A DNA stretch of 64,000 nt. It comes from Mobula hypostoma (Eukaryota). The notes below the pieces were generated by a model, which saw nothing but the letters and a program-made list of their open reading frames with translations, had not been told where the DNA came from and searched no databases. How positions within the stretch are numbered: position 1 is the stretch's first letter; each line of letters starts with the position of its first letter. The DNA lies in assembly GCF_963921235.1 (NCBI RefSeq), contig NC_086097.1:146632001-146696000 (forward strand). Direction: 5' to 3'. Made by a program: the position numbers and the translations under genes. Shown piece by piece: positions 1-64,000 of the stretch.

Positions 1-1090
1 GAGCCATGCAGTACTGATTCAGAGTTCTATTCAAAAACAAAGATCCTGGTACCAACCAATGTCCGTTCTATAGAAGAAGCATTCTGCGAACGTGGCTTAG
101 AGAGGCACACCAATCACTGGTGTTAGCCAACCAGTGACAATTCAACTTGACACTAGAACAACCAGTAATGTCCTATTGAAGGGAGATATCAATCATAACT
201 TGCTGCAGTTGAAGCTACCAATTCATGTTCTGTCAAAATTCAAAGGAAACCTTCAGTTTCTGGAAATCCTAAACAAAAATAGAAAGATTGGATACCTTCA
301 GCAGAGCATGTGGTATGTGTGGCAAGACAAAATGGTTAACATTTCAGTTAAAAACCTTCATTCAGGTTGAAGGATTTCACAGGAGGCATCAGTTAAGGGT
401 TTTTGACATGTGGAGATATGCTGATGTCTCGAAGGTAGATGCCCTCTGAAAATGGTGAGAAATATGATGTGGATTGCATCATAGTAGATCAGAAAAATGT
501 CACATCTATGCAAGGAAGTAGTACAGTGTTTTAGCTGGAGCTGGCAACTTAAGAGTGACTTACATTAGACTGTGTAACCTGTTGCTAAGTATGAAGATAT
601 CTTACACGGAGCAAGGAAACTAGAAGTTATCTGGTTCCTAGATGAAAGAAAGTGCCAGTAACAGTTGCTGTCACAGAGAAACTTAAGTTCAGCCAGAGAT
701 AGTAGTCCAGTAGGCATACTTTTCCTCAGGAGGGACACATACTCTGGGATGCTTGATGAGGAAAGCCATTAATTAAATAGTTTCAGCATGTGCTTAGTAG
801 ATATTTTTGCTGACAAAGCCACTTGGGATCAACATAATACCAGAAGAACTTAGTATCAAAGAAACTTCAGTAGTTTCAGAAATTTCAAAATAATTTCAAA
901 GAAGTGTTGTGATGCCCTAAGATTTCAACACAATAAAGACATGAGGAGATGACATTTTCTTCTCTCTGTGGTGAAGGAAAACAAGAGAAAAGCAGAGTTA
1001 GACCTTGACTGGAAACTGAGGGCCAATTGAACAGATGCAGCAAAATGTAGTGAAGCTGAGTGATCAAACACTGAAGCTCATGATGAAATC

Positions 1091-1309
1091 ACAAACAAGA
1101 GAACATTTTCAGATGCTGGAAATCCAAGTAACACACAGAACATGCTGGAGGAATTCAGCAAGCCTGGCAGCATCAATGGAAAAGAGTACAGTCAATGTTT
1201 TGGCCAAGGCCCTTCTGAAGGGTCTCAGCCCAAAACATCGACTGTTTACTCTTTTCCATTGATGCTGCCGGGCCTGCTGAGTTCCTCCAGCATGTTCTGT
1301 GTGTTACTT
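1091..1309. mobile_element. Palindromic (fold-back) short element built from two inverted Penelope terminal-repeat halves
   Basis: Arms 1126-1215 and 1217-1309 are reverse complements. Both match the repeat end at 22249-22350 and 49960-50067. TCATGATGAA occurs on both flanks (1078-1087, 1313-1322). Confidence 0.8.
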
Positions 1310-1929
1310 AGTTCATGATGAAGCTCATCAGGGATGGTCTGAAGCCAGACCTAGTCAAAGCCAAAGAAGTTTTGCCACAGCTATCCTGAACAGTATACTG
1401 CCTCATTTCACTGAGTATGGAAACAGACAGACAGCTGACCAATGATATTGAATGCTCAATGGCAAAGAGGTCTACTGAATTAAAGAGACAGACACAACAG
1501 AAACTGTGTTGCAATATGTTGATTGTAGAAAGTAACTGCCAATACAGGCAGACAGCTCATACAGCTCATAACGGGAAACAGAGCAGTGATTTTGCAGGAG
1601 AATCACCCGCCAGCACTTACACAGAGATGCACAAGCTGCAACCTTACTGTGACCCTGGGGCTGGAGAAATTTCAACAGCACACACAGGGGGAAGTTGTTT
1701 GAGCAGCAATCACAAGCCAGTCAGGACACTTGCTGTTAAAGGCACAATGAGGTAATATAGAATAATTCTGATGATGAAGGTAAACAATATAAAGATTTGG
1801 TGCTCTTGGGGAAAAAGACGATAATGTAGTGAATGCACACAGCTGAGGCAATCTCAACAACACAGGGACGCCACAGATATCGAGCTTGAGACGGTCAGCA
1901 TGGTGTATTGTATTTCAATTTCTCAGCCT

Positions 1930-3080
1930 CTCTTATGTACTTACAGGACAGGGACTATTTTGTATTGATTGGTAGCTGCATATCTGACTGAATAAAAATT
2001 ACATGCGGAGTGCCTCAAGGATCCATACTAGGACTTCTTCTGTTTTACATATACATGCTCCCTCTAGCTCAAATCATGGTAAGCAGCAAAATATCTTGCC
2101 TTAGTTCTGCAGCTGACACTCAGATTTATGTAGCAGTGTCATCAAGTGACTATCGTCCCATACAATCTCTAAAAAACTGTAATTGAACAAATCACCGAGT
2201 CAAAATTTCCTCCAGTTAAACAAAGAGAAGACTGAAATAATTGTCTTTGGTGCCAAAAAGAAGGATTAAAGCCAGTGCTCACTTAGAATCCCTGTCATTA
2301 CAGACCACAAACCAAGCCAGAAACCTTGGTGTTGTGATTGACTCCGACTTAAATTTTAACTGCCAAGTTAAGACAGTTACAAAGCCAACCTGCTACCATC
2401 TTAAAATATGGCAAGAGTTAAAGGACTTATGTCTCAGCAAGATCTAGAAAAAATCATCCATGCATTTATTTTTAATAGGCTTGAATACTGTAATGGCCTT
2501 TTCAAAGGTCTCTGTGGGAAAAAAATCCGTCAGACAGCTGCAGCTCAATCAGAACGCTGTTGCTAGAGTCCTCACTATGTCCACAAAATTAAACATATCC
2601 CTCCAGTTCTCAGATTGCTACACTGGCTTCCTGTCTGTCAGAGGATTGACTTTAAAATATTACTACTGGTTTATAAAGCACTGCAGCCAAAATACATCTC
2701 TGATCTTTTACTGCATTATGAAACTTCCCGAGCTCTCAGGTCGTCTGGGGAGGGTCTGCTTACAGTCCCCAGGGTCAAAACTAAACATAGTGAAGCAACT
2801 TTCAGTTACTATGCTCCACATATCTGGAATAACCTTCCAGAGGATCTAAAGTCTGCCCCAACTTTAAGCTCTTTTAAATCGAAACTTAAAACTTTTCATT
2901 TCGCAGTAGCTTTTAATTAGAATCTCCTGCACTGTAACTTCTATTTATCACATCTATTTTTGTGTGATTTTATTCTCATATATATTGTCTGAAATTTAAT
3001 GCTTGACTTTTATATCTTGTTCCACGTAAAGCACTTCGAAATGCCTTGTGTTTGAAAAATGCTGTACAAATAAACTTGCT
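1930..3080 (+). mobile_element. L2-clade LINE, 5'-truncated and frameshifted RT plus 3' end
   Basis: CGVPQGSILG (~2003-2032); LHWLPVCQRIDFKILLLVYKAL...RALRSS...APHIWNNLP...FKSKLKT (ORF 2615-2920); L2-type tail gtaaagcact...tacaaataaacttgcttg. Confidence 0.85.
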
Positions 3081-3099
3081 TGTTTACAGGAGATTGCAG

Positions 3100-3770
3100 A
3101 GACTATCAGATAATCCTATTGAGTTACCTGAGAAAGAAGTGGAGAGTCTTGATGAATACAGTATCATTGAAATGTACATGAACTCTCAAAAGGTATTCAG
3201 TCATTTACTTCTTAATAGCCTTGTTCACAGTCAGTCAAATGGAATTGAAGTTTCAGTGTTGCATGGTTAGGAAATGGTTAAAGGACAGAAAACAGAAGCA
3301 TTACTTTAAGGTTTAGAGATGAGAAGTAATTCAAAATTTAGCTATGTACAAGCTATGATAACAGATATCAGAGAAATAGGCAGGTGTAAGAGGCAGATGC
3401 TATTGAAAATAGAAAATTGAAAAGTGATTCCTTTCAGTAGAAGGAATGTAGAGGCTGTTGAAACTAAACGGTACAATTTTAAAGTAATATGTGGAAAGAG
3501 GGGATGAAGGTGTATACTTAAAGGTGGCAAATAAATTAATAAGGTTGGTTATAAAAAGCATGGAGGCTCCTCAGCTTTGTAACAAGCTACGGCGTACAAA
3601 ACTCATCTCAAATATATTAAGCCCAATGATTAGGCCCCAGCTCGATATTGTGGCAAATTCTGGGTACCACTAAACAGTAAGAATAAAAAGATCTGGAAGA
3701 TACAGAGCAGTAAATACTATCAAAATGTCCTTTGGCATAGGTAAAGAAACTGGAACATCTGGGCAGTGTT
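3100..3770 (+). mobile_element. Highly degraded CR1 LINE RT fragment
   Basis: Weak residual similarity to the younger CR1 copies in this window (YMNSQKVF resembles YMDFQKAF; ...ttctgggtaccac...aaagatctggaag). Confidence 0.45.
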
Positions 3771-3992
3771 GATGCATACATCAGGATGCTCACTATCATC
3801 CCCTCAAAACTAATCAATAAGCTTCAATACCAAGGCCTCAATACCTCCTTGTGCCTTTGGATCCTCGACTTCTTCACTTGCAGATCCCAATCAATTCAGA
3901 TTGGCAACATCTCTTCCACAATCTCCATCAGCACAGGTAAACCACAAGGCTATGTGCTTAGAACTCTTATGCTTATGACTGTGAGGCTAAGC

Positions 3993-4647
3993 CAGACATC
4001 CCACCTCTCCTGGAAGTTCCGGGAGTCTCCTGCATATGAATAGTGTCTCCTTGATGCCCGCAAATTATACACAATATCACGGAAATCAATTTTTTTGAGA
4101 GCAAGTGAGCGAGAGAGAGAGAGAGAGAGAGAGCATGAGAGCAAGCAACCGAGAGCGTGAGAGAGAAAGCGAGAGCGCGAGAGAGAGAGCGAGAGAATAA
4201 GCAAGTGAGAGTGCATGAGCGAGAAAGAGAGAGAGAGTACGCGAGAGAGAAAGCAAGCGAGCGCGCGAGCGACCACGAGAGAGAGAGCACGAGCACATGC
4301 CATGGCACAGTGTTCCAGAAAAAAAGAAAATATAAAACGTACGTCACCCCAGACTACACTAAAGTGTACCCCTGCCTAATAGGGGTCAAAAATAATGACA
4401 GTGCTGCTCGCTGCACTGTTTGCAACAGTGACTTTTCTATTGCCCATGGTGGGTTAAGACTGTAAAAGACATGTTGAGGTGAACTTAACAGGTGTCATTC
4501 GTTCATTAGCATAGCTAATGTTATTTAAACTAGCTGGCCAGCTGCTAAGGAGCTACTCTATTGCAGACATCCCACCTCTCCCGGGAGTCTCCCGCAAATT
4601 GATGGTGCTACCTCCTTGAAATCAGTTTTTGCAGGGTGGGATGTCTG
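3993..4647 (+). mobile_element. Non-autonomous hAT-like DNA transposon with 6-bp TSD and N-terminal zinc-finger remnant
   Basis: TIRs CAGACATCCCACC / GGTGGGATGTCTG; CTAAGC duplicated (3987-3992, 4648-4653); encodes ARCTVCNSDFSIAHGG-(frameshift)-DCKRHVE, a BED-like finger. Confidence 0.8.
4106..4290. repeat. Imperfect (GA)n/(GAGC)n purine-rich microsatellite inside the hAT element
   Basis: Direct reading of sequence. Confidence 0.9.
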
Positions 4648-5276
4648 CTAAGCACAACTCCAAGGCCATATTTAAGTTTGCCAATGACACCGCTCTCGCT
4701 GGATCAAAAGTGGTGACTAATCAGCATATAGGAGGGAGATTGAAAGTCTGACTGAGTGGTGCCACAGCAACAACCTCTCACTCAATGACAGGAAGAGGAA
4801 ACTGCGGTTCATGAGCCAGTCATCATCAGGGGATCAGAGGTGGAGAGGGGCAGCAACTTTAATTACACTGTGCGATCATTTTGGAAGATTTGTCATGGGT
4901 CCAGCTCGTAAATGCCATTATGAAGAAAGCAAGGCAGTGCCTCTAGAAGTTTTCGAATATTCGGCTTGTCATCTAAAACTTTGACAAATATCTACAGATG
5001 TGTGCTGGAGGGCATATTGATTGGTTGCTTCATGGCCTGGTATGGAAATACCAATGTCCTCAAATGGAAAACCCTACAAAAAGTCATGGATACTGCCCAG
5101 TCCATCATGGGTAAAGCCCTCCCCACCATTGAGCACATTAACATGGAGCACAGTCACAGGAAAGCAGCATCCATCATCAAGGACTCCACAATCTAGGCCA
5201 CGCTCTCTTCTCGCAGCTCCCATCAGAAAGGAACTGCAGGAGCCTCAGGACCCTGAGGTGTGAAATGTGAGGAGGA

Positions 5277-6051
5277 TGTTATGACCCCAGAACTAGGCAA
5301 GGACGTGACTTGGCTGGCAGGCAGGACGAGGCTGGAGACCGGAGACCAGAGACTTGAGGTGAGGCTGGAGACCAGAGACTTGAGGCGAGGCTTGGCTAGA
5401 GGCTTGGGGTCTTGAAGCTCCTCCTGGGCAGAGCGCGGATCTCCACCCGACGGAGGCAAGGGACAAGAAGAGACAGAACCCACGGCAGGGTAATGGCAAG
5501 ACAGCCTGGCTTACCCGACGGAGGCAAGGGACCGGAAGGGACAGCACCAACTGCAGGGTAACGGCAATACGGCCTGGCTTACCCGACGGAGGCAAGGGAC
5601 AGGAAGGGACAGAACCAACTGCAGGGTAATGGCAAGATGGCCTGACTTACGTGGCGGAGGCAAGGGACAGGAAGGGAGCTAGGTACAGGGTGGCTGCAAG
5701 ACAAGACTTCAGGCGAGATGAGGTGAGAGTTACCAGCAAGACAAGGCAAGGCTTCAGGCAATGCAAGGTGAGACAAGAACTTCAGGTGAGGCGAGATTAC
5801 CGGCAAGACAAGGCAAGGGTTCAGTCGAGGAAACAGAAGGCAGGGGAAGGGATACAAGGAGTAAGGACAAGAACAATCCAGCAGCCACGCCCTGGTCTCT
5901 GGAGGTATTTATGCAGCCAGCCCCAATGAGAATCAGCTGCCTCAATTAGTGCTCAACAGGAACAGAAACAGGGTAGACAGAAAAAACTGCAGCAAGTGTC
6001 AATAGACCGGACCGTGAACCAGAATGCGGACTTCATGGACTGGCCATGACA
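5277..6051 (-). mobile_element. LTR-like element (solo LTR) related to 14978-16253, with ~70-bp internal tandem repeats
   Basis: TG...CA termini (tgttatga...catgaca). Its reverse complement starts tgtcatggccagtccatgaagtccgcattc, matching 14978. acccgacggaggcaagggac recurs at ~5445, 5512 and 5581. No clean TSD. Confidence 0.7.
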
Positions 6052-6396
6052 ATTGGACACGCTAGAGGCAAGAAATATGTTTCCGATGTTGGGGGAATCC
6101 AGAACCAGAGGCTGCAGTTTAAGAATAAGGGGTAGACCATTTAGAACGGACTTGAGGAAAATTTTTCACACAGAGATTGTGGTTCTGTGGAATGCTCTGA
6201 TTCAGAAGGCAGTGGAGGCCAATTCTCTGGATTCTTTCAAGAAAGAGTTAGATAGAGCTCTTAATGATAACGGAGTCAAGGATATGTGGAGAAGGCAGGA
6301 AAAGGGTACTGATTATGGATGATCAGCCATGATCACAGTGAATAGCGGTGCCGGCTCGAAGGGCTGAATGGCCTACTCCTGCACCTCTTGTCTATT
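6052..6396 (+). mobile_element. CR1 LINE 3' end
   Basis: SRTRGCSLRIRGRPFRTDLRKIF..WNAL..AVEANSLDSFKKELD; 3' UTR gaagggctgaatggcctactcctgcacct. Confidence 0.85.
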
Positions 6397-7335
6397 GACC
6401 TACACGACCAGGTTCAAGAACAGCTATAATCCCTCAACCATCAATCTCTTGAACCAGAGGGTATTTCAATCACCCCGTCACTGAACTGTTCCATCAACAT
6501 ACGGACTCACAAGGACTCTTCATCTCATGTTCTCGATACTTATTACTTATTTATTATTATTTCTTTTTTTGCTTTTTGTATCTGTACAGTTAGTTGCCTT
6601 TTGCATATTGATTGTTTTTCCATCCTGCTGGGTTTGATCTTTCACTGATTCTATTGTATTTTTTAATATTTACTGTGAATGCCCACAAGAAGATGAATCT
6701 TAGGGTTGTATACAATGCCATATTTGTATTTTGATAATAACTTTTCTTTGAACTTGAATGTTGGACTATATTCCATTGAGCAGAAAAGCTAATGGTAGGT
6801 TGAAGAGGTGGTAACTGGTTTAAGGGGTTAAAAAAAGATGCAGCAGAAATATTAGTAAGGAGAGGAAATACATGTGAGGAAATGGGTTAAAAATTTAGAA
6901 CCGAGATGAGTATTAATGATCTGGAATGCACTGCCGATAAGATTGGAAGAGGAAAATTGATAGTAGTATTAAAAAGTAAAATGGAAGTCAAGGGGAACAT
7001 TTACAGTGCCATAGGAGAAGAGCTGAATGGTGGAACTAATTGAATAGGACTTTCAGAGAATCAGCATAAGCACAAATAGCCAAAAAGCGTGTACTGTATT
7101 TCTCCATGATTCAATGTAATGTATCGTTAATGCCACACTGGGCAGCTGAGTGCCATACTCAGAAAAAGTCACCACAATACTCCTGTGCTAGTGTCTAAAA
7201 CACTACCTTCACTTAGTGCAGTGCTGCCCAGGCAGTGACTCTGTATGTTAGAGTGGTGTGGTGAGGTGTGATGTTACAGTGGTGTAGAGTAATCTGGCGT
7301 GGCAACTTGCAAAAGTCAGTAGGATATTTATTTAA

Positions 7336-9330
7336 ACATAGCAAAAAATATAGACCAGTACAACACAGGACTAGGCCCTTCAGTCCGCAATGTTTAGCTG
7401 AGCTAATTAAATTAGTATTCTAGTGCCCAACTAATCTAATTCTTTTTGCCTGTGCAGGGTCCAATATCCTTCCATTTCTGCACATTCATGTGCCTATCTA
7501 AGAGCCCCTTGAATGCCTCTATCGCATTTGCCTCCACCATCATCCCAGACAGTGTATTCCAGCACCCACCACTGTGTGTAAAAATCTTGCCCTGAACATT
7601 TCCTTTGTACTTGCCCTTCTCACCTTAAATATATGCTCTCTAATACATGACTCTGGGAAAGAGAACATAGAATGCAATTTAGACCTCCCTCAGTCTCTAC
7701 TGCTCCTGAAAAACAACCCAAGTTTCACCAACATCTCCTCATCACATATGCCCTCTAAACAAGGCAGCATCCTGGTAAACCTTCTCAGCATCTCTCCATA
7801 GCCTTGACATCTTCCTATAATGTGGTGATCACAGCTGAATGTAATGCTCCTAATGTGGTTTAACTGGAGTTTATAAAGCTGTACCACAATTCTTGACTCT
7901 TTAACTTAATGTCTTGACAAGTAAAAGCAAACATGGCATATCACATCAAAGTTGCTGGAGAATGCAGCAGGCCATGGCACATGCCTTCTTTACCACCATA
8001 TCAACTTGTGCAGCCCCTTCCAGGGAGCAGTGGTCTTGGATCACAAGTTAATTTTATACATCAACACTGTTAAGAGTCTTGCCATTAACAGCATACTGCC
8101 CTCATAGTGCAGCATTTCATATTTGGCCAAGTTAATCTCCATCTGCCATTCCTTTGCCTTATTTGCAATTGATCTACGTCCTGAAGAAGGGTCTTGCCTC
8201 AAACTGTCAACTGTTTCTTCATGTCCATGGATGCTGCCTGACCTGCTCAGTTCCTCCAGCATTACCTATGTGTTGCTTTGGATCTGTAGAATTTTTTTTT
8301 GTGTTTGTGTATCTACATCCCCCTGTATTCTTTGCAAGTCTTCTTTGTTCTCCACAATACAGCCAACCTTCAAATCACCTGCAAACTTACTAACCGACCC
8401 ATCTATGTTTTCATTCATGTCATATATATATATATATATATATATCACAAACAGCAGAGGCTCCAATAAGTACACCACTAGCAAGAAATCTCATCTCTTG
8501 CCTCTTTTAGTAACCTGGGATATATCCAATAGGATCCTGGGGACTAATCAACCTTAATGTTCTTCAAGAGACTCAACATTACTTCCTTCTTTATCTCCAA
8601 ATCCCAAGCAAATTAGTACACTCCATCTGATCTCCCTATCATCTACATAGTTCTGCTTAGTAAATGTTGATACAATGTACTCATTCAGATCTCACTCGCG
8701 TTCTCTACCTCAAAACATATGTCTCCTTTATCTTTGAGTGGTCCTACCCACTCTTTAGTTATCCACCTGCTCTTGATGTATGTATAGAATGGCTTGGGAT
8801 TCTTTTTAATCTTACTTACCAAGGGTTTTTCATGGCCCTCCTCTCTTTCCTAATTCTTTTCCTGAGTTCTTCTCTGGCTTTTTTATAATCCTCAAGGGCT
8901 CTATTTGATTTCAGTTCCCTAAACCTTACATAAGTATTTTTTTTCTTCTTGACTCAATTCACTTCTCTCACCTTACCTTGCTATACTTGTCTATCCTTCT
9001 TACTGGAACATAGCTGTTCTGTATTCCCTGCAGTTGGTCTTTAAACACCATCCACATGTCAGATGTAGATTTGTTCATAATCAGCTATATCCAATTAACT
9101 CTCCCTAGTTCTTGCCTAATACTCTTGTAATTTGCTTGGCACCAATTTAATACACATCCATAATGTCCATACTTACCCTTATCTATAGCTACTGTATCTT
9201 AAAACTTAAGAAGTGGTGATTACTCTTTCCTGGCTGTTCTCCTACTGGAAGGTCAGTTACCTCTCCAGGCTCATAACCCAACACCAGGTCCAGTATGGCC
9301 CACCTCTTGTTGGGCTACCAACACAAGCTC
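7336..9330 (-). mobile_element. Degraded CR1 LINE (ORF2 fragments)
   Basis: Minus ORFs RRFTRMLPCLEGI.. (7690-7887), KEWQMEINLAKYEMLH (8041-8262) and SVSKFAGDLKVG (8266-8484); interrupted by a Penelope short copy and (AT)n. Confidence 0.75.
8176..8308 (+). mobile_element. Short Penelope terminal-repeat copy inserted in CR1; hammerhead core mutated (CTGAAGA...CAAA)
   Basis: gtcCTGAAGAagggtcttgcctCAAActgtcaactg...gatgctgcctgacctgctcagttcctccagcat; ATCTAC(G/A)TCC at both ends. Confidence 0.7.
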
Positions 9331-10389
9331 TGCCTCATCTAAACCTCATGCATAAAGGAGATCACAGCCTATATTAAGGAAGATGAAGTCACCTATTACA
9401 ACTGGGAGCCCATAATAGGGAGATTTTAGCGAGTGAAGGCAGAAGCACATACTCTGGCAAACAAAGGGCAAAAATTATTGCAGTAGAGGCATTGTATTGA
9501 AAAAAAATGCTATGATTGATCAAAATTTATGATATCATCAAAACCAGAATATTGCTGAACGTGGGGATTGTATGATTGCCTGGAATGCCTATCCTGTCAC
9601 TTGCACTGCTTCTCAAAGCCTCGTTAACCTTGTCCATCAGCTTCCAGCTCATTTTGTTTGTATGCAAAGGGAAATCATTCATTCTCCCTTGTATGCTGAT
9701 TATGTCAGCATTAAAGGCACCCAAGGCACTCCCCCGAATTAAATTGTTTTTCAATTGGACAAGCAACATCTGTCACCTGAAATTCACTTTATTAGGGAAC
9801 AATAAATCATAACTCACTGTGAGTTCTACCATTGCTCATGCTATCAACACAGCAATACATTTTATAATTTTAATGCATGGTATGCTACTCTACAGCATAA
9901 AATTTAATAACTTATTTTGATCATATTCTGAACCTTGCGTCAGCATTTTTTTAAATGACATTTGCAGATTTGTTTCAGCCATATTTTCAATAGCAGTTCA
10001 TGAAAGTAGATGTTCTTGTTTTTTGTTAAGAACACGTTTAGTATATCTTCTGTATATGCAGCTACTAGATCTGTTTAGTTAAGATCCTTAAAAAAAATTA
10101 CTGCACAAGTAATCCTATGAATGAAAGTGTCACAATGCTATCTGGAGGTCAGTCACATCCTTACAGCCAACAAAACCACATTTGATACCTTCAGCAACAG
10201 GTTAGGTCATGATGCAGATATTTATGAAGCATGTCTTTAGTGTGCATTACCCAAGGACTGCTTTGAGATGGGGATTGAGGGGCCTGGGATAAAGATTGGT
10301 ACTCACCTAACTATCATTTCATTCAAAAGTACTTGACTAGTTAGCTGCAGGTAACCAGGATCAGAAACCGTTGTTGTCTAACCTTGGTT

Positions 10390-11742
10390 GAATAACTAGT
10401 GCAGAAATTGCAGGGGCCATAGCGGAGATATTTAAAACATTCTTAGCCACAATTTAACCATTAAACAACCATTAAAGATATGGCTAACCAAACCTGTATA
10501 GTACTTTGAGAAATTTACCAAGAAGGCTAATGAAGAAGAGGTGGTGGACATTGTCTACATGGGCTTTATAAAAGCCTTTGACAAATTCCTGCATGAAAAG
10601 CTGATCTAGAAGGTTAGGTCACTTGGCTTTCAGGATGAAGTAGTCAGTTGGATTTAACATTGGTTTAGTGGAAGAAGCCAGAGAATGGTAGTAGGTGGTT
10701 GTCTCTCTGACTGAAGGCTTGTGGCTAATGGTGTGTCTCAGGGATCGGTGCTGGGTCCGTCTGCATTGTTTATTGTCTATATTAATCATTTAGATGATAA
10801 TGTGGTAAGCTGGACCAAAAGATTTGCAGGTGACACCAGAATTGGGGGCATAATAGACAGAGAGGAAGGCTATCAAAGCTTGGAGCGTGTTCTGAACCTG
10901 CTGGGAAAATGGGCTGAAAAATGACAGATGGAATTTAATGCAGGCAAGTGTGAGGTGTTGCACTTTGGGGAAAACAAGCCAAAGTAAGTCTTAACACAGT
11001 GAATGGTAGGGCACTGAGGTGTGTAGGGAAACAAAGGTACCTGGGAATACAGATTCATAATTCCTTGAAAGTGGCATCACAAATAGATAGGCTCGTAAAG
11101 CGAGCTTTTGTTACGCTGGACTTCATACATCAAGGCACTGAGTACAGGAGTTCAGATGTTATGTTAAAGTTGTATAAGATATTGGTGAGGCTGAATTTGG
11201 AATATAGTGTGCAGTTTTAGTCATCTGCCTATGGGAAAGATATGAATAAGCTTGAAAGAGTGCAGAGAAAATGTACGTGGATGCTGCTGGCACTTGAAGA
11301 CCTGAGTTAATGGGAAAGGTTGAGTAGGTTAGCACTTTATTCACTGTAGTGCAGGAGACTGTGGTGAGATCTTATAGAGGTACAGTATACACTGTTATGT
11401 GGGGTATAGATAGAATGAATGCATGCATGCTTTTCCCCTCAGGTTGGCTGAGAATACTAGGGAAAAATTAAGGATTGTAGGTTAAGGATGAAAGGTGAAA
11501 TATTTAAGGGGAACCTAAGGGGTAACTTCACTTAGAAGGTGGCATGAGAGTGGAAGGTATTGCCAGTGGAAGTAGTAGATGCAGGTTAAATTACAATATT
11601 TAAGAGAAGTTTGGGTAGTTACATGAATGAGAGAGTACGGATGGCTATGGTCCAAGTGAGGTTAGATGGGACTTGACAGATCATCAAGCTGGCATAGACT
11701 GGATGGGCTGAGGGCCTGTTTCTGGGCGTTATGACCCTATGG
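10390..11742 (+). mobile_element. CR1 LINE RT and 3' end, degraded
   Basis: VDIVYMGFIKAFDKFLH (~10543-10593), GVSQGSVLGP..KRFAGDTRIGG (10721-10924), LKLYKILVRLNLEYSVQF (10999-11220). Confidence 0.85.
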
Positions 11743-11794
11743 CAATGACTTGTTGGTTTTAAGAAGCTGTTACGCACCTATCATTGTCTTGTAA

Positions 11795-12371
11795 TGTTAA
11801 GGATCCGACCTGAACACTGGGTCGAAGGGCCTCTGCTGGTAGCTCTGGATCACGACAGTCTTTGACTTCTGTTTTCTTTCACCTGGCCATGTGGGTTCTG
11901 GCCCAGCCCCTTTCCTTTTTTGGACTTCCTCCAATTACCTGCTTGTCTCCTCATTTGCACTCACTTGTTTCTAATTTTCACTCATTACCCTGTCCATTTA
12001 AACCCTGCCTTGACGGGCATTCTCTGCCAGTTCGTCCCAGTTCTGACTTGTGTCGTCCCAGCCCTGACCTGTGTCATCCCAGCCCTGACCTGTGTCATCC
12101 CAGCCTGTCATTGTGACTTCTGCCAACCGATTTTGCCTGATTCTGTATTTTGGATTTTGCCTATTTCTGGACCTGATTTTTGCCTGTGTGCTCTGGATTG
12201 TCTGCCCTCGCCTGACTGCCTTTCCTGGTAAGACCTCTGCCTGTCATTTCGAATTCGTGCCTGCCTTCTGTTTTTGAAAGACTGGTGCCTTTGTGCTCCC
12301 TAATAAACCCTGGTGAAAAAGCATTCGTTGGTCTGCACTTGAGTCCTGCCGAAACCCGACAGAACCTGACA
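11795..12371 (+). mobile_element. Solo LTR (577 bp) with 5-bp TSD
   Basis: Starts TGTTAAGG, ends CCTGACA; TGTAA at 11790-11794 and 12372-12376; AATAAA at 12302; 21-bp tandem repeat x3 at ~12043-12105. Confidence 0.85.
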
Positions 12372-13117
12372 TGTAAATAAATATCATTATTCTTAAACTG
12401 TGGTTGCTTCTGCTCCTGCTTCCTGTTAAACCACAGAGTGAGGCAGAAATGTCATTCTTTTCCTGCATGTCACTTGGACTCAAGCTTCTTCCATCCGTGA
12501 CCCAGCTGAGCTGTAAAATCCTGCCCTGGAAGTCACTTGCTGACAAAGGAAATTCCCTGTTCTTGGTGGCATGGGAAAGGACCAATGGATGGTCAGAGGA
12601 TTGTCACCCAGTGGCTAGAAAAAGACTCCACCACTTTGGCCATCCACCTAGCAAACTGAAAACCAATGCTTGCATTTACAGTGATAACATTCAGACAGAT
12701 GATCTGACTCAATATTATGACAACTTAGCAAGAATCTCTTTGCTTCAGATTGAATTCAGGAATAGACTGAAAGATGTTCTTTTCTGTTTTAATGTAAGGG
12801 ACCAATGGGTAGTACTGGAAATCTGCATTCAAATGATTGTAGATATTAGTGGTGAATAAAAATTGTAGGGTATATTTGCCTAGAAATGTGATTGAGCGGT
12901 GTTATTATCAGTGGTATGTATTTGAAAACTGATTCTTTTCATGGGGTGAAGTAAGTGGGAAGCAGCATTTTATTGGTATAGACATATATATTTATTATAA
13001 ATCCAGCTACATCATAAACAGCACTTTCTTATTAGTACTCTATACTTCCTCATACCAGCCTACTTTCTTCCTTGAGTGAATCATGTTTTCTGGGTCAAAT
13101 CAAGCAAATTTTTCTGG

Positions 13118-13704
13118 ACACGAGGAAATCTGCAGATGCTAGAAATTCAAGCAACACACACAAAAAATGCTGGCGAACGCAGCAGGCCAGGCAGCATCTA
13201 TAGGAAGAGATACAGTCAATGTTTCGGGCTGGGACCCTTCGTCAGGACTAACTGAAAGAAGGGATAGTAAGAGATTTGAAAGGGGGAGGGGTGGATCTAA
13301 GAGCTGGAGAAGAGAGAGGATCATGGGATGGGAAGCCTGGGGAGAAAGAGAAGGGGGGAGTGGAGACCAGAGGGTGGAGAGCAGGCAAGGAGTTATAGTG
13401 AGAGGGACAGAGGGAGAAAAATGAGAGAGATAAAAAAGGGGAAAAATATATAAAATAAATAAGGGATGGGGTGTGAAGGGGAGGAGGAGCATTAACAGAA
13501 GTTAGAGAAGTCAATATTCATGCCATCAGGTTGGAGGCTACCCAGACGGAATATAAGGTGTTCTTCCAACCTGAGTGTGACTTCATCTTGACAGTAGAGG
13601 AGGCCATGGATAGACATCAGAATTGGAATGGGACGTGGAATTAAAATGTGTGGCCACAGGGAGATCTTGCTTTCTCTGATAGACAGAGTGTAGGTGTTCA
13701 GCGA
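13118..13704 (-). mobile_element. 5'-truncated Penelope-like element: GIY-YIG C-terminus, 3' UTR and terminal repeat
   Basis: Collinear with 22249-22860; minus frame ends ...GSLQPDGMNIDFSNFC* (stop 13492-13494). Confidence 0.85.
13213..13250 (-). ncRNA. Hammerhead ribozyme motif, decayed at stem III and cleavage site
   Basis: Minus strand: tagtc CTGACGA agggtcccagccc GAAA catt gactg (ACGTC changed to ACATT by CpG-type transitions). Confidence 0.6.
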
Positions 13705-14977
13705 TTTTCCTTGTTAGATTTGCACAGAACAATGTCATTTCCTGTGTAACACTCATTTAGTTGAGAGAGTTTAATTACTGGTGGCTTCTGGGATCATTCG
13801 TCCTAATTTCTCGTCACAACTGGCACGGTGCATATTCAGCCCTTACAGGGTTTAGAGAAGCATAAAGTTAGTCTTCCAAACATCACAGTTTCTTATGGTG
13901 TGGGCATTATGAACAGATTTGCTGGGGACTCTTTCTGGAGAGGTGATATAATTTAACAAATAGCAGTACATGTTCCGTGTTTGTCCAAAAGACCAAACAG
14001 GGCATATGTTCTGAAGAAACCTATGCTCTGAACATTTGTCAGAAGAAAAATATCACTGGAGTTAACTTTTCATACTCAATCTGGGAATATAGTTAGTTCT
14101 GTAGCCAGAGATGAGGGTCAGGAACATGGTTAAGGGTGTAGCTGGAGCCAGGGGGCAGGAATCAGCTCGGGTTTGTTGTGAGGAGTGTGAGAAGTGAGGA
14201 TAGGGCAGTAGACAAAGCCCCTGCTCTTGAGCCATACATGGTGGTCTATCAGAAAGTGGGCATGTACGTGCCAGGTGGTACCTTTCTATGTGCCCATCTA
14301 TATTGATCCTTTAAGCCAACTTAGTCAGTTATTTAATGTAGAAGATGAAATGTTACACAATAACATTTCGTGTTTTAGCTCTGGCACTTACGAAGTCAAA
14401 GAAAAGTACAAACGTAAATTTCCCTCCACATTAATTAGGAAGAGAAGATAATTATTCCTGCCATTACAATCAAAGGTAGTATGCAAGGATTCAGAAAACA
14501 AGCTTTTACCGAATCGTTTTAAAGAAAGAAGAAATGCACTGTAATTAATTTCTGAGAAACATTTAATGGGAAATGGCAGAAAGACTTGCGTCACTGAGCA
14601 ATTCAATGCTGCAGATAATTTAGTGCTTAATTTTCTAGAAATGAGGGATAAACAAATGAAAAAGCTATAAACTAAATTCGAGCTAATGTGAACGGTTAAT
14701 CAGGAAATAGAAGAGCTCTACATTGTATTGTGACCAGACATATTATAAAGTTGATTTTAACTTCACTGCCTGTGTACCTACATAGTCAGGGATGAAGAGT
14801 AGGAAGAAGTGAGGAAGTGTGATATGAAAACAAAGCTAGTCATCTTCTGGCCAGGAACATTGCCTTTGTTTCTTTGATAGTGATAGGAAGCAGAGTCCTT
14901 CTTTAAGTGTGCAGATCTAGTCCCGGTACAATACAGTTCCTATGTCCCTATCTTTCCCTCCATTACAAGCAGGATAC

Positions 14978-16253
14978 TGTCATGGGCCGGTCTGTGAAGT
15001 CCGCATTCCGGTTCCCGGTCTGGTCCGTGGACTCCGGACTCCGGGTCTTCCAGCTGTCCCTTGTTTCAGATGGGTTTAATCATAGGCACCTGATGCTTGT
15101 CTTGGGGCTGGGAATATAAGTGGCCCTGGGTTATAGTGTGGTTGCTGGTTTGTCTTGTCAGTATCCTGTCCTCGCCTCTGTGGGGTAAGTCAGGCCATCT
15201 TTGCCGTTACCCTGTGGTTGGATCTGTCCCTTCCTGTTCTTGCCTCTGTTGGGTAAGCCAGGCTGTCTTTGCCGTTACCCTGAGGCTGGACTGTTTCCTT
15301 CCCTTCCCCTTCCTTCTGAAGCCTTGCCGGCAACCCGTGTCTGGAGCCTTGCCTGCGATCTTGTCAAGTTCAACCACCAGAGCGAGACTGGAGCTTTGCC
15401 GTGTCCAGATAAGGAACTGTCTATCGTTGAGTTGGAACTGTCTCTGTGTCCACGCTTTTGCTAGGTAGGTCTGGCCGTTTGCCGCTACCTAGTGTTGGGA
15501 ACGGTCTCTGTGTCCATGCCTTCACTAGGTAGGTCCAGCCGTTTACTGCTACCTAGTGTTGTGAAATGTCTCGTCGTGTTCAGCATTCTGTGTATGAGTC
15601 CCGGCCCTACGTCCTGTTCCTAAGGAGGATTCTGGCCCTCCCCAGGGCGATGGCTTGGCTGTTCCACGTTCCGGCCCTCCCCACGTCCAAGGCTCCATGT
15701 GCCTCATCCTATCCATGTTCCTCGTCCTGTGATGGAGTTCCCTCATCTTGCCCAGGAGTCTCTCGTTCTGCCCTGTAGCCTCACATAGTCCTGTCTCCCA
15801 AGACCACGTCATGCCTTTGCCTAGTTCCGGAGTCTGAGCCTAAGTCAAGACTCAGGTTCTGGGTCCTTGTCCAGTCTCTGGCTCGGAGTCAGAACCCAAG
15901 GCTCCTCAGGTCCTCACCTCGAAGAACCCAAGGCTTGTCATGTCCTCGCCTCAAAGAACCCAAACCATGAAGAACCCAAGTAATGTCCAGTCCTGTAGCC
16001 GTGTCATGTCCTCGCTTAGTTCCGGGGTCTGAGCCTGAGTCAAGTCCCAGGTTCTGGGTCCTCGTCCAGTCTCTGGCTCGGAATCCAAGCCCAGGCTCCT
16101 AGTTCCCAGTTCCTTGTCCTGGTCCCAATTGCCTAGCCAATGTCCTAGCCCAAGTCTGTGTTCTTGTCCCAGTTCTCTTGTCAAGTCCTGTTCCTAGTAC
16201 TTCAGTGTCTGTGTCTTGCATTTGGGTCCGCTCCCAAATACACCTTTATGTTA
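14978..16253 (+). mobile_element. Solo LTR (~1.28 kb) with internal tandem duplications and 5-bp TSD
   Basis: Starts TGTCATG, ends tatgtta (mutated from a ...CA end); GATAC at 14973-14977 and 16254-16258; internal repeats at ~15410-15560 and 15805-16100. Confidence 0.8.
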
Positions 16254-16264
16254 GATACATCCTA

Positions 16265-16870
16265 GTACTTTAACAGTTGGTGCTGCTAACCTCACATCTT
16301 CAGGGACAAGGTTTAATCCTGAAACCAGGTGCTGCCTATGCAGAGTTTGCAGGTTCTTCTCATGTTGTCAGCTTCTGCTGGGTGCTCCTGTTTCTACTTC
16401 TTGCTTTCAGCCCATTGCCCCAGTTGGGGAATAAGCTGTCAGCAGCAGCTCACAAGGATCTATTGTCCTGGACCAGTCTTTCAAGTTGTCCCCAGGTGTA
16501 GCATATTTTTGAGGTGAAGATCCTTCCTCTCCAAGGGATGGGATTTCCAGGGATTTTGTAGGTGCTTTTGCAGCTCTGGGTTTCTGTGGGATGGGGTTAC
16601 TAGCCCCAAGTCCAAACCTTCTCCTTTCCCAGCCAGGCTTCGGATTCATCCATGATGAATTTAACTGGTTTCTGCCCATATCCCAAAGGTGATTTCTCGG
16701 TTGATTGATTACTGTAATTTAACCCTTGTCTAGGTAACTGGCAAAGAATTGAAGGGTGGATAATTGGTTTGTGTGAAAGAGAATAGATTGTAGGAATGCA
16801 GAGAAATAGAGGACCAATGAGATTGCTCCTCTGGGAACCAGATGCACCTTAATACACAATTGGGCTGCAT
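16265..16870 (+). mobile_element. Old tRNA-derived SINE interrupted by a ~270-bp insert (~16405-16672, possibly RTE-derived)
   Basis: tRNA-like head ...ctcacatcttcagggacaaggtttaatcctg and core gagtttgcaggttcttctcatg; resumes at cccatatcccaaag. Related copies at ~27905-28015 (-), 29060-29200 (+) and 34655-34940 (-). Confidence 0.5.
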
Positions 16871-17844
16871 GATATTTGTATGGATTTTACACCAACACTC
16901 TGATCTTTCACACAGTCTCCCTATTTAGAAAATGTAGTGCACGTGTGGCATTTTTATTTTGCAGCTTTATCAAATTGTCTTTTCAATAACCTAAATATTG
17001 GACCTATTAACTACTTATAATGAAAACCACTTCAATAATGACAAAGGAAAGCAGATCATGACAAATAATATTTAACTTATCAATTATAGTAATAGTCATG
17101 AGCATTGATTTAAGCTTTGCTTTTTACTAAATTTGTATTGTTTCTTATCTTCTTGCTTGATATCTGATAATGGAATTTGTTTTTGGAGAAGACTGGTGAC
17201 CAGTGTACTTTAAATAATATTGAATTATTTTTTTTTCTATCAGGGTATAGTTCACGCACATTTTTGAAAGTCGATTTAAATAATTGGGATATCTAGTTTT
17301 CTGGCTTACATTGATCTATCTACCGAGAACTGATGAAATCTGTTTTGGGGTTCCCTAGAACCTTTGTTGCTTCTTATAATAATATTAAACAGATAACAAT
17401 TAATCTCTCCTATAGGACATGCAGAAATATATACACAAAGGTTGCTATGAGCATCAGGTTCAAATACAAAACATGTGTTCAGAATCAAAAGTATTGAATA
17501 ATATCCAAATTGAACTCCTCTTTTACAATCTGTGCATAACTTTCTTCTTCTTGTTGCTGTTTGGGTTAAATTCTGATGTCAGAAATGTGGACGGTGCTTT
17601 TTGTCCCACAGATAATGCTTGGCTCTCTGAGTTCCTCTGGCAGATTGCTTGTTGCTCTAGATTCCAACATCTGCAGTCTCTTGCACCTTGGGTTTGCAGA
17701 GCCCAGTTATCGAAAGTCATATTTATAGCTTAATTATTTTTAACTGGAATTCTGCGAGTCTGGTAGGTTTGCAAAACGTTCAAGAGGAGCATGTTACTGT
17801 AAGCTTGATATTTACAACTAATGGAATACTTCTTAAATATGCAG

Positions 17845-18480
17845 TCATACAGTCATGGAATTGTACAGCACGGAAACAGTACATTTGACTCATATCATCC
17901 ATTCTGACCAGAGAACAAACATAGGAACAAGCCCTTTAGTCCACAATGTCTGTGCTGAATATGATGCCAAATTTAAATAATCTCATCTTTGCCTGGACGT
18001 GATTTGTATCCCTACATTGCCTGTTTGTTCATGTGTCTGTCTAAATAACTCATAAACGTTGCTAACACGTTTTCTTCCATCATGCCCCCTAGCATTGTAT
18101 TCCAGTCACTATCACTCTTTGTCTAAAAACACCTTTTAAATATCTTTTCAACATTCCCCCACTCACTGTAAAGCTATGCCCTCTGGCATTTGACATTTCC
18201 ACCTTGGAAAAAAGACTCTGACTATCTACCTTATTTATACTAATCTCAGGTCACCGATGGTCCAGTAAAAACAATCCAAATATGTACAACCTCTTCTTTT
18301 GACTAATGCATTGAAATCAAGGCAATCTCAGTGAACCTCTTTGTTTAGAAAATACATCACCTCGCATATGTCAGGATTAAGTTCAAATTTTCAGCCCATT
18401 TCACCAATATATTAATGTCTCTCTGCAGCTTGAAACTACCTCCACCCTATCAAGAACCTTATCAATCGTCATGTAGAAAT
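17845..18480 (-). mobile_element. Degraded CR1 3' fragments
   Basis: Minus-strand CR1 tails (cagcacggaaacag..., aacaagccctttagtccacaatg) and tatgccctctggcatttgacatttcc, the reverse complement of the 39249-39275 CR1 motif. Confidence 0.6.
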
Positions 18481-19679
18481 ATGGAAAATGAACACAAAGG
18501 AGCAGGACTAGTTAAATCAACAACTCTTCCTTTCTCTGCTAAATTGTTAGGGTTAAGCCTGACCGTTCCATTGTTGTTAGACCTTGGAGTTAATTACAGC
18601 ACTTATCCTCTTACCCTTGTTGAGATCAGCTAGTTGTGTGCAAATTAGAATTTCAAACTAGTGTCTCTGTTCTGCATTAGATTTCTTACACTAAACATTA
18701 CTTGTAATGATTAAATATTGGAGAATTCAGTCTTTCTGACTTCTATGGTCCATCCCTCTGTGATGACTTAGAGACCCAGTGATGTCAAAGATGTACAGAA
18801 ATCCATATATTGAGATAAATAGACCTCTGCATGGTATATAGGTATCTACCTTCTAATTATACACAGTAGAGATGCCTATGTTCCATGCTGAACTATATTT
18901 TTGTAGATTATTCGTTAATATCCTTAAATAATATGCTTTTTATGCATACAGTAAGTGTTAATAATGCAGAATTTATTGGGATACTGCCTTCACTGTTCTT
19001 TTATTAATGCTGCTCAATAATTGGCATGAGTCCACATCCCATGTTTTCCTTGTAATTACATTCCAATGGACAAATAGAATACATGGAAATGAAGATTTGT
19101 TGAATGCATCAGAAGAGAAAATACAAAAACATATCAAAACTGTTCTCATCCCTGCTAACTATGTTATTATTAACATAGATGTTTTCCACTGAACTCTGTC
19201 CAAACTATTGATGACAAAGACATGATATTCTCCAGTTGGAATAGTCTTTCCAAATATTCCCTTACTTGATAGAGGTAACATGTATAAACAAATATGGTCT
19301 AATCCGAAAGCAGTGCAATTCATTATTTCCTGGACATTTAGGTTGTATGATATCACATTCTGCTGATGTTTCTCTGCCATTATTGGTTAGAACAATATGA
19401 GTGACCCTTGCTTTTATTGGCCTGATATCTTTGAATATGATATCTGTAGTAAGTCAAAATTGCCAACCAAATTGACTGTGACAACATCATTACAAGAAGT
19501 GGTTTTACCTCTGTGTTCAGCTCACTGATAGCTCTTGGGCTGTAGCTGATGAGTAACTGCAATATGTCCAATCCATGGCAAAGTTGTTGAAATTTGCTCA
19601 GTTTTAGAATATGTCAATAAAGATCACAGCACCTCACTGATGTAGCTCTTGAGAATATTAAGCACTTAGCAGTGTAGGT

Positions 19680-20620
19680 GCCCATTCGTCCCTCCCCATT
19701 GATCTTCGTCCTGGCGCTTATCCCTTGCAAGCAGAAGAAGTGCAACATTTGCCCGTTCACTTCCTTCCTCACTACCATTCAGCACTTCATTCAGTCCTTC
19801 CACACGAGGCAGCACTTCTCCTATGGGTAACAAAAATAACAGAACACTGTAAGAACTCATTGGGTCAATCAGCATCTATGGAGGCAGAAGGTGTAAGTGA
19901 ACATTTTGGATCAAGATCCTGCAACTGGGCTGAGAAGGAAGCCAAAGAGTTTCCAGTATATAGCAATATGGGGGAGAGGGTGTGTTGGCATGGGATAGAG
20001 ACTGGTTGGTGATGGGTATAACCAAGTGAGGAGGGCATTGAGTAGGGCTGCTGTTGAAGAGCAGATGGGCCAAGTGCTTATTCCATCCACCCATCATCTC
20101 TGTCCACCCACTGACTGCCAGTTGTTTTCTCACTATTTTCTCTCACCTCTTTATTCTGCTGTCTTCCCTCTCTGCTCTTGGTTCTGATGCATCCCTCTGC
20201 CTGACCCATTAAATTCCTACAGCAGTTTTTTTTTGTTCCAAGTTATAGTATCTACAGTCTCCTGTGCCTCCATTTTACTACTTCATTCCAAAGTCTCTTT
20301 AACGTATGCCCACTTTGAAGATGATTTCCTTCTCTCTTTGACAGTTCCTGAGACTCTCTTACTGCTTTTCCTCTGTGGTTTCTATTACTTATCTGCTCTT
20401 CAGTCACATTCTTACCCCGTCTGTCCCATCATCTCCCTCCTCACTGGGTTGCACCTGGCAGTCCTTTCCTTGCCCCTCTCTCTGACCTTTTTACATTGGC
20501 TACTTTCCCAATACATTCTCAGTCCTGACACAGGGTCTTGGCCCAGATCGATGACCTTCCCTCTGCCTCCACTTGCACTGCAGGATGCTTTGAGTTCCTC
20601 CCATACTTTGTTTTTTCTCT
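19680..20620. mobile_element. Cluster of old Penelope-like fragments in both orientations
   Basis: 19720-19820 resembles YPCKxxKCxxCPFTS..TIQ..QSF..RQHF of the 22643 ORF; decayed terminal repeats at ~19830-19930, 20180-20260 and 20520-20610. Confidence 0.55.
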
Positions 20621-22310
20621 TTCAGTCATTAAATGGAATTTCAACCTACTATTTACTATTCTCTAAAGGGTAAATGCACTGCAAGCAACTTCATTGTACT
20701 GTATGCTTCTCATTGAAAAAAAATTTGGAAGGTGCTTTGCTGGGACACCAGCTAGTTCTCTGTTAAAGTCTAGCCAGAAACTCCTTTAGAAATTTTAAAC
20801 AAAAGATTAGACATCCATGAAAAGTGAAAGGAAATAAAGGATTGGAGCAATTAAAACTGTCAACACACCCATTGATTTGGTTTGCATTGTCTCCATTGTT
20901 TGCAGTACTGTGTTGTGTTTGTACACTCCCCCTAGAAAGACACCCACTGCAAATGATAACATGTATGAATATGGTTTTCTTTTATTTTGCTCCTTAGCTT
21001 TACTGAAGGAGCATCAATTTGACAACTGCTTGGAGTCGCAAAGTGACTAAGAATACAAAAATCTGTTTTTTGGGATAAAATTACAACTTGTCATACCTCA
21101 TCATCGAACTGAATGAAGGTTTGTAATTGTGGAGAATAGCTCCTGGTGGAAGAAAGATGGACAAGTGTAAGGTCGAGTGGAAAGTGAGGAAACATTAATC
21201 TCAAGCAAACCAATACGTTTTGAATGTATTCTTTCTGATGGCTTTCCCATCTGTATCCTCTCACATGCAATAGATCAATGGCACACAAAATGTGCTCAGA
21301 ACTCACTTGAATTGCAGCTCCTTTTAGTATACATTGAAGATGCGAATGGCTGATACATACGATAAATAAAAATAAAATAAATCATAAGATAGCAATTCAT
21401 TGACAGTAAGTTTAAGGGGAAAAGACTATAAATTACAGGTGGGTGGGAAGAGGATTGATTGCCAGTCTATAGCAATGCGAGGTTAGAGGGAGTATGAAAT
21501 AGCGAGGTTGCTAGGTGATAGATGGAACCTGATGAGGAGAAGATGATAGTCTGATAGAACCAGGTGGAGGAAGCGTGATAAGTGCAAATTGGAAGAAGAA
21601 CATCTCATCTCCTACTGGGGTAGCTACAAACCAAAGATATGAACACAGAATATTCCATTTTCATTTAACCTCCCCCCCCCCACCCCACTGTTCTCCTGCA
21701 CACTTTCACCCTTTAACCTAGTCTTTTTCTATCTTTGTTCACCTCTCCCTTCCCTCTCCCCTCACCTGCTTTTTTTTTTACTAAATCAATCTCACTGAAA
21801 AGAGACAAAATGTCTTTGAAGTTGGTGTGCTGTGGCCAGTGCCGGTAATAAGGCATCTGAGGCCCAGTCACCAACTTAGAGACACTTGCAGGAAGCTGTG
21901 AACTGGTAGTTTTCCAGAAACAATGGATCTAGTAGAAAGTCCACGGCTGCTAAACAGGCAAGGACTGAGTGCAGAGCGCAGAGGTGGATAGGGATAGAAG
22001 TGGAACTGTGATTGAGGGGAAATTTTAAAAACTTAAAAAGGAAGGGTAAAATGACAGAATAGTGTAGTAAAATGGATAATGGTAACCAAAGACTTTCAGG
22101 AATGAAAATGACTACAGAGCCTACTTTCAGCTAGGTTCAGAGCAGAGAAAATGATCCAGTAACAATATATGAACATAAAGAAATAGGAGCAAGAGTTGCA
22201 ATGTGGCCCTTTGAGCCTACCTCACTATTCAGGAAGATTATGGTTTTATCAACACACATAAAAGTTGCTGGTGAATGCAGCAGGCCAGGCAGCATCTCTA
22301 GGAAGAGGTG

Positions 22311-22348
22311 CAGTCGACGTTTCAGGCCGAGACCCTTCGTCAGGACTA
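22311..22348 (-). ncRNA. Minimal type-I hammerhead ribozyme, intact core
   Basis: Minus strand: UAGUC CUGACGA AGGGUCUCGGCCU GAAA CG UC/GACUG; stem I UAGUC:GACUG, stem II hairpin, loopless palindromic stem III ACGU, GUC triplet. Confidence 0.8.
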
Positions 22349-22642
22349 ACTGAAGGAAGAGTGAGTAAGGGATTTGAAAGTTGGAGGGGGAGGGGGAGAT
22401 TCAAAATGATAGGAGAAGACAGGAGGGGGAGGGATGGAGCCAAGAGCTGGACAGGTGATAGGCAAAAGGGGATACGAGAGGATCATGGGACAGGAGGTCC
22501 GGGAAGAAAGACAAGGGGGGGGGTGACCCAGAGGATGGGCAAGAGGTATATTCAGAGGAACAGAGGGAGAAAAAGGAGAGTGAGAGAAAGAATGTGTGTA
22601 TAAAAATAAGTAACAGATGGGGTACGAGGGGGAGGTGGGGCA

Positions 22643-23146
22643 TTAGCGGAAGTTAGAGAAGTCGATGTTCATGCCATCAGGTTGGAGGCTACCCAGACGG
22701 AATATAAGGTGTTGTTCCTCCAACCTGAGTGTGGCTTCATCTTTACAGTAGAGGAGGCCATGGAGAGACATGTCAGAATGGGAATGGGATGTGGAATTAA
22801 AATGTGTGGCCACTGGGAGATCCTGCTTTCTCTGGCGGACAGAGCATAGGTGTTCAGCAAAGCGGTCTCCCAGTCTGCGTCTGGTCTCGCCAATATATAA
22901 AAGGCCACATCGGGAGCACCGGACGCAGTATATCACCCCAGCCGACTCACAGGTGAAGTGTTGCCTCACCTGGAAGGACTGTTTGGGGCCCTGAATGGTT
23001 GGAAGGGAGGAAGTGTAAGGGCATGTGTAGCACTTGTTCCGCTTACACGGATAAGTGCCAGGAGGGAGATCAGTGGGGAGGGATGGGGGGGACGAATGGA
23101 CAAGGGAGTCGCGTAGGGAGCGATCCCTGCGGAAAGCAGAGAGACT
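22643..23146 (-). CDS. Penelope GIY-YIG endonuclease domain (C-terminal part of the PLE ORF; native start lost by truncation)
   Basis: PCKRNKCYTC linker; FTCESAGVIYCVRCSRCGLLYIGETRRRLGDRFAEH (VIY...YIG, catalytic R); RLEEQHLIFRLGSLQPDGMN (catalytic E and terminal N). Confidence 0.9.
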   Translation of the reverse strand, partial: SLSAFRRDRSLRDSLVHSSPPSLPTDLPPGTYPCKRNKCYTCPYTSSLPTIQGPKQSFQVRQHFTCESAGVIYCVRCSRCGLLYIGETRRRLGDRFAEHLCSVRQRKQDLPVATHFNSTSHSHSDMSLHGLLYCKDEATLRLEEQHLIFRLGSLQPDGMNIDFSNFR

Positions 23147-23319
23147 GGGGGACCTACCACCCCACTTAACTTTCATGCAACCTGCAAGTTAGCCCCAAAC
23201 ATTATCTTTGGAAGGAAAGGAACTGCTGATGCTTCGGGTTGAAACCATGCATTGAGACTAAGAGTGGAGAGGCAAGAAGGTAAGAGCACTTGTCAAAAAT
23301 GTCAAAGATGATTCGACAA

Positions 23320-24372
23320 TTTTCTAAACAGGGAACAAATTCAGAAAGCAGAGGTGCGAAGGGACTTGAGAGTCCTAGTGCAGGATTCGCTAAGGGTTAA
23401 CTTTCAGGTTGAGTTGGGAGTAAGGAAGGCAAATGCAATGTTAGCATTCATTTCGAGAGGACGAGAATATAAAAGCAAGAAAGTAATACTAAAACTCTAA
23501 GGCATTGTCTGACTGCACTTGAAGTATTTTGAGCAGTTTTGGGCCCATTATCTAAGAAAAGGTTAAATAAGGTATTGGAGAGTTCCAGTAGAGGTTCACA
23601 AGAATTATTCCAGGAATAAAAGTGTTAACATGTGAGGAGCATTTGATGGCTCTGGGCCTGTACTCACTGGAGATTTGAAGAATAATGAGGGGCTTCATTG
23701 AAATCTATCAAATATTGAAAGACTGAGATGGAGAGGATGCTTATGTTTCTTGTAGTAGGGGAGTCTAGGACCAGAGGGCACAGCTTCAGAATCAAGGAAT
23801 GTCCCTTTAAAACGGAGATGAGGAGGAATTTCTTTTGCTTGAGGGTGGTGGAATTCATTGCCACACACGGCTATGGAGGTCAAGTCATTAGGTATACTTA
23901 AAGCAGAGGATTTTGATTAGTCAGGATGCCAAAGGTTTACAAAGAGAATAGGGTTGACCATAAGACACAGGAGCAAAATTAGTTAATTTGTCCCACCAAG
24001 TCTGGTCTGCCATTTTATAACGGCTGATCCATTTATCTCTCAACCTTATCCTCCTGCCTTCCACATGATATTTCACACCCTGACTAATTAAGAACCTTGA
24101 TCACTTCCACCCCCTGACACTCTTGAAATTCTGGCGTACTGCTAGTATCATACATAGTGAAGACTGTCGCAAAATACTTATTCAGTTCATTCGCCATTTC
24201 CTTGTCCTCCATTACTATCCCTCCAGTGTCATTTTCCAGTGGTCCAATATCTACTTTCACCTCTCTTTTACGTTTTATATATCTGAAAATAAATCAGCCA
24301 TGATAGAATGGCGGGGCAGACTGGATGGACCGAAAGGCCTAGTTCTGCTCCTATGTCTTTGCCTTATGGACT
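23320..24372 (+). mobile_element. CR1 LINE 3' part, with an opposite-strand internally deleted CR1 nested in its 3' UTR (~23957-24287)
   Basis: gagtctaggaccagagggcacagcttcagaat...; the UTR gagaatagggttga | ataaatcagccatgatagaatggcgggg is split by a minus-strand CR1 tail plus an upstream ORF2 piece. Confidence 0.75.
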
Positions 24373-24850
24373 CCTGAATTCCTTTAGGGGATTCCAGCAC
24401 CTGCAATCTCTAGTACCAGCATTTATTGCCAATCGCATTTGCCCTTTGAGGAGGTGAGAGTGATTGACTTTTTAAAAGATTTTTTTTCAATACTTTAAAT
24501 CTAACTATTTAATATACATATATATTTACTGCAATTGATTTGCTTAATTATTTTGTTTCCTCTATATTGTGGTGCTCCAGGGGGTGGGGCATTGTTGATA
24601 GTCGATCCCAGTATTCCTAGATGCCAGTGCTATTTACTGTTCTTGTTTTAAAATGCTTTTGAGGGATTATAATGGGATGTTCAAGTTCTTTCATTGTTAC
24701 ATTTTAGCTTGGGTTATACAGCTATTCGCATGTGTGTTTGTGGATCACCTGACTGTAACCGGGGTGTGTAATAATCACCTCCCCCGTCTGTATGTGACTG
24801 AGTGGATTCTCTCCCTGGGTCATTGCACACTGTCTGTTTTTGTGCTTGTC

Positions 24851-25484
24851 GCCCGGAACGTCGTCTCCACACCCCGCTGCCCACGGGAGGACTGCAGTGA
24901 GGAGGAGTCTGTGACCCACCTCTTTGCCCACTGTGAGTTCGCAGAGAGGGTGTAGAGGAGGATGGACGGGCAAGTGTCACATTTCATCCCCAGCAGCTGC
25001 GTAACAGAGGACTCTCTGATCTACGGGCTGTTCCCGGGGACGCACACGGAGACCAACATCCGGTGCTGCTGGCAGATCATCAACTCGGTGAAAGACGCGC
25101 TTTGATCAGCCCAAAACTTGATGATCTACAAGCACGTGGAGATGTCTGTGGGAGAATGCTGCCGACTGGCACGTTCTCGGCTGCAGGAGTACGTGCTGAG
25201 GGACGCACTGAAACTTGGTGCAGCCACCACAAGGACCCGGTGGGGAAGGACCACTGTTTAGGGTTCTTCTCCCGCGGGAGTGGGAGGGGTCGGGTGGCGG
25301 GGAGTATACCCCTGAACAATGATGTGGTAAGGTGAACAACTGGAGTGACACACGGGTGGCCATAAGTATGGATATGTACAGTCTATAATGGAAATGTATG
25401 TAAAGGATGGAAAGTTATTGAATGGTTTATTGTATATAATTTTATTTTTGAATAAAGTATATTTTGAAATAAAAAAAATAAAAA
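24851..25484 (+). mobile_element. Tx1/L1-clade LINE 3' end (CCHC domain, 3' UTR, poly-A)
   Basis: PRCPREDCSEEESVTHLFAHCEFAERV*...SLIYGLFPGTHT...LQEYVLRDALKLG...; AATAAA at 25451 and A-tail ~25470-25484. Confidence 0.85.
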
Positions 25485-25544
25485 CAGCTTTTGAGATAAA
25501 CGAGCTTTTCTCGTCAGTCATCATGGACCGAATGCTCCTCACAT

Positions 25545-25562
25545 TGGTGTCAGGATTGGAAT
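25545..25562 (+). promoter_or_regulatory. Primer-binding site complementary to the tRNA-Leu 3' end
   Basis: TGGTGTCAGGAtTGGaAT, 1 nt after the LTR-terminal CA; the tRNA-Leu(CAG) 3' complement is TGGTGTCAGGAGTGGGAT. Confidence 0.75.
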
Positions 25563-28500
25563 TAGAAACTGACGACGAGATTGAAAAGCTACGACGTTGG
25601 ATGGAGAGCCTTAAGACCCACAGAACATCAAGGGGTGGAGCAGTATGACCTGCCAGCACCCTGGGGCTGGGGTCCCGAAGATGGGACGCTGACCCAGACG
25701 ATGGACCTGGGAACCAAGCATTGTGCCCTCCCAGGGAACCCCGACGGGGTGAGTGTACCCAGGCTCCCCACCACAGGGGACACGGTGGAGCGAATCACCC
25801 GCCTCCATCGTGGCCCGCTCTGGGGAGCCGGGCAACATGACAGGCGCCACCGCAATTCGCATCACAAGATCCTACCTGAAACTCCCAGGTACAATGGTGC
25901 CAGCCATCTGGAGCCTTACCTGGTGCAAGATAAACTTGCCGCATGACACAACGGGTGGAGTCCCATCGAGATGGCAGTGCACCTTGCCCTGGAGCTGAAG
26001 GAGGATGCCTTGTGAGCCCTCCTCCACCTAACGCTGGCTGAGCAGGGCACTCGCAGCGGTACTAGGGTGGTGTGGACGGAGGCCACTGGAGGAAGCGATG
26101 AGGGGAGAACTCAGCAGCAGGTGGCGCTGTGCAGGAGAAAGCCAAGGGGGATGTTCACAGCAGATCTCCACCACTGTGCTCGGCATGGCTTCCCCACCTC
26201 CTGTGGCCCAGGAAGAGCTTTCCCTTCATGCCCTTGTAAAGGTGCTGATGCCAGAGCATCTTTGGCAACAAGTATGCCTGACATCATGATCAACTTCGCT
26301 GGCCGAGGCAGAGAGGGCAGAAGCAATTCTAGCCCCCTCAATGCCTTCCAGTGTCGCCTCGCACACTGCGTGCCTGGGCTTGTGTCAGCGAGGCAGAAGT
26401 GGAAACTGACAAGGAGGAGCCTGTGAGACAGGTACGACCTGTGCCGTGGTGGCCCCGCTGCATGCTGGGGAGCGATCTCTGATACCAGTGTGGAGAGGCA
26501 GGCCATGTAGCCTGGGACTGTCCTGCACCAGTGCCACGCCATTGCCCAGTGCATCCATTGGGAAATGCTGAGCGGGCAGCACCGCTTGAGAATCCCTCCA
26601 CTGTTGCTTTTCCAGATGAGACGTTTGGGTGAAGAGCAAGGCTTGTACGTGGACTGCGTGGTGGAGGGCATCAGATGCCGTGCGTTGGTAGACATGGAGT
26701 CAACCATCACTATCATCCGTCCTAGTGTTCTCCCCCATGTGGACCAGCCATACCCGCTTGGGTGGACAACAACAGCGGTCCAGCTGGCTACGGTCACCGG
26801 CCACTGTACGGCGATGAGACGGAAGAGGAGGCTGCGCATTGCAGTGGGGAGAAACACAGTGGAGCACAAGGTGTAGCTCGCCGACATCCGGGAGCCCTGC
26901 ATCATTGGCCTGGAACTGCTGTTCTGGGCAGGCAACACTCTACCTTGCTCTGAACCCGTGGCTCTCCAGCAGGGTAACTCCAGAAAGCGGAACGGGCGGG
27001 AGCAGCAATAACCACCACTGGTCTTGTGGCAGCCTGCCACAACACAACAGAACCGGGGCAAGCAGCAGGGGTGGCAATTCACCTCTGTGATGAGATCTGG
27101 AGCCAAGAGGTAGATCCTTGTGAATCTCAAATCATATATTGTTATTATGTATTGATTCTGCTAATAATAAGGAAATAAAGGTTCACTGGGTCTAGGAATA
27201 CCATTATGTATAATTCATTTTTTATTACTTTATTGTATTTTTTCCTTATTTTACACCATATTTACTTTTCCTTTGTGCAGCCCATTCTACTTAATAAACT
27301 TTCTAACGAGGTACTTCGAAGGCAGAATAACCAGGAATGAGGCATTAGAGTGGTTTTAAAACCTTTGAAGAGAACAAAAGAATGTCCATAACAACTGATG
27401 TCCAAGTAAATATTTATGAGATGGAGCCACACTTATAATGTTGAAAATGCAGCAGCTAATTTGTGTACTTCAAAATCCAATAAAGAGCAATGTGACGACA
27501 AATAAATTATCTGCTTTTCTGATGTTAATGAAGGATAAATAGAATCCAGGATACTGAGAGGAAATCTTTGTTAAAACTATACAATAACCCAACCTCTCAG
27601 TCCTCTGATAAGGTGTCAGCCAAGACTGTATGCTTAACTGAAAAGAGAAAATATGAGGAAGGCTTAGTAGACCAGGCAGCATTTACAGTGAGAAGGACAG
27701 AGTTAATATTTCTTACTTTAATTCATGGGAGGGGGTCATTCCATTTTACAGTGGAACAATCTCACCAGCTCTATCCTTTTCTTTACCTCATTGTAGGTTG
27801 ACTCCTTTAGTTTCTCACATGCTTTTCAGTGGTTCTTTGTTTTGTCACATTCCTGTATTAAGCAGTGATTTAGGATGTTACTGTCAGTGAGAAACTACAG
27901 CATTCAGCAGAAACAGGGTGAACATGCAAACTCCACACGGACCGCACTCAAAACCAGGATGGAACTGGTGTCCCCAGATTTGGGAGGCAGCAGCCCAACC
28001 GCTGCATCATCATTCCATTGACAAGCTTTCATCAGAACTGCTCACTCTGAGCTCACTGCTTGCAAAGGACAATGCCATCACCTGAATCCGAGCAAGTTGC
28101 CAAGGTGAAGCTGCCTCTCATTTCGATTTAGGAGTTTAGACTAATGTTAATTGAACTGCCTCAGCTGAGTTTTAAGCAGATGTAAGCCAATGTCAGAAAA
28201 TGCCCCTGAATTGGTATGAGGCCATTTAACGAGCGGGACACAAAATGAAATGTTACAGTGTATTGTAATGAACCAAGGTTTATTGTTGAGTAACACTTGG
28301 ATGTATCTGATCAGATAACATATTTACCTGGTTCGTGTGTGCTAAACTATAGCAAAAATTAGTGTGTGCTGAAATTCTGTTACTCATTTTGTATTATTGA
28401 TATCTGATTAACTGATTTAAAGTATGTTATTACCTGTGGGGGGTACTGATCTTATCAATCATTCTGGACAATTTTATCTTTGGACATTGACTTTGAAGCG

Positions 28501-29944
28501 AAGAAGACATATCCGTTCCTCTCCTTCCTCGATCTAGCCATTTCTCGATATATAAAATTACAGATTGCAAGGGCATTGGCCCCAGGGCAAAGGGGTCCCC
28601 CTTAATGGTCAGGTCAGTCTCGGGTGTCATTAAAGCCAGCTCTCTCATTTTAACCCGAGTCTGAGGTGGGGAGTTGTGATGGCTAGATCTCTAATCAAAG
28701 TCAACTAGGAAACAATTCTCCATAGCTCATGGATGCTAAAAAACATGTTGCTCTGCTCCAACCACAGATTCTTTAACGTTAATAATTTTTGCCTCCATCC
28801 CCATATGCCTGTGGTCCATTCAGAGTGCTCATTATTCAAGCTATGAATCTGAAAATGAAACACTGAAGAACAAATTCACACTGCAGTGGAAAGTATTAAT
28901 ATCTGGGGAAAAAGGGGATTAGATAGCTGGGAAATAGTTCATGCTTGACCTTGAAAAAGATTTGACAATAGCTCCCACCTGTTCCTGAAATTAAACTACT
29001 AGGTAATGAATTTGAGGCAAAATTAACAATATAGGGTCAAATTACAGTATTGACAATTCCGCTGCTGTTTGTGAGATGCTCCATTTCCTCCCACATTCTA
29101 AAGATGCATCGATTAACTAGTCACATGGGTGTAATTGGGCGCTGCGGGCTCATTGAGTCGGAAGGGCCTGATACTGTGATGTATCTCTATGTAAAAATTA
29201 AATTAATAAATTATACAACCATTACTTGTCTGCCTTTGGGGGTTGGAACTGTATAAATGCCACAGGAAATGGCTTGAAGATTTGGGAGCTATTGTGGGAA
29301 TGCTCTGTTAGACTATGATTGAGAAGTAAACATATTGTCTCACTCGTAAGTGAAGTGTTTTCCTCATATTTACAACCTCTTATTTTGGTCTTTCTTCATC
29401 TCCACATAGAGGAATGTACACCAGCTGAGTCGAATTATCTTCTCTGATACTTGGGGACATATCTTTAGAACATAAGACAACAGCGCTTCATTGATCCTTA
29501 GTTCACTGGTAGTTCCTATGCCTACTTAAAAGTAAAGTTATTGGAATATAGAAGAATCTGGTGGCTTTACTGCCTTAGATTTAGGAGGTAGTATCTGGTC
29601 TTACATTAAAAGTGGACAGAAATAGGTACAGCAAGTGTAGAGACGTGGATGAAATGCTGACTGACACCATCTATGATGTTCTTTTCAGAATATCATGGGG
29701 GTGGATATTACTTGACGGATTGCTGCGATATTGTATCCATAATTGTGGTTTAGGTTGCTCTGGTTTTATGTAAATAAGTATGTTAATTATTCCAGTCTGT
29801 AACAGTTCTATCGTTTGTTATTCCATTAAAGTGGAAGCATAATTTCATGAGATGGCTTTTTCCCCAAATAGAGAATTGAAGCTAGTCTTAGCATTAAGTC
29901 TTTTAAAAACGTGGTGAAAAGGAGGTGCTTAGTTCATAAAGGTT

Positions 29945-30060
29945 CTCATCTTTTTTTCTCCAGTCCTGATGGAAGGTCTTGGCCTGAAATGTCGACTGTA
30001 CTTTTTTCCATAAATGCTGCCTGACCTGCTGTGTTTCTCCAGTACTTTGTGTGTATTGCT
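29945..30060 (+). mobile_element. Short Penelope terminal-repeat copy with partly decayed hammerhead (29961-29998)
   Basis: cagtc CTGATGG aaggtcttggcct GAAA tgtc gactg followed by ...atgctgcctgacctgctg. Confidence 0.75.
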
Positions 30061-30651
30061 TTATTCAGAGCAGTCTTTTTTTTGAGAATTAATTTAGTGC
30101 TTTTAAGAATTTTAGTTCCTGAGTACATTCAAGGCAGAAATTGATAGATTTTTAGCTCCATGGGATAAACTACAAGAACTTACATAGGCTCAGACTATGA
30201 CTATCTTTTTGAGGTATATGTAGAACAGTCTTCCTTAGGCCCCATTTCACAAATCTTTTACATCAACAACTGTATTTGTGATGTTTCCTGTACTCATCAA
30301 AACTAGCTTTAATTTTGACCTGAAATATTAGTTCTGTTTCTCTTTTCACAAATCCTGTCTGGACTGCTAAAAATGTCCAGCTTTCTCTGCTTTTGTTTCA
30401 GATCTCCAGCACCTACACTCAGGGCCGGATTAAGCTAGTGCGGAGCCTGTAGCGTATGTTATAAAGGGGCCCTAAATTTAAAAAAAAGCACATAAGTATT
30501 AAAACATAAATTATTTACTTGCATAGTAAAGTAATTCAATTTTTTCATTTGCTATACAGCCAGATAATACGACAAATGTCTGACACTTCAGTAACAATAT
30601 TACTTACATGTAGGTATCAATTTCAAATGTCAAAAGTAACAAAACTACAAT

Positions 30652-32283
30652 TTAAAAGTTACATTTTCTAGATTTAGCATGAGCAAATTTGTTGTTGATA
30701 CTGGAAATGTCTATTTCACACAGAACTTCATGTTCAATGCTCATTAGAGTGAGATTGTTCAATCTGTTTTGACCTATGGTGCTCCTTAGTTCATTTTTAA
30801 TCCTTTTCGGTTTTGAAAATGAGCGTTCTCCACGGCAGTTGGTAACCATGAGTGACAAATAGATGCGCAAGGCATTTTCTACATTTGGAAGACATGTCTC
30901 CAAAGAATTGTCAGTTATCAAACGCTACAACTGTAACGCTACAAGGTCTTGTTTGGCGCCAATATGAGAAGCAAGATCAGTTTTCAACAGTTCAGTAAAC
31001 TGCACAAATTCTTCATTAAGACTTTCTTCCAGATCTTCCGGATATGATTCATTAAGATTTGATGACCTCTTTACGATCTCTTCAGGTGTAAACGACTGTA
31101 ACTGATGAAGGAATCCAAAAACACCACTCACCTTTAAATAAGCTTTCTGCCTTATTGACAGGACAGAAAGCAAGCTGTCAATAATGGCAAGAAATGTTCG
31201 GCTTTTAAGCTTCTGCGATAGGTGTTTGAGATTCAGCAAGTGGATCAAGAGTGCTGGAACCACTGAAATCATCATACACGTGATTTTGCTTGTGTTTTCT
31301 TCAAGTTTGCTGTTGATAATCTTCAAACTTAGTCAGATCCTCAGCTTTTTGCTCAATGTCTGAAAACGTAGACCCCATAGCTTGAATATATCCATGCAAT
31401 GATTCATAGAGTGCACAAGCTGTGTTCAAGTCTTGGCCAGAAGATTGCAAAGAAGCACTGGTCATTTGAAAAGGCTGTAATACCTGATCCCACAATATGA
31501 CCATTATTCCTGTTTCCAACCTTATCATGGTTGAAAGTAGTCCATGAACCTGTTGTCGACACTCTGGGTTCCGATCATTTTTATTTGAAATATCATCCAA
31601 GACTTGTTTTATTGCAGAAAAGCTGTGTAAAAGTGCGTTTGTTGCATCTGCACGAGCTGACCACCTGGTATCTGATATTCTTTTCACAATGGGCAAATGA
31701 CCACCACCGTCAGATAATGCAGCAGAAAGGAGATCCCACCGATAAGTAGAAGCAGAAAAAAATGTGTACAGGCTTTCTACAAATTCAAAGAAAATTAATG
31801 CTTCTTGACAACATTCAACAGCACATTTTCCAACCAAATCTAGTGAATGTGCAAAACATGGAATGTAATCCGCAAACTCATTCAGCTCTTTAATTCCTGC
31901 TTGTAAACCACTATACTTGCCACTCATGTTGCTGGCATTGTCATAACTTTGATCACGGCAATCTTTTATATCAATGTCATTTTCCTTTAAAAAGTCAAGT
32001 AAACTTTGAGCGAGCTGTTCAGCTCTATGACCTTCCATATCCAAAAACTTCACAAATCTTTCAACTGGTCCAGACGGCAAAACATAGCACATAGTCAAAG
32101 GCAGCTGCTCCACATTAGATATATCTGGAATAGAATCCAATGAAACAGAATAATACTTGAATTTCTTCACTTCACCAATAATGTGATCCAATATGCTGGA
32201 TACAATCAGATTGATGAATTCCTCACATGTTGTTTTAGATAGGTATGATTTATGTCCCCTTCCTTGGTTTGCATGAGCATTTA
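30652..32283 (-). pseudogene. hAT transposase (DUF4371-type catalytic region plus C-terminal dimerisation domain), frameshifted, N-terminus missing
   Basis: YYSVSLDSIPDISNVEQL, DQSYDNASNMSGKYSGLQA, YIPCFAHSLDL, SDTRWSAR and ALRIYLSLMVTNCRGERSFSKPKRIKNELRSTIGQNRLNNL in three ORFs (31301-32283, 30925-31326, 30652-30921). Confidence 0.9.
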
Positions 32284-32419
32284 TACCACGACTCAGCAAG
32301 AAGCCAACACACGCCTGCACACACATACTGTACCATGCAGCATGCAGCTCCCCCAACATGAAAACAACAGCGTTGCCAGATTGTTGTTGTTGTGGTGTGG
32401 ATGAAATCACAGGGTGTTG

Positions 32420-32963
32420 TGTTAACGGTAGGTACAAGGCAGTTTCTTTATTCAACAAAACAAGGTTACAGCAGGCAGAGACCCCTGGCAGAACAGGTCC
32501 AACCGCCTTGTGATTGAGGCTCAATATTTATTTGCTAAACACAAAGGACAGTTAATAGTTACAAGTATAGACAATTCTTTGAAGTTTTCACATCTTTTGA
32601 TTAAATTCATTCTACCGGTGCCAGTATGCCTAAACTGGCATTCGTGGCCTTTAGGGATGCAAGTTAAAGTCATTTATTATTACATAGAAGTCATACATTA
32701 TTTGTTATGTTATGTGCTAATGTAGAGGACAATTCATATTCAAAAAGCATAGATACGGTGTCTTCACTACTACCTGTAAATTTAGCATTCTTGTCTCAGA
32801 GGCACCAGAGATGCATTGTTACAAATGAAACTGGGTTCACAGCTTTTAGGAAATGCATTGTTATGAACTCAATCCACAGTACTTTGTCAAAGAACAGAAG
32901 ACTGCTGGCTGAAGCCATTTATTTAAGTGTAAATGAATCGTCTGCCCAAAACTCACTCTAACG
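32420..32963 (-). mobile_element. Probable solo LTR nested in the hAT element
   Basis: TGTTAAC...TCTAAC(G) termini; flanks gttg / tttg; minus-strand AATAAA near 32446-32452. Confidence 0.5.
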
Positions 32964-33114
32964 TTTGTGAGAATACGGTGAGATGCTGATTTCACCAGAC
33001 TGCAGCCTGCAAGCATTTAGTACGGGCGGGGCCCACGAAAATGTGGGGCCCATAGCATATGGTACTTTTGCTACTAGGTTAATCTGGCCCTGCTGACACT
33101 TCTTGATTTTCATG

Positions 33115-33595
33115 GAACAATTGAGTTTAATCAATTTACTGGTACATAGAAAGTATGGGCAGCAGTGATGAAGTTGTCCTATCTAGAGAGGTTAAATAGT
33201 TTGAGCCTGGATTCTTTGGAGATTAGAAAGCATAATGTGACCTCAAAACCCTACGGGGACATAACAGGATAGACATCAAGTTGCTTATAGTAGTTTGAGA
33301 GTCTCAAACCACAGGACCTGACTGCAAGGGGGCAGTCATTTTAAACGGAGGTGCATTGAAATTTACTTTTACAGAGGGTGGTAAATCCCCAGATTCTCTA
33401 GCCCAGTAGATTGCAGAGAGCAAATCATTTAGATATACTTAAGATGGAGGTCAATAAATATTTGAAACATTTTGAAATAAAGATGGTAGGTGGAACTGAT
33501 ACAGAAGAGATGTTGTGGCCAGCATCATACTGAATAGTGAGGCAGGCTTGAGGGGGCAGTCAACCTAGTTCAGCTCCTTTTTTTGTGCCCTTGTG
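33115..33595 (+). mobile_element. Degraded CR1 3' end
   Basis: aggttaaatagtttgagcctggattctttggag...ttttacagagggtggtaaatc...gcaggcttgaggggg. Confidence 0.6.
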
Positions 33596-35154
33596 TTGTT
33601 TATTTAGCTGCTCATAAAATTTAAAGATGTAAAATCATTGTCTTTCCGTCATTACACACCTTCAATGCTAAGCTGATGAACCTACAAACTTAGACATGAT
33701 GTTTCACATAACTTTGTCTCACCTTCCTGTTCACTCTCCCTGATTTTAATCTAGGCAAACATTACCTTGTTTCTGGAAGTAATGTTTTCTCTATTCTTTC
33801 TATGTAATTACATTTTTTCATAATGCTGCTTTGTTAGACATAAGGCTGGAACAAATCTCCCTCCATCTGTTATTCCTTGGAGTCGTAATTCTCCAGTGGA
33901 TTTCAAGCCTCTGCCCTTAATTCTCAATTAAAATAATGTCAGAATACCATTGCTTTCTACTGAATGTCTGGCACAAGGAACATTTAGAAAAATCTGAAAT
34001 AGTTAATCTATAATTATTTCCAACAATGACTCATATCTTGTTGACATTGGTACACATTAAAAGCCCTTTCCTCCATTCAAGGCTCCTGCTTGCCAGCTGC
34101 TTCCCTTTGTGATTCTTTCTATAAAATGCTCAAAAAGAAATCTCATCAATTAAATGTATTTATTCATTGGAGTCAGAGAGAATTTGAGGAGATGGGGGTG
34201 GGAGTTGGGGTAACAATAGATTAAACTTTTACAGAAATAATTTACTTTTCACCTGTTATTGGTCTAAGAAGAAGAAATGAGGAGTTGTGCAACTGCAAGA
34301 AAATAAAACTGACTAATGTTTGTTACACAATGTCAAGCTTTTACGAGTGACCTTGAAGCATCTTGCTCTGTACTTACAATTTCTGAACCTTATTTCCTGC
34401 TCCTTTCAACATCTTAAGCATTCAACATTCAGCTATTCTTAGACAATGCAAAATTTCACAGAAAACTTCATAGTTGAAGGTTTTTCATGATTAGGATAAA
34501 TTTTAAAGCTTATCACCATCATTGTGCATTCCTAAAGAGTCACTCAAGGCATGGCTGGTTGGACTGGTCAGGGGTGGGGTGAGGGGCAGTATTTAGACAA
34601 ATCTGATTGGGCTTTTCAAGGTGAGAGAGATGTGAGAGAATCTAGATGCAGCGCTCACTCATTTAACACGCAGTGGCACAATGCTAATGCTATTCCATTG
34701 TCCTGGGTTTGGTCCTGAGCCCAGCTGTTGTCTGTGTAGAGCTTGTATGTTCTCAATGTGAGCACATGCATGTCACACATTCCGACAGATGTGACAATTC
34801 CCCACCCCCTCCCCATATCCCAAAAATGTGCTGCAAGTTCAATTAGCCCCAGTAGATTATCCTTAATATAGGGGGTCAGAGGAGCTTCATGGAACTGACG
34901 TGGGAGCTCCAAGAACAAGCAGGGTTCAATGGGCTGAACAACCTCCTACTGTTCCTTATGGAAAGCTGCTCTTTTATTGTTCTCCTTTGGGTTGGAGGTC
35001 TCTTCCTCACAGAATGCCGAGTTTTTGAATATTTTTGAAGCAGTGGTAGTTAGATTCTTGATGAACAAGGAGGTGAAAGATTCCAGAGGACAACAGCAAT
35101 GTGTAGTTGAGTTTACCATCAGCTCAGCCACCAGCAAGTTGAATGGCAAGCACA

Positions 35155-38100
35155 TGGCAAGCAGATCGAAGTTGTAGCACGCCAGCAGCAGCTAGGCTGG
35201 TGGCACTGTGCCCGTGCCTGAGGCTCAACAGGAAAGGCTAAAGTCAGGCAGTAGTTATAGGGGATTCAATAGTTATGGAGACAACAAGCAGATTCGGTGG
35301 CTGCAAAAGAGACAGCAGGATGGTGTGTTGCCTCCTGGGTGCTAGGGTCCAGGATGTATCGGAGCAGCTGAAGGATATTCTCAAGGGGGAGGGTGTATAG
35401 CCAGAGGCTTTGGTGCATATTTGCTCCAATGACATCAGCAGAAAAGCGGAATAGGTCCTGTGCAGTCTGTATATAGAATCAGGAAAGAGGCTGATGAGCA
35501 GGACCTCCGAGGCAGTAATCTACAAATTATTCCCAATGCCACCGGCTAGTTCAGGTTGGAATGGGTGATAGCACAGATGAATGAGTGCTGAGGAGACAGG
35601 GTTTCAAGTTCTTGGATCATTTGACCCTTTTCCAGGGAAGGGGTGACCTTTACAAGAGGGATGCATCGCACCTGAACTGGAGGGAAAACAGTATCCTGGC
35701 CGGGAGGTTTGCAAGCGCTACTCAGGAGAGTTTAAACTAGCTTTGCAGGGGGCTGGGAATCAGAACACCAGGTCAGCAAGGGAAGGATCAGACCAGAAGA
35801 TAGATGTCAGGGAAAGTATTGAAAGGCAAAATTGAAATAACAGGTATGATGGTTTGGATAGTTTGAAGAGTGTATATTTTAATACGAGGAGTATTAGGGG
35901 TAAGGGTGATGAACTTAGAGCCTGGAGCTGCACGAGATCCTGTGATGTTGTAGCCATTACTGAAACTCGGTTGAGAAAGGGGCAGGAATGGGTGATTAAT
36001 GTACCAAATTTTCAAAGGTTGAGGGGGGTGGGTGGTGGTGGAGATTTGTATTACTAATCAGAGACAGTATTACAGCTGTACTCAGAAGAGACATAATGAA
36101 GGGGTCAGACACTGAGTCCATTTGGCTAAAACTCAGGAATAGGAAGGGTGCAATTACACTGATAACATTGTACTGCGGACCCTTCTAATAACCTTTGGGA
36201 TATTGAGGAACAGATATGTATCAGATTAAGGAAATGTGTAAAAATAATAAGGTTGCTGTCATGGAGGATTTTAACTTCCCTAACATAAACTGGGACCTTC
36301 TTAGAGTAAGAGGTTTAAATGGGGCAGAATTCGCTAAGTGTATCCAGGAAGGTTTCTTAAAACAATATGCAGATGAGAGGAGAGGCGATACTGGACCTGG
36401 TTTGGGTAATGAGCCTGGCCAGGTGATTGAGCTATCAGTGGGAGAGCACTTAAGGAACAGTGACCACAACTCCTTAACTTTCAGGATAGTTGTAGACAAG
36501 CATAGGAATGGTCCTTGTGGGAGAGTTTAAAATTGGCGCAGAGCAAATTACGAGGGCATTAGGCAGGAATTAAGAAGAGTTAATTGGGACCACCTTTTCT
36601 CCGGCAAGTCCACATCAGACATGTGGAACGTGTTTAAAGGTCAATTGAACAGAGTACAGGAAAGGTACATTCCTGTTAGAAGGAAGGATGGGGATGCAAA
36701 GATAAGAGAGCCTTTATTGTCCAGAGAGGTGATGAATGTAGTCAAGAAAGACAAGGAAAATATGTAAAGTTTCAGAAGTTAGGATCAAACAAAACACATA
36801 AAATGAAGCTAGAAAAGAACCGAAGAAAAGAATTAGGAAAGCCAGGAGGGGCCATGAGAAGTCCATGGTAAGTAGGATCAAGGTGAATCCCAAGACATTT
36901 TATACATACACTAAGAGTAAAAGGATCACTAAAGAGATGGTGGAACCACTCAAGAATAAAGGTGGGAACATTTGTTCGGATGCGGAGAATGTGAATGAGG
37001 CACTTAATGAGTACTTTGCTTTAGTATTTACCAGGAAAAAGGACATGGAGGTCCGGGAGAGTGTATAAATACATTAGGGCATTTAGAAGTCAAGGAAGAA
37101 GTAGTGTTGGGCCTCCTGATGAGTCGTAAGGTGGGTAAGTCCCCAGGGCCTGATAGGATTTATCTCAGGTTATTGAAGGAGGCAGGAAATGAGATTATTG
37201 GGCCCTTGACCAGTACTTTTGTGTCCTCTCTAGCCACAGGTGAGGTCCCGGTAAGTGGCTAATGTTGCACCTCTGTTTAAGAAAGGGAAAAGGGAAAATT
37301 CCGGGAACTATAGTCCAATGAATCTTATGTCAATTGTAGGCAAATTTCTGGAGAAAATTCTTAGGGATAGGATATATGAGCGTTTGGAAACCCATAGCCT
37401 AAGTAGGGAGAGCCAGCATGACTTTGTGAGGGGCAGGTTATGTCTTACCAATTTCACTGAGATCTTTGACAAAGTGACGAGAGAGATTATTGAGGGTAGG
37501 ACAATGGATGTTGTCTACATGGATTTTAGTAAGGTATTTGACAAAGTCCCTCATGGCAGCCAAAAATAGAAGATTAAGATGCATGGGGTACACAGCAAAT
37601 TGGCTGTTTGGATTCAGAACCGGTTTGCACATAGAATAGAAGACAGAGAGTAATGTTTGAAGGGACTTATTTGAGCTGGAGGTCTATATTTAGTGGTGCT
37701 CTGCAGAGATCTGTGCTGGAACTTCTGCTATTTGTGATGCACATAAATTAAATGACCTGGATGAAAACATAGATGGGGGGGGGGTGGTTTAGTAAGTTTG
37801 TGGATGATACAAAGATTGGTGGAGTTGTGTATAGTGTAGAAAACTGGTAAAGGATACAGCATGATACAAATCATTAGCAGATATGGGCAAAGAGAAATGG
37901 CAGATGGAACGTAACTCAGATAAATGTGAGGTTTTGCACCTCAGTAGGGAAAATGCATGGAAGCAGTACCCAGTTAAGGGCAAGGTCCTTAACAGTGTTG
38001 CTGAGCAGAGATATCTTGGGTTCCAAGTTCATAGCTGCTGGAAAGTGGCTACATAGGTCAATAAAGTGGTTGAGAAGGTTTATGGAATGTTTGCTTTTAT

Positions 38101-39512
38101 TAGTTGAGGCACTGAGTTCAAAAATCAGAGGTTATGTTGCAACTCTATAAAACTCTGATTACCAGTAGGCTGTATCTGGATAATTGCATAGGGTTCTGGT
38201 CGCCCAACTATAGGAAGAATGTTGAGGCTTTGGAGAGAGCGCAGAAGAGGTTTACCAGGATGTTGCCTAGATTAGAGGGCATGTGCTACCATGAGAGGCT
38301 GGATAAACTTCAGTTGTTCTCTCTGGAGTGGCGGAAGCTGAGGGGAGATTTGATAGAAGCTTATAAGATTATGAGAAGCGAAGATAGAGTAGACGGGGAA
38401 TATCTGTGTAACACTCTCGCAGGTCCTGTAAGCAAACTTGGCTTGTTAGCCAGCTCTGCTAACAGCCACAGGACTCAGCGATGAGAAGACCACCTTTCAT
38501 AAACAACATACATCTAGGGTTGATATGACTTGGGGTTCAACCAAACAGGAACGTCAGGATGTTCCGACTAAAGAAACCTCAATTTGAGTGAATGTGGTGT
38601 AAATACTACCCGTGCACAACTGACAGTCGGCAAGAAATAACAGATTGTGAAATTATAAAGGAAGTATGTTTACAAATTTCAGCTTTATTGAACAGTTAGT
38701 AGGAAAGAGAAAAGAAAATAAATAAATAAAAGGGCCAATTATGGTTAAACCAGTCCAATGTGCACATAAAGTTGGAGCTCCTCTTGAAGTTGTTCTCTTT
38801 ACTCATGCACTGGACCCATGGTCTGCCTGAAAGCATACACCACAATCTGAACTTTGCTCAAAATCCATCGCGAACAAATGGGCTCACTCTTGGGAGTATT
38901 GACCTTTCCTCCTTGAAGCTATTCATCTGCACAAAGCACTTCATGCAATGGGGAAGCTCTGTCCCATGGCATTCTCAGCCATCTTCCCTCCTGTCCTTTC
39001 CATAGCCCCAGCCTAAAAGAGTCACAAACCACACTCTCCACCACCAAAATGCTCTAGAACTTTCACCTGATTTCACCATCCTGATTAGCTGTCACAACCT
39101 TCCTAAGCAGAACCGCAGGGCATCTCTAGCCGAAGCCAAACCATTCTACCAGCAGGACACACTGCTTTTGCAGCAAACTACTGAAATGAAATAACTACAG
39201 CATGGCAGTATAAATCTTAACCATGGCATTACATATGTTTCCCAGGGTTGAAATGTCAAATGCCAGAGGACATGCATTGAAGGTAAGAGGGAGTTGGTTC
39301 AGGAGGGATGTGAGGGGTAAGTTTTTTACTCGGAGAGTGGTAGGTGCCTGAAATGCACTGCCGGGTATGGTGGTAGAGGCAAATACATTAGATGGAGGGA
39401 TATGGACATTGTGTAGGCGGGAGGGATTAGTGTTTGGGTGTTTTTGATTTGCTTTTTAGCTGGTTCGGTACAACATTGTTGGATAAGTAGCTGTACTCTT
39501 CTATGTTCTATG
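35155..39512 (+). mobile_element. Near full-length decayed CR1 LINE: ORF1 SGNH esterase, ORF2 APE and RT, 3' tail
   Basis: AVVIGDSIV...VCCLLGARVQDV...VHICSND (35247-35433); YFNTRSIRGK..VVAITET, VMEDFNFPNINW, SDHN (APE); KSPGPDRI, ANVAPLFKKG, DVVYMDFSKVFDKVPH, SKFVDDTKIGG (RT); tail ttctatgttctatg. Confidence 0.9.
38407..39233 (-). mobile_element. Solo LTR (827 bp) inserted in CR1 ORF2
   Basis: TGTAAC...ATTACA termini; 4-bp flanks tctg / tatg; CR1 (gaatatctg|tttcccaggg) is continuous across it; minus-strand AATAAA at ~38684. Confidence 0.8.
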
Positions 39513-41358
39513 GTAGCTGTCCACTCCTCATCTTATCCCTAATGTTTGTTTGATCATAAAATAGAATTCAAGATTGACATGCCTTATTTGTGATGGGAAT
39601 GTTGCACATTACGCGTAGAAACATTTTGTTGCTGCAGAAGCTTACATTTAGGAGGAGGATATCTTTCCAGTGAGCATAAAAATTCAACTTCCCACATCCT
39701 AATTTTCAAGTATAGGTTTAGATTGGCTAGAACAAGAAATAGACAGTTGGAGTGTGGTAAAGCTGAGACAATTAGGGACTGCCAGGTGGCCAGGGCAGTA
39801 AGTTGCAAAATGGTATAACTTACAGTTATGGAGCACTTTCAAGAAAGCCAGCCCTTTACAGCTACCCCGCTAAAGTGGAAGATGCAGAAGTGTATACACG
39901 GGCAGATTTGACAAATATAATAGCTGGGGTCAGCTGGTCAATTGCTGTTAGTCACTCAGCCCTTGTGCCTGCTCCATTAATCAATAAGGTCATAGCTATT
40001 CTTTCATTTTCTTGCACTAATTCAATATCCTTTGATTCGCTTAATACACAAAGGTCTATCGATCTCGGTCTTGTCAATACTCAGTGACTGTGCCCCCACA
40101 GCCTTCTGAGTAGCAAATTGTAAAGTTTCACCATCTCTGGATGAAAAAAAATCAACACATCTCTGTCCTAAAACTTTGAAACTGTGACTCTGGTTTTAGA
40201 CTGTCCAAAACATCAACTGAGCAACAACCGATCAAGCTGGACATCCTCTTTAATCATAATTATTTTGCAAAACAACCCTGAAGAGGCTGTTAAACTTGAT
40301 CTCAACATTGCAACCATAGTTCAAAAACAAGGTTACTGCCAATGACTTCCTCTGTGATCTGTTCACACTGTTACTGATGTATCCATTACTGTTACAGTAT
40401 TGATGTATCTATTAGTGCACCTTCCCCACCTCATTCTGCCACAACAGAGAAGAACCTTGCTCCTCTTGTCGCAAGACTGGACCAAAGTAGTTAATGTTGT
40501 GTTCAAGAAATTAGCTGTTATCTCTCTATTGTTTCTAGTTATTTTAGGCTTATCACAATGAATTCCTGCTGCCTGCAGCTAGAGTGCTCCTTGACTTTAA
40601 TTAATATCAGCCAGCCTCAGTTCCACTGTTTGGGCCAGTCACATAGCCAATACAGAACCCTGGTAACGATGCTAGATATTGACCCCAAATGACCACAATT
40701 CCTTTCCTTCCGTGGATACAGCTTGACCTGTTGAGTTTCTCCAGCAGACTGTGTATTGCACAAGTATCCAGACCTGCAGTCCTGTAATGTCCTGTGTCTT
40801 CAGCGTTAACTGCATGTCTGATTCATGATAATGTAAGAATGGGTACGTGGAAAAGAAATGTGTTAAAGGATCAGGTAAAAGATGGAGACTTGAAAAGGCA
40901 AAGTTTAAAGAAAGGAAGTGTTGTTATTCAGTGGACTAATGTTACATTGGGTGAGTTACAATAAATATCAGAAATAGATAGCTAGATTAATAATCAAGCA
41001 AAGCACCCTATAAACGCTGGGAAAATTAGTCAGATTCATACATTTTACCAAAGTAGAGTAAAGGAAACAAAGGAGCATGTGAGTTTGCTAGAATATGTGG
41101 AATTATGGTAGATAACTTCAGAAACAATAAAGAAACATACTTACTGAGCACACTGGCATTAATAAGCTTAAGATGGATGAGATGGGGTGGTACATTCATC
41201 ACAGACCAGATCTGTTATTGAAGGAGAACAAGCAGAATAACAAATCAAAGGAAAAGGAAAGGAAGTCTACAAAACTAATGGATATTTGAATAAGAACATA
41301 ATTCAGATTCAATTCATATATAAATAAACAATTAAAATTAACAGGTAATAAATAATAA

Positions 41359-41486
41359 AAACGCAAACAACAGGAATTCTGCAGATGCTGGAAATTCAAG
41401 CAACACACATCAAAGTTGCTGGTGAACGCAGCAGGCCAAGCAGCATCTGTAGGAAGAGGTGCAGTCGACGTTTCGGGCCAAGACCA
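41359..41486 (-). mobile_element. Young Penelope terminal-repeat fragment truncated inside hammerhead stem II
   Basis: Nearly identical to 22249-22335; ends cagtcgacgtttcgggccaagacc. Confidence 0.85.
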
Positions 41487-41599
41487 ACTGTTCTGAATCA
41501 ATAAAATTACATGGGAAAGCCTTTGTTCTGAAGCAACTCTGGCATCTCTTCCTAACTCTTTCCCCACCACATCAGCAATTGTATTTGTGCTGCTTCCCG

Positions 41600-42200
41600 C
41601 ACTCATGCTGTAATCACCAATTTTATCACCTTTGCTGCTATTTTTCACGTTGCCCTAAAATTCACTTGGACCATTTCAGAGATACCTCTTGTTTTCTGGA
41701 TCTCTCTGTCTTCATCTTAGAAGACAAATCATCTACCAATATCTAATATAAACCCATGGACACCCATGGCTATTGTATCTTGACTACATCTCCTCCCACT
41801 CTGTCACGTGTAAGGACGCCATTCCTTTCTAGTTTCTGCACCCCCAGTCTACCTCGCTACTTTATTTATTTAGAGATACGGTACGGAATAGGCCCTCTCA
41901 GCCTTTAGTTCTTCCATCCTCATGGTCTACCTGCACTGCTCTTCTCTGTAACACTTTATTTTGTGCTTTGTTTTTGTTTTAACTTTTACTCCCTCAATGC
42001 ACCATTATAATGAATTAATCTGTATGAGTGCCATGTACTTTACCTCAGTACAGGTGACAATAATAAACTGATTAATCAATTTACCATTTGTTCTTAAAAT
42101 GAGGTTTTCTGTTCTGAAACTTCCTACTTCTTCAGGAAACATGGCTTCCCCCTACTATAGTTGATGGAGCGTGCACACATTTCTTCTATTTCTTAGATGT
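41600..42200 (+). mobile_element. Old Penelope RT C-terminal fragment interrupted by LINE 3' tails (~41845-42085)
   Basis: LKFTWTIS..CFLDLSVFILEDKSSTNI*YKPMDTHGY..LDYISSHSVTCKDAIPF. Confidence 0.65.
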
Positions 42201-42615
42201 TTTACATTCGTGGTCAATACATTCAGTAGACTTAACTTTGTTTTTAAACCACAACATTATTGCCACTCAAGTGCTCCTCTTGGGGTAATAACCATTTCAA
42301 TATTTAAGGGTCTTCCCTATTCAAGTCAGCCCCTCCATGTACAGTAGCAGAAGGAGCCTAGACTGACTTTTTTCACCACAAAGCCATTGTGTGTACCTCA
42401 GCATGTATGCCTGCAGCCTGGAATGTGCCATTAGCAGGATTCCCTACTGGAGGACATCCTGTGCTGGAAGACCAACAATTTCAGGCAGAACAAAGAGTGT
42501 CTTACAAGTTACTGATCTTCCAGTACCAACTACCACATATGCATATGCTTGTCAGGGCTAGCGTTTGATCCAGGATAACTGGGCATTAAACTCTACTGCA
42601 AACACTTTAGGGCAG

Positions 42616-42616
<1 letters not shown>

Positions 42617-42654
<38 letters not shown>
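42617..42654. repeat. (CA)19 microsatellite followed by (CG)n
   Basis: Direct reading. Confidence 0.95.
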
Positions 42655-42657
<3 letters not shown>

Positions 42658-43309
42658 GCGCGCCTCCATCTGCCCATTATCCGCCTCTCTTCATCTGAGT
42701 CCACCCTTCCCTCTCACTTCTACATACTGACTACCTCCCTTCTACACTCTCAGTGCAGATGCAGGATCTTCATCTGGTTCATTAGACATCTCCTTTGCCT
42801 CCATAGATGCTGCTTGACCTGCTGAATTCTTCCAGCAGTTTGGTTTTGCTCCAGATTTCAGCAACTGCAGTCTCTTACCTCTGTTAATAACACCTAGCAG
42901 GAGAACAAAATAAACAGCGAATGAACCCAGATCTCGAACCCCAAACCCCATTCTTCCTGGATTTCCATTATATTGGAGCATATTGGAGAAGTAGTGAATG
43001 AGCAGGGACTGAAAGAGGCAGAAAAGATACAGAACAAAAATAGACATTGTTACCATGAATTGATTTCAAATTAGCCTACAACCATGATAGGTAAACAGAG
43101 CTACAAACTGGTTAAAGCTGATGAATGCCTAAAATAGTCTTCCTTCTAGAGGAGTGATGGGAACCGCTCTGTGATCGTTCAGAAAAACTTTTTTGATGGG
43201 GGTAAGGGGGAAATTGTGTGTTTCCATAATGGAATGAGCTTGACAATGGAATTGATTCACCTCCTTGCATTTAGATGTTGACAACTGAGTGTTTACACTT
43301 TCATTTATA

Positions 43310-44911
43310 CAAACCCCATTTCCAGAAAAGTTGGGATATTTTCCAAAATGCAATAAAAACAAAAATCTGTGATATGTTAATTCACATGAACCTTTATTTA
43401 ACTGACAAAAGTACAAAGAAAAGATTTTCAATAGTTTTACTGACCAACTTAATCGTATTTTGTAAACATACACAAATTTAGAATTTGATGGCTGCAACAC
43501 ATTCAACAAAAGTTGGGACAGAAGCATGTTTACCATTGTGTTACATCACCTTTCCTTTTAATAACACTTTTTAATCATTTTGGAACTGAGGATACTAATT
43601 GTAGTAGGTTTGCAATGGGAAATTTTGTCCATTCTTGCTTGATATAAGACTTCAGCTGCTCAACAGTCCGTGGTCTCCATTGTCTGATTCTCCTCTTCAT
43701 GATGCACCATACATTTTCAATAGGGGATAGATCTGGACTGGCAGCAGGCCAGTCAAGCACATGCACTCTGTGTCTACAAAGCCACGCTGCTGTAGCCCGT
43801 GCAGAATGTGGTCTGGCATTGTCCTGCTGAAATAAGCATGGACGTCCCGGGAAGAGACGTCGCCTTGATGGCAACATATGTCTCTCTAAAGTCCTAATAT
43901 GCCTCAGAGTCAATGGTACCTTCACATACATGCAACTCACCCATGCCGTGGGCACTGATGCACCCCCATACCTTCACAGATGCTGGCTTTTGCACCTTTC
44001 GCTGATAACAATCTTGATGGTCATTTTCATCTTTGGCATGGAGAACTCGACGCCCGTGTTTTCTGAAAACTAGCTGAAATGTGGACTCACCTGACCACAG
44101 CACACGGTTCCACAGTCTTTCGGTCCATCTGAGATGAGCTCGGGCCCAGAGAACTCACCGGCATTTCTGCATAGAGTTGACGTATGGCTTCCTCCTTGCA
44201 TAATACAGTTTCAAGTTGCATTTCTGGATGCAGCGTCGGACCGTGTTGAGTGACAATGGTTTTCCAAAGTACTCCCGAGCCCAGGTGGCCATAATTGTCA
44301 CAGTAGCATGACGGTTTCTTAGGCAGTGCCGCCTGAGGGCTCGAAGATCACACGCATTCAACAGTGGTTTCCGACCTTGCCCTTTACGCACTGAGATGTC
44401 TCTGAATTCTCTGAATCTTTTCACAATATTATATACTGTAGATATTGAAAGACCTAAATTCTCTGCAATCTTGTGTTGAGAAATGTTCCTTTTGAACTGA
44501 CTAACAATTCTCTCACGAATTTTGGCACGAAGGGGTGAGCCACGACCCATGGTTGCCTGCAAAGACTGAGCCTTTGATGGACGCTACTTTTATATCCAGT
44601 CATGATACCTCACCTGCTACCAATTAGCCTGCTTAGTGTGGAGTCTTCCAAACCGGTGTTACTTGAATGTTCCGTGCACTTTTCAATCTTATTTTGACTT
44701 TGTCCCAACTTTTGTTGAGTGTGTTGCAGCCATCAAATTCTAAATTTGTGTATGTTTACAAAATACAATTAAGTTGGTCAGTAAAACTATTGAAAATCTT
44801 TTCTTTGTACTTTTGTCAGTTAAATAAAGGTTCACGTGAATTAACATATCACAGATTTTTGTTTTTATTGCATTTTGGAAAATATCCCAACTTTTCTGGA
44901 AATGGGGTTTG
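43310..44911 (-). mobile_element. Full-length Tc1 transposon (1.6 kb, ~210-bp IR/DR-type TIRs, TA TSD)
   Basis: ta|caaaccccatttccagaaaagttggga...tcccaacttttctggaaatggggtttg|ta; the TIR arms differ at only a few positions. Confidence 0.95.
43530..44550 (-). pseudogene. Tc1 DD34E transposase, disrupted
   Basis: Paired-type HTH and GQGRKP (44155-44562); WSGES (first D mutated), VKVWGCIS; FQQDNARPH-34 aa-SPDLSPIENVW; stops and frameshift. Confidence 0.9.
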
Positions 44912-47004
44912 TAATTTCATACTTTAAAATCAGTCCCCATTGTAGAAACATGAAGACATAATCTGGGTTGTCATTTCAAAGTGGCACTGAAGCAATTCCC
45001 TGAGAGACTATCAGAGGTGCCAACTTTCAGAAGAGATGCAAAAATCCCTGTCTGCTTTCTCAGGTGGATGTAAAATATGGTATTATTTCAAGAAGAGTAG
45101 CCAATCACTAGCCATGTTTATGCTTCAATACTGGAAGTAAAGAATCTATTCATTTATTTAATTTTATGTAATTATACCTCAAAAGGTATTCATTGATTAA
45201 GAAGCAACCTGAGCTGTCATGTAAAAAATTATTTGTCTTTTTCACTTTGCAATGCTAAAATATTTCTTCCTTATTGGAAGCACCATTTTCTAAATAAAGT
45301 ATTAAGCTGAGGACCTGATGACTTGAAAATATTCCTTTCTCAACTACCAGCCCTAAAATTGATTAGTAGCCTTTTATCATATTACATTTTCTTGAGTTCT
45401 TGATGATGGCAAATGAACTACTTCATTTACTAGCAAGAGAGCAGTAACAATTTTCGGCTCTTCTCAACATTGAGGCATACCCATGATGAGAAGTTTTCTT
45501 ATCTTTTCTTTATGAGTGTCAGCAAAGGAAGGGATATGTGTGAAATCAAATTACTTAAAATAGCAACTTCTACAGCTCATAATAATTCAGTGTACCATCA
45601 TTCAGAATGATAGATGTTGTTAACCTAAATATTCTGTGCTTTCTTTATTCATAAGCATGAATATTTATGTGCATGATACTCTTTTGCACTTATATACTAC
45701 AGCAGTGCCACTTATTACTGGGGAGTTCAGTGTATCTTAAAAGCAGATATATTAATTTGAATGAATGACTAAGCTACACAAAGCTCCCAAGTGATATTGC
45801 AAATCAGTCTGACAATAACTAACTAATTCTCTTTTTTTCATCAGCTATTGCAAGAGTGGAATCAAATAAATCCTTATAGTATTTTTATCAGCTATTTACA
45901 TACGACTGAGATAATAAAACCGGAACTGTTGCAAATTCTTTCAAACTCTCCGTCTTTAAGGATGTTGAGAGATTCTGAGGAATTCTGATTGCACTTGAAG
46001 ACACAGGAGGTGCCTTTCATATTAATCTTGATACTTCTGCTTCTTTTGGAACAAAATGCTACCTTCTACATAATAAATATTTATGAATTGAATAATGTAT
46101 ATGAAAGCAATTAACATTAACAAAATGTCAGTTATGAATCTTGGTTGTTCTAGCAATTGCTTGATTGTAATTACTGACAAGGAATATGATTTTTAAGTAA
46201 TATACATAGGAATAGGTTCTGTCAACAAGGCTGGTGTCATCATTGAAATATTTAAATTGATATTGAGCATGTTTGGAGGTACTGAGTTTCAGCTGGGATA
46301 TGTGCTAGAACTAATGAGGCCACAACCAGTTTACTAGTCATGAAACTTGATTCAAAGTACATATCATGAAACTTCATTCGAAGTGCATATGAAGTTTGGA
46401 TTAAGTTCAACTATGGTGAATCAAGAATTAGAGTGTGTATATTTAGGGTGAGAGGGGAGAAACTTAATAGGAATTCAAGCAGGAACTTGTGTACCCAGCT
46501 CCATATATGTAAAATACCTTCCAGATAATAGTCAGGCAGGTATGTTAAACATAATTAAGATATTTAGGTATATGAACAGGAAAGGATAAGATGGATATGG
46601 GTCAAATGCAGGCAAATGGGTTTAATTTAGATGGTTGTCTTATTTGGCATGAAGCAGCTGGGCCACAAAGCCTTTTTCTGTGCTGTGTAACTACGTTCTT
46701 CTGTCATCCTACCATTCTGCTGATGTCCTCGGAGAGAAGGAAGTTGATTACTGACGCAAGAATGGCAAAGAAGGTTCCTTTAGAAGTTGGTACCAAAGTG
46801 AAAACAGAAGATTCATTTTCAAATCGAAAGTCAAGAAAAATAATGTTATAAGAAGAATGTCCCATGGATGCCTCATTCTCTCACCAATTAATAAAATGAT
46901 CAGTAGATGTTGGAAGTCTGAAATTAAACAAATAATGCTGGAAGCAATCAGCAGGTTAGGCAAAATCCACCTGCAGTGAGAGGAACTGAGTCAATGTCTC
47001 AAAT

Positions 47005-47600
47005 TTCAATGTTCAAAGTGAATTCATTATCTAAGTACATATATGTCACCATATACAACATGAGATTTGTTTTCTTGTGGGCATACACAGTAAATCCAAG
47101 AAACACTGCAGAATCAATGAATGCCTGCACCCAACAGGATGGACAAACAACCAATGTGTAATGGACAATATACTATGCAAATATGAAAGAGAATATTGTG
47201 GTAACAGTTCAGCGATGGACCAAGTGAAGTTGAGTGAAATTATCGCCTTTGGTTCAAGAGCCTGATGATTGAGGGGTAATAACTGTTCCTACACCTGCTG
47301 GTGCAGGTCCTGAGGCTCTGTACCTTCTTCCTCATGGCAGCGGTGAGAGAGAGTATGGCCTGGGTGGTAGGAGTCTTTGATAATGGATGCTGCTTTCCAG
47401 CAAAAGTGCTCTGTGTAGATGTGCTCAATGGTGGGGAGAGCTTACCCATGATGTACTGGGCCGTATCGACTACTTTTTATGGGATGTTCTATTCAAAGGC
47501 ATTGGTGCAACCAGTCAATATACTGTCCATTGGATATCTATAGAAGTTAGTCAAAGTTTTAGATATCATGCTGAAGTACCCAAGTTCTTCAGGTTGAAGA
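47005..47600 (-). mobile_element. Rex1-like LINE 3' fragment
   Basis: Minus SLRTCTSRCRNSYYPSIIRLLNQ; homologous to 5100-5250 and 6400-6460. Confidence 0.7.
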
Positions 47601-48254
47601 TTACTTCATCATTACTTTATCCCCATGGTAACCATGCCATTATAAAATGTGGTCATAATGGTACCACTCTTACTAATGATGCATGGTTAAGCATTTAATT
47701 TGTATCTGCTCAATGTTCTCATTTAAAAGCAGTGAAATAGTGCTTGTTCCTGAGAGGGAGAGGGTATCTTCTTAGATATTCCTTTCTGGACAATATTACA
47801 AACTCAATCACATCATAAGCAAATTAATTTCACTGCTGTTTGTGAGATATTAATGTGAGACAAATTGGCTCCTTTTTATAACAATCACTGAACTTGAAAG
47901 CAGTGCACTGTGCTTGAATTGGCTGCTGTATTTGCATTTATCAACATAACAACAGCCATTACACTTCAAAAATACTTCATAAATGCTTTATGATATTGGA
48001 TGGTAATAACAGACATTATGTAAATACAAAGCCATTTGGTCTGAATTATTTGATGTCCCAGTGTACCATTACCTATTGGATTTAAGTGGCATTTTTAATG
48101 TAGAAAATGTTTCAAGACATTCATTGCATAAATAGATTATTATACAGGAGGAGTCCATTCAGTACCCTTTGTTTAAATTAGCATACAGTTTGGTGAAAGC
48201 TTATTATTGCCACACGTTCTGAGATTCAGTTTGTTTGTGTGTTATCCAGCCAGA

Positions 48255-49810
48255 TCATTACATCAAGAAAGCACAGTCGGAAAACAGAAAGCAGAATATT
48301 GTGTTACATTTACAGAGAAAGTGCAAGGGCCACAGTGAGGTAGGCTTGCAAAGTAAGAGTTCATCTTTTAGTATATGAGTTGTCTGTTCAGGAGTTTGAT
48401 AACAGCAGGATAGAAGTTGTCCTCGAGTCTGGTGGTTCATGTTCTAACCTTTATTTATTTCTGCCTGATGGGAGAGAGGAGAAGTGAGAATGACTAGGGT
48501 GGGAGAAGTACTTGATTATGTTGTCTGCTTTCGCGAGGCATCAAGGAACGAAGATGGAGTCAGTGGAGGGGAGGCTGATCTGCATTGTGACTGGTCTGTG
48601 TTCAAAACTCTGTAATCTTATTGCAATTTTAGGTAGAGCAATTGCCATACTAAACAGTAACATATTTGGATAGGATGTCTTCTGTGGCACATCTGTGAAA
48701 ATTGGCAAATGTCGCTGGGGACCTTCCAATGTTCCTTAGCCTTCTGAGAATGTAGAGGTGTGATTTCTTGGCCATAGTGTACATGTGGCTGGATCAGCAT
48801 AAATTGTTGGCGATACTTACCATATCACCTTTGGAAACTGAATCTCACAAACATTTCCACCTCAGTGCCATTGATATGGACAGGGTCGTGATCTTCCTCC
48901 ATTTCCTGAAGTCAATGATCAGCTTTTTTTTCTTGACTTTGAGGTGTCGCTGGAATTTCTATATACTTGCTGTACTCTACCTCATTGTTGTTTGTGATCT
49001 AGTCCATGACAGTGGTGTCATCTGTAATCTTGCAAATGGAGTTAGAGAAGAATATGATCACATTTTTGTGACTCTATATGGATTTTAGCAGGGGTCTTAG
49101 GATGCAGCCTTGTGGGCCACTGATGGTGAGAATAATCATTAAGAAGATGTTGTTGCCTATCCTTCCTGATTGTCGCCATAAGGTCAGGAATCGAGGATCC
49201 ATTTGCAGAGGGGGAAGAGAGTCCTGGATTTGGGAGTTTGGAAGATTGGTGCTGAAGGCTGAGTTGTTTTTAATAAATAGGAGACTGATATAGGAATCTT
49301 TGTTATTCAGATGTTCCAAAGGTGAACGTAAGGCCAGGGATTTGATGCCTGCAGTAGATCTGGTGCAGCAGTAAGCAAACTGCTTTAAGTTGAGGTTGTC
49401 TAGGAAGCTGGACTTAATGTGTATCATGACCAGCTTCTTGAAACACTTCATGACAATAGATATCAGAGCCATTGAGCAGTAGTTATTGAGGAACATTACC
49501 TTATCTTCCTTTGGTTCTGGGATGATAGTAGTCATCTTAGAGCAGGTGGGAGCATCATACTTGAGTAATCCCACCAGTGGTCCATGCAGGATCTGAGGTC
49601 ATGGGGGAAGCAATCCAGGCCAATTTCTTTCTGTGAGTTCACTCTCATGAAGGCTGATCTTACGTCTACAACAGTGACTCTGGGAACAGGTGCAGCAATG
49701 GCTGTCGGATTGGGATGCATGATTTGACTGACCTATTCAAAATGTGCACTGAATATGTAGAGCTGATTTCGGAGAGATTTTTCCTTGTCAACAAATACCA
49801 CCTGACTTTG
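48255..49810 (-). mobile_element. Rex1-like LINE RT fragment, degraded
   Basis: TTIIPEPK..LNNYCSMALISIVMKCFKKLV..QFAY..RST..GPQGCILRPL (49074-49574). Confidence 0.75.
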
Positions 49811-49942
49811 CTTTATATCATGCAAGTCTTTTCACTATTGATGGCCAGTATGATCTGATATGGTCTCTTGGGACCTGTGATGGCTTTGTCAAAGTTGTAC
49901 CTAAATTGCCTGTTATAGGTCAGGATTACCCAACTTAAATGT

Positions 49943-50067
49943 CCCTTACTCACTCTTCCTTCAGTTAGTCCTGACGAAGGGTCTCGGCCTGAAACGTCGA
50001 CTGCGCTTCTTCCTATAGATGCTGCTTGGCCTGCTGCGTTCACCAGCAACTTTGATGTGTGTTGCTT
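49943..50067 (+). mobile_element. Young short Penelope terminal-repeat insertion
   Basis: Near-identical reverse complement of 22249-22370; CTTAAATG(T/A)CCC at both ends. Confidence 0.85.
49966..50003 (+). ncRNA. Minimal type-I hammerhead ribozyme, intact core (identical to 22311-22348)
   Basis: tagtc CTGACGA agggtctcggcct GAAA cg TC gactg; predicted cleavage 3' of C49998. Confidence 0.8.
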
Positions 50068-50319
50068 AAATGACCCCGTTCTGGATTTCAGTAAGGAGTG
50101 GATCTCTCAGTTCATTTCTGCTTCCTGACTGGGGAGAAGATGAAAGAAAATTGTAGCATCCTTTTACTTGAAAACTACATTTGAAATTTGCATTGTTCTA
50201 CATCTTAGTTTGACTTTCCTTTGGCACAGTTAAATAATTCAATTACTTCAGAAATATTTTTTAATATGAGAATATTGACAGACATAGAAGAGGAAATCTC
50301 ATTAGAAACTAGGGTTCAA

Positions 50320-50790
50320 GTACTTCTTCCACATGAAGTGGTGATTCATTTGCACTTCTAGTGCGTTCAGTGCTCATATAACCATATAACAATTACAGCA
50401 CAGAAACAGGCCATCTCGGCCCTTCTAGTCTGTGCTGAAATCTACGTTGGAGAAATTAAATTTGGCTACTACCTTGCAGAACATCTCTTAAATTTACCAT
50501 GGGGATCTTGAATTTCCAGTTGCCTGCCACTTTAATCCTTCTCTCATTCTGGCTTCTTTGCATTTGGCCACTTACATGTTTCTAACAAAGCCCAAGAAAA
50601 TCTTCAGGAAGAGCACCTACTTTTTAATCTATGTATGTTGCAGCCCTCAGGCCTCAATATTGGATTCAACAATGTCAGATAACCATCTTAACATGTTCTG
50701 ATGAAAGGTCACCAACCTATACCATTAACTCGGTTTTTCTCTCTCCATAGACGTTCTTGACATTCTGAATATTTCCATCTCAGATTTCCA
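50320..50790 (+). mobile_element. Old Penelope GIY-YIG fragment with a CR1-tail insertion (~50380-50437) and a decayed hammerhead (~50698)
   Basis: ..gtgcgttcagtgctc|..ctacgttggagaa (YVGE)..gaagagcacctacttttt..ttcaacaatgtcagataa; CTGATGAaagg..cct. Confidence 0.55.
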
Positions 50791-51659
50791 CAAGCAATGT
50801 TTCATATCTCCCAGTTGTAGCATTAAATTTTCTCTTCTTCCTCCATTTATATCTTCTCCATAAATCAGCTGCAATTAACAGACATTTACCACCTATTTCT
50901 CTGATAGCGCCAGTAACATCAGCTCTGCCTGTATTCATCACTCTTTCATAGATCACATGGATGTTCTCTCTTGCTTTTTCCTCATTTCCATCAGTTTTGA
51001 CTGAAGATCATTAACCTGAAACATTAACCATTTCTTTACATAACTTAACAGAAGAGCTGAGTATTCATTTATTGAGTATTCTGTTTATTGCAAACTTCTA
51101 TGCTCTTGTCTTTAAATTTCAATTGAGCTAACGATTTCAAACCATTTGTGGAAAGATTGTAATGAATAAGTCATGAATATGAAAGATGAAAGTTTAAATA
51201 TTAGTGGACATAGTTTCAAATTTAACCCTTCATTTGAGGCACCAATTACACTTTTTGTCCTTGGTTCAAACAAAATTAGGGAAATGGGCTTCATGTCTAC
51301 CACATTCCAGATTGAATAATTCCAGAGGATATTCATTGCTCCCACATTTTTGAGTGGTTGTTCCCTTTTTCTTTCATCGCGTCAGTCTCTGACTCCAACA
51401 TACATCACTCTTTTTATTCCTCCCTTGCCCCACCCATTTTCTCTGTTCAATCCTGTTACATCTTTGGGCACTTCAGACAAAATGCCATTCCATTGAGATG
51501 ATAACATTGTTTTGTTTTTCAAGGAATCTGCCTTATCAGAATATATCCAACAGTTTTATTTGGAGTAATTAAACAAAATTTAGGCAATGGTCAGATGTTG
51601 AAAAATTCACATCCCATGAGTTACAAAGCAAAAGGACGACGGATAGACAAATATGGAGA

Positions 51660-52185
51660 TAGCAACACACACAGAATGCTGGAGGAACTCAGCAGATCAG
51701 GCAGCATCTATGGAAACGAATACATAGTTGGCATTTCAGGCCAAGACCTTTCTTCAGGATCGAAAGGGAAGGGGGAAGGTACCAGAATAAAAAGATGGGG
51801 AACTGCTCTGAAGAGATAGAGGGCATGAGAAGTGTCTCGGATACAGGTGAGACCGAACTGAACCAAGAGCGATAGAATGGAATTGAGTTATGGGGCCACA
51901 GGTTCAGTAGGGCAGGAGCAGGCAGAGACAATAGGTGCAACCAAACAGTACAGTTTGTGGATTTTGGGTAGGAGGCAGAGTGAGTGGTATGGGGTAAGGG
52001 AACTATGAGTCTGGTGGCGGTGGCTGGGAGTGCTCCAGAGTGGATGAGGTCAGTGATGGTGTCAGAGACAGTTTTCTGATGGCGTGGAGTGGGGCTCTCC
52101 TCACGGGAAGGTACAGGATGTGCGTGAGAATTGCTGCCTGGCCTCAGCAAGGTAGAGGTCATTGTGCCCCACTACAAAAGTGCCC
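51660..52185 (-). mobile_element. Penelope terminal repeat joined to an RT-upstream fragment (internally deleted copy)
   Basis: agcaacacacacagaatgctggaggaactcagc..; minus ORF HQKTVSDTITDLIHSGALPATATRLIVPLPHT. Confidence 0.65.
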
Positions 52186-52383
52186 TCCTTATCTGCCGGT
52201 TTGATGGTAAGTTGGTATTGATGTGGAGAGAGTGTAGGGTAGTGTTTTAAGAGAGGGTAAGGTTGAAGGAGGATGGAAAATTCTCTGAGATAATATTGTA
52301 TAAATACTCTGTGACCAGTTTATTAGACAACTCCTGAAACTAATAAAGTGGGTGAGGGCAGCGAAAATAGCAGAGGGAGGGAA

Positions 52384-52866
52384 ATTGAGTGTATGTTCAT
52401 GATCTTCTGCTGCTGTAGTCCATCGACTTCGATGTTCAACATGTTGTATGTTCAGAGATGCTCTTCTGCACACCACTGTTGTAACGTATGGTTATTTCAA
52501 TAACTGTCACCTCCAGTCTGTCTATTCTCCTTTGAACTCCCTCATTATCAAAGCTTTCTCCCCCACAGAACTGCTGCTCACTGATGTTTTTTCTTTGTTC
52601 TTCACACCATTATTTGTAAATTCCAGAGACTGTTGTGCATGAAAACCAGAGGAGATTAGCAGATTCTGTGATACTCAAATAAGATACTGAAACCACCCGC
52701 ATCTGGCACCCACAATCATTCCGCAGTCAAAATCACTTAGATCACATTTCTTCCCCAATCTCGTGCCCATGTTTGCAAGCTTTAATGCATTGAGTCACTA
52801 CCATATAATTGGGTGATTAGATATTTGCATTAACATACAGATGTACCTAATAAAGTGAGCACTGAA
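52384..52866. mobile_element. Non-autonomous Tc1-family element fragment
   Basis: tgttcagagatgctcttctgcacaccactgttgtaacg..ctggcacccacaatcattcc..tgtacctaataaagtgagcactga resembles a common fish Tc1-derived family (recalled, not searched). Confidence 0.55.
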
Positions 52867-53457
52867 GGGGTAACTGAAAATTAAGTGTCTCAGTTATTTT
52901 ATGAAGCTTGATAGATATTCAAATAAGAACTAATGGAAATGCTAAAATTGTACAGAATGAGCCTTAAATAAATACCAGATTTGTTCATTTTAAGATTTGG
53001 CTTGAAGCTTTACTTCAAAAAGCCAAACTAACAGTGGAATTCATCATTCAGCATTCAGTGGAAATATTGCTGTGCAAAGTGAGTCAACACCTCCCACTTC
53101 ATTGCTCCAAACTGGTTCTTCAAGTGGGGAATATCTTACCCATTCAAGAAAGAACCTAATTGTAGTTGAGGAATGATCTGCTGATGTTCATCAAATGATA
53201 AAACTTTGCAGAATTACTCCACTGAAAGAATATTATTTCATAAAACTTGATCTTCTGCTTAAGTATCACAATTGTAGCAGGCCAACTAAAGCTGCAAAAG
53301 CAAATAAGGCAAGTAATGTAATGTAATCTATTAGACTGCTCATTTCCACATGGAATATTTTATGGCACCAGGTGTATTCACATTCTGTGTAGATTGAACC
53401 AAAGGGATTGATTCTACTTTTATGTTTCCCACTTGAAAACTGATATGATATAAATCA

Positions 53458-53604
53458 CAAACAAGAGAAAGTCTGCAGATACTGGACATCCAAATAACAC
53501 ACACAAGACTATGAAGGGTCTCTGCCCAAAACTCTGACTCTTTAATCTTTTCCATTGATGCTGCCTGGCCTGCTGGGTTCCTCCAGCATTTTGTGTGTGT
53601 TGCT
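53458..53604. mobile_element. Second fold-back Penelope-derived short element (left arm partly deleted)
   Basis: caaacaagag..aacacacacaag|tgaagggtctctgcccaaaac..ccagcattttgtgtgtgttgct; ATATAAATCA at 53448-53457 and 53608-53617. Confidence 0.75.
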
Positions 53605-54726
53605 ATAATATAAATCAATTCTGAATTAGTCAGTGAGACACCATGATATTATTTACTCAGCAATTTGTTATAGTATGGAAGATTATGCCTGAAACAATGG
53701 TGGAAGTAAAATTAATAGTTACCTTCTAAGGGAAATTGAATGTATACAGTATTTGACAAGTTCCAGTTTTATAGGGCAATGGGAAAGGGTGATGGAATGG
53801 ATAGCACCTTTGAAGATCAAAATGCATATACAATCAATTGAATGGCTTCCACTTTGTGCAAGGTTCTATGATTCCATGAATGATTGAAACTCGTAGTGGG
53901 ATTGTTCATACGGAACAGACTCATTAGAGTGCCACTATGCATGTTTGTCTTTTCAAGTGCAGAACAATTTAGTTGAAACTATCATCTCAATCACTGACTT
54001 GAGCTTTCTGATTACAAACAGAAATCTTCTGCAACAGAGCTGTATTGCTAATTGAAAGAGTCTGTGCTAATCAGAATCAGCACAATGACTGCATAACCAG
54101 CATGCAGACAAGTTGAATCAAACCTAATCATGTCCTAGATGAAAAGTAGTATTAGAAAGTAATTACCTGAATGCTGATAAATTGTCTCTCAAGATGGAAA
54201 ATAATGTTAACTTTGAAATTATAGTGCAATATTCTAAATGATTTTTACCCAAGTCTAATGCTTTACAATGCAGGTCAATAAATAAGGAAGTTCCAACTCT
54301 CATTGTGAATTAAAACTATAGAATTGCCTTATCTTGTAGTTTTAATTATCATAAGACTGCATCACTACCTTAAAACAAACTTTCTCACAGTTTTACTACT
54401 ATTCTGTGATCAATGGTTCACTGGTGCAATTTTTCACTCTCCTGTTTTTGGACTATGTCTAAATTCATATTCCATATGTAACGCATTTGTACACATCCAC
54501 CAGAGACATTCCTATAGAAGTATACACAAAAATGATGTTGGGGCTAGCTGTTTACTATGGTAAGTTGCAATCCAGAGAACTCCTTGAATATATGAAAATG
54601 ATCTCTTGGAATTCATATAGTCATACCAAGTGGCAGGGAGGGAAAGGAGTACAAGCTGACGGGTGATAGGTGAGCCCGTGTGTGGGGAAAGTGGGTGCAT
54701 GGGTTGGGGAGGGAGGAATGAAGTCA

Positions 54727-57700
54727 TTTCATTTAAAAAATCTTCTTATTGATATATAATCTTCTACAGCTATAAAATACAAAAGTTCAACAAATTAGTA
54801 TATATATAATTAATAAAGCCGAAGAAAAAAACTTTTATATGCTAATGAAAAAAAATTATATAAGAAAAAGAATGAAAAAAGAGAACCCCAACTAAATAAA
54901 CCCCCCCACCACTAAATACAAAAGAGAAAAAAACATTAGGAACCAACTCCCGGAGCAATACGTCTTTCAATAATCTATATATATAAAAGAAGAAAAAACA
55001 ATAATCGCCAAATCACATTTATATAACATAAAATTGGAAGGAAACCATATAAATTAATTCAAATTAAATGATAATATTTGGCAAAAGAGCCTAACCTTCT
55101 CTCAAAATCGAATCGGGGATCAAAAATTCTACTTCTAATTTTTTCCAAACTAAGGCATATCATTACTTGGGAAAACCATTGAATTAGTGTAGGGGCATAA
55201 GTATCTTTCCACTTCAATAAAATAGCCCTTCTTGTCAACAATGTAAGGAATGCAATTACATGTTGGTTTGGAAATGAAATACCCTGAATATGATGTGGAA
55301 CTATTCCAAATAGAACAGTCAATGTATTAGGTTGTAAGTTAATTTTCAAAGCTTGAGAAATTGTAGAAAATAAATAAAATAAAATAAATTTAATATTTGA
55401 TTTGAAAGATGTTGTTTCTACAAGACCACCCTGGTGTTTTCCAGAACATTTGTTACAAAGTTCAGATTTTGTTGACTTTATTGAAACTCAAATAGAAGAG
55501 TTTTTTCTCTTTAATAATACAGGAAACATCTCAAAGTTAGTAATTTGGGATACGTTAAAAACTTATTTACGTGGTCAGATTATTTCTTATTTAGCTAAAT
55601 TGAAGAAACAGATTAGAATGGAATTAGATAAAATTGCTAAACAAATTAAAGATTTAGGTAATATCAACACAATCTTTCCAAATGTTGATTTGTTTAAAAG
55701 AAGAGTGGAATTACAATCACAATATAATTTATTATTAACTTATCCTATTGAAGGATATTTGCTTAAATTAAAAAGTCAGTTTTATATTTTTGGGGATAAA
55801 AATAATAGGTTATTAGCTTCCCAATTAAGAGCTGCTAAAGCTAAAAGACAACTTTTAAAGATTTGTAAAGATAATGGAGATATAGTAAGCAATTAGGAAG
55901 CCATTAATAATATTTTTCAGGATTTTTATTCCGATCTTTATAAACCTCGGTTTCCTGCAGATCCCTCCAAAATGAAGGCTTTTTTATATAAGATTAAATT
56001 TCCTCAAATTACTGCTGAAGATCAGCAGGCTCTTGATGTTCCAATTGTTGAGCATGAAATTCAGGAAGCTATATGGGTCAATGCATTCAGGTAAAGCTCC
56101 TGGACTTGATGGTTATCCGGTAGGATTTTACAAAAAATGTGAAAAATTACTTTCTCCATACCTTTTGGAAATATTTCATGAATCTTTTGAGAAAGGTAAT
56201 TTTCCTTCTTCTTTTTATGAAGCTTCTATTTCTTTAATCCTTAAGAAAGATAAAGATCCTACTGAATGCTATTTCGTTATTAAATGTGGATGCTAAAATT
56301 CTTTCTAAGATAATGGCTAATCATTTGGAAAACATTTTATCTAAAATTATCTCTATGGATCAAACAGGCTTTATTAGAGGCTGTTATTCTTTTTCTAATG
56401 TTCGCAGATTGATGAATATTATATATTCACCATTATCCAAAACACCCCAATATGTTATTTCTCTGGATGGAGAAAAGGCATTTGATAGAGTTGAATGGAC
56501 TTATTTGTTTAATGTATTAGAGAAATTTGGCTTTGGTAATAATTTTAATAAGTGGATTCAAATGATATATAAGAACCCTATCGCTACCGTTATTACTAAT
56601 ATTCTTTGGTCTCCCTTTTTTTCACTTCATGAGGTTCTTGACAAGGGTGTCCATTAAGTCCTTTATTATTTAATCTCGTACTGGAGCCTTTGGCTCTAAT
56701 AATTCGTGAAGCTAAAAACATCCATGGTATCTCTATAAATGGGACCATACATAAGATCTCTCTTTATGCAGATTTTTGGTTTATATTTCAAATCCGGGAG
56801 AATCTATTCCTTATCTTTTGGATTTATTAAATGATTTTGGAAAATTTTCAGGATATATACTTAATTTAAATAAAACTGAATTGTTCCCTTCAAATGTTCC
56901 TGTTTTTATATACAGGTTTCCCCTGCCATCTGAAGGTAGAGCATTCCTATGAAACGGTTCGTAAGCCGAAATGTCGTAAAGCGAAGAAACAATTACCATT
57001 TATTTATATGGGAAAATTTTGTGAGCGTTCGCAGACCCAAAAATAACCTACCAAATCATGCCAAATAACACATAAAACCTAAAATAACAGTAACGTATAG
57101 TAAAAGCAGGAATGATATGATAAATACACAGCCTATATAAAGTAGAGGTACTTTTCCACAATCATTACTACACTGTTCTCCATAGCGAAAATCTCACACA
57201 AGTGCTGTCGACAGAAAATCTCATGCAAGCGCTGTTGGCAAAAACACGGTGCAAGCGCTCTCCAGTAACCTTTAAGCTATGAAGCTGCCAAATCATACCA
57301 AATAACACGTAAAAATACACAGTCTATATAAAGTAGAAATAATGTATGTACAGTGCAATATCACTTACTGGAATTGGTTCAGCGCCGAGCACACTGATGA
57401 CGGTGTGTTAGACTGAGTCGTCGCAGGTTGGGTGGTGCAGTGGCCCCCACCCTCCGGGCCGCCGGCCGATATCGATCCGCGAAGCATGCAGGGGTGCAGT
57501 GGTAGCCAGGAGGCACACAGCACATCCTTAAGAAAAAAGCCAAAACAAACATGCTAATTAATTAGGTGCCGCCCGGCACGTAATTGTCGGCCTAGATCAG
57601 TGCCGATTTCCGATTGCGTCGTCTTGGGCGGCACCTAATTAATTAGCATGTTTATTTCTGCTTTTTTTCTTAAAGATGTGCTGTGTGCCTCCCGACTAAC

Positions 57701-59674
57701 GCTGCATTCTCCGCGAATCGGTATCTGTCCGTGGCCTGGGGGTTGGGGTGGTGGGACACTGGGGTGTCATCTCATCATTGTCTGTTTCCATTAGGGCAGG
57801 CAGCTCATCTTCTCCTATGACTGCCCGCCTCGATGTCGAAGGTCGAGGTTCGTCGTCTGCTGTGGCTGATGTGGAAGGCTTGCTTGACTGCTGAGCCTTG
57901 CGCATTTTTCTATCATACAGTTCTTTATAAGGACTCAAACCATCCTGAAAATATCCCCTAAACCTACGTACCCTTTCAAAATTAAAGTCGTACTTTATCA
58001 TTGCAGCAAAAATCTCACGCTGTCACTTTCGGTCCGCTCACTACTGCATTGGGTTTCAATTGTTATCCTTTCCTCTTCCAATTGCATCAGCGCTTCATCT
58101 ATCAGTTTTTGGTCACGGGATGCCAAAACCTCTTCAACATCATCTTCGTCAACTTCCACAAGCCAAATTCACGTTGTCCTTACTTCGTTCACCATGATCA
58201 AAACGCTTAAATATGTCTAGCTTTATGCTAAGTTTAACACCCTTACGAGCTCTTTTAGGCTTTTCCGATACCATAGAACTCATCTTGCTAACGGCTGCTC
58301 AATGCAACGTGCTTAAGCAATGCCGTTCCGAATCCGGGGGAGAGCGGTTGCTCCGGGCGTGTGCTGCCTTTTATCGCGCGCTGATTTTTTTGTGTGCTGA
58401 TTTTTTTCGTAACAGTGAAAACACCTTCTGAAAGCGAAAACAGTGTACTAATGTAGGTCTTTCATAACAGTGAGGTTTCGTAAAGCGAACGTTCGAAAGG
58501 CAGGGGACACCTGTATAATGATATTCCATTTAGAATTGTGAATTCTTTTAAATATTTGGGTATTATCATTACAAAAAATATAAAGATCTTTATAAAGCTA
58601 ATATAGTTCCTTTATGAAACAATTATTTTCTAGATGGAATCCTCTTACACTTTCTTTAATAGCTCGTATTCATGCCGTGAAAATGATGATTTTACCTAGA
58701 TTTTATTTACTTTTCAAAATATACCTATTTTTCTAACTAAAAAATTTTTTGATCAAATTGATTCTGCTATTTCATCCTTTATTTGGAGTAATAAAAAACC
58801 AAGAGTTAATAAGTTTCATTTACAAAAATCCAAAAAAGTTGGTGGACTTGCGCTACCTGATTTTAGATTTTATTGTTGGACTGTTAATATTCGACAGCTA
58901 TGCTTTTGGTTATATTGGCTCAAAAAGAGCCAAAAACCAGCTTGGATTGATTTGGAATTAAAAGCTATTAAACAATTTCATTTAACTTCATTATTAGGAG
59001 CTCCATTACCTTTACAACTTGCTAAAATTCCCAGTTTAAATCTCTACCCTGTTATTAAACAGTCCTTACAGATCTGGTTTCAGTTTCACAACTCTTTTAA
59101 TTTAAACAATTTAAATTGTCTAGCCCTGTGTTTAGAAATTTGCTATTTAAACCTTCAATTACAGATCCCATTTTTCTTTTATGGAGAAATAAGGGGATTT
59201 GTTCTTTTGCAGATTTGTTTAGTGATGGTCGATTGATGACTTTTGAAGAGTTAATTAGCAAATATTCTCTCTCTCATACACATTTCTTGCAATATTTTCA
59301 GGTTAGACATTTCTTACAAAAGTATGTTTCTACGTTTCCATATATGCAAGAATCTGATTTGTTGGATACTATTTTGAGTATGAATCCTTTAGTGAGAGGT
59401 TCCATTGGTAGAATTTATAATTTATTTTTACTACAAAAGGTAACCTCTCACTAAAGATTAAACGAGATTGGGAGAGAGAACTTAATATGACTTTTGTTAA
59501 TGAAGATTGGTTGCGAGTTCTGAAAATGGTTAATTCTTCTTCGATATGTGCCAATCATTGTTTAATTCAATTTAAAATTGTTCACCGTTATTATTTAACA
59601 AAGGAGAGGCTATCCAAAATATTTCCTAATATAGACAACTATTGTGATAGGTGTAAAAATGAAGTAGCTACTTT
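54727..59674 (-). mobile_element. L1 LINE with 5' inversion: 3' end on minus (54727-~55370), inverted ORF2 body on plus (~55380-59674)
   Basis: 12-bp TSD GGAATGAAGTCA (54715-54726, 59675-59686). Plus: WDTLKTYLRGQIISY, GKAPGLDGYP, DAKILSK..DQTGF..ISLDGEKAFDRVEW, SLYAD, QFKIVHRYYLT..YCDRCK. Minus: RRAILLKWK..LEKIR..stop at 55059. Confidence 0.9.
56913..58513 (-). mobile_element. Tigger/pogo-type non-autonomous transposon nested in the L1 RT
   Basis: ta|CAGGTTTCCCCTGCC...GGCAGGGGACACCTG|ta; transposase C-terminal remnant KYDFNFERVRRF..LSPYKELYDRK (57696-58001). Confidence 0.85.
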
Positions 59675-59896
59675 GGAATGAAGTCAGAAGCTGGGAAGCA
59701 ACAGTTGGAAGAGGTAAAGGGCTGAAGAAGAAGGAATCTGATCGAGAGGAGGACAGTGAGAGAAAGAGAAGGAGCAAGGGCACCAGAGCACAGGTGGATA
59801 GAAGAAAGGGATGACTAGATCGAAGAATAGATAAAGAACGAAGGGGGAGGGGGAGGGAAGAAGTTCTTCTTCTATCTGCATTTCTGCTAATTCACA

Positions 59897-60246
59897 AGTG
59901 GTGGGGTGGAGATACGCCTCTACTAAAGGACGTATAAGGCGAGCCTTCCTTCTGCTAACCTGCAGGTCACCCTTACGCATCTGCTTAGCCCCCAATCATG
60001 GTTACGTAAAGCCATCGGCGCAGGTGGTGGATGGTCATATGAGCAGCTGGAGATATCACAGGTCCTGGTTATGTGACTAATGGTGCCAGGCAGACAACCT
60101 CTGAAGAGTATTGATAATGATTGGGGTCGCATCGTTCAGAAGAAGGCCATGGCAAACTACTTCTGTCAAAAAATTTGCCAAGAACAATCTTGGTCATGGG
60201 ACCATGATCGCCTCTGTCATATGACATGGCACATAATGATGATGAC
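59897..60246 (+). mobile_element. SINE-like element with an RTE-type 3' tail
   Basis: agaagaaggccatggcaaactacttctg..ttgccaagaac..ggcacataatgatgatga resembles RTE/BovB-type 3' ends. Confidence 0.5.
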
Positions 60247-61264
60247 TTTAATTCATTTATTTCCAGGATTAATTTCCTGAAATTCCCTGCTTCGGTTACC
60301 AATTCCAGCAGCCAACAATCCACACAATTTTGCATTAGCAAATCACTTTGTTTTAAATTTTTTTTTTCCCCATTTTTCTAGATTAACAAATGAGTGCTTT
60401 CTGCTTTAGGTACAAGTTATACTGTCAGGCCCCCTATAGGACCATAAGTCAAAGAAGCAGAATTAGATCATTTGACCCATTGATTCTGCTCTGCCATTCA
60501 ATCATAGCTGATTTATTATGCTTCTGAACCCCATTCTCCTGCCTTCTCCCCATAACCTGAAACATAATATATGAAAAGAGATAAAGGCTTTCTTTCCACA
60601 CTTGCTGCCTGATCACTTATGTAACACATCTTGAGAAAGTAATATGAGATCCTGAGTACTATTAGATCTGCAATCTCCTGGTGAAGCCCCATCCATTCTT
60701 TCAGATTGATTAGGGATCTTAGACACTATTTTGACTACCTTGATTGGCTAGAATTCTTGAGTAGCCTTTGTAAGTGATAGAGTGACTGTGGAAATTATGC
60801 CTTAGGATGCAGTCATTTGAAGAACTGGTGCATGTGTAACAGCTGTGAAAAAAGTTGTGCCTGACCTTTGTGGCCATGAAATCCTGGAGTGGTACCTTGA
60901 TGTCACCTTTGAAGGGAAGCCTTTGGACATTAATAAAGTAGAGAGAAGCAAAAAATATTTCAAGCCTTGCACAAATCTTTGATCAGCTATGGAAGATCAG
61001 AAGCAAGTCATTCAACTCTTCAAGCCTACTTCGTTATTCAACGAAGTAAACATCAATCTCTCCCTCAGCTTAATTTTCCTACCATAAGCAAAACATCGCA
61101 TGTAAAGGAAATTGGATGTTTAAAAAAAAATTTGAGGAAGTTCAAAATATTCATGATGAAACTGTAGCAACAGGTCCTGATTGTTGAATATTCCCATCAT
61201 TTTTCTCAAAATTAGTTTCATATCACTTGAGACATAAGAAAAGTATATCAGTTTTAATCTAGAG

Positions 61265-61343
61265 CAGGGGTTCCCAATCTTTTTTATGCCATGGACCCCT
61301 ACCATTAATGGAGGGGTCCATGGACCCAGGTTGGGAACCCCTG
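61265..61343. mobile_element. 79-bp hAT (Charlie-type) MITE
   Basis: TIRs CAGGGGTTCCCAA / TTGGGAACCCCTG; flanks atctagag / ctgtagag; inner palindrome ccatggacccct / aggggtccatgg. Confidence 0.85.
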
Positions 61344-62529
61344 CTGTAGAGATTTACCTCACATCCACAACATTTAGAGGAAACCTATTCTAAATTGTTA
61401 CTGTTATGAATGCTTCCTGCTTACCTATATAAATGCCATAGCTCTAATCTTAAAAGCACATTTCCTTATTCTTAAAACTTTTACCAATAATTGTAATTTT
61501 TCAAAATATCAATCAAATCTATCTAGAGCTATCAAATATTTTAATGCCTTAAACACTTCAGGTCTATATTTCTTTATGAAACTGCAGTGATTAGCATATT
61601 AGTCGAGTACCAAGGTACATGAACAATTGATCCAGTGATGTGAATATCAATTCAAACACAATTGCTGGGAAATATAAATGCAATTAAATGGATGTGAACT
61701 AAAATTCTAACTTCAGCAAAGCTGACCCTGAGACTGCTGGATTGTCTTAAAAACTACCTTGGCTTTCAAAATTTGCTAACCTTAATTGGTTTGGTCTACC
61801 AATATGATTGGCCACTAACTGCTTTTTGAAAAGTTCCAGCAAGCCTTACACAAAATAGGGGTGGCCTTTAAGTACTAGTCTTGTATGCAGTGTTAATGTT
61901 CAATGAAATTAGAAATAAAAGCAAAGAATGCAAGATTTTTAAACCTCTATTTATAACTTAATCTCAATATCTTTCCATTCTGTAGTATTTATTCTTTCCT
62001 AAGACACAATGTTTATAGCTTAAGACAATGCATCCCATTGGATCATACCAAGGCCCTATCCAATTTTTTGCAATCTGTCTGTCTTGAGATAATCAACTCG
62101 CCATCAGCCCTTGTATTTTTATTTTCTACTTATTTACTAGTATTTACTGTTTATTTATCTTACCTAAGTTGTCAATACATTAAAGATAACTGAAGAGCTC
62201 AGTTTCCTTTGAAAATTTGCATCCTATTACTGTCAAAAACATGGAAACTACAAAATAAAAGGGCCCAAATGGGGTTGAATTCAATGTTTTACTGAAATGC
62301 TTTAGATATGCCTTTAAAATGCTTTAGATATGCCTTCGCTCCTGAGTGAAGGAAGTATGAGCACTGGTGAACAAATGTCACTGGCCAAATATTAATAAAA
62401 TGGAGCTGAAAGGATCCAGGTACCTTTTACTGCCGTCTCCCAGATTTATTGTAATCGCAGCGCCATATGACCCTCCCAAAGGTTAGGATTTTTTCTTTAT
62501 GAAACCATCTAGAAAGTATATTCCCTCCA

Positions 62530-63430
62530 TAGAATCATAGAATAATACAGCACAGAAACAGACCCTTTGGTTCAAATGGTCTATACCAATGACAGCATCT
62601 TCCCTGCTAGTCCCAATTGCTCAATCAATCCGCGAGCTACCAAAACCCTCCCCTCCATGTACCTATCCAAATATCTCTTAAATTTTGCAATTGTAACCAC
62701 CTTGGTCTCTTCCTCTGCTGCCTAGGTAATCACTACCCTCTGTGTAGAAGTTACCTCTCAGGTCTCTTTTAAATCTCTCCTCTCTTATCCTGTTTCTAAG
62801 CCCTCTAGTTTTGGACTCCCCAAACCTGGGAAAAGCCTAAGACCTTATCCATACCTATTATGACTTTATAAACTCCTCTGAAGTAATCTCTCATTCTCCT
62901 ATGCTCTGAGGAATAAAGATTCAGTGTGGCCATCTCTCCCTATAATTCAGGTCTAGTTCAGGCAACATTCTCATAAAGTCCTCATGAAAAACTCCAGTTT
63001 AATAATGTTGGTCCTATAACAAGCTGACCAAGACTGTATACAACACTCCAAATACTGCCTTACCAATGACATATAACTGCAGCATAATGTCCTTGCTCCT
63101 AAACTCATTGCTCTGACCAGTGAAGTCCTGCATGCTAAATGTCTACTTCCCCATCGTTTCTGCATGTTCAGCCACTTCTAGCAGGCTGTGCACTTGTACT
63201 TCCAGTTTCCTCTGTTCTACAACAATTGTCAGTGCTCTGCCATTCACTGTACAAGTCCTTCTCTGTTTGGATTACCCAAAATATATCACCCTACACCTAC
63301 CTAATTTGAAATCTATTTGCTATTCCTCAACCCATCACCCTTATCTTTGTAATTCATTGTAATCTACTCCATTATCGTCAAAACCCTCTAATTTAACATC
63401 ATAGCGAACTTGCTAATTGAGCCATATACA
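62530..63430 (-). mobile_element. Degraded CR1 3' part
   Basis: Tail catagaatcatagaataatacagcacagaaacag; minus YMSLVRQYLECCIQSWS (62971-63165). Confidence 0.75.
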
Positions 63431-63439
63431 TAATGAATA

Positions 63440-64000
63440 TGTAAGGAGATTTCTTCTTTTTAATGTCACTGCGTAGTCTAATTAAAATGGCTTCTTTGTT
63501 ATGTTAACTGCTGAGAAAGTCCTCCCGCTAGCAGTTTGTTTGGATCACGTTACTGATAAAAAGATGTTATGAGCCAATTGGGATAGTTGTTAACCTTTTG
63601 GTGTGTCTGTAAGATATTGTATGTACGGGGTTTTGGGGCAGAAGGCGGGAGAGAGAGACAGAGGATGGGCCAGGTGCTGTGAGTCCGCTAACGGGGTCGG
63701 ACCCCGAGCAGGGTGTTTGGCGAGGAGAGGAGGCGAAGACGGACTCGTGTGGAGCGTCTGGTCGACCACCGTTGTTGGTCCCAGGCGGCCGGTCGAGGTG
63801 GTCCGAGGGGTCGCAGGGTGAAGAAGAAGGGTCCTGAGCTCCAACTGTTTGTGCATGAAGAGACTGAAATTTGATAAGTGCGGCGCCTTTTATTTTCCTT
63901 TTATATTTTATTCTCTATTAATTATATAGTTCCAGTAATATCTATAAATTGTAAATTATTTAATCGTATCTGGTGTATTGTCTGTTATTTGGGCGGGGTG
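63440..64000 (+). mobile_element. Probable LTR running off the window end
   Basis: Abrupt TGTAAGG start; CpG-rich core (63650-63850) unlike the flanks; AT-rich 3' part. Confidence 0.55.

Follow-up and report, generated by a model that had tools for sequence, protein, structure and literature searches.

A minimal type-I hammerhead motif in a probably young, 5'-truncated Penelope-like element copy, likely of a ray

Background

The pLTRs of metazoan Penelope-like elements (PLEs) carry minimal hammerheads, or min-HHRs (Cervera & de la Pena 2014, PMC4209133). As monomers these PLE motifs were reported not to cleave in vitro and as dimers to cleave at a low level, the Schistosoma motif being inactive in the first form and weakly active in the second (PMC4209133), and a review credits Lunse et al. 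with the same outcome, no monomer and low dimer cleavage (PMC6765202). The Poseidon element from Anolis carolinensis (PAc) has been assayed biochemically, and its ribozyme was found to cut only with protein (Frangieh et al. 2024, PMC11167929). According to the same report, HHR mutants of this anole PLE insert normally in vitro, so that cleavage is dispensable there, RNA-seq reads neither start nor stop at the cut, and reverse transcription starts internally, producing the tail. Naiad PLEs are described as thriving without canonical HHRs (PMC8557442). Among cartilaginous fishes, PLEs are reported to have expanded in whale shark introns (10.1101/443036), and non-LTR retrozymes derived from PLEs are described in one chondrichthyan (10.64898/2026.07.22.740005), in a report whose supplements may list the present family. 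Our literature search, at the level of listings and abstract openings, turned up no publication that names a PLE hammerhead from an elasmobranch.

Results and discussion

The hammerhead motif

The window, by which we mean the whole 64-kb stretch of DNA that was analysed, contains a min-HHR on its minus strand; its parts, the host copy and the other copies with which it was compared are listed in Table 1. All 12 of the 12 core bases are present (C3-U4-G5-A6-N7-G8-A9, G12-A13-A14-A15.1 and U16.1-H17, in published hammerhead numbering), and the word "intact", used in the earlier note on this DNA, holds for the core. The cut predicted from our reading of the strand falls after GUC, at 22316|22315, where that note had placed it, and the stem II hairpin and the loopless palindromic stem III that it described are both there. 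Stem II includes two G.U wobbles, one of them G10.1.U11.1 in place of G-C. The five base pairs claimed for stem I do exist as a pairing, but they consist of four Watson-Crick pairs and a terminal U.G, and the inner three alone are kept in relatives.

Table 1. Features of the flagged copy and of related copies in the window
Feature	Position	Strand	Basis
Minimal type-I hammerhead motif	22311..22348	-	sequence, descriptor, identical 38-mer in sister copy, core kept in relatives
Stem I 5' strand, UAGUC	22348-22344	-	sequence
CUGACGA	22343-22337	-	sequence
Extra A between 9 and 10.1	22336	-	sequence
Stem II and loop, GGGU-CUCG-GCCU (4-bp stem, CUCG loop)	22335-22324	-	sequence
GAAA	22323-22320	-	sequence
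CG	22319-22318	-	sequence
UC	22317-22316	-	sequence
Stem I 3' strand, GACUG	22315-22311	-	sequence
Loopless stem III, ACGU, palindromic at 15.2-16.2	22320-22317	-	sequence
Tail 3' of ribozyme, with copy end at 22250	22250..22310	-	BLAST to other copies, junction
Pyrimidine-rich 3' UTR, stop to ribozyme	22349..22642	-	sequence; homologous to the copy at 13152-13702
End of PLE ORF, 5'-truncated: CX4CXXC linker and GIY-YIG endonuclease, without RT	22643..23145	-	Pfam, tblastn, linker
Possible old hammerhead-tail remnant (weak), core destroyed, just 5' of the truncation point	23195..23262	-	nhmmer E=0.014, sequence
Older copy: frameshifted endonuclease end, UTR, hammerhead, full tail	13118..13717	-	same family
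Sister copy: UTR end, identical hammerhead, tail	49930..50070	+	115/121 nt identical to flagged copy

The published PLE min-HHRs (PMC4209133) are built in the same way: they are of type I, with CUGANGA and one extra base, a short stem I, a 4-bp stem II and GAAA-CG-UC forming a loopless palindromic stem III, and they occur as a single 3' motif on 5'-truncated copies. The closest one listed is that of Acropora digitifera Neptune, whose stem and loop sequences differ from those of the window copy; the alignment in that paper holds no cartilaginous fish, and its supplement, in the searchable portion, no shark or skate term. A G.U at 10.1-11.1 is found in its cichlid, Xenopus 1 and coelacanth 1 motifs as well, and because the wobble is thus present in published min-HHRs we rejected it as a special feature; the literature covered on the G10.1-C11.1 pair contained no data on a G.U substitution.

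A min-HHR descriptor matched three loci in the 64-kb window (22343-, 13245-, 49971+), its chance level being a match in 4 of 200 block-wise dinucleotide shuffles (mean 0.02). The search with Rfam covariance models, proposed earlier as a check, did not recover the motif: no hammerhead family reached its gathering score or E<=10 there, and four weak matches to Rfam models (PrrB_RsmZ at E=0.009, far under gathering, and three at E 4-8) were dismissed as chance. Fold stability did not single out the motif either (z -1.24 to +0.11).

The host copy

The motif lies in sense orientation 294 nt downstream of the stop (22645-22643) of a GIY-YIG frame, in line with the distance of about 295 nt given before. 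The frame measures 181 codons from stop to stop, with about 165 codons uninterrupted; it scores 22.7 bits against Pfam GIY-YIG PF01541, barely above the cut-off of 22.6, and by tblastn is 95% identical to the PLE protein P0002 and 67% to P0008. Its best longer protein relatives come from a Mobula PLE (95% aa), Hypanus (76-83%) and sharks (58-66%), and in related PLE proteins the RT stands upstream, with a YIDD motif (in P0008 RVT_1 gives E=9e-5, below cut-off). By these protein matches the window likely comes from a ray. Identification as a PLE minimal type-I hammerhead is sustained by the descriptor, the GIY-YIG ORF, these ray and shark proteins and the conservation of the core. The linker CKRNKCYTC fits the CX2-5CXXC pattern between RT and EN that is described as common to Neptune and Nematis (PMC8557442); the host element is likely an EN+ PLE and probably of the Neptune clade, a linker of this form also fitting Nematis. 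In PAc, as in this family, a tail follows the PLE hammerhead, the 3' ends vary and the targets are AT-rich. PAc differs in belonging to the Poseidon clade, with a ribozyme that overlaps the ORF start, whereas the CX4CXXC of the window copy points to Neptune or Nematis.

The copy that carries the flagged ribozyme is solo, is ~0.9 kb long, lacks the RT and is likely dead. Homology stops on the 5' side at about 23137-23152, and no tandem or inverted pLTR is found at the 5' end of this locus, although 5' pLTR partners are present in other copies of the family and in related metagenome loci. The earlier label of a 3' terminal repeat is thus right in that the ribozyme sits in the 3' part of the element, while its status as a repeat is carried over from the family, because the locus itself has no 5' repeat. 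The end at 22250 adjoins AT-rich DNA, loose ends gather there and other copies have further tail; no target-site duplication was seen. The observed/expected CpG ratio of the copy is 0.54, against 0.31 for the whole window, and near-private differences number about 4 in ~450 nt (from 40 of 84 variant rows). These two values, together with the roughly 165 open codons and the 95% aa identity to the Mobula PLE, give reasonable support to the view that, compared with its neighbours, the copy is young; such youth does not imply present activity. "Young" can be retained, but the further description of the element as recently active is not borne out. Being solo and 5'-truncated, with neither RT nor 5' repeat, the copy cannot itself be the processed transcript.

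Other copies in the window

A hammerhead-tail profile trained on ten window copies gave 23 matches at E<=1 in the 64 kb, of which 17 had E<1e-3, and the ten training copies are among these 17. Many window copies consist of ribozyme and tail only, most show CpG-type decay, and their 5' ends are staggered (about 23145, 13717, 49930 and 41485), as for truncation. The sister copy holds an identical 38-mer at 49966-50003, while the hammerhead of the older copy has C11.1 but a stem III decayed to ACAU and C17 changed to U. In one DNA run 137,736 contigs fell on 501 nt of the element, and the summed depth, which is not a copy number, was 2.2-2.8e7 over ribozyme and tail versus 215-273 on unique flank; we take this contrast to suggest no more than that the family is very large. 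Extrapolated from its local density, the family would have far more copies than the 4,000-9,000 given for coelacanth and frog (PMC4209133).

So many ribozyme-tail copies, with the summed depth at its highest over just that part and PLE-derived non-LTR retrozymes reported from one chondrichthyan, could suggest a non-autonomous, retrozyme- or SINE-like unit moving on its own. We regard this as highly improbable, since the flagged copy still has 294 nt of UTR and about 500 nt of ORF attached, a self-BLAST of the window showed no tandem array of ribozyme units among the matches listed, and the staggered 5' ends are those of truncation. The described non-LTR retrozymes (10.64898/2026.07.22.740005) share with the window family the type I hammerhead, the PLE origin and many monomeric leftovers, but are tandem non-coding units, each with a ribozyme. 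As a retrozyme of that kind the flagged copy itself, solo and ORF-linked, is refuted.

It is also very unlikely that this locus or similar stubs are active ribozymes on the host side, which pair with other copies in cis or in trans and so cut host transcripts. The 17 tails at E<1e-3, the three loci passing the full descriptor, the 38-mer shared by two loci and the presence of the family in runs guessed to be RNA would all suit such a role; however, the closest same-strand descriptor match to the flagged motif is 9.1 kb off and has a broken palindrome, the adjacent remnant has no core, and CpG-type decay affects most copies.

Several other repeats were noted in the window. At 1080-1310 two ribozyme-tail stubs form a head-to-head fold-back, joined inside the core region with a palindrome centre near 1216, the usual arrangement of inverted 5'-truncated PLEs, and at 53452-53608 a direct ribozyme-tail stub, beginning inside the core, has an inverted piece of tail immediately on its 5' side. 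About 20 nt separate a much older PLE endonuclease remnant (50312-50770, plus strand) from the decayed ribozyme-tail that comes after it, and further RT or linker remnants lie at 41508-41839, 30178-30300 and 19723-19821. A 408-codon frame at 31301-32527 on the minus strand matches DUF4371 weakly (20 bits, below cut-off) and may be a remnant of a hAT-type transposase. Finally, a 213-nt inverted repeat pair (43308-43520 and 44701-44913; 98.6% identical, about 1.2 kb between) likely marks the two ends of a young DNA element as its terminal inverted repeats.

Conservation in close copies and distant relatives

Among close copies, variation touched 2 of 38 ribozyme sites and 25 of 294 UTR sites (40 of 84 variant rows), so that a lower variability of the ribozyme is not evident. 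In the same rows the two variable ribozyme positions are 11.1, with C in 21-29% of depth, and N7, with U in 8-16%; the G.U at 10.1-11.1 of the flagged copy accounts for the other 71-79%, in a depth biased towards the query. Loose ends gather at the ribozyme edges, 22347 and 22311, where other subfamilies diverge.

The distant relatives are metagenome loci, the best 80 of 468 related ones, mostly 40-57% identical to a shark query. With an endonuclease end and at least 300 nt downstream, 40 loci could be scanned with the strict descriptor, which matched 14 of them in sense orientation, none of the 40 in antisense and none of 26 upstream controls. A similarity search recovered 66 motif copies in 59 of the 80 loci. 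Every one of the 46 sense copies follows the ORF match, at a distance of 94-911 nt, and the spacer from stop to motif is about 100 nt in most related loci versus about 300 nt in the window copy. Nineteen of the 20 minus-strand motifs precede the ORF match or stand at its start, 11 of them within 300 nt, and we interpret these motifs (L014, L052, L056, L006, L046 and others) as inverted 5' partners. A search of viral contigs gave no relatives by protein or by motif pattern.

When 9 motifs that were short, shifted or below 52/80 identity had been dropped, the window copy could be compared with 57 of the 66. Identity was 0.94 over the 12 core bases and 0.91 over the CG of stem III. The flanks, at 0.31-0.32, and stem I, at 0.32, were far less alike, while stem II stood at 0.61 and loop II at 0.0. 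The contrast between core and flanks that the earlier note proposed to look for among young copies is therefore weak at that range and clear across distant relatives. In 15 of the 57, U4 is replaced by C (CCGACGA, as in L051:3570-3607 on the plus strand), apparently a variant-core subfamily. A comparison by eye shows the 34-nt motif of the relatives to agree with the HHR listed for Acropora digitifera Neptune in PMC4209133 (Fig. S3/Table S1), which lends indirect support to a Neptune placement.

Covariation was examined in an alignment of 14 rows, 6 from the window and 8 from the loci, which amount essentially to two lineages. Two inner pairs of stem I swap between C-G and U-A, and stem II is 98% paired; the outer two pairs of stem I are unpaired in 10 and 8 of the 14 rows, the inner 3 being kept. 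The covariation score for these two lineages was 0.391 versus 0.285, a value reached by 0 of 500 shuffles, while two of five covariation measures failed to beat the shuffles (362/500 and 500/500). Covariation thus argues for stems I and II, in two lineages only.

Two further observations concern other sequences in this comparison. The read-through C-terminus of P0009, a PLE protein of the zebra shark, resembles a translated hammerhead region, and this amino-acid similarity suggests that the motif is kept in sharks. On the minus strand of L011, about 916 from the end, a type I hammerhead of another form occurs, its stem I 6 bp long and its stem III carrying a 6-nt palindromic insert.

Predicted folding and the question of cleavage

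In its predicted minimum fold (-11.0 kcal/mol) the lone 38-mer pairs the core GACG with CGUC across the cut, and the hammerhead-like monomer, at -7.0 kcal/mol, has a probability of 0.0006. The active dimer reaches -11.5 kcal/mol versus -30.3 for the best two-strand fold, and when the native flanks are added stems I and II fall to about 0 probability; the relative L022 shows the same predicted misfold. The energy models, which ignore tertiary contacts, predict that the RNA of a lone copy folds into an inactive form, and because the active dimer is far from the minimum and the flanks dissolve both stems, even dimer cleavage would need help. The claim that the element is ribozyme-processed consequently finds no support here, given the predicted misfolding of the monomer, the lack of an intact partner nearby and the dispensability of cleavage for the anole PLE in vitro.

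Such folds, which disfavour the active form, raise the question of whether the motif persists for a role other than catalysis, as a protein-binding or folding signal or as a pause for reverse transcription, with cleavage in vivo incidental or absent. The normal insertion of anole HHR mutants, the absence of RNA-seq ends at the anole cut and the success of Naiad PLEs (PMC11167929, PMC8557442) would agree with this, as would contigs of two presumed RNA runs (X17 record 9 and X9 record 17), which cross the cut site, although they derive from other copies and contigs cannot show RNA ends. However, the positions conserved from the ray to its distant relatives are exactly the catalytic core and the palindrome, the stems change with compensation, and among the window copies the variation falls on N7 (C, A or U), the core position that is free. 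We therefore judge a purely non-catalytic role to be a minority possibility, though one of some weight.

Our preferred reading, to which we give a probability of roughly 0.85, is that the motif is a standard min-HHR of an EN+ PLE, likely of the Neptune clade, that it is likely an inert passenger at this locus, and that full-length tandems are likely cut only by an exchange of ACGU strands or by protein refolding. Under this reading, reverse transcription would start within the tail at a point some 60-100 nt beyond the 3' side of the ribozyme and would usually abort early, and most insertions would for that reason be short stubs of ribozyme and tail. In a tandem transcript of the master element, stem III (A15.1-C-G-U16.1) would pair between two motifs, each of which could then cut after GUC; alternatively, the protein of the element may open the structure by refolding the RNA. 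In a lone copy GACG would close onto CGUC, giving the inactive form. Selection would accordingly act on the motif in the master element, whose tandem repeats or protein permit cutting, and the motif would be inert here, a view that we base on the misfold predictions, the lack of an intact neighbour and the PLE literature.

A bolder extension of this reading seems to us improbable. It holds that rays carry ~100,000 hammerheads with intact cores, far above the published counts of other vertebrates, held in check by a conserved monomer lock, predicted for this family and its distant relatives alike, in which the core pairs with its own cleavage site until dimerisation or protein opens it, that neighbouring intronic copies occasionally cut host pre-mRNA, and that selection shapes their orientation.

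Conclusions

This kind of min-HHR has already been published (Cervera & de la Pena 2014), and the window family adds a member to the class, an elasmobranch and probably Neptune-clade example. The family stands out only by its abundance, 17 tails in 64 kb, with ten of these tails serving as the training set of the profile. Whether PLE hammerheads cut in vivo is not a matter that one truncated copy can decide; a family that is young and extremely abundant would bring statistical power to that question.
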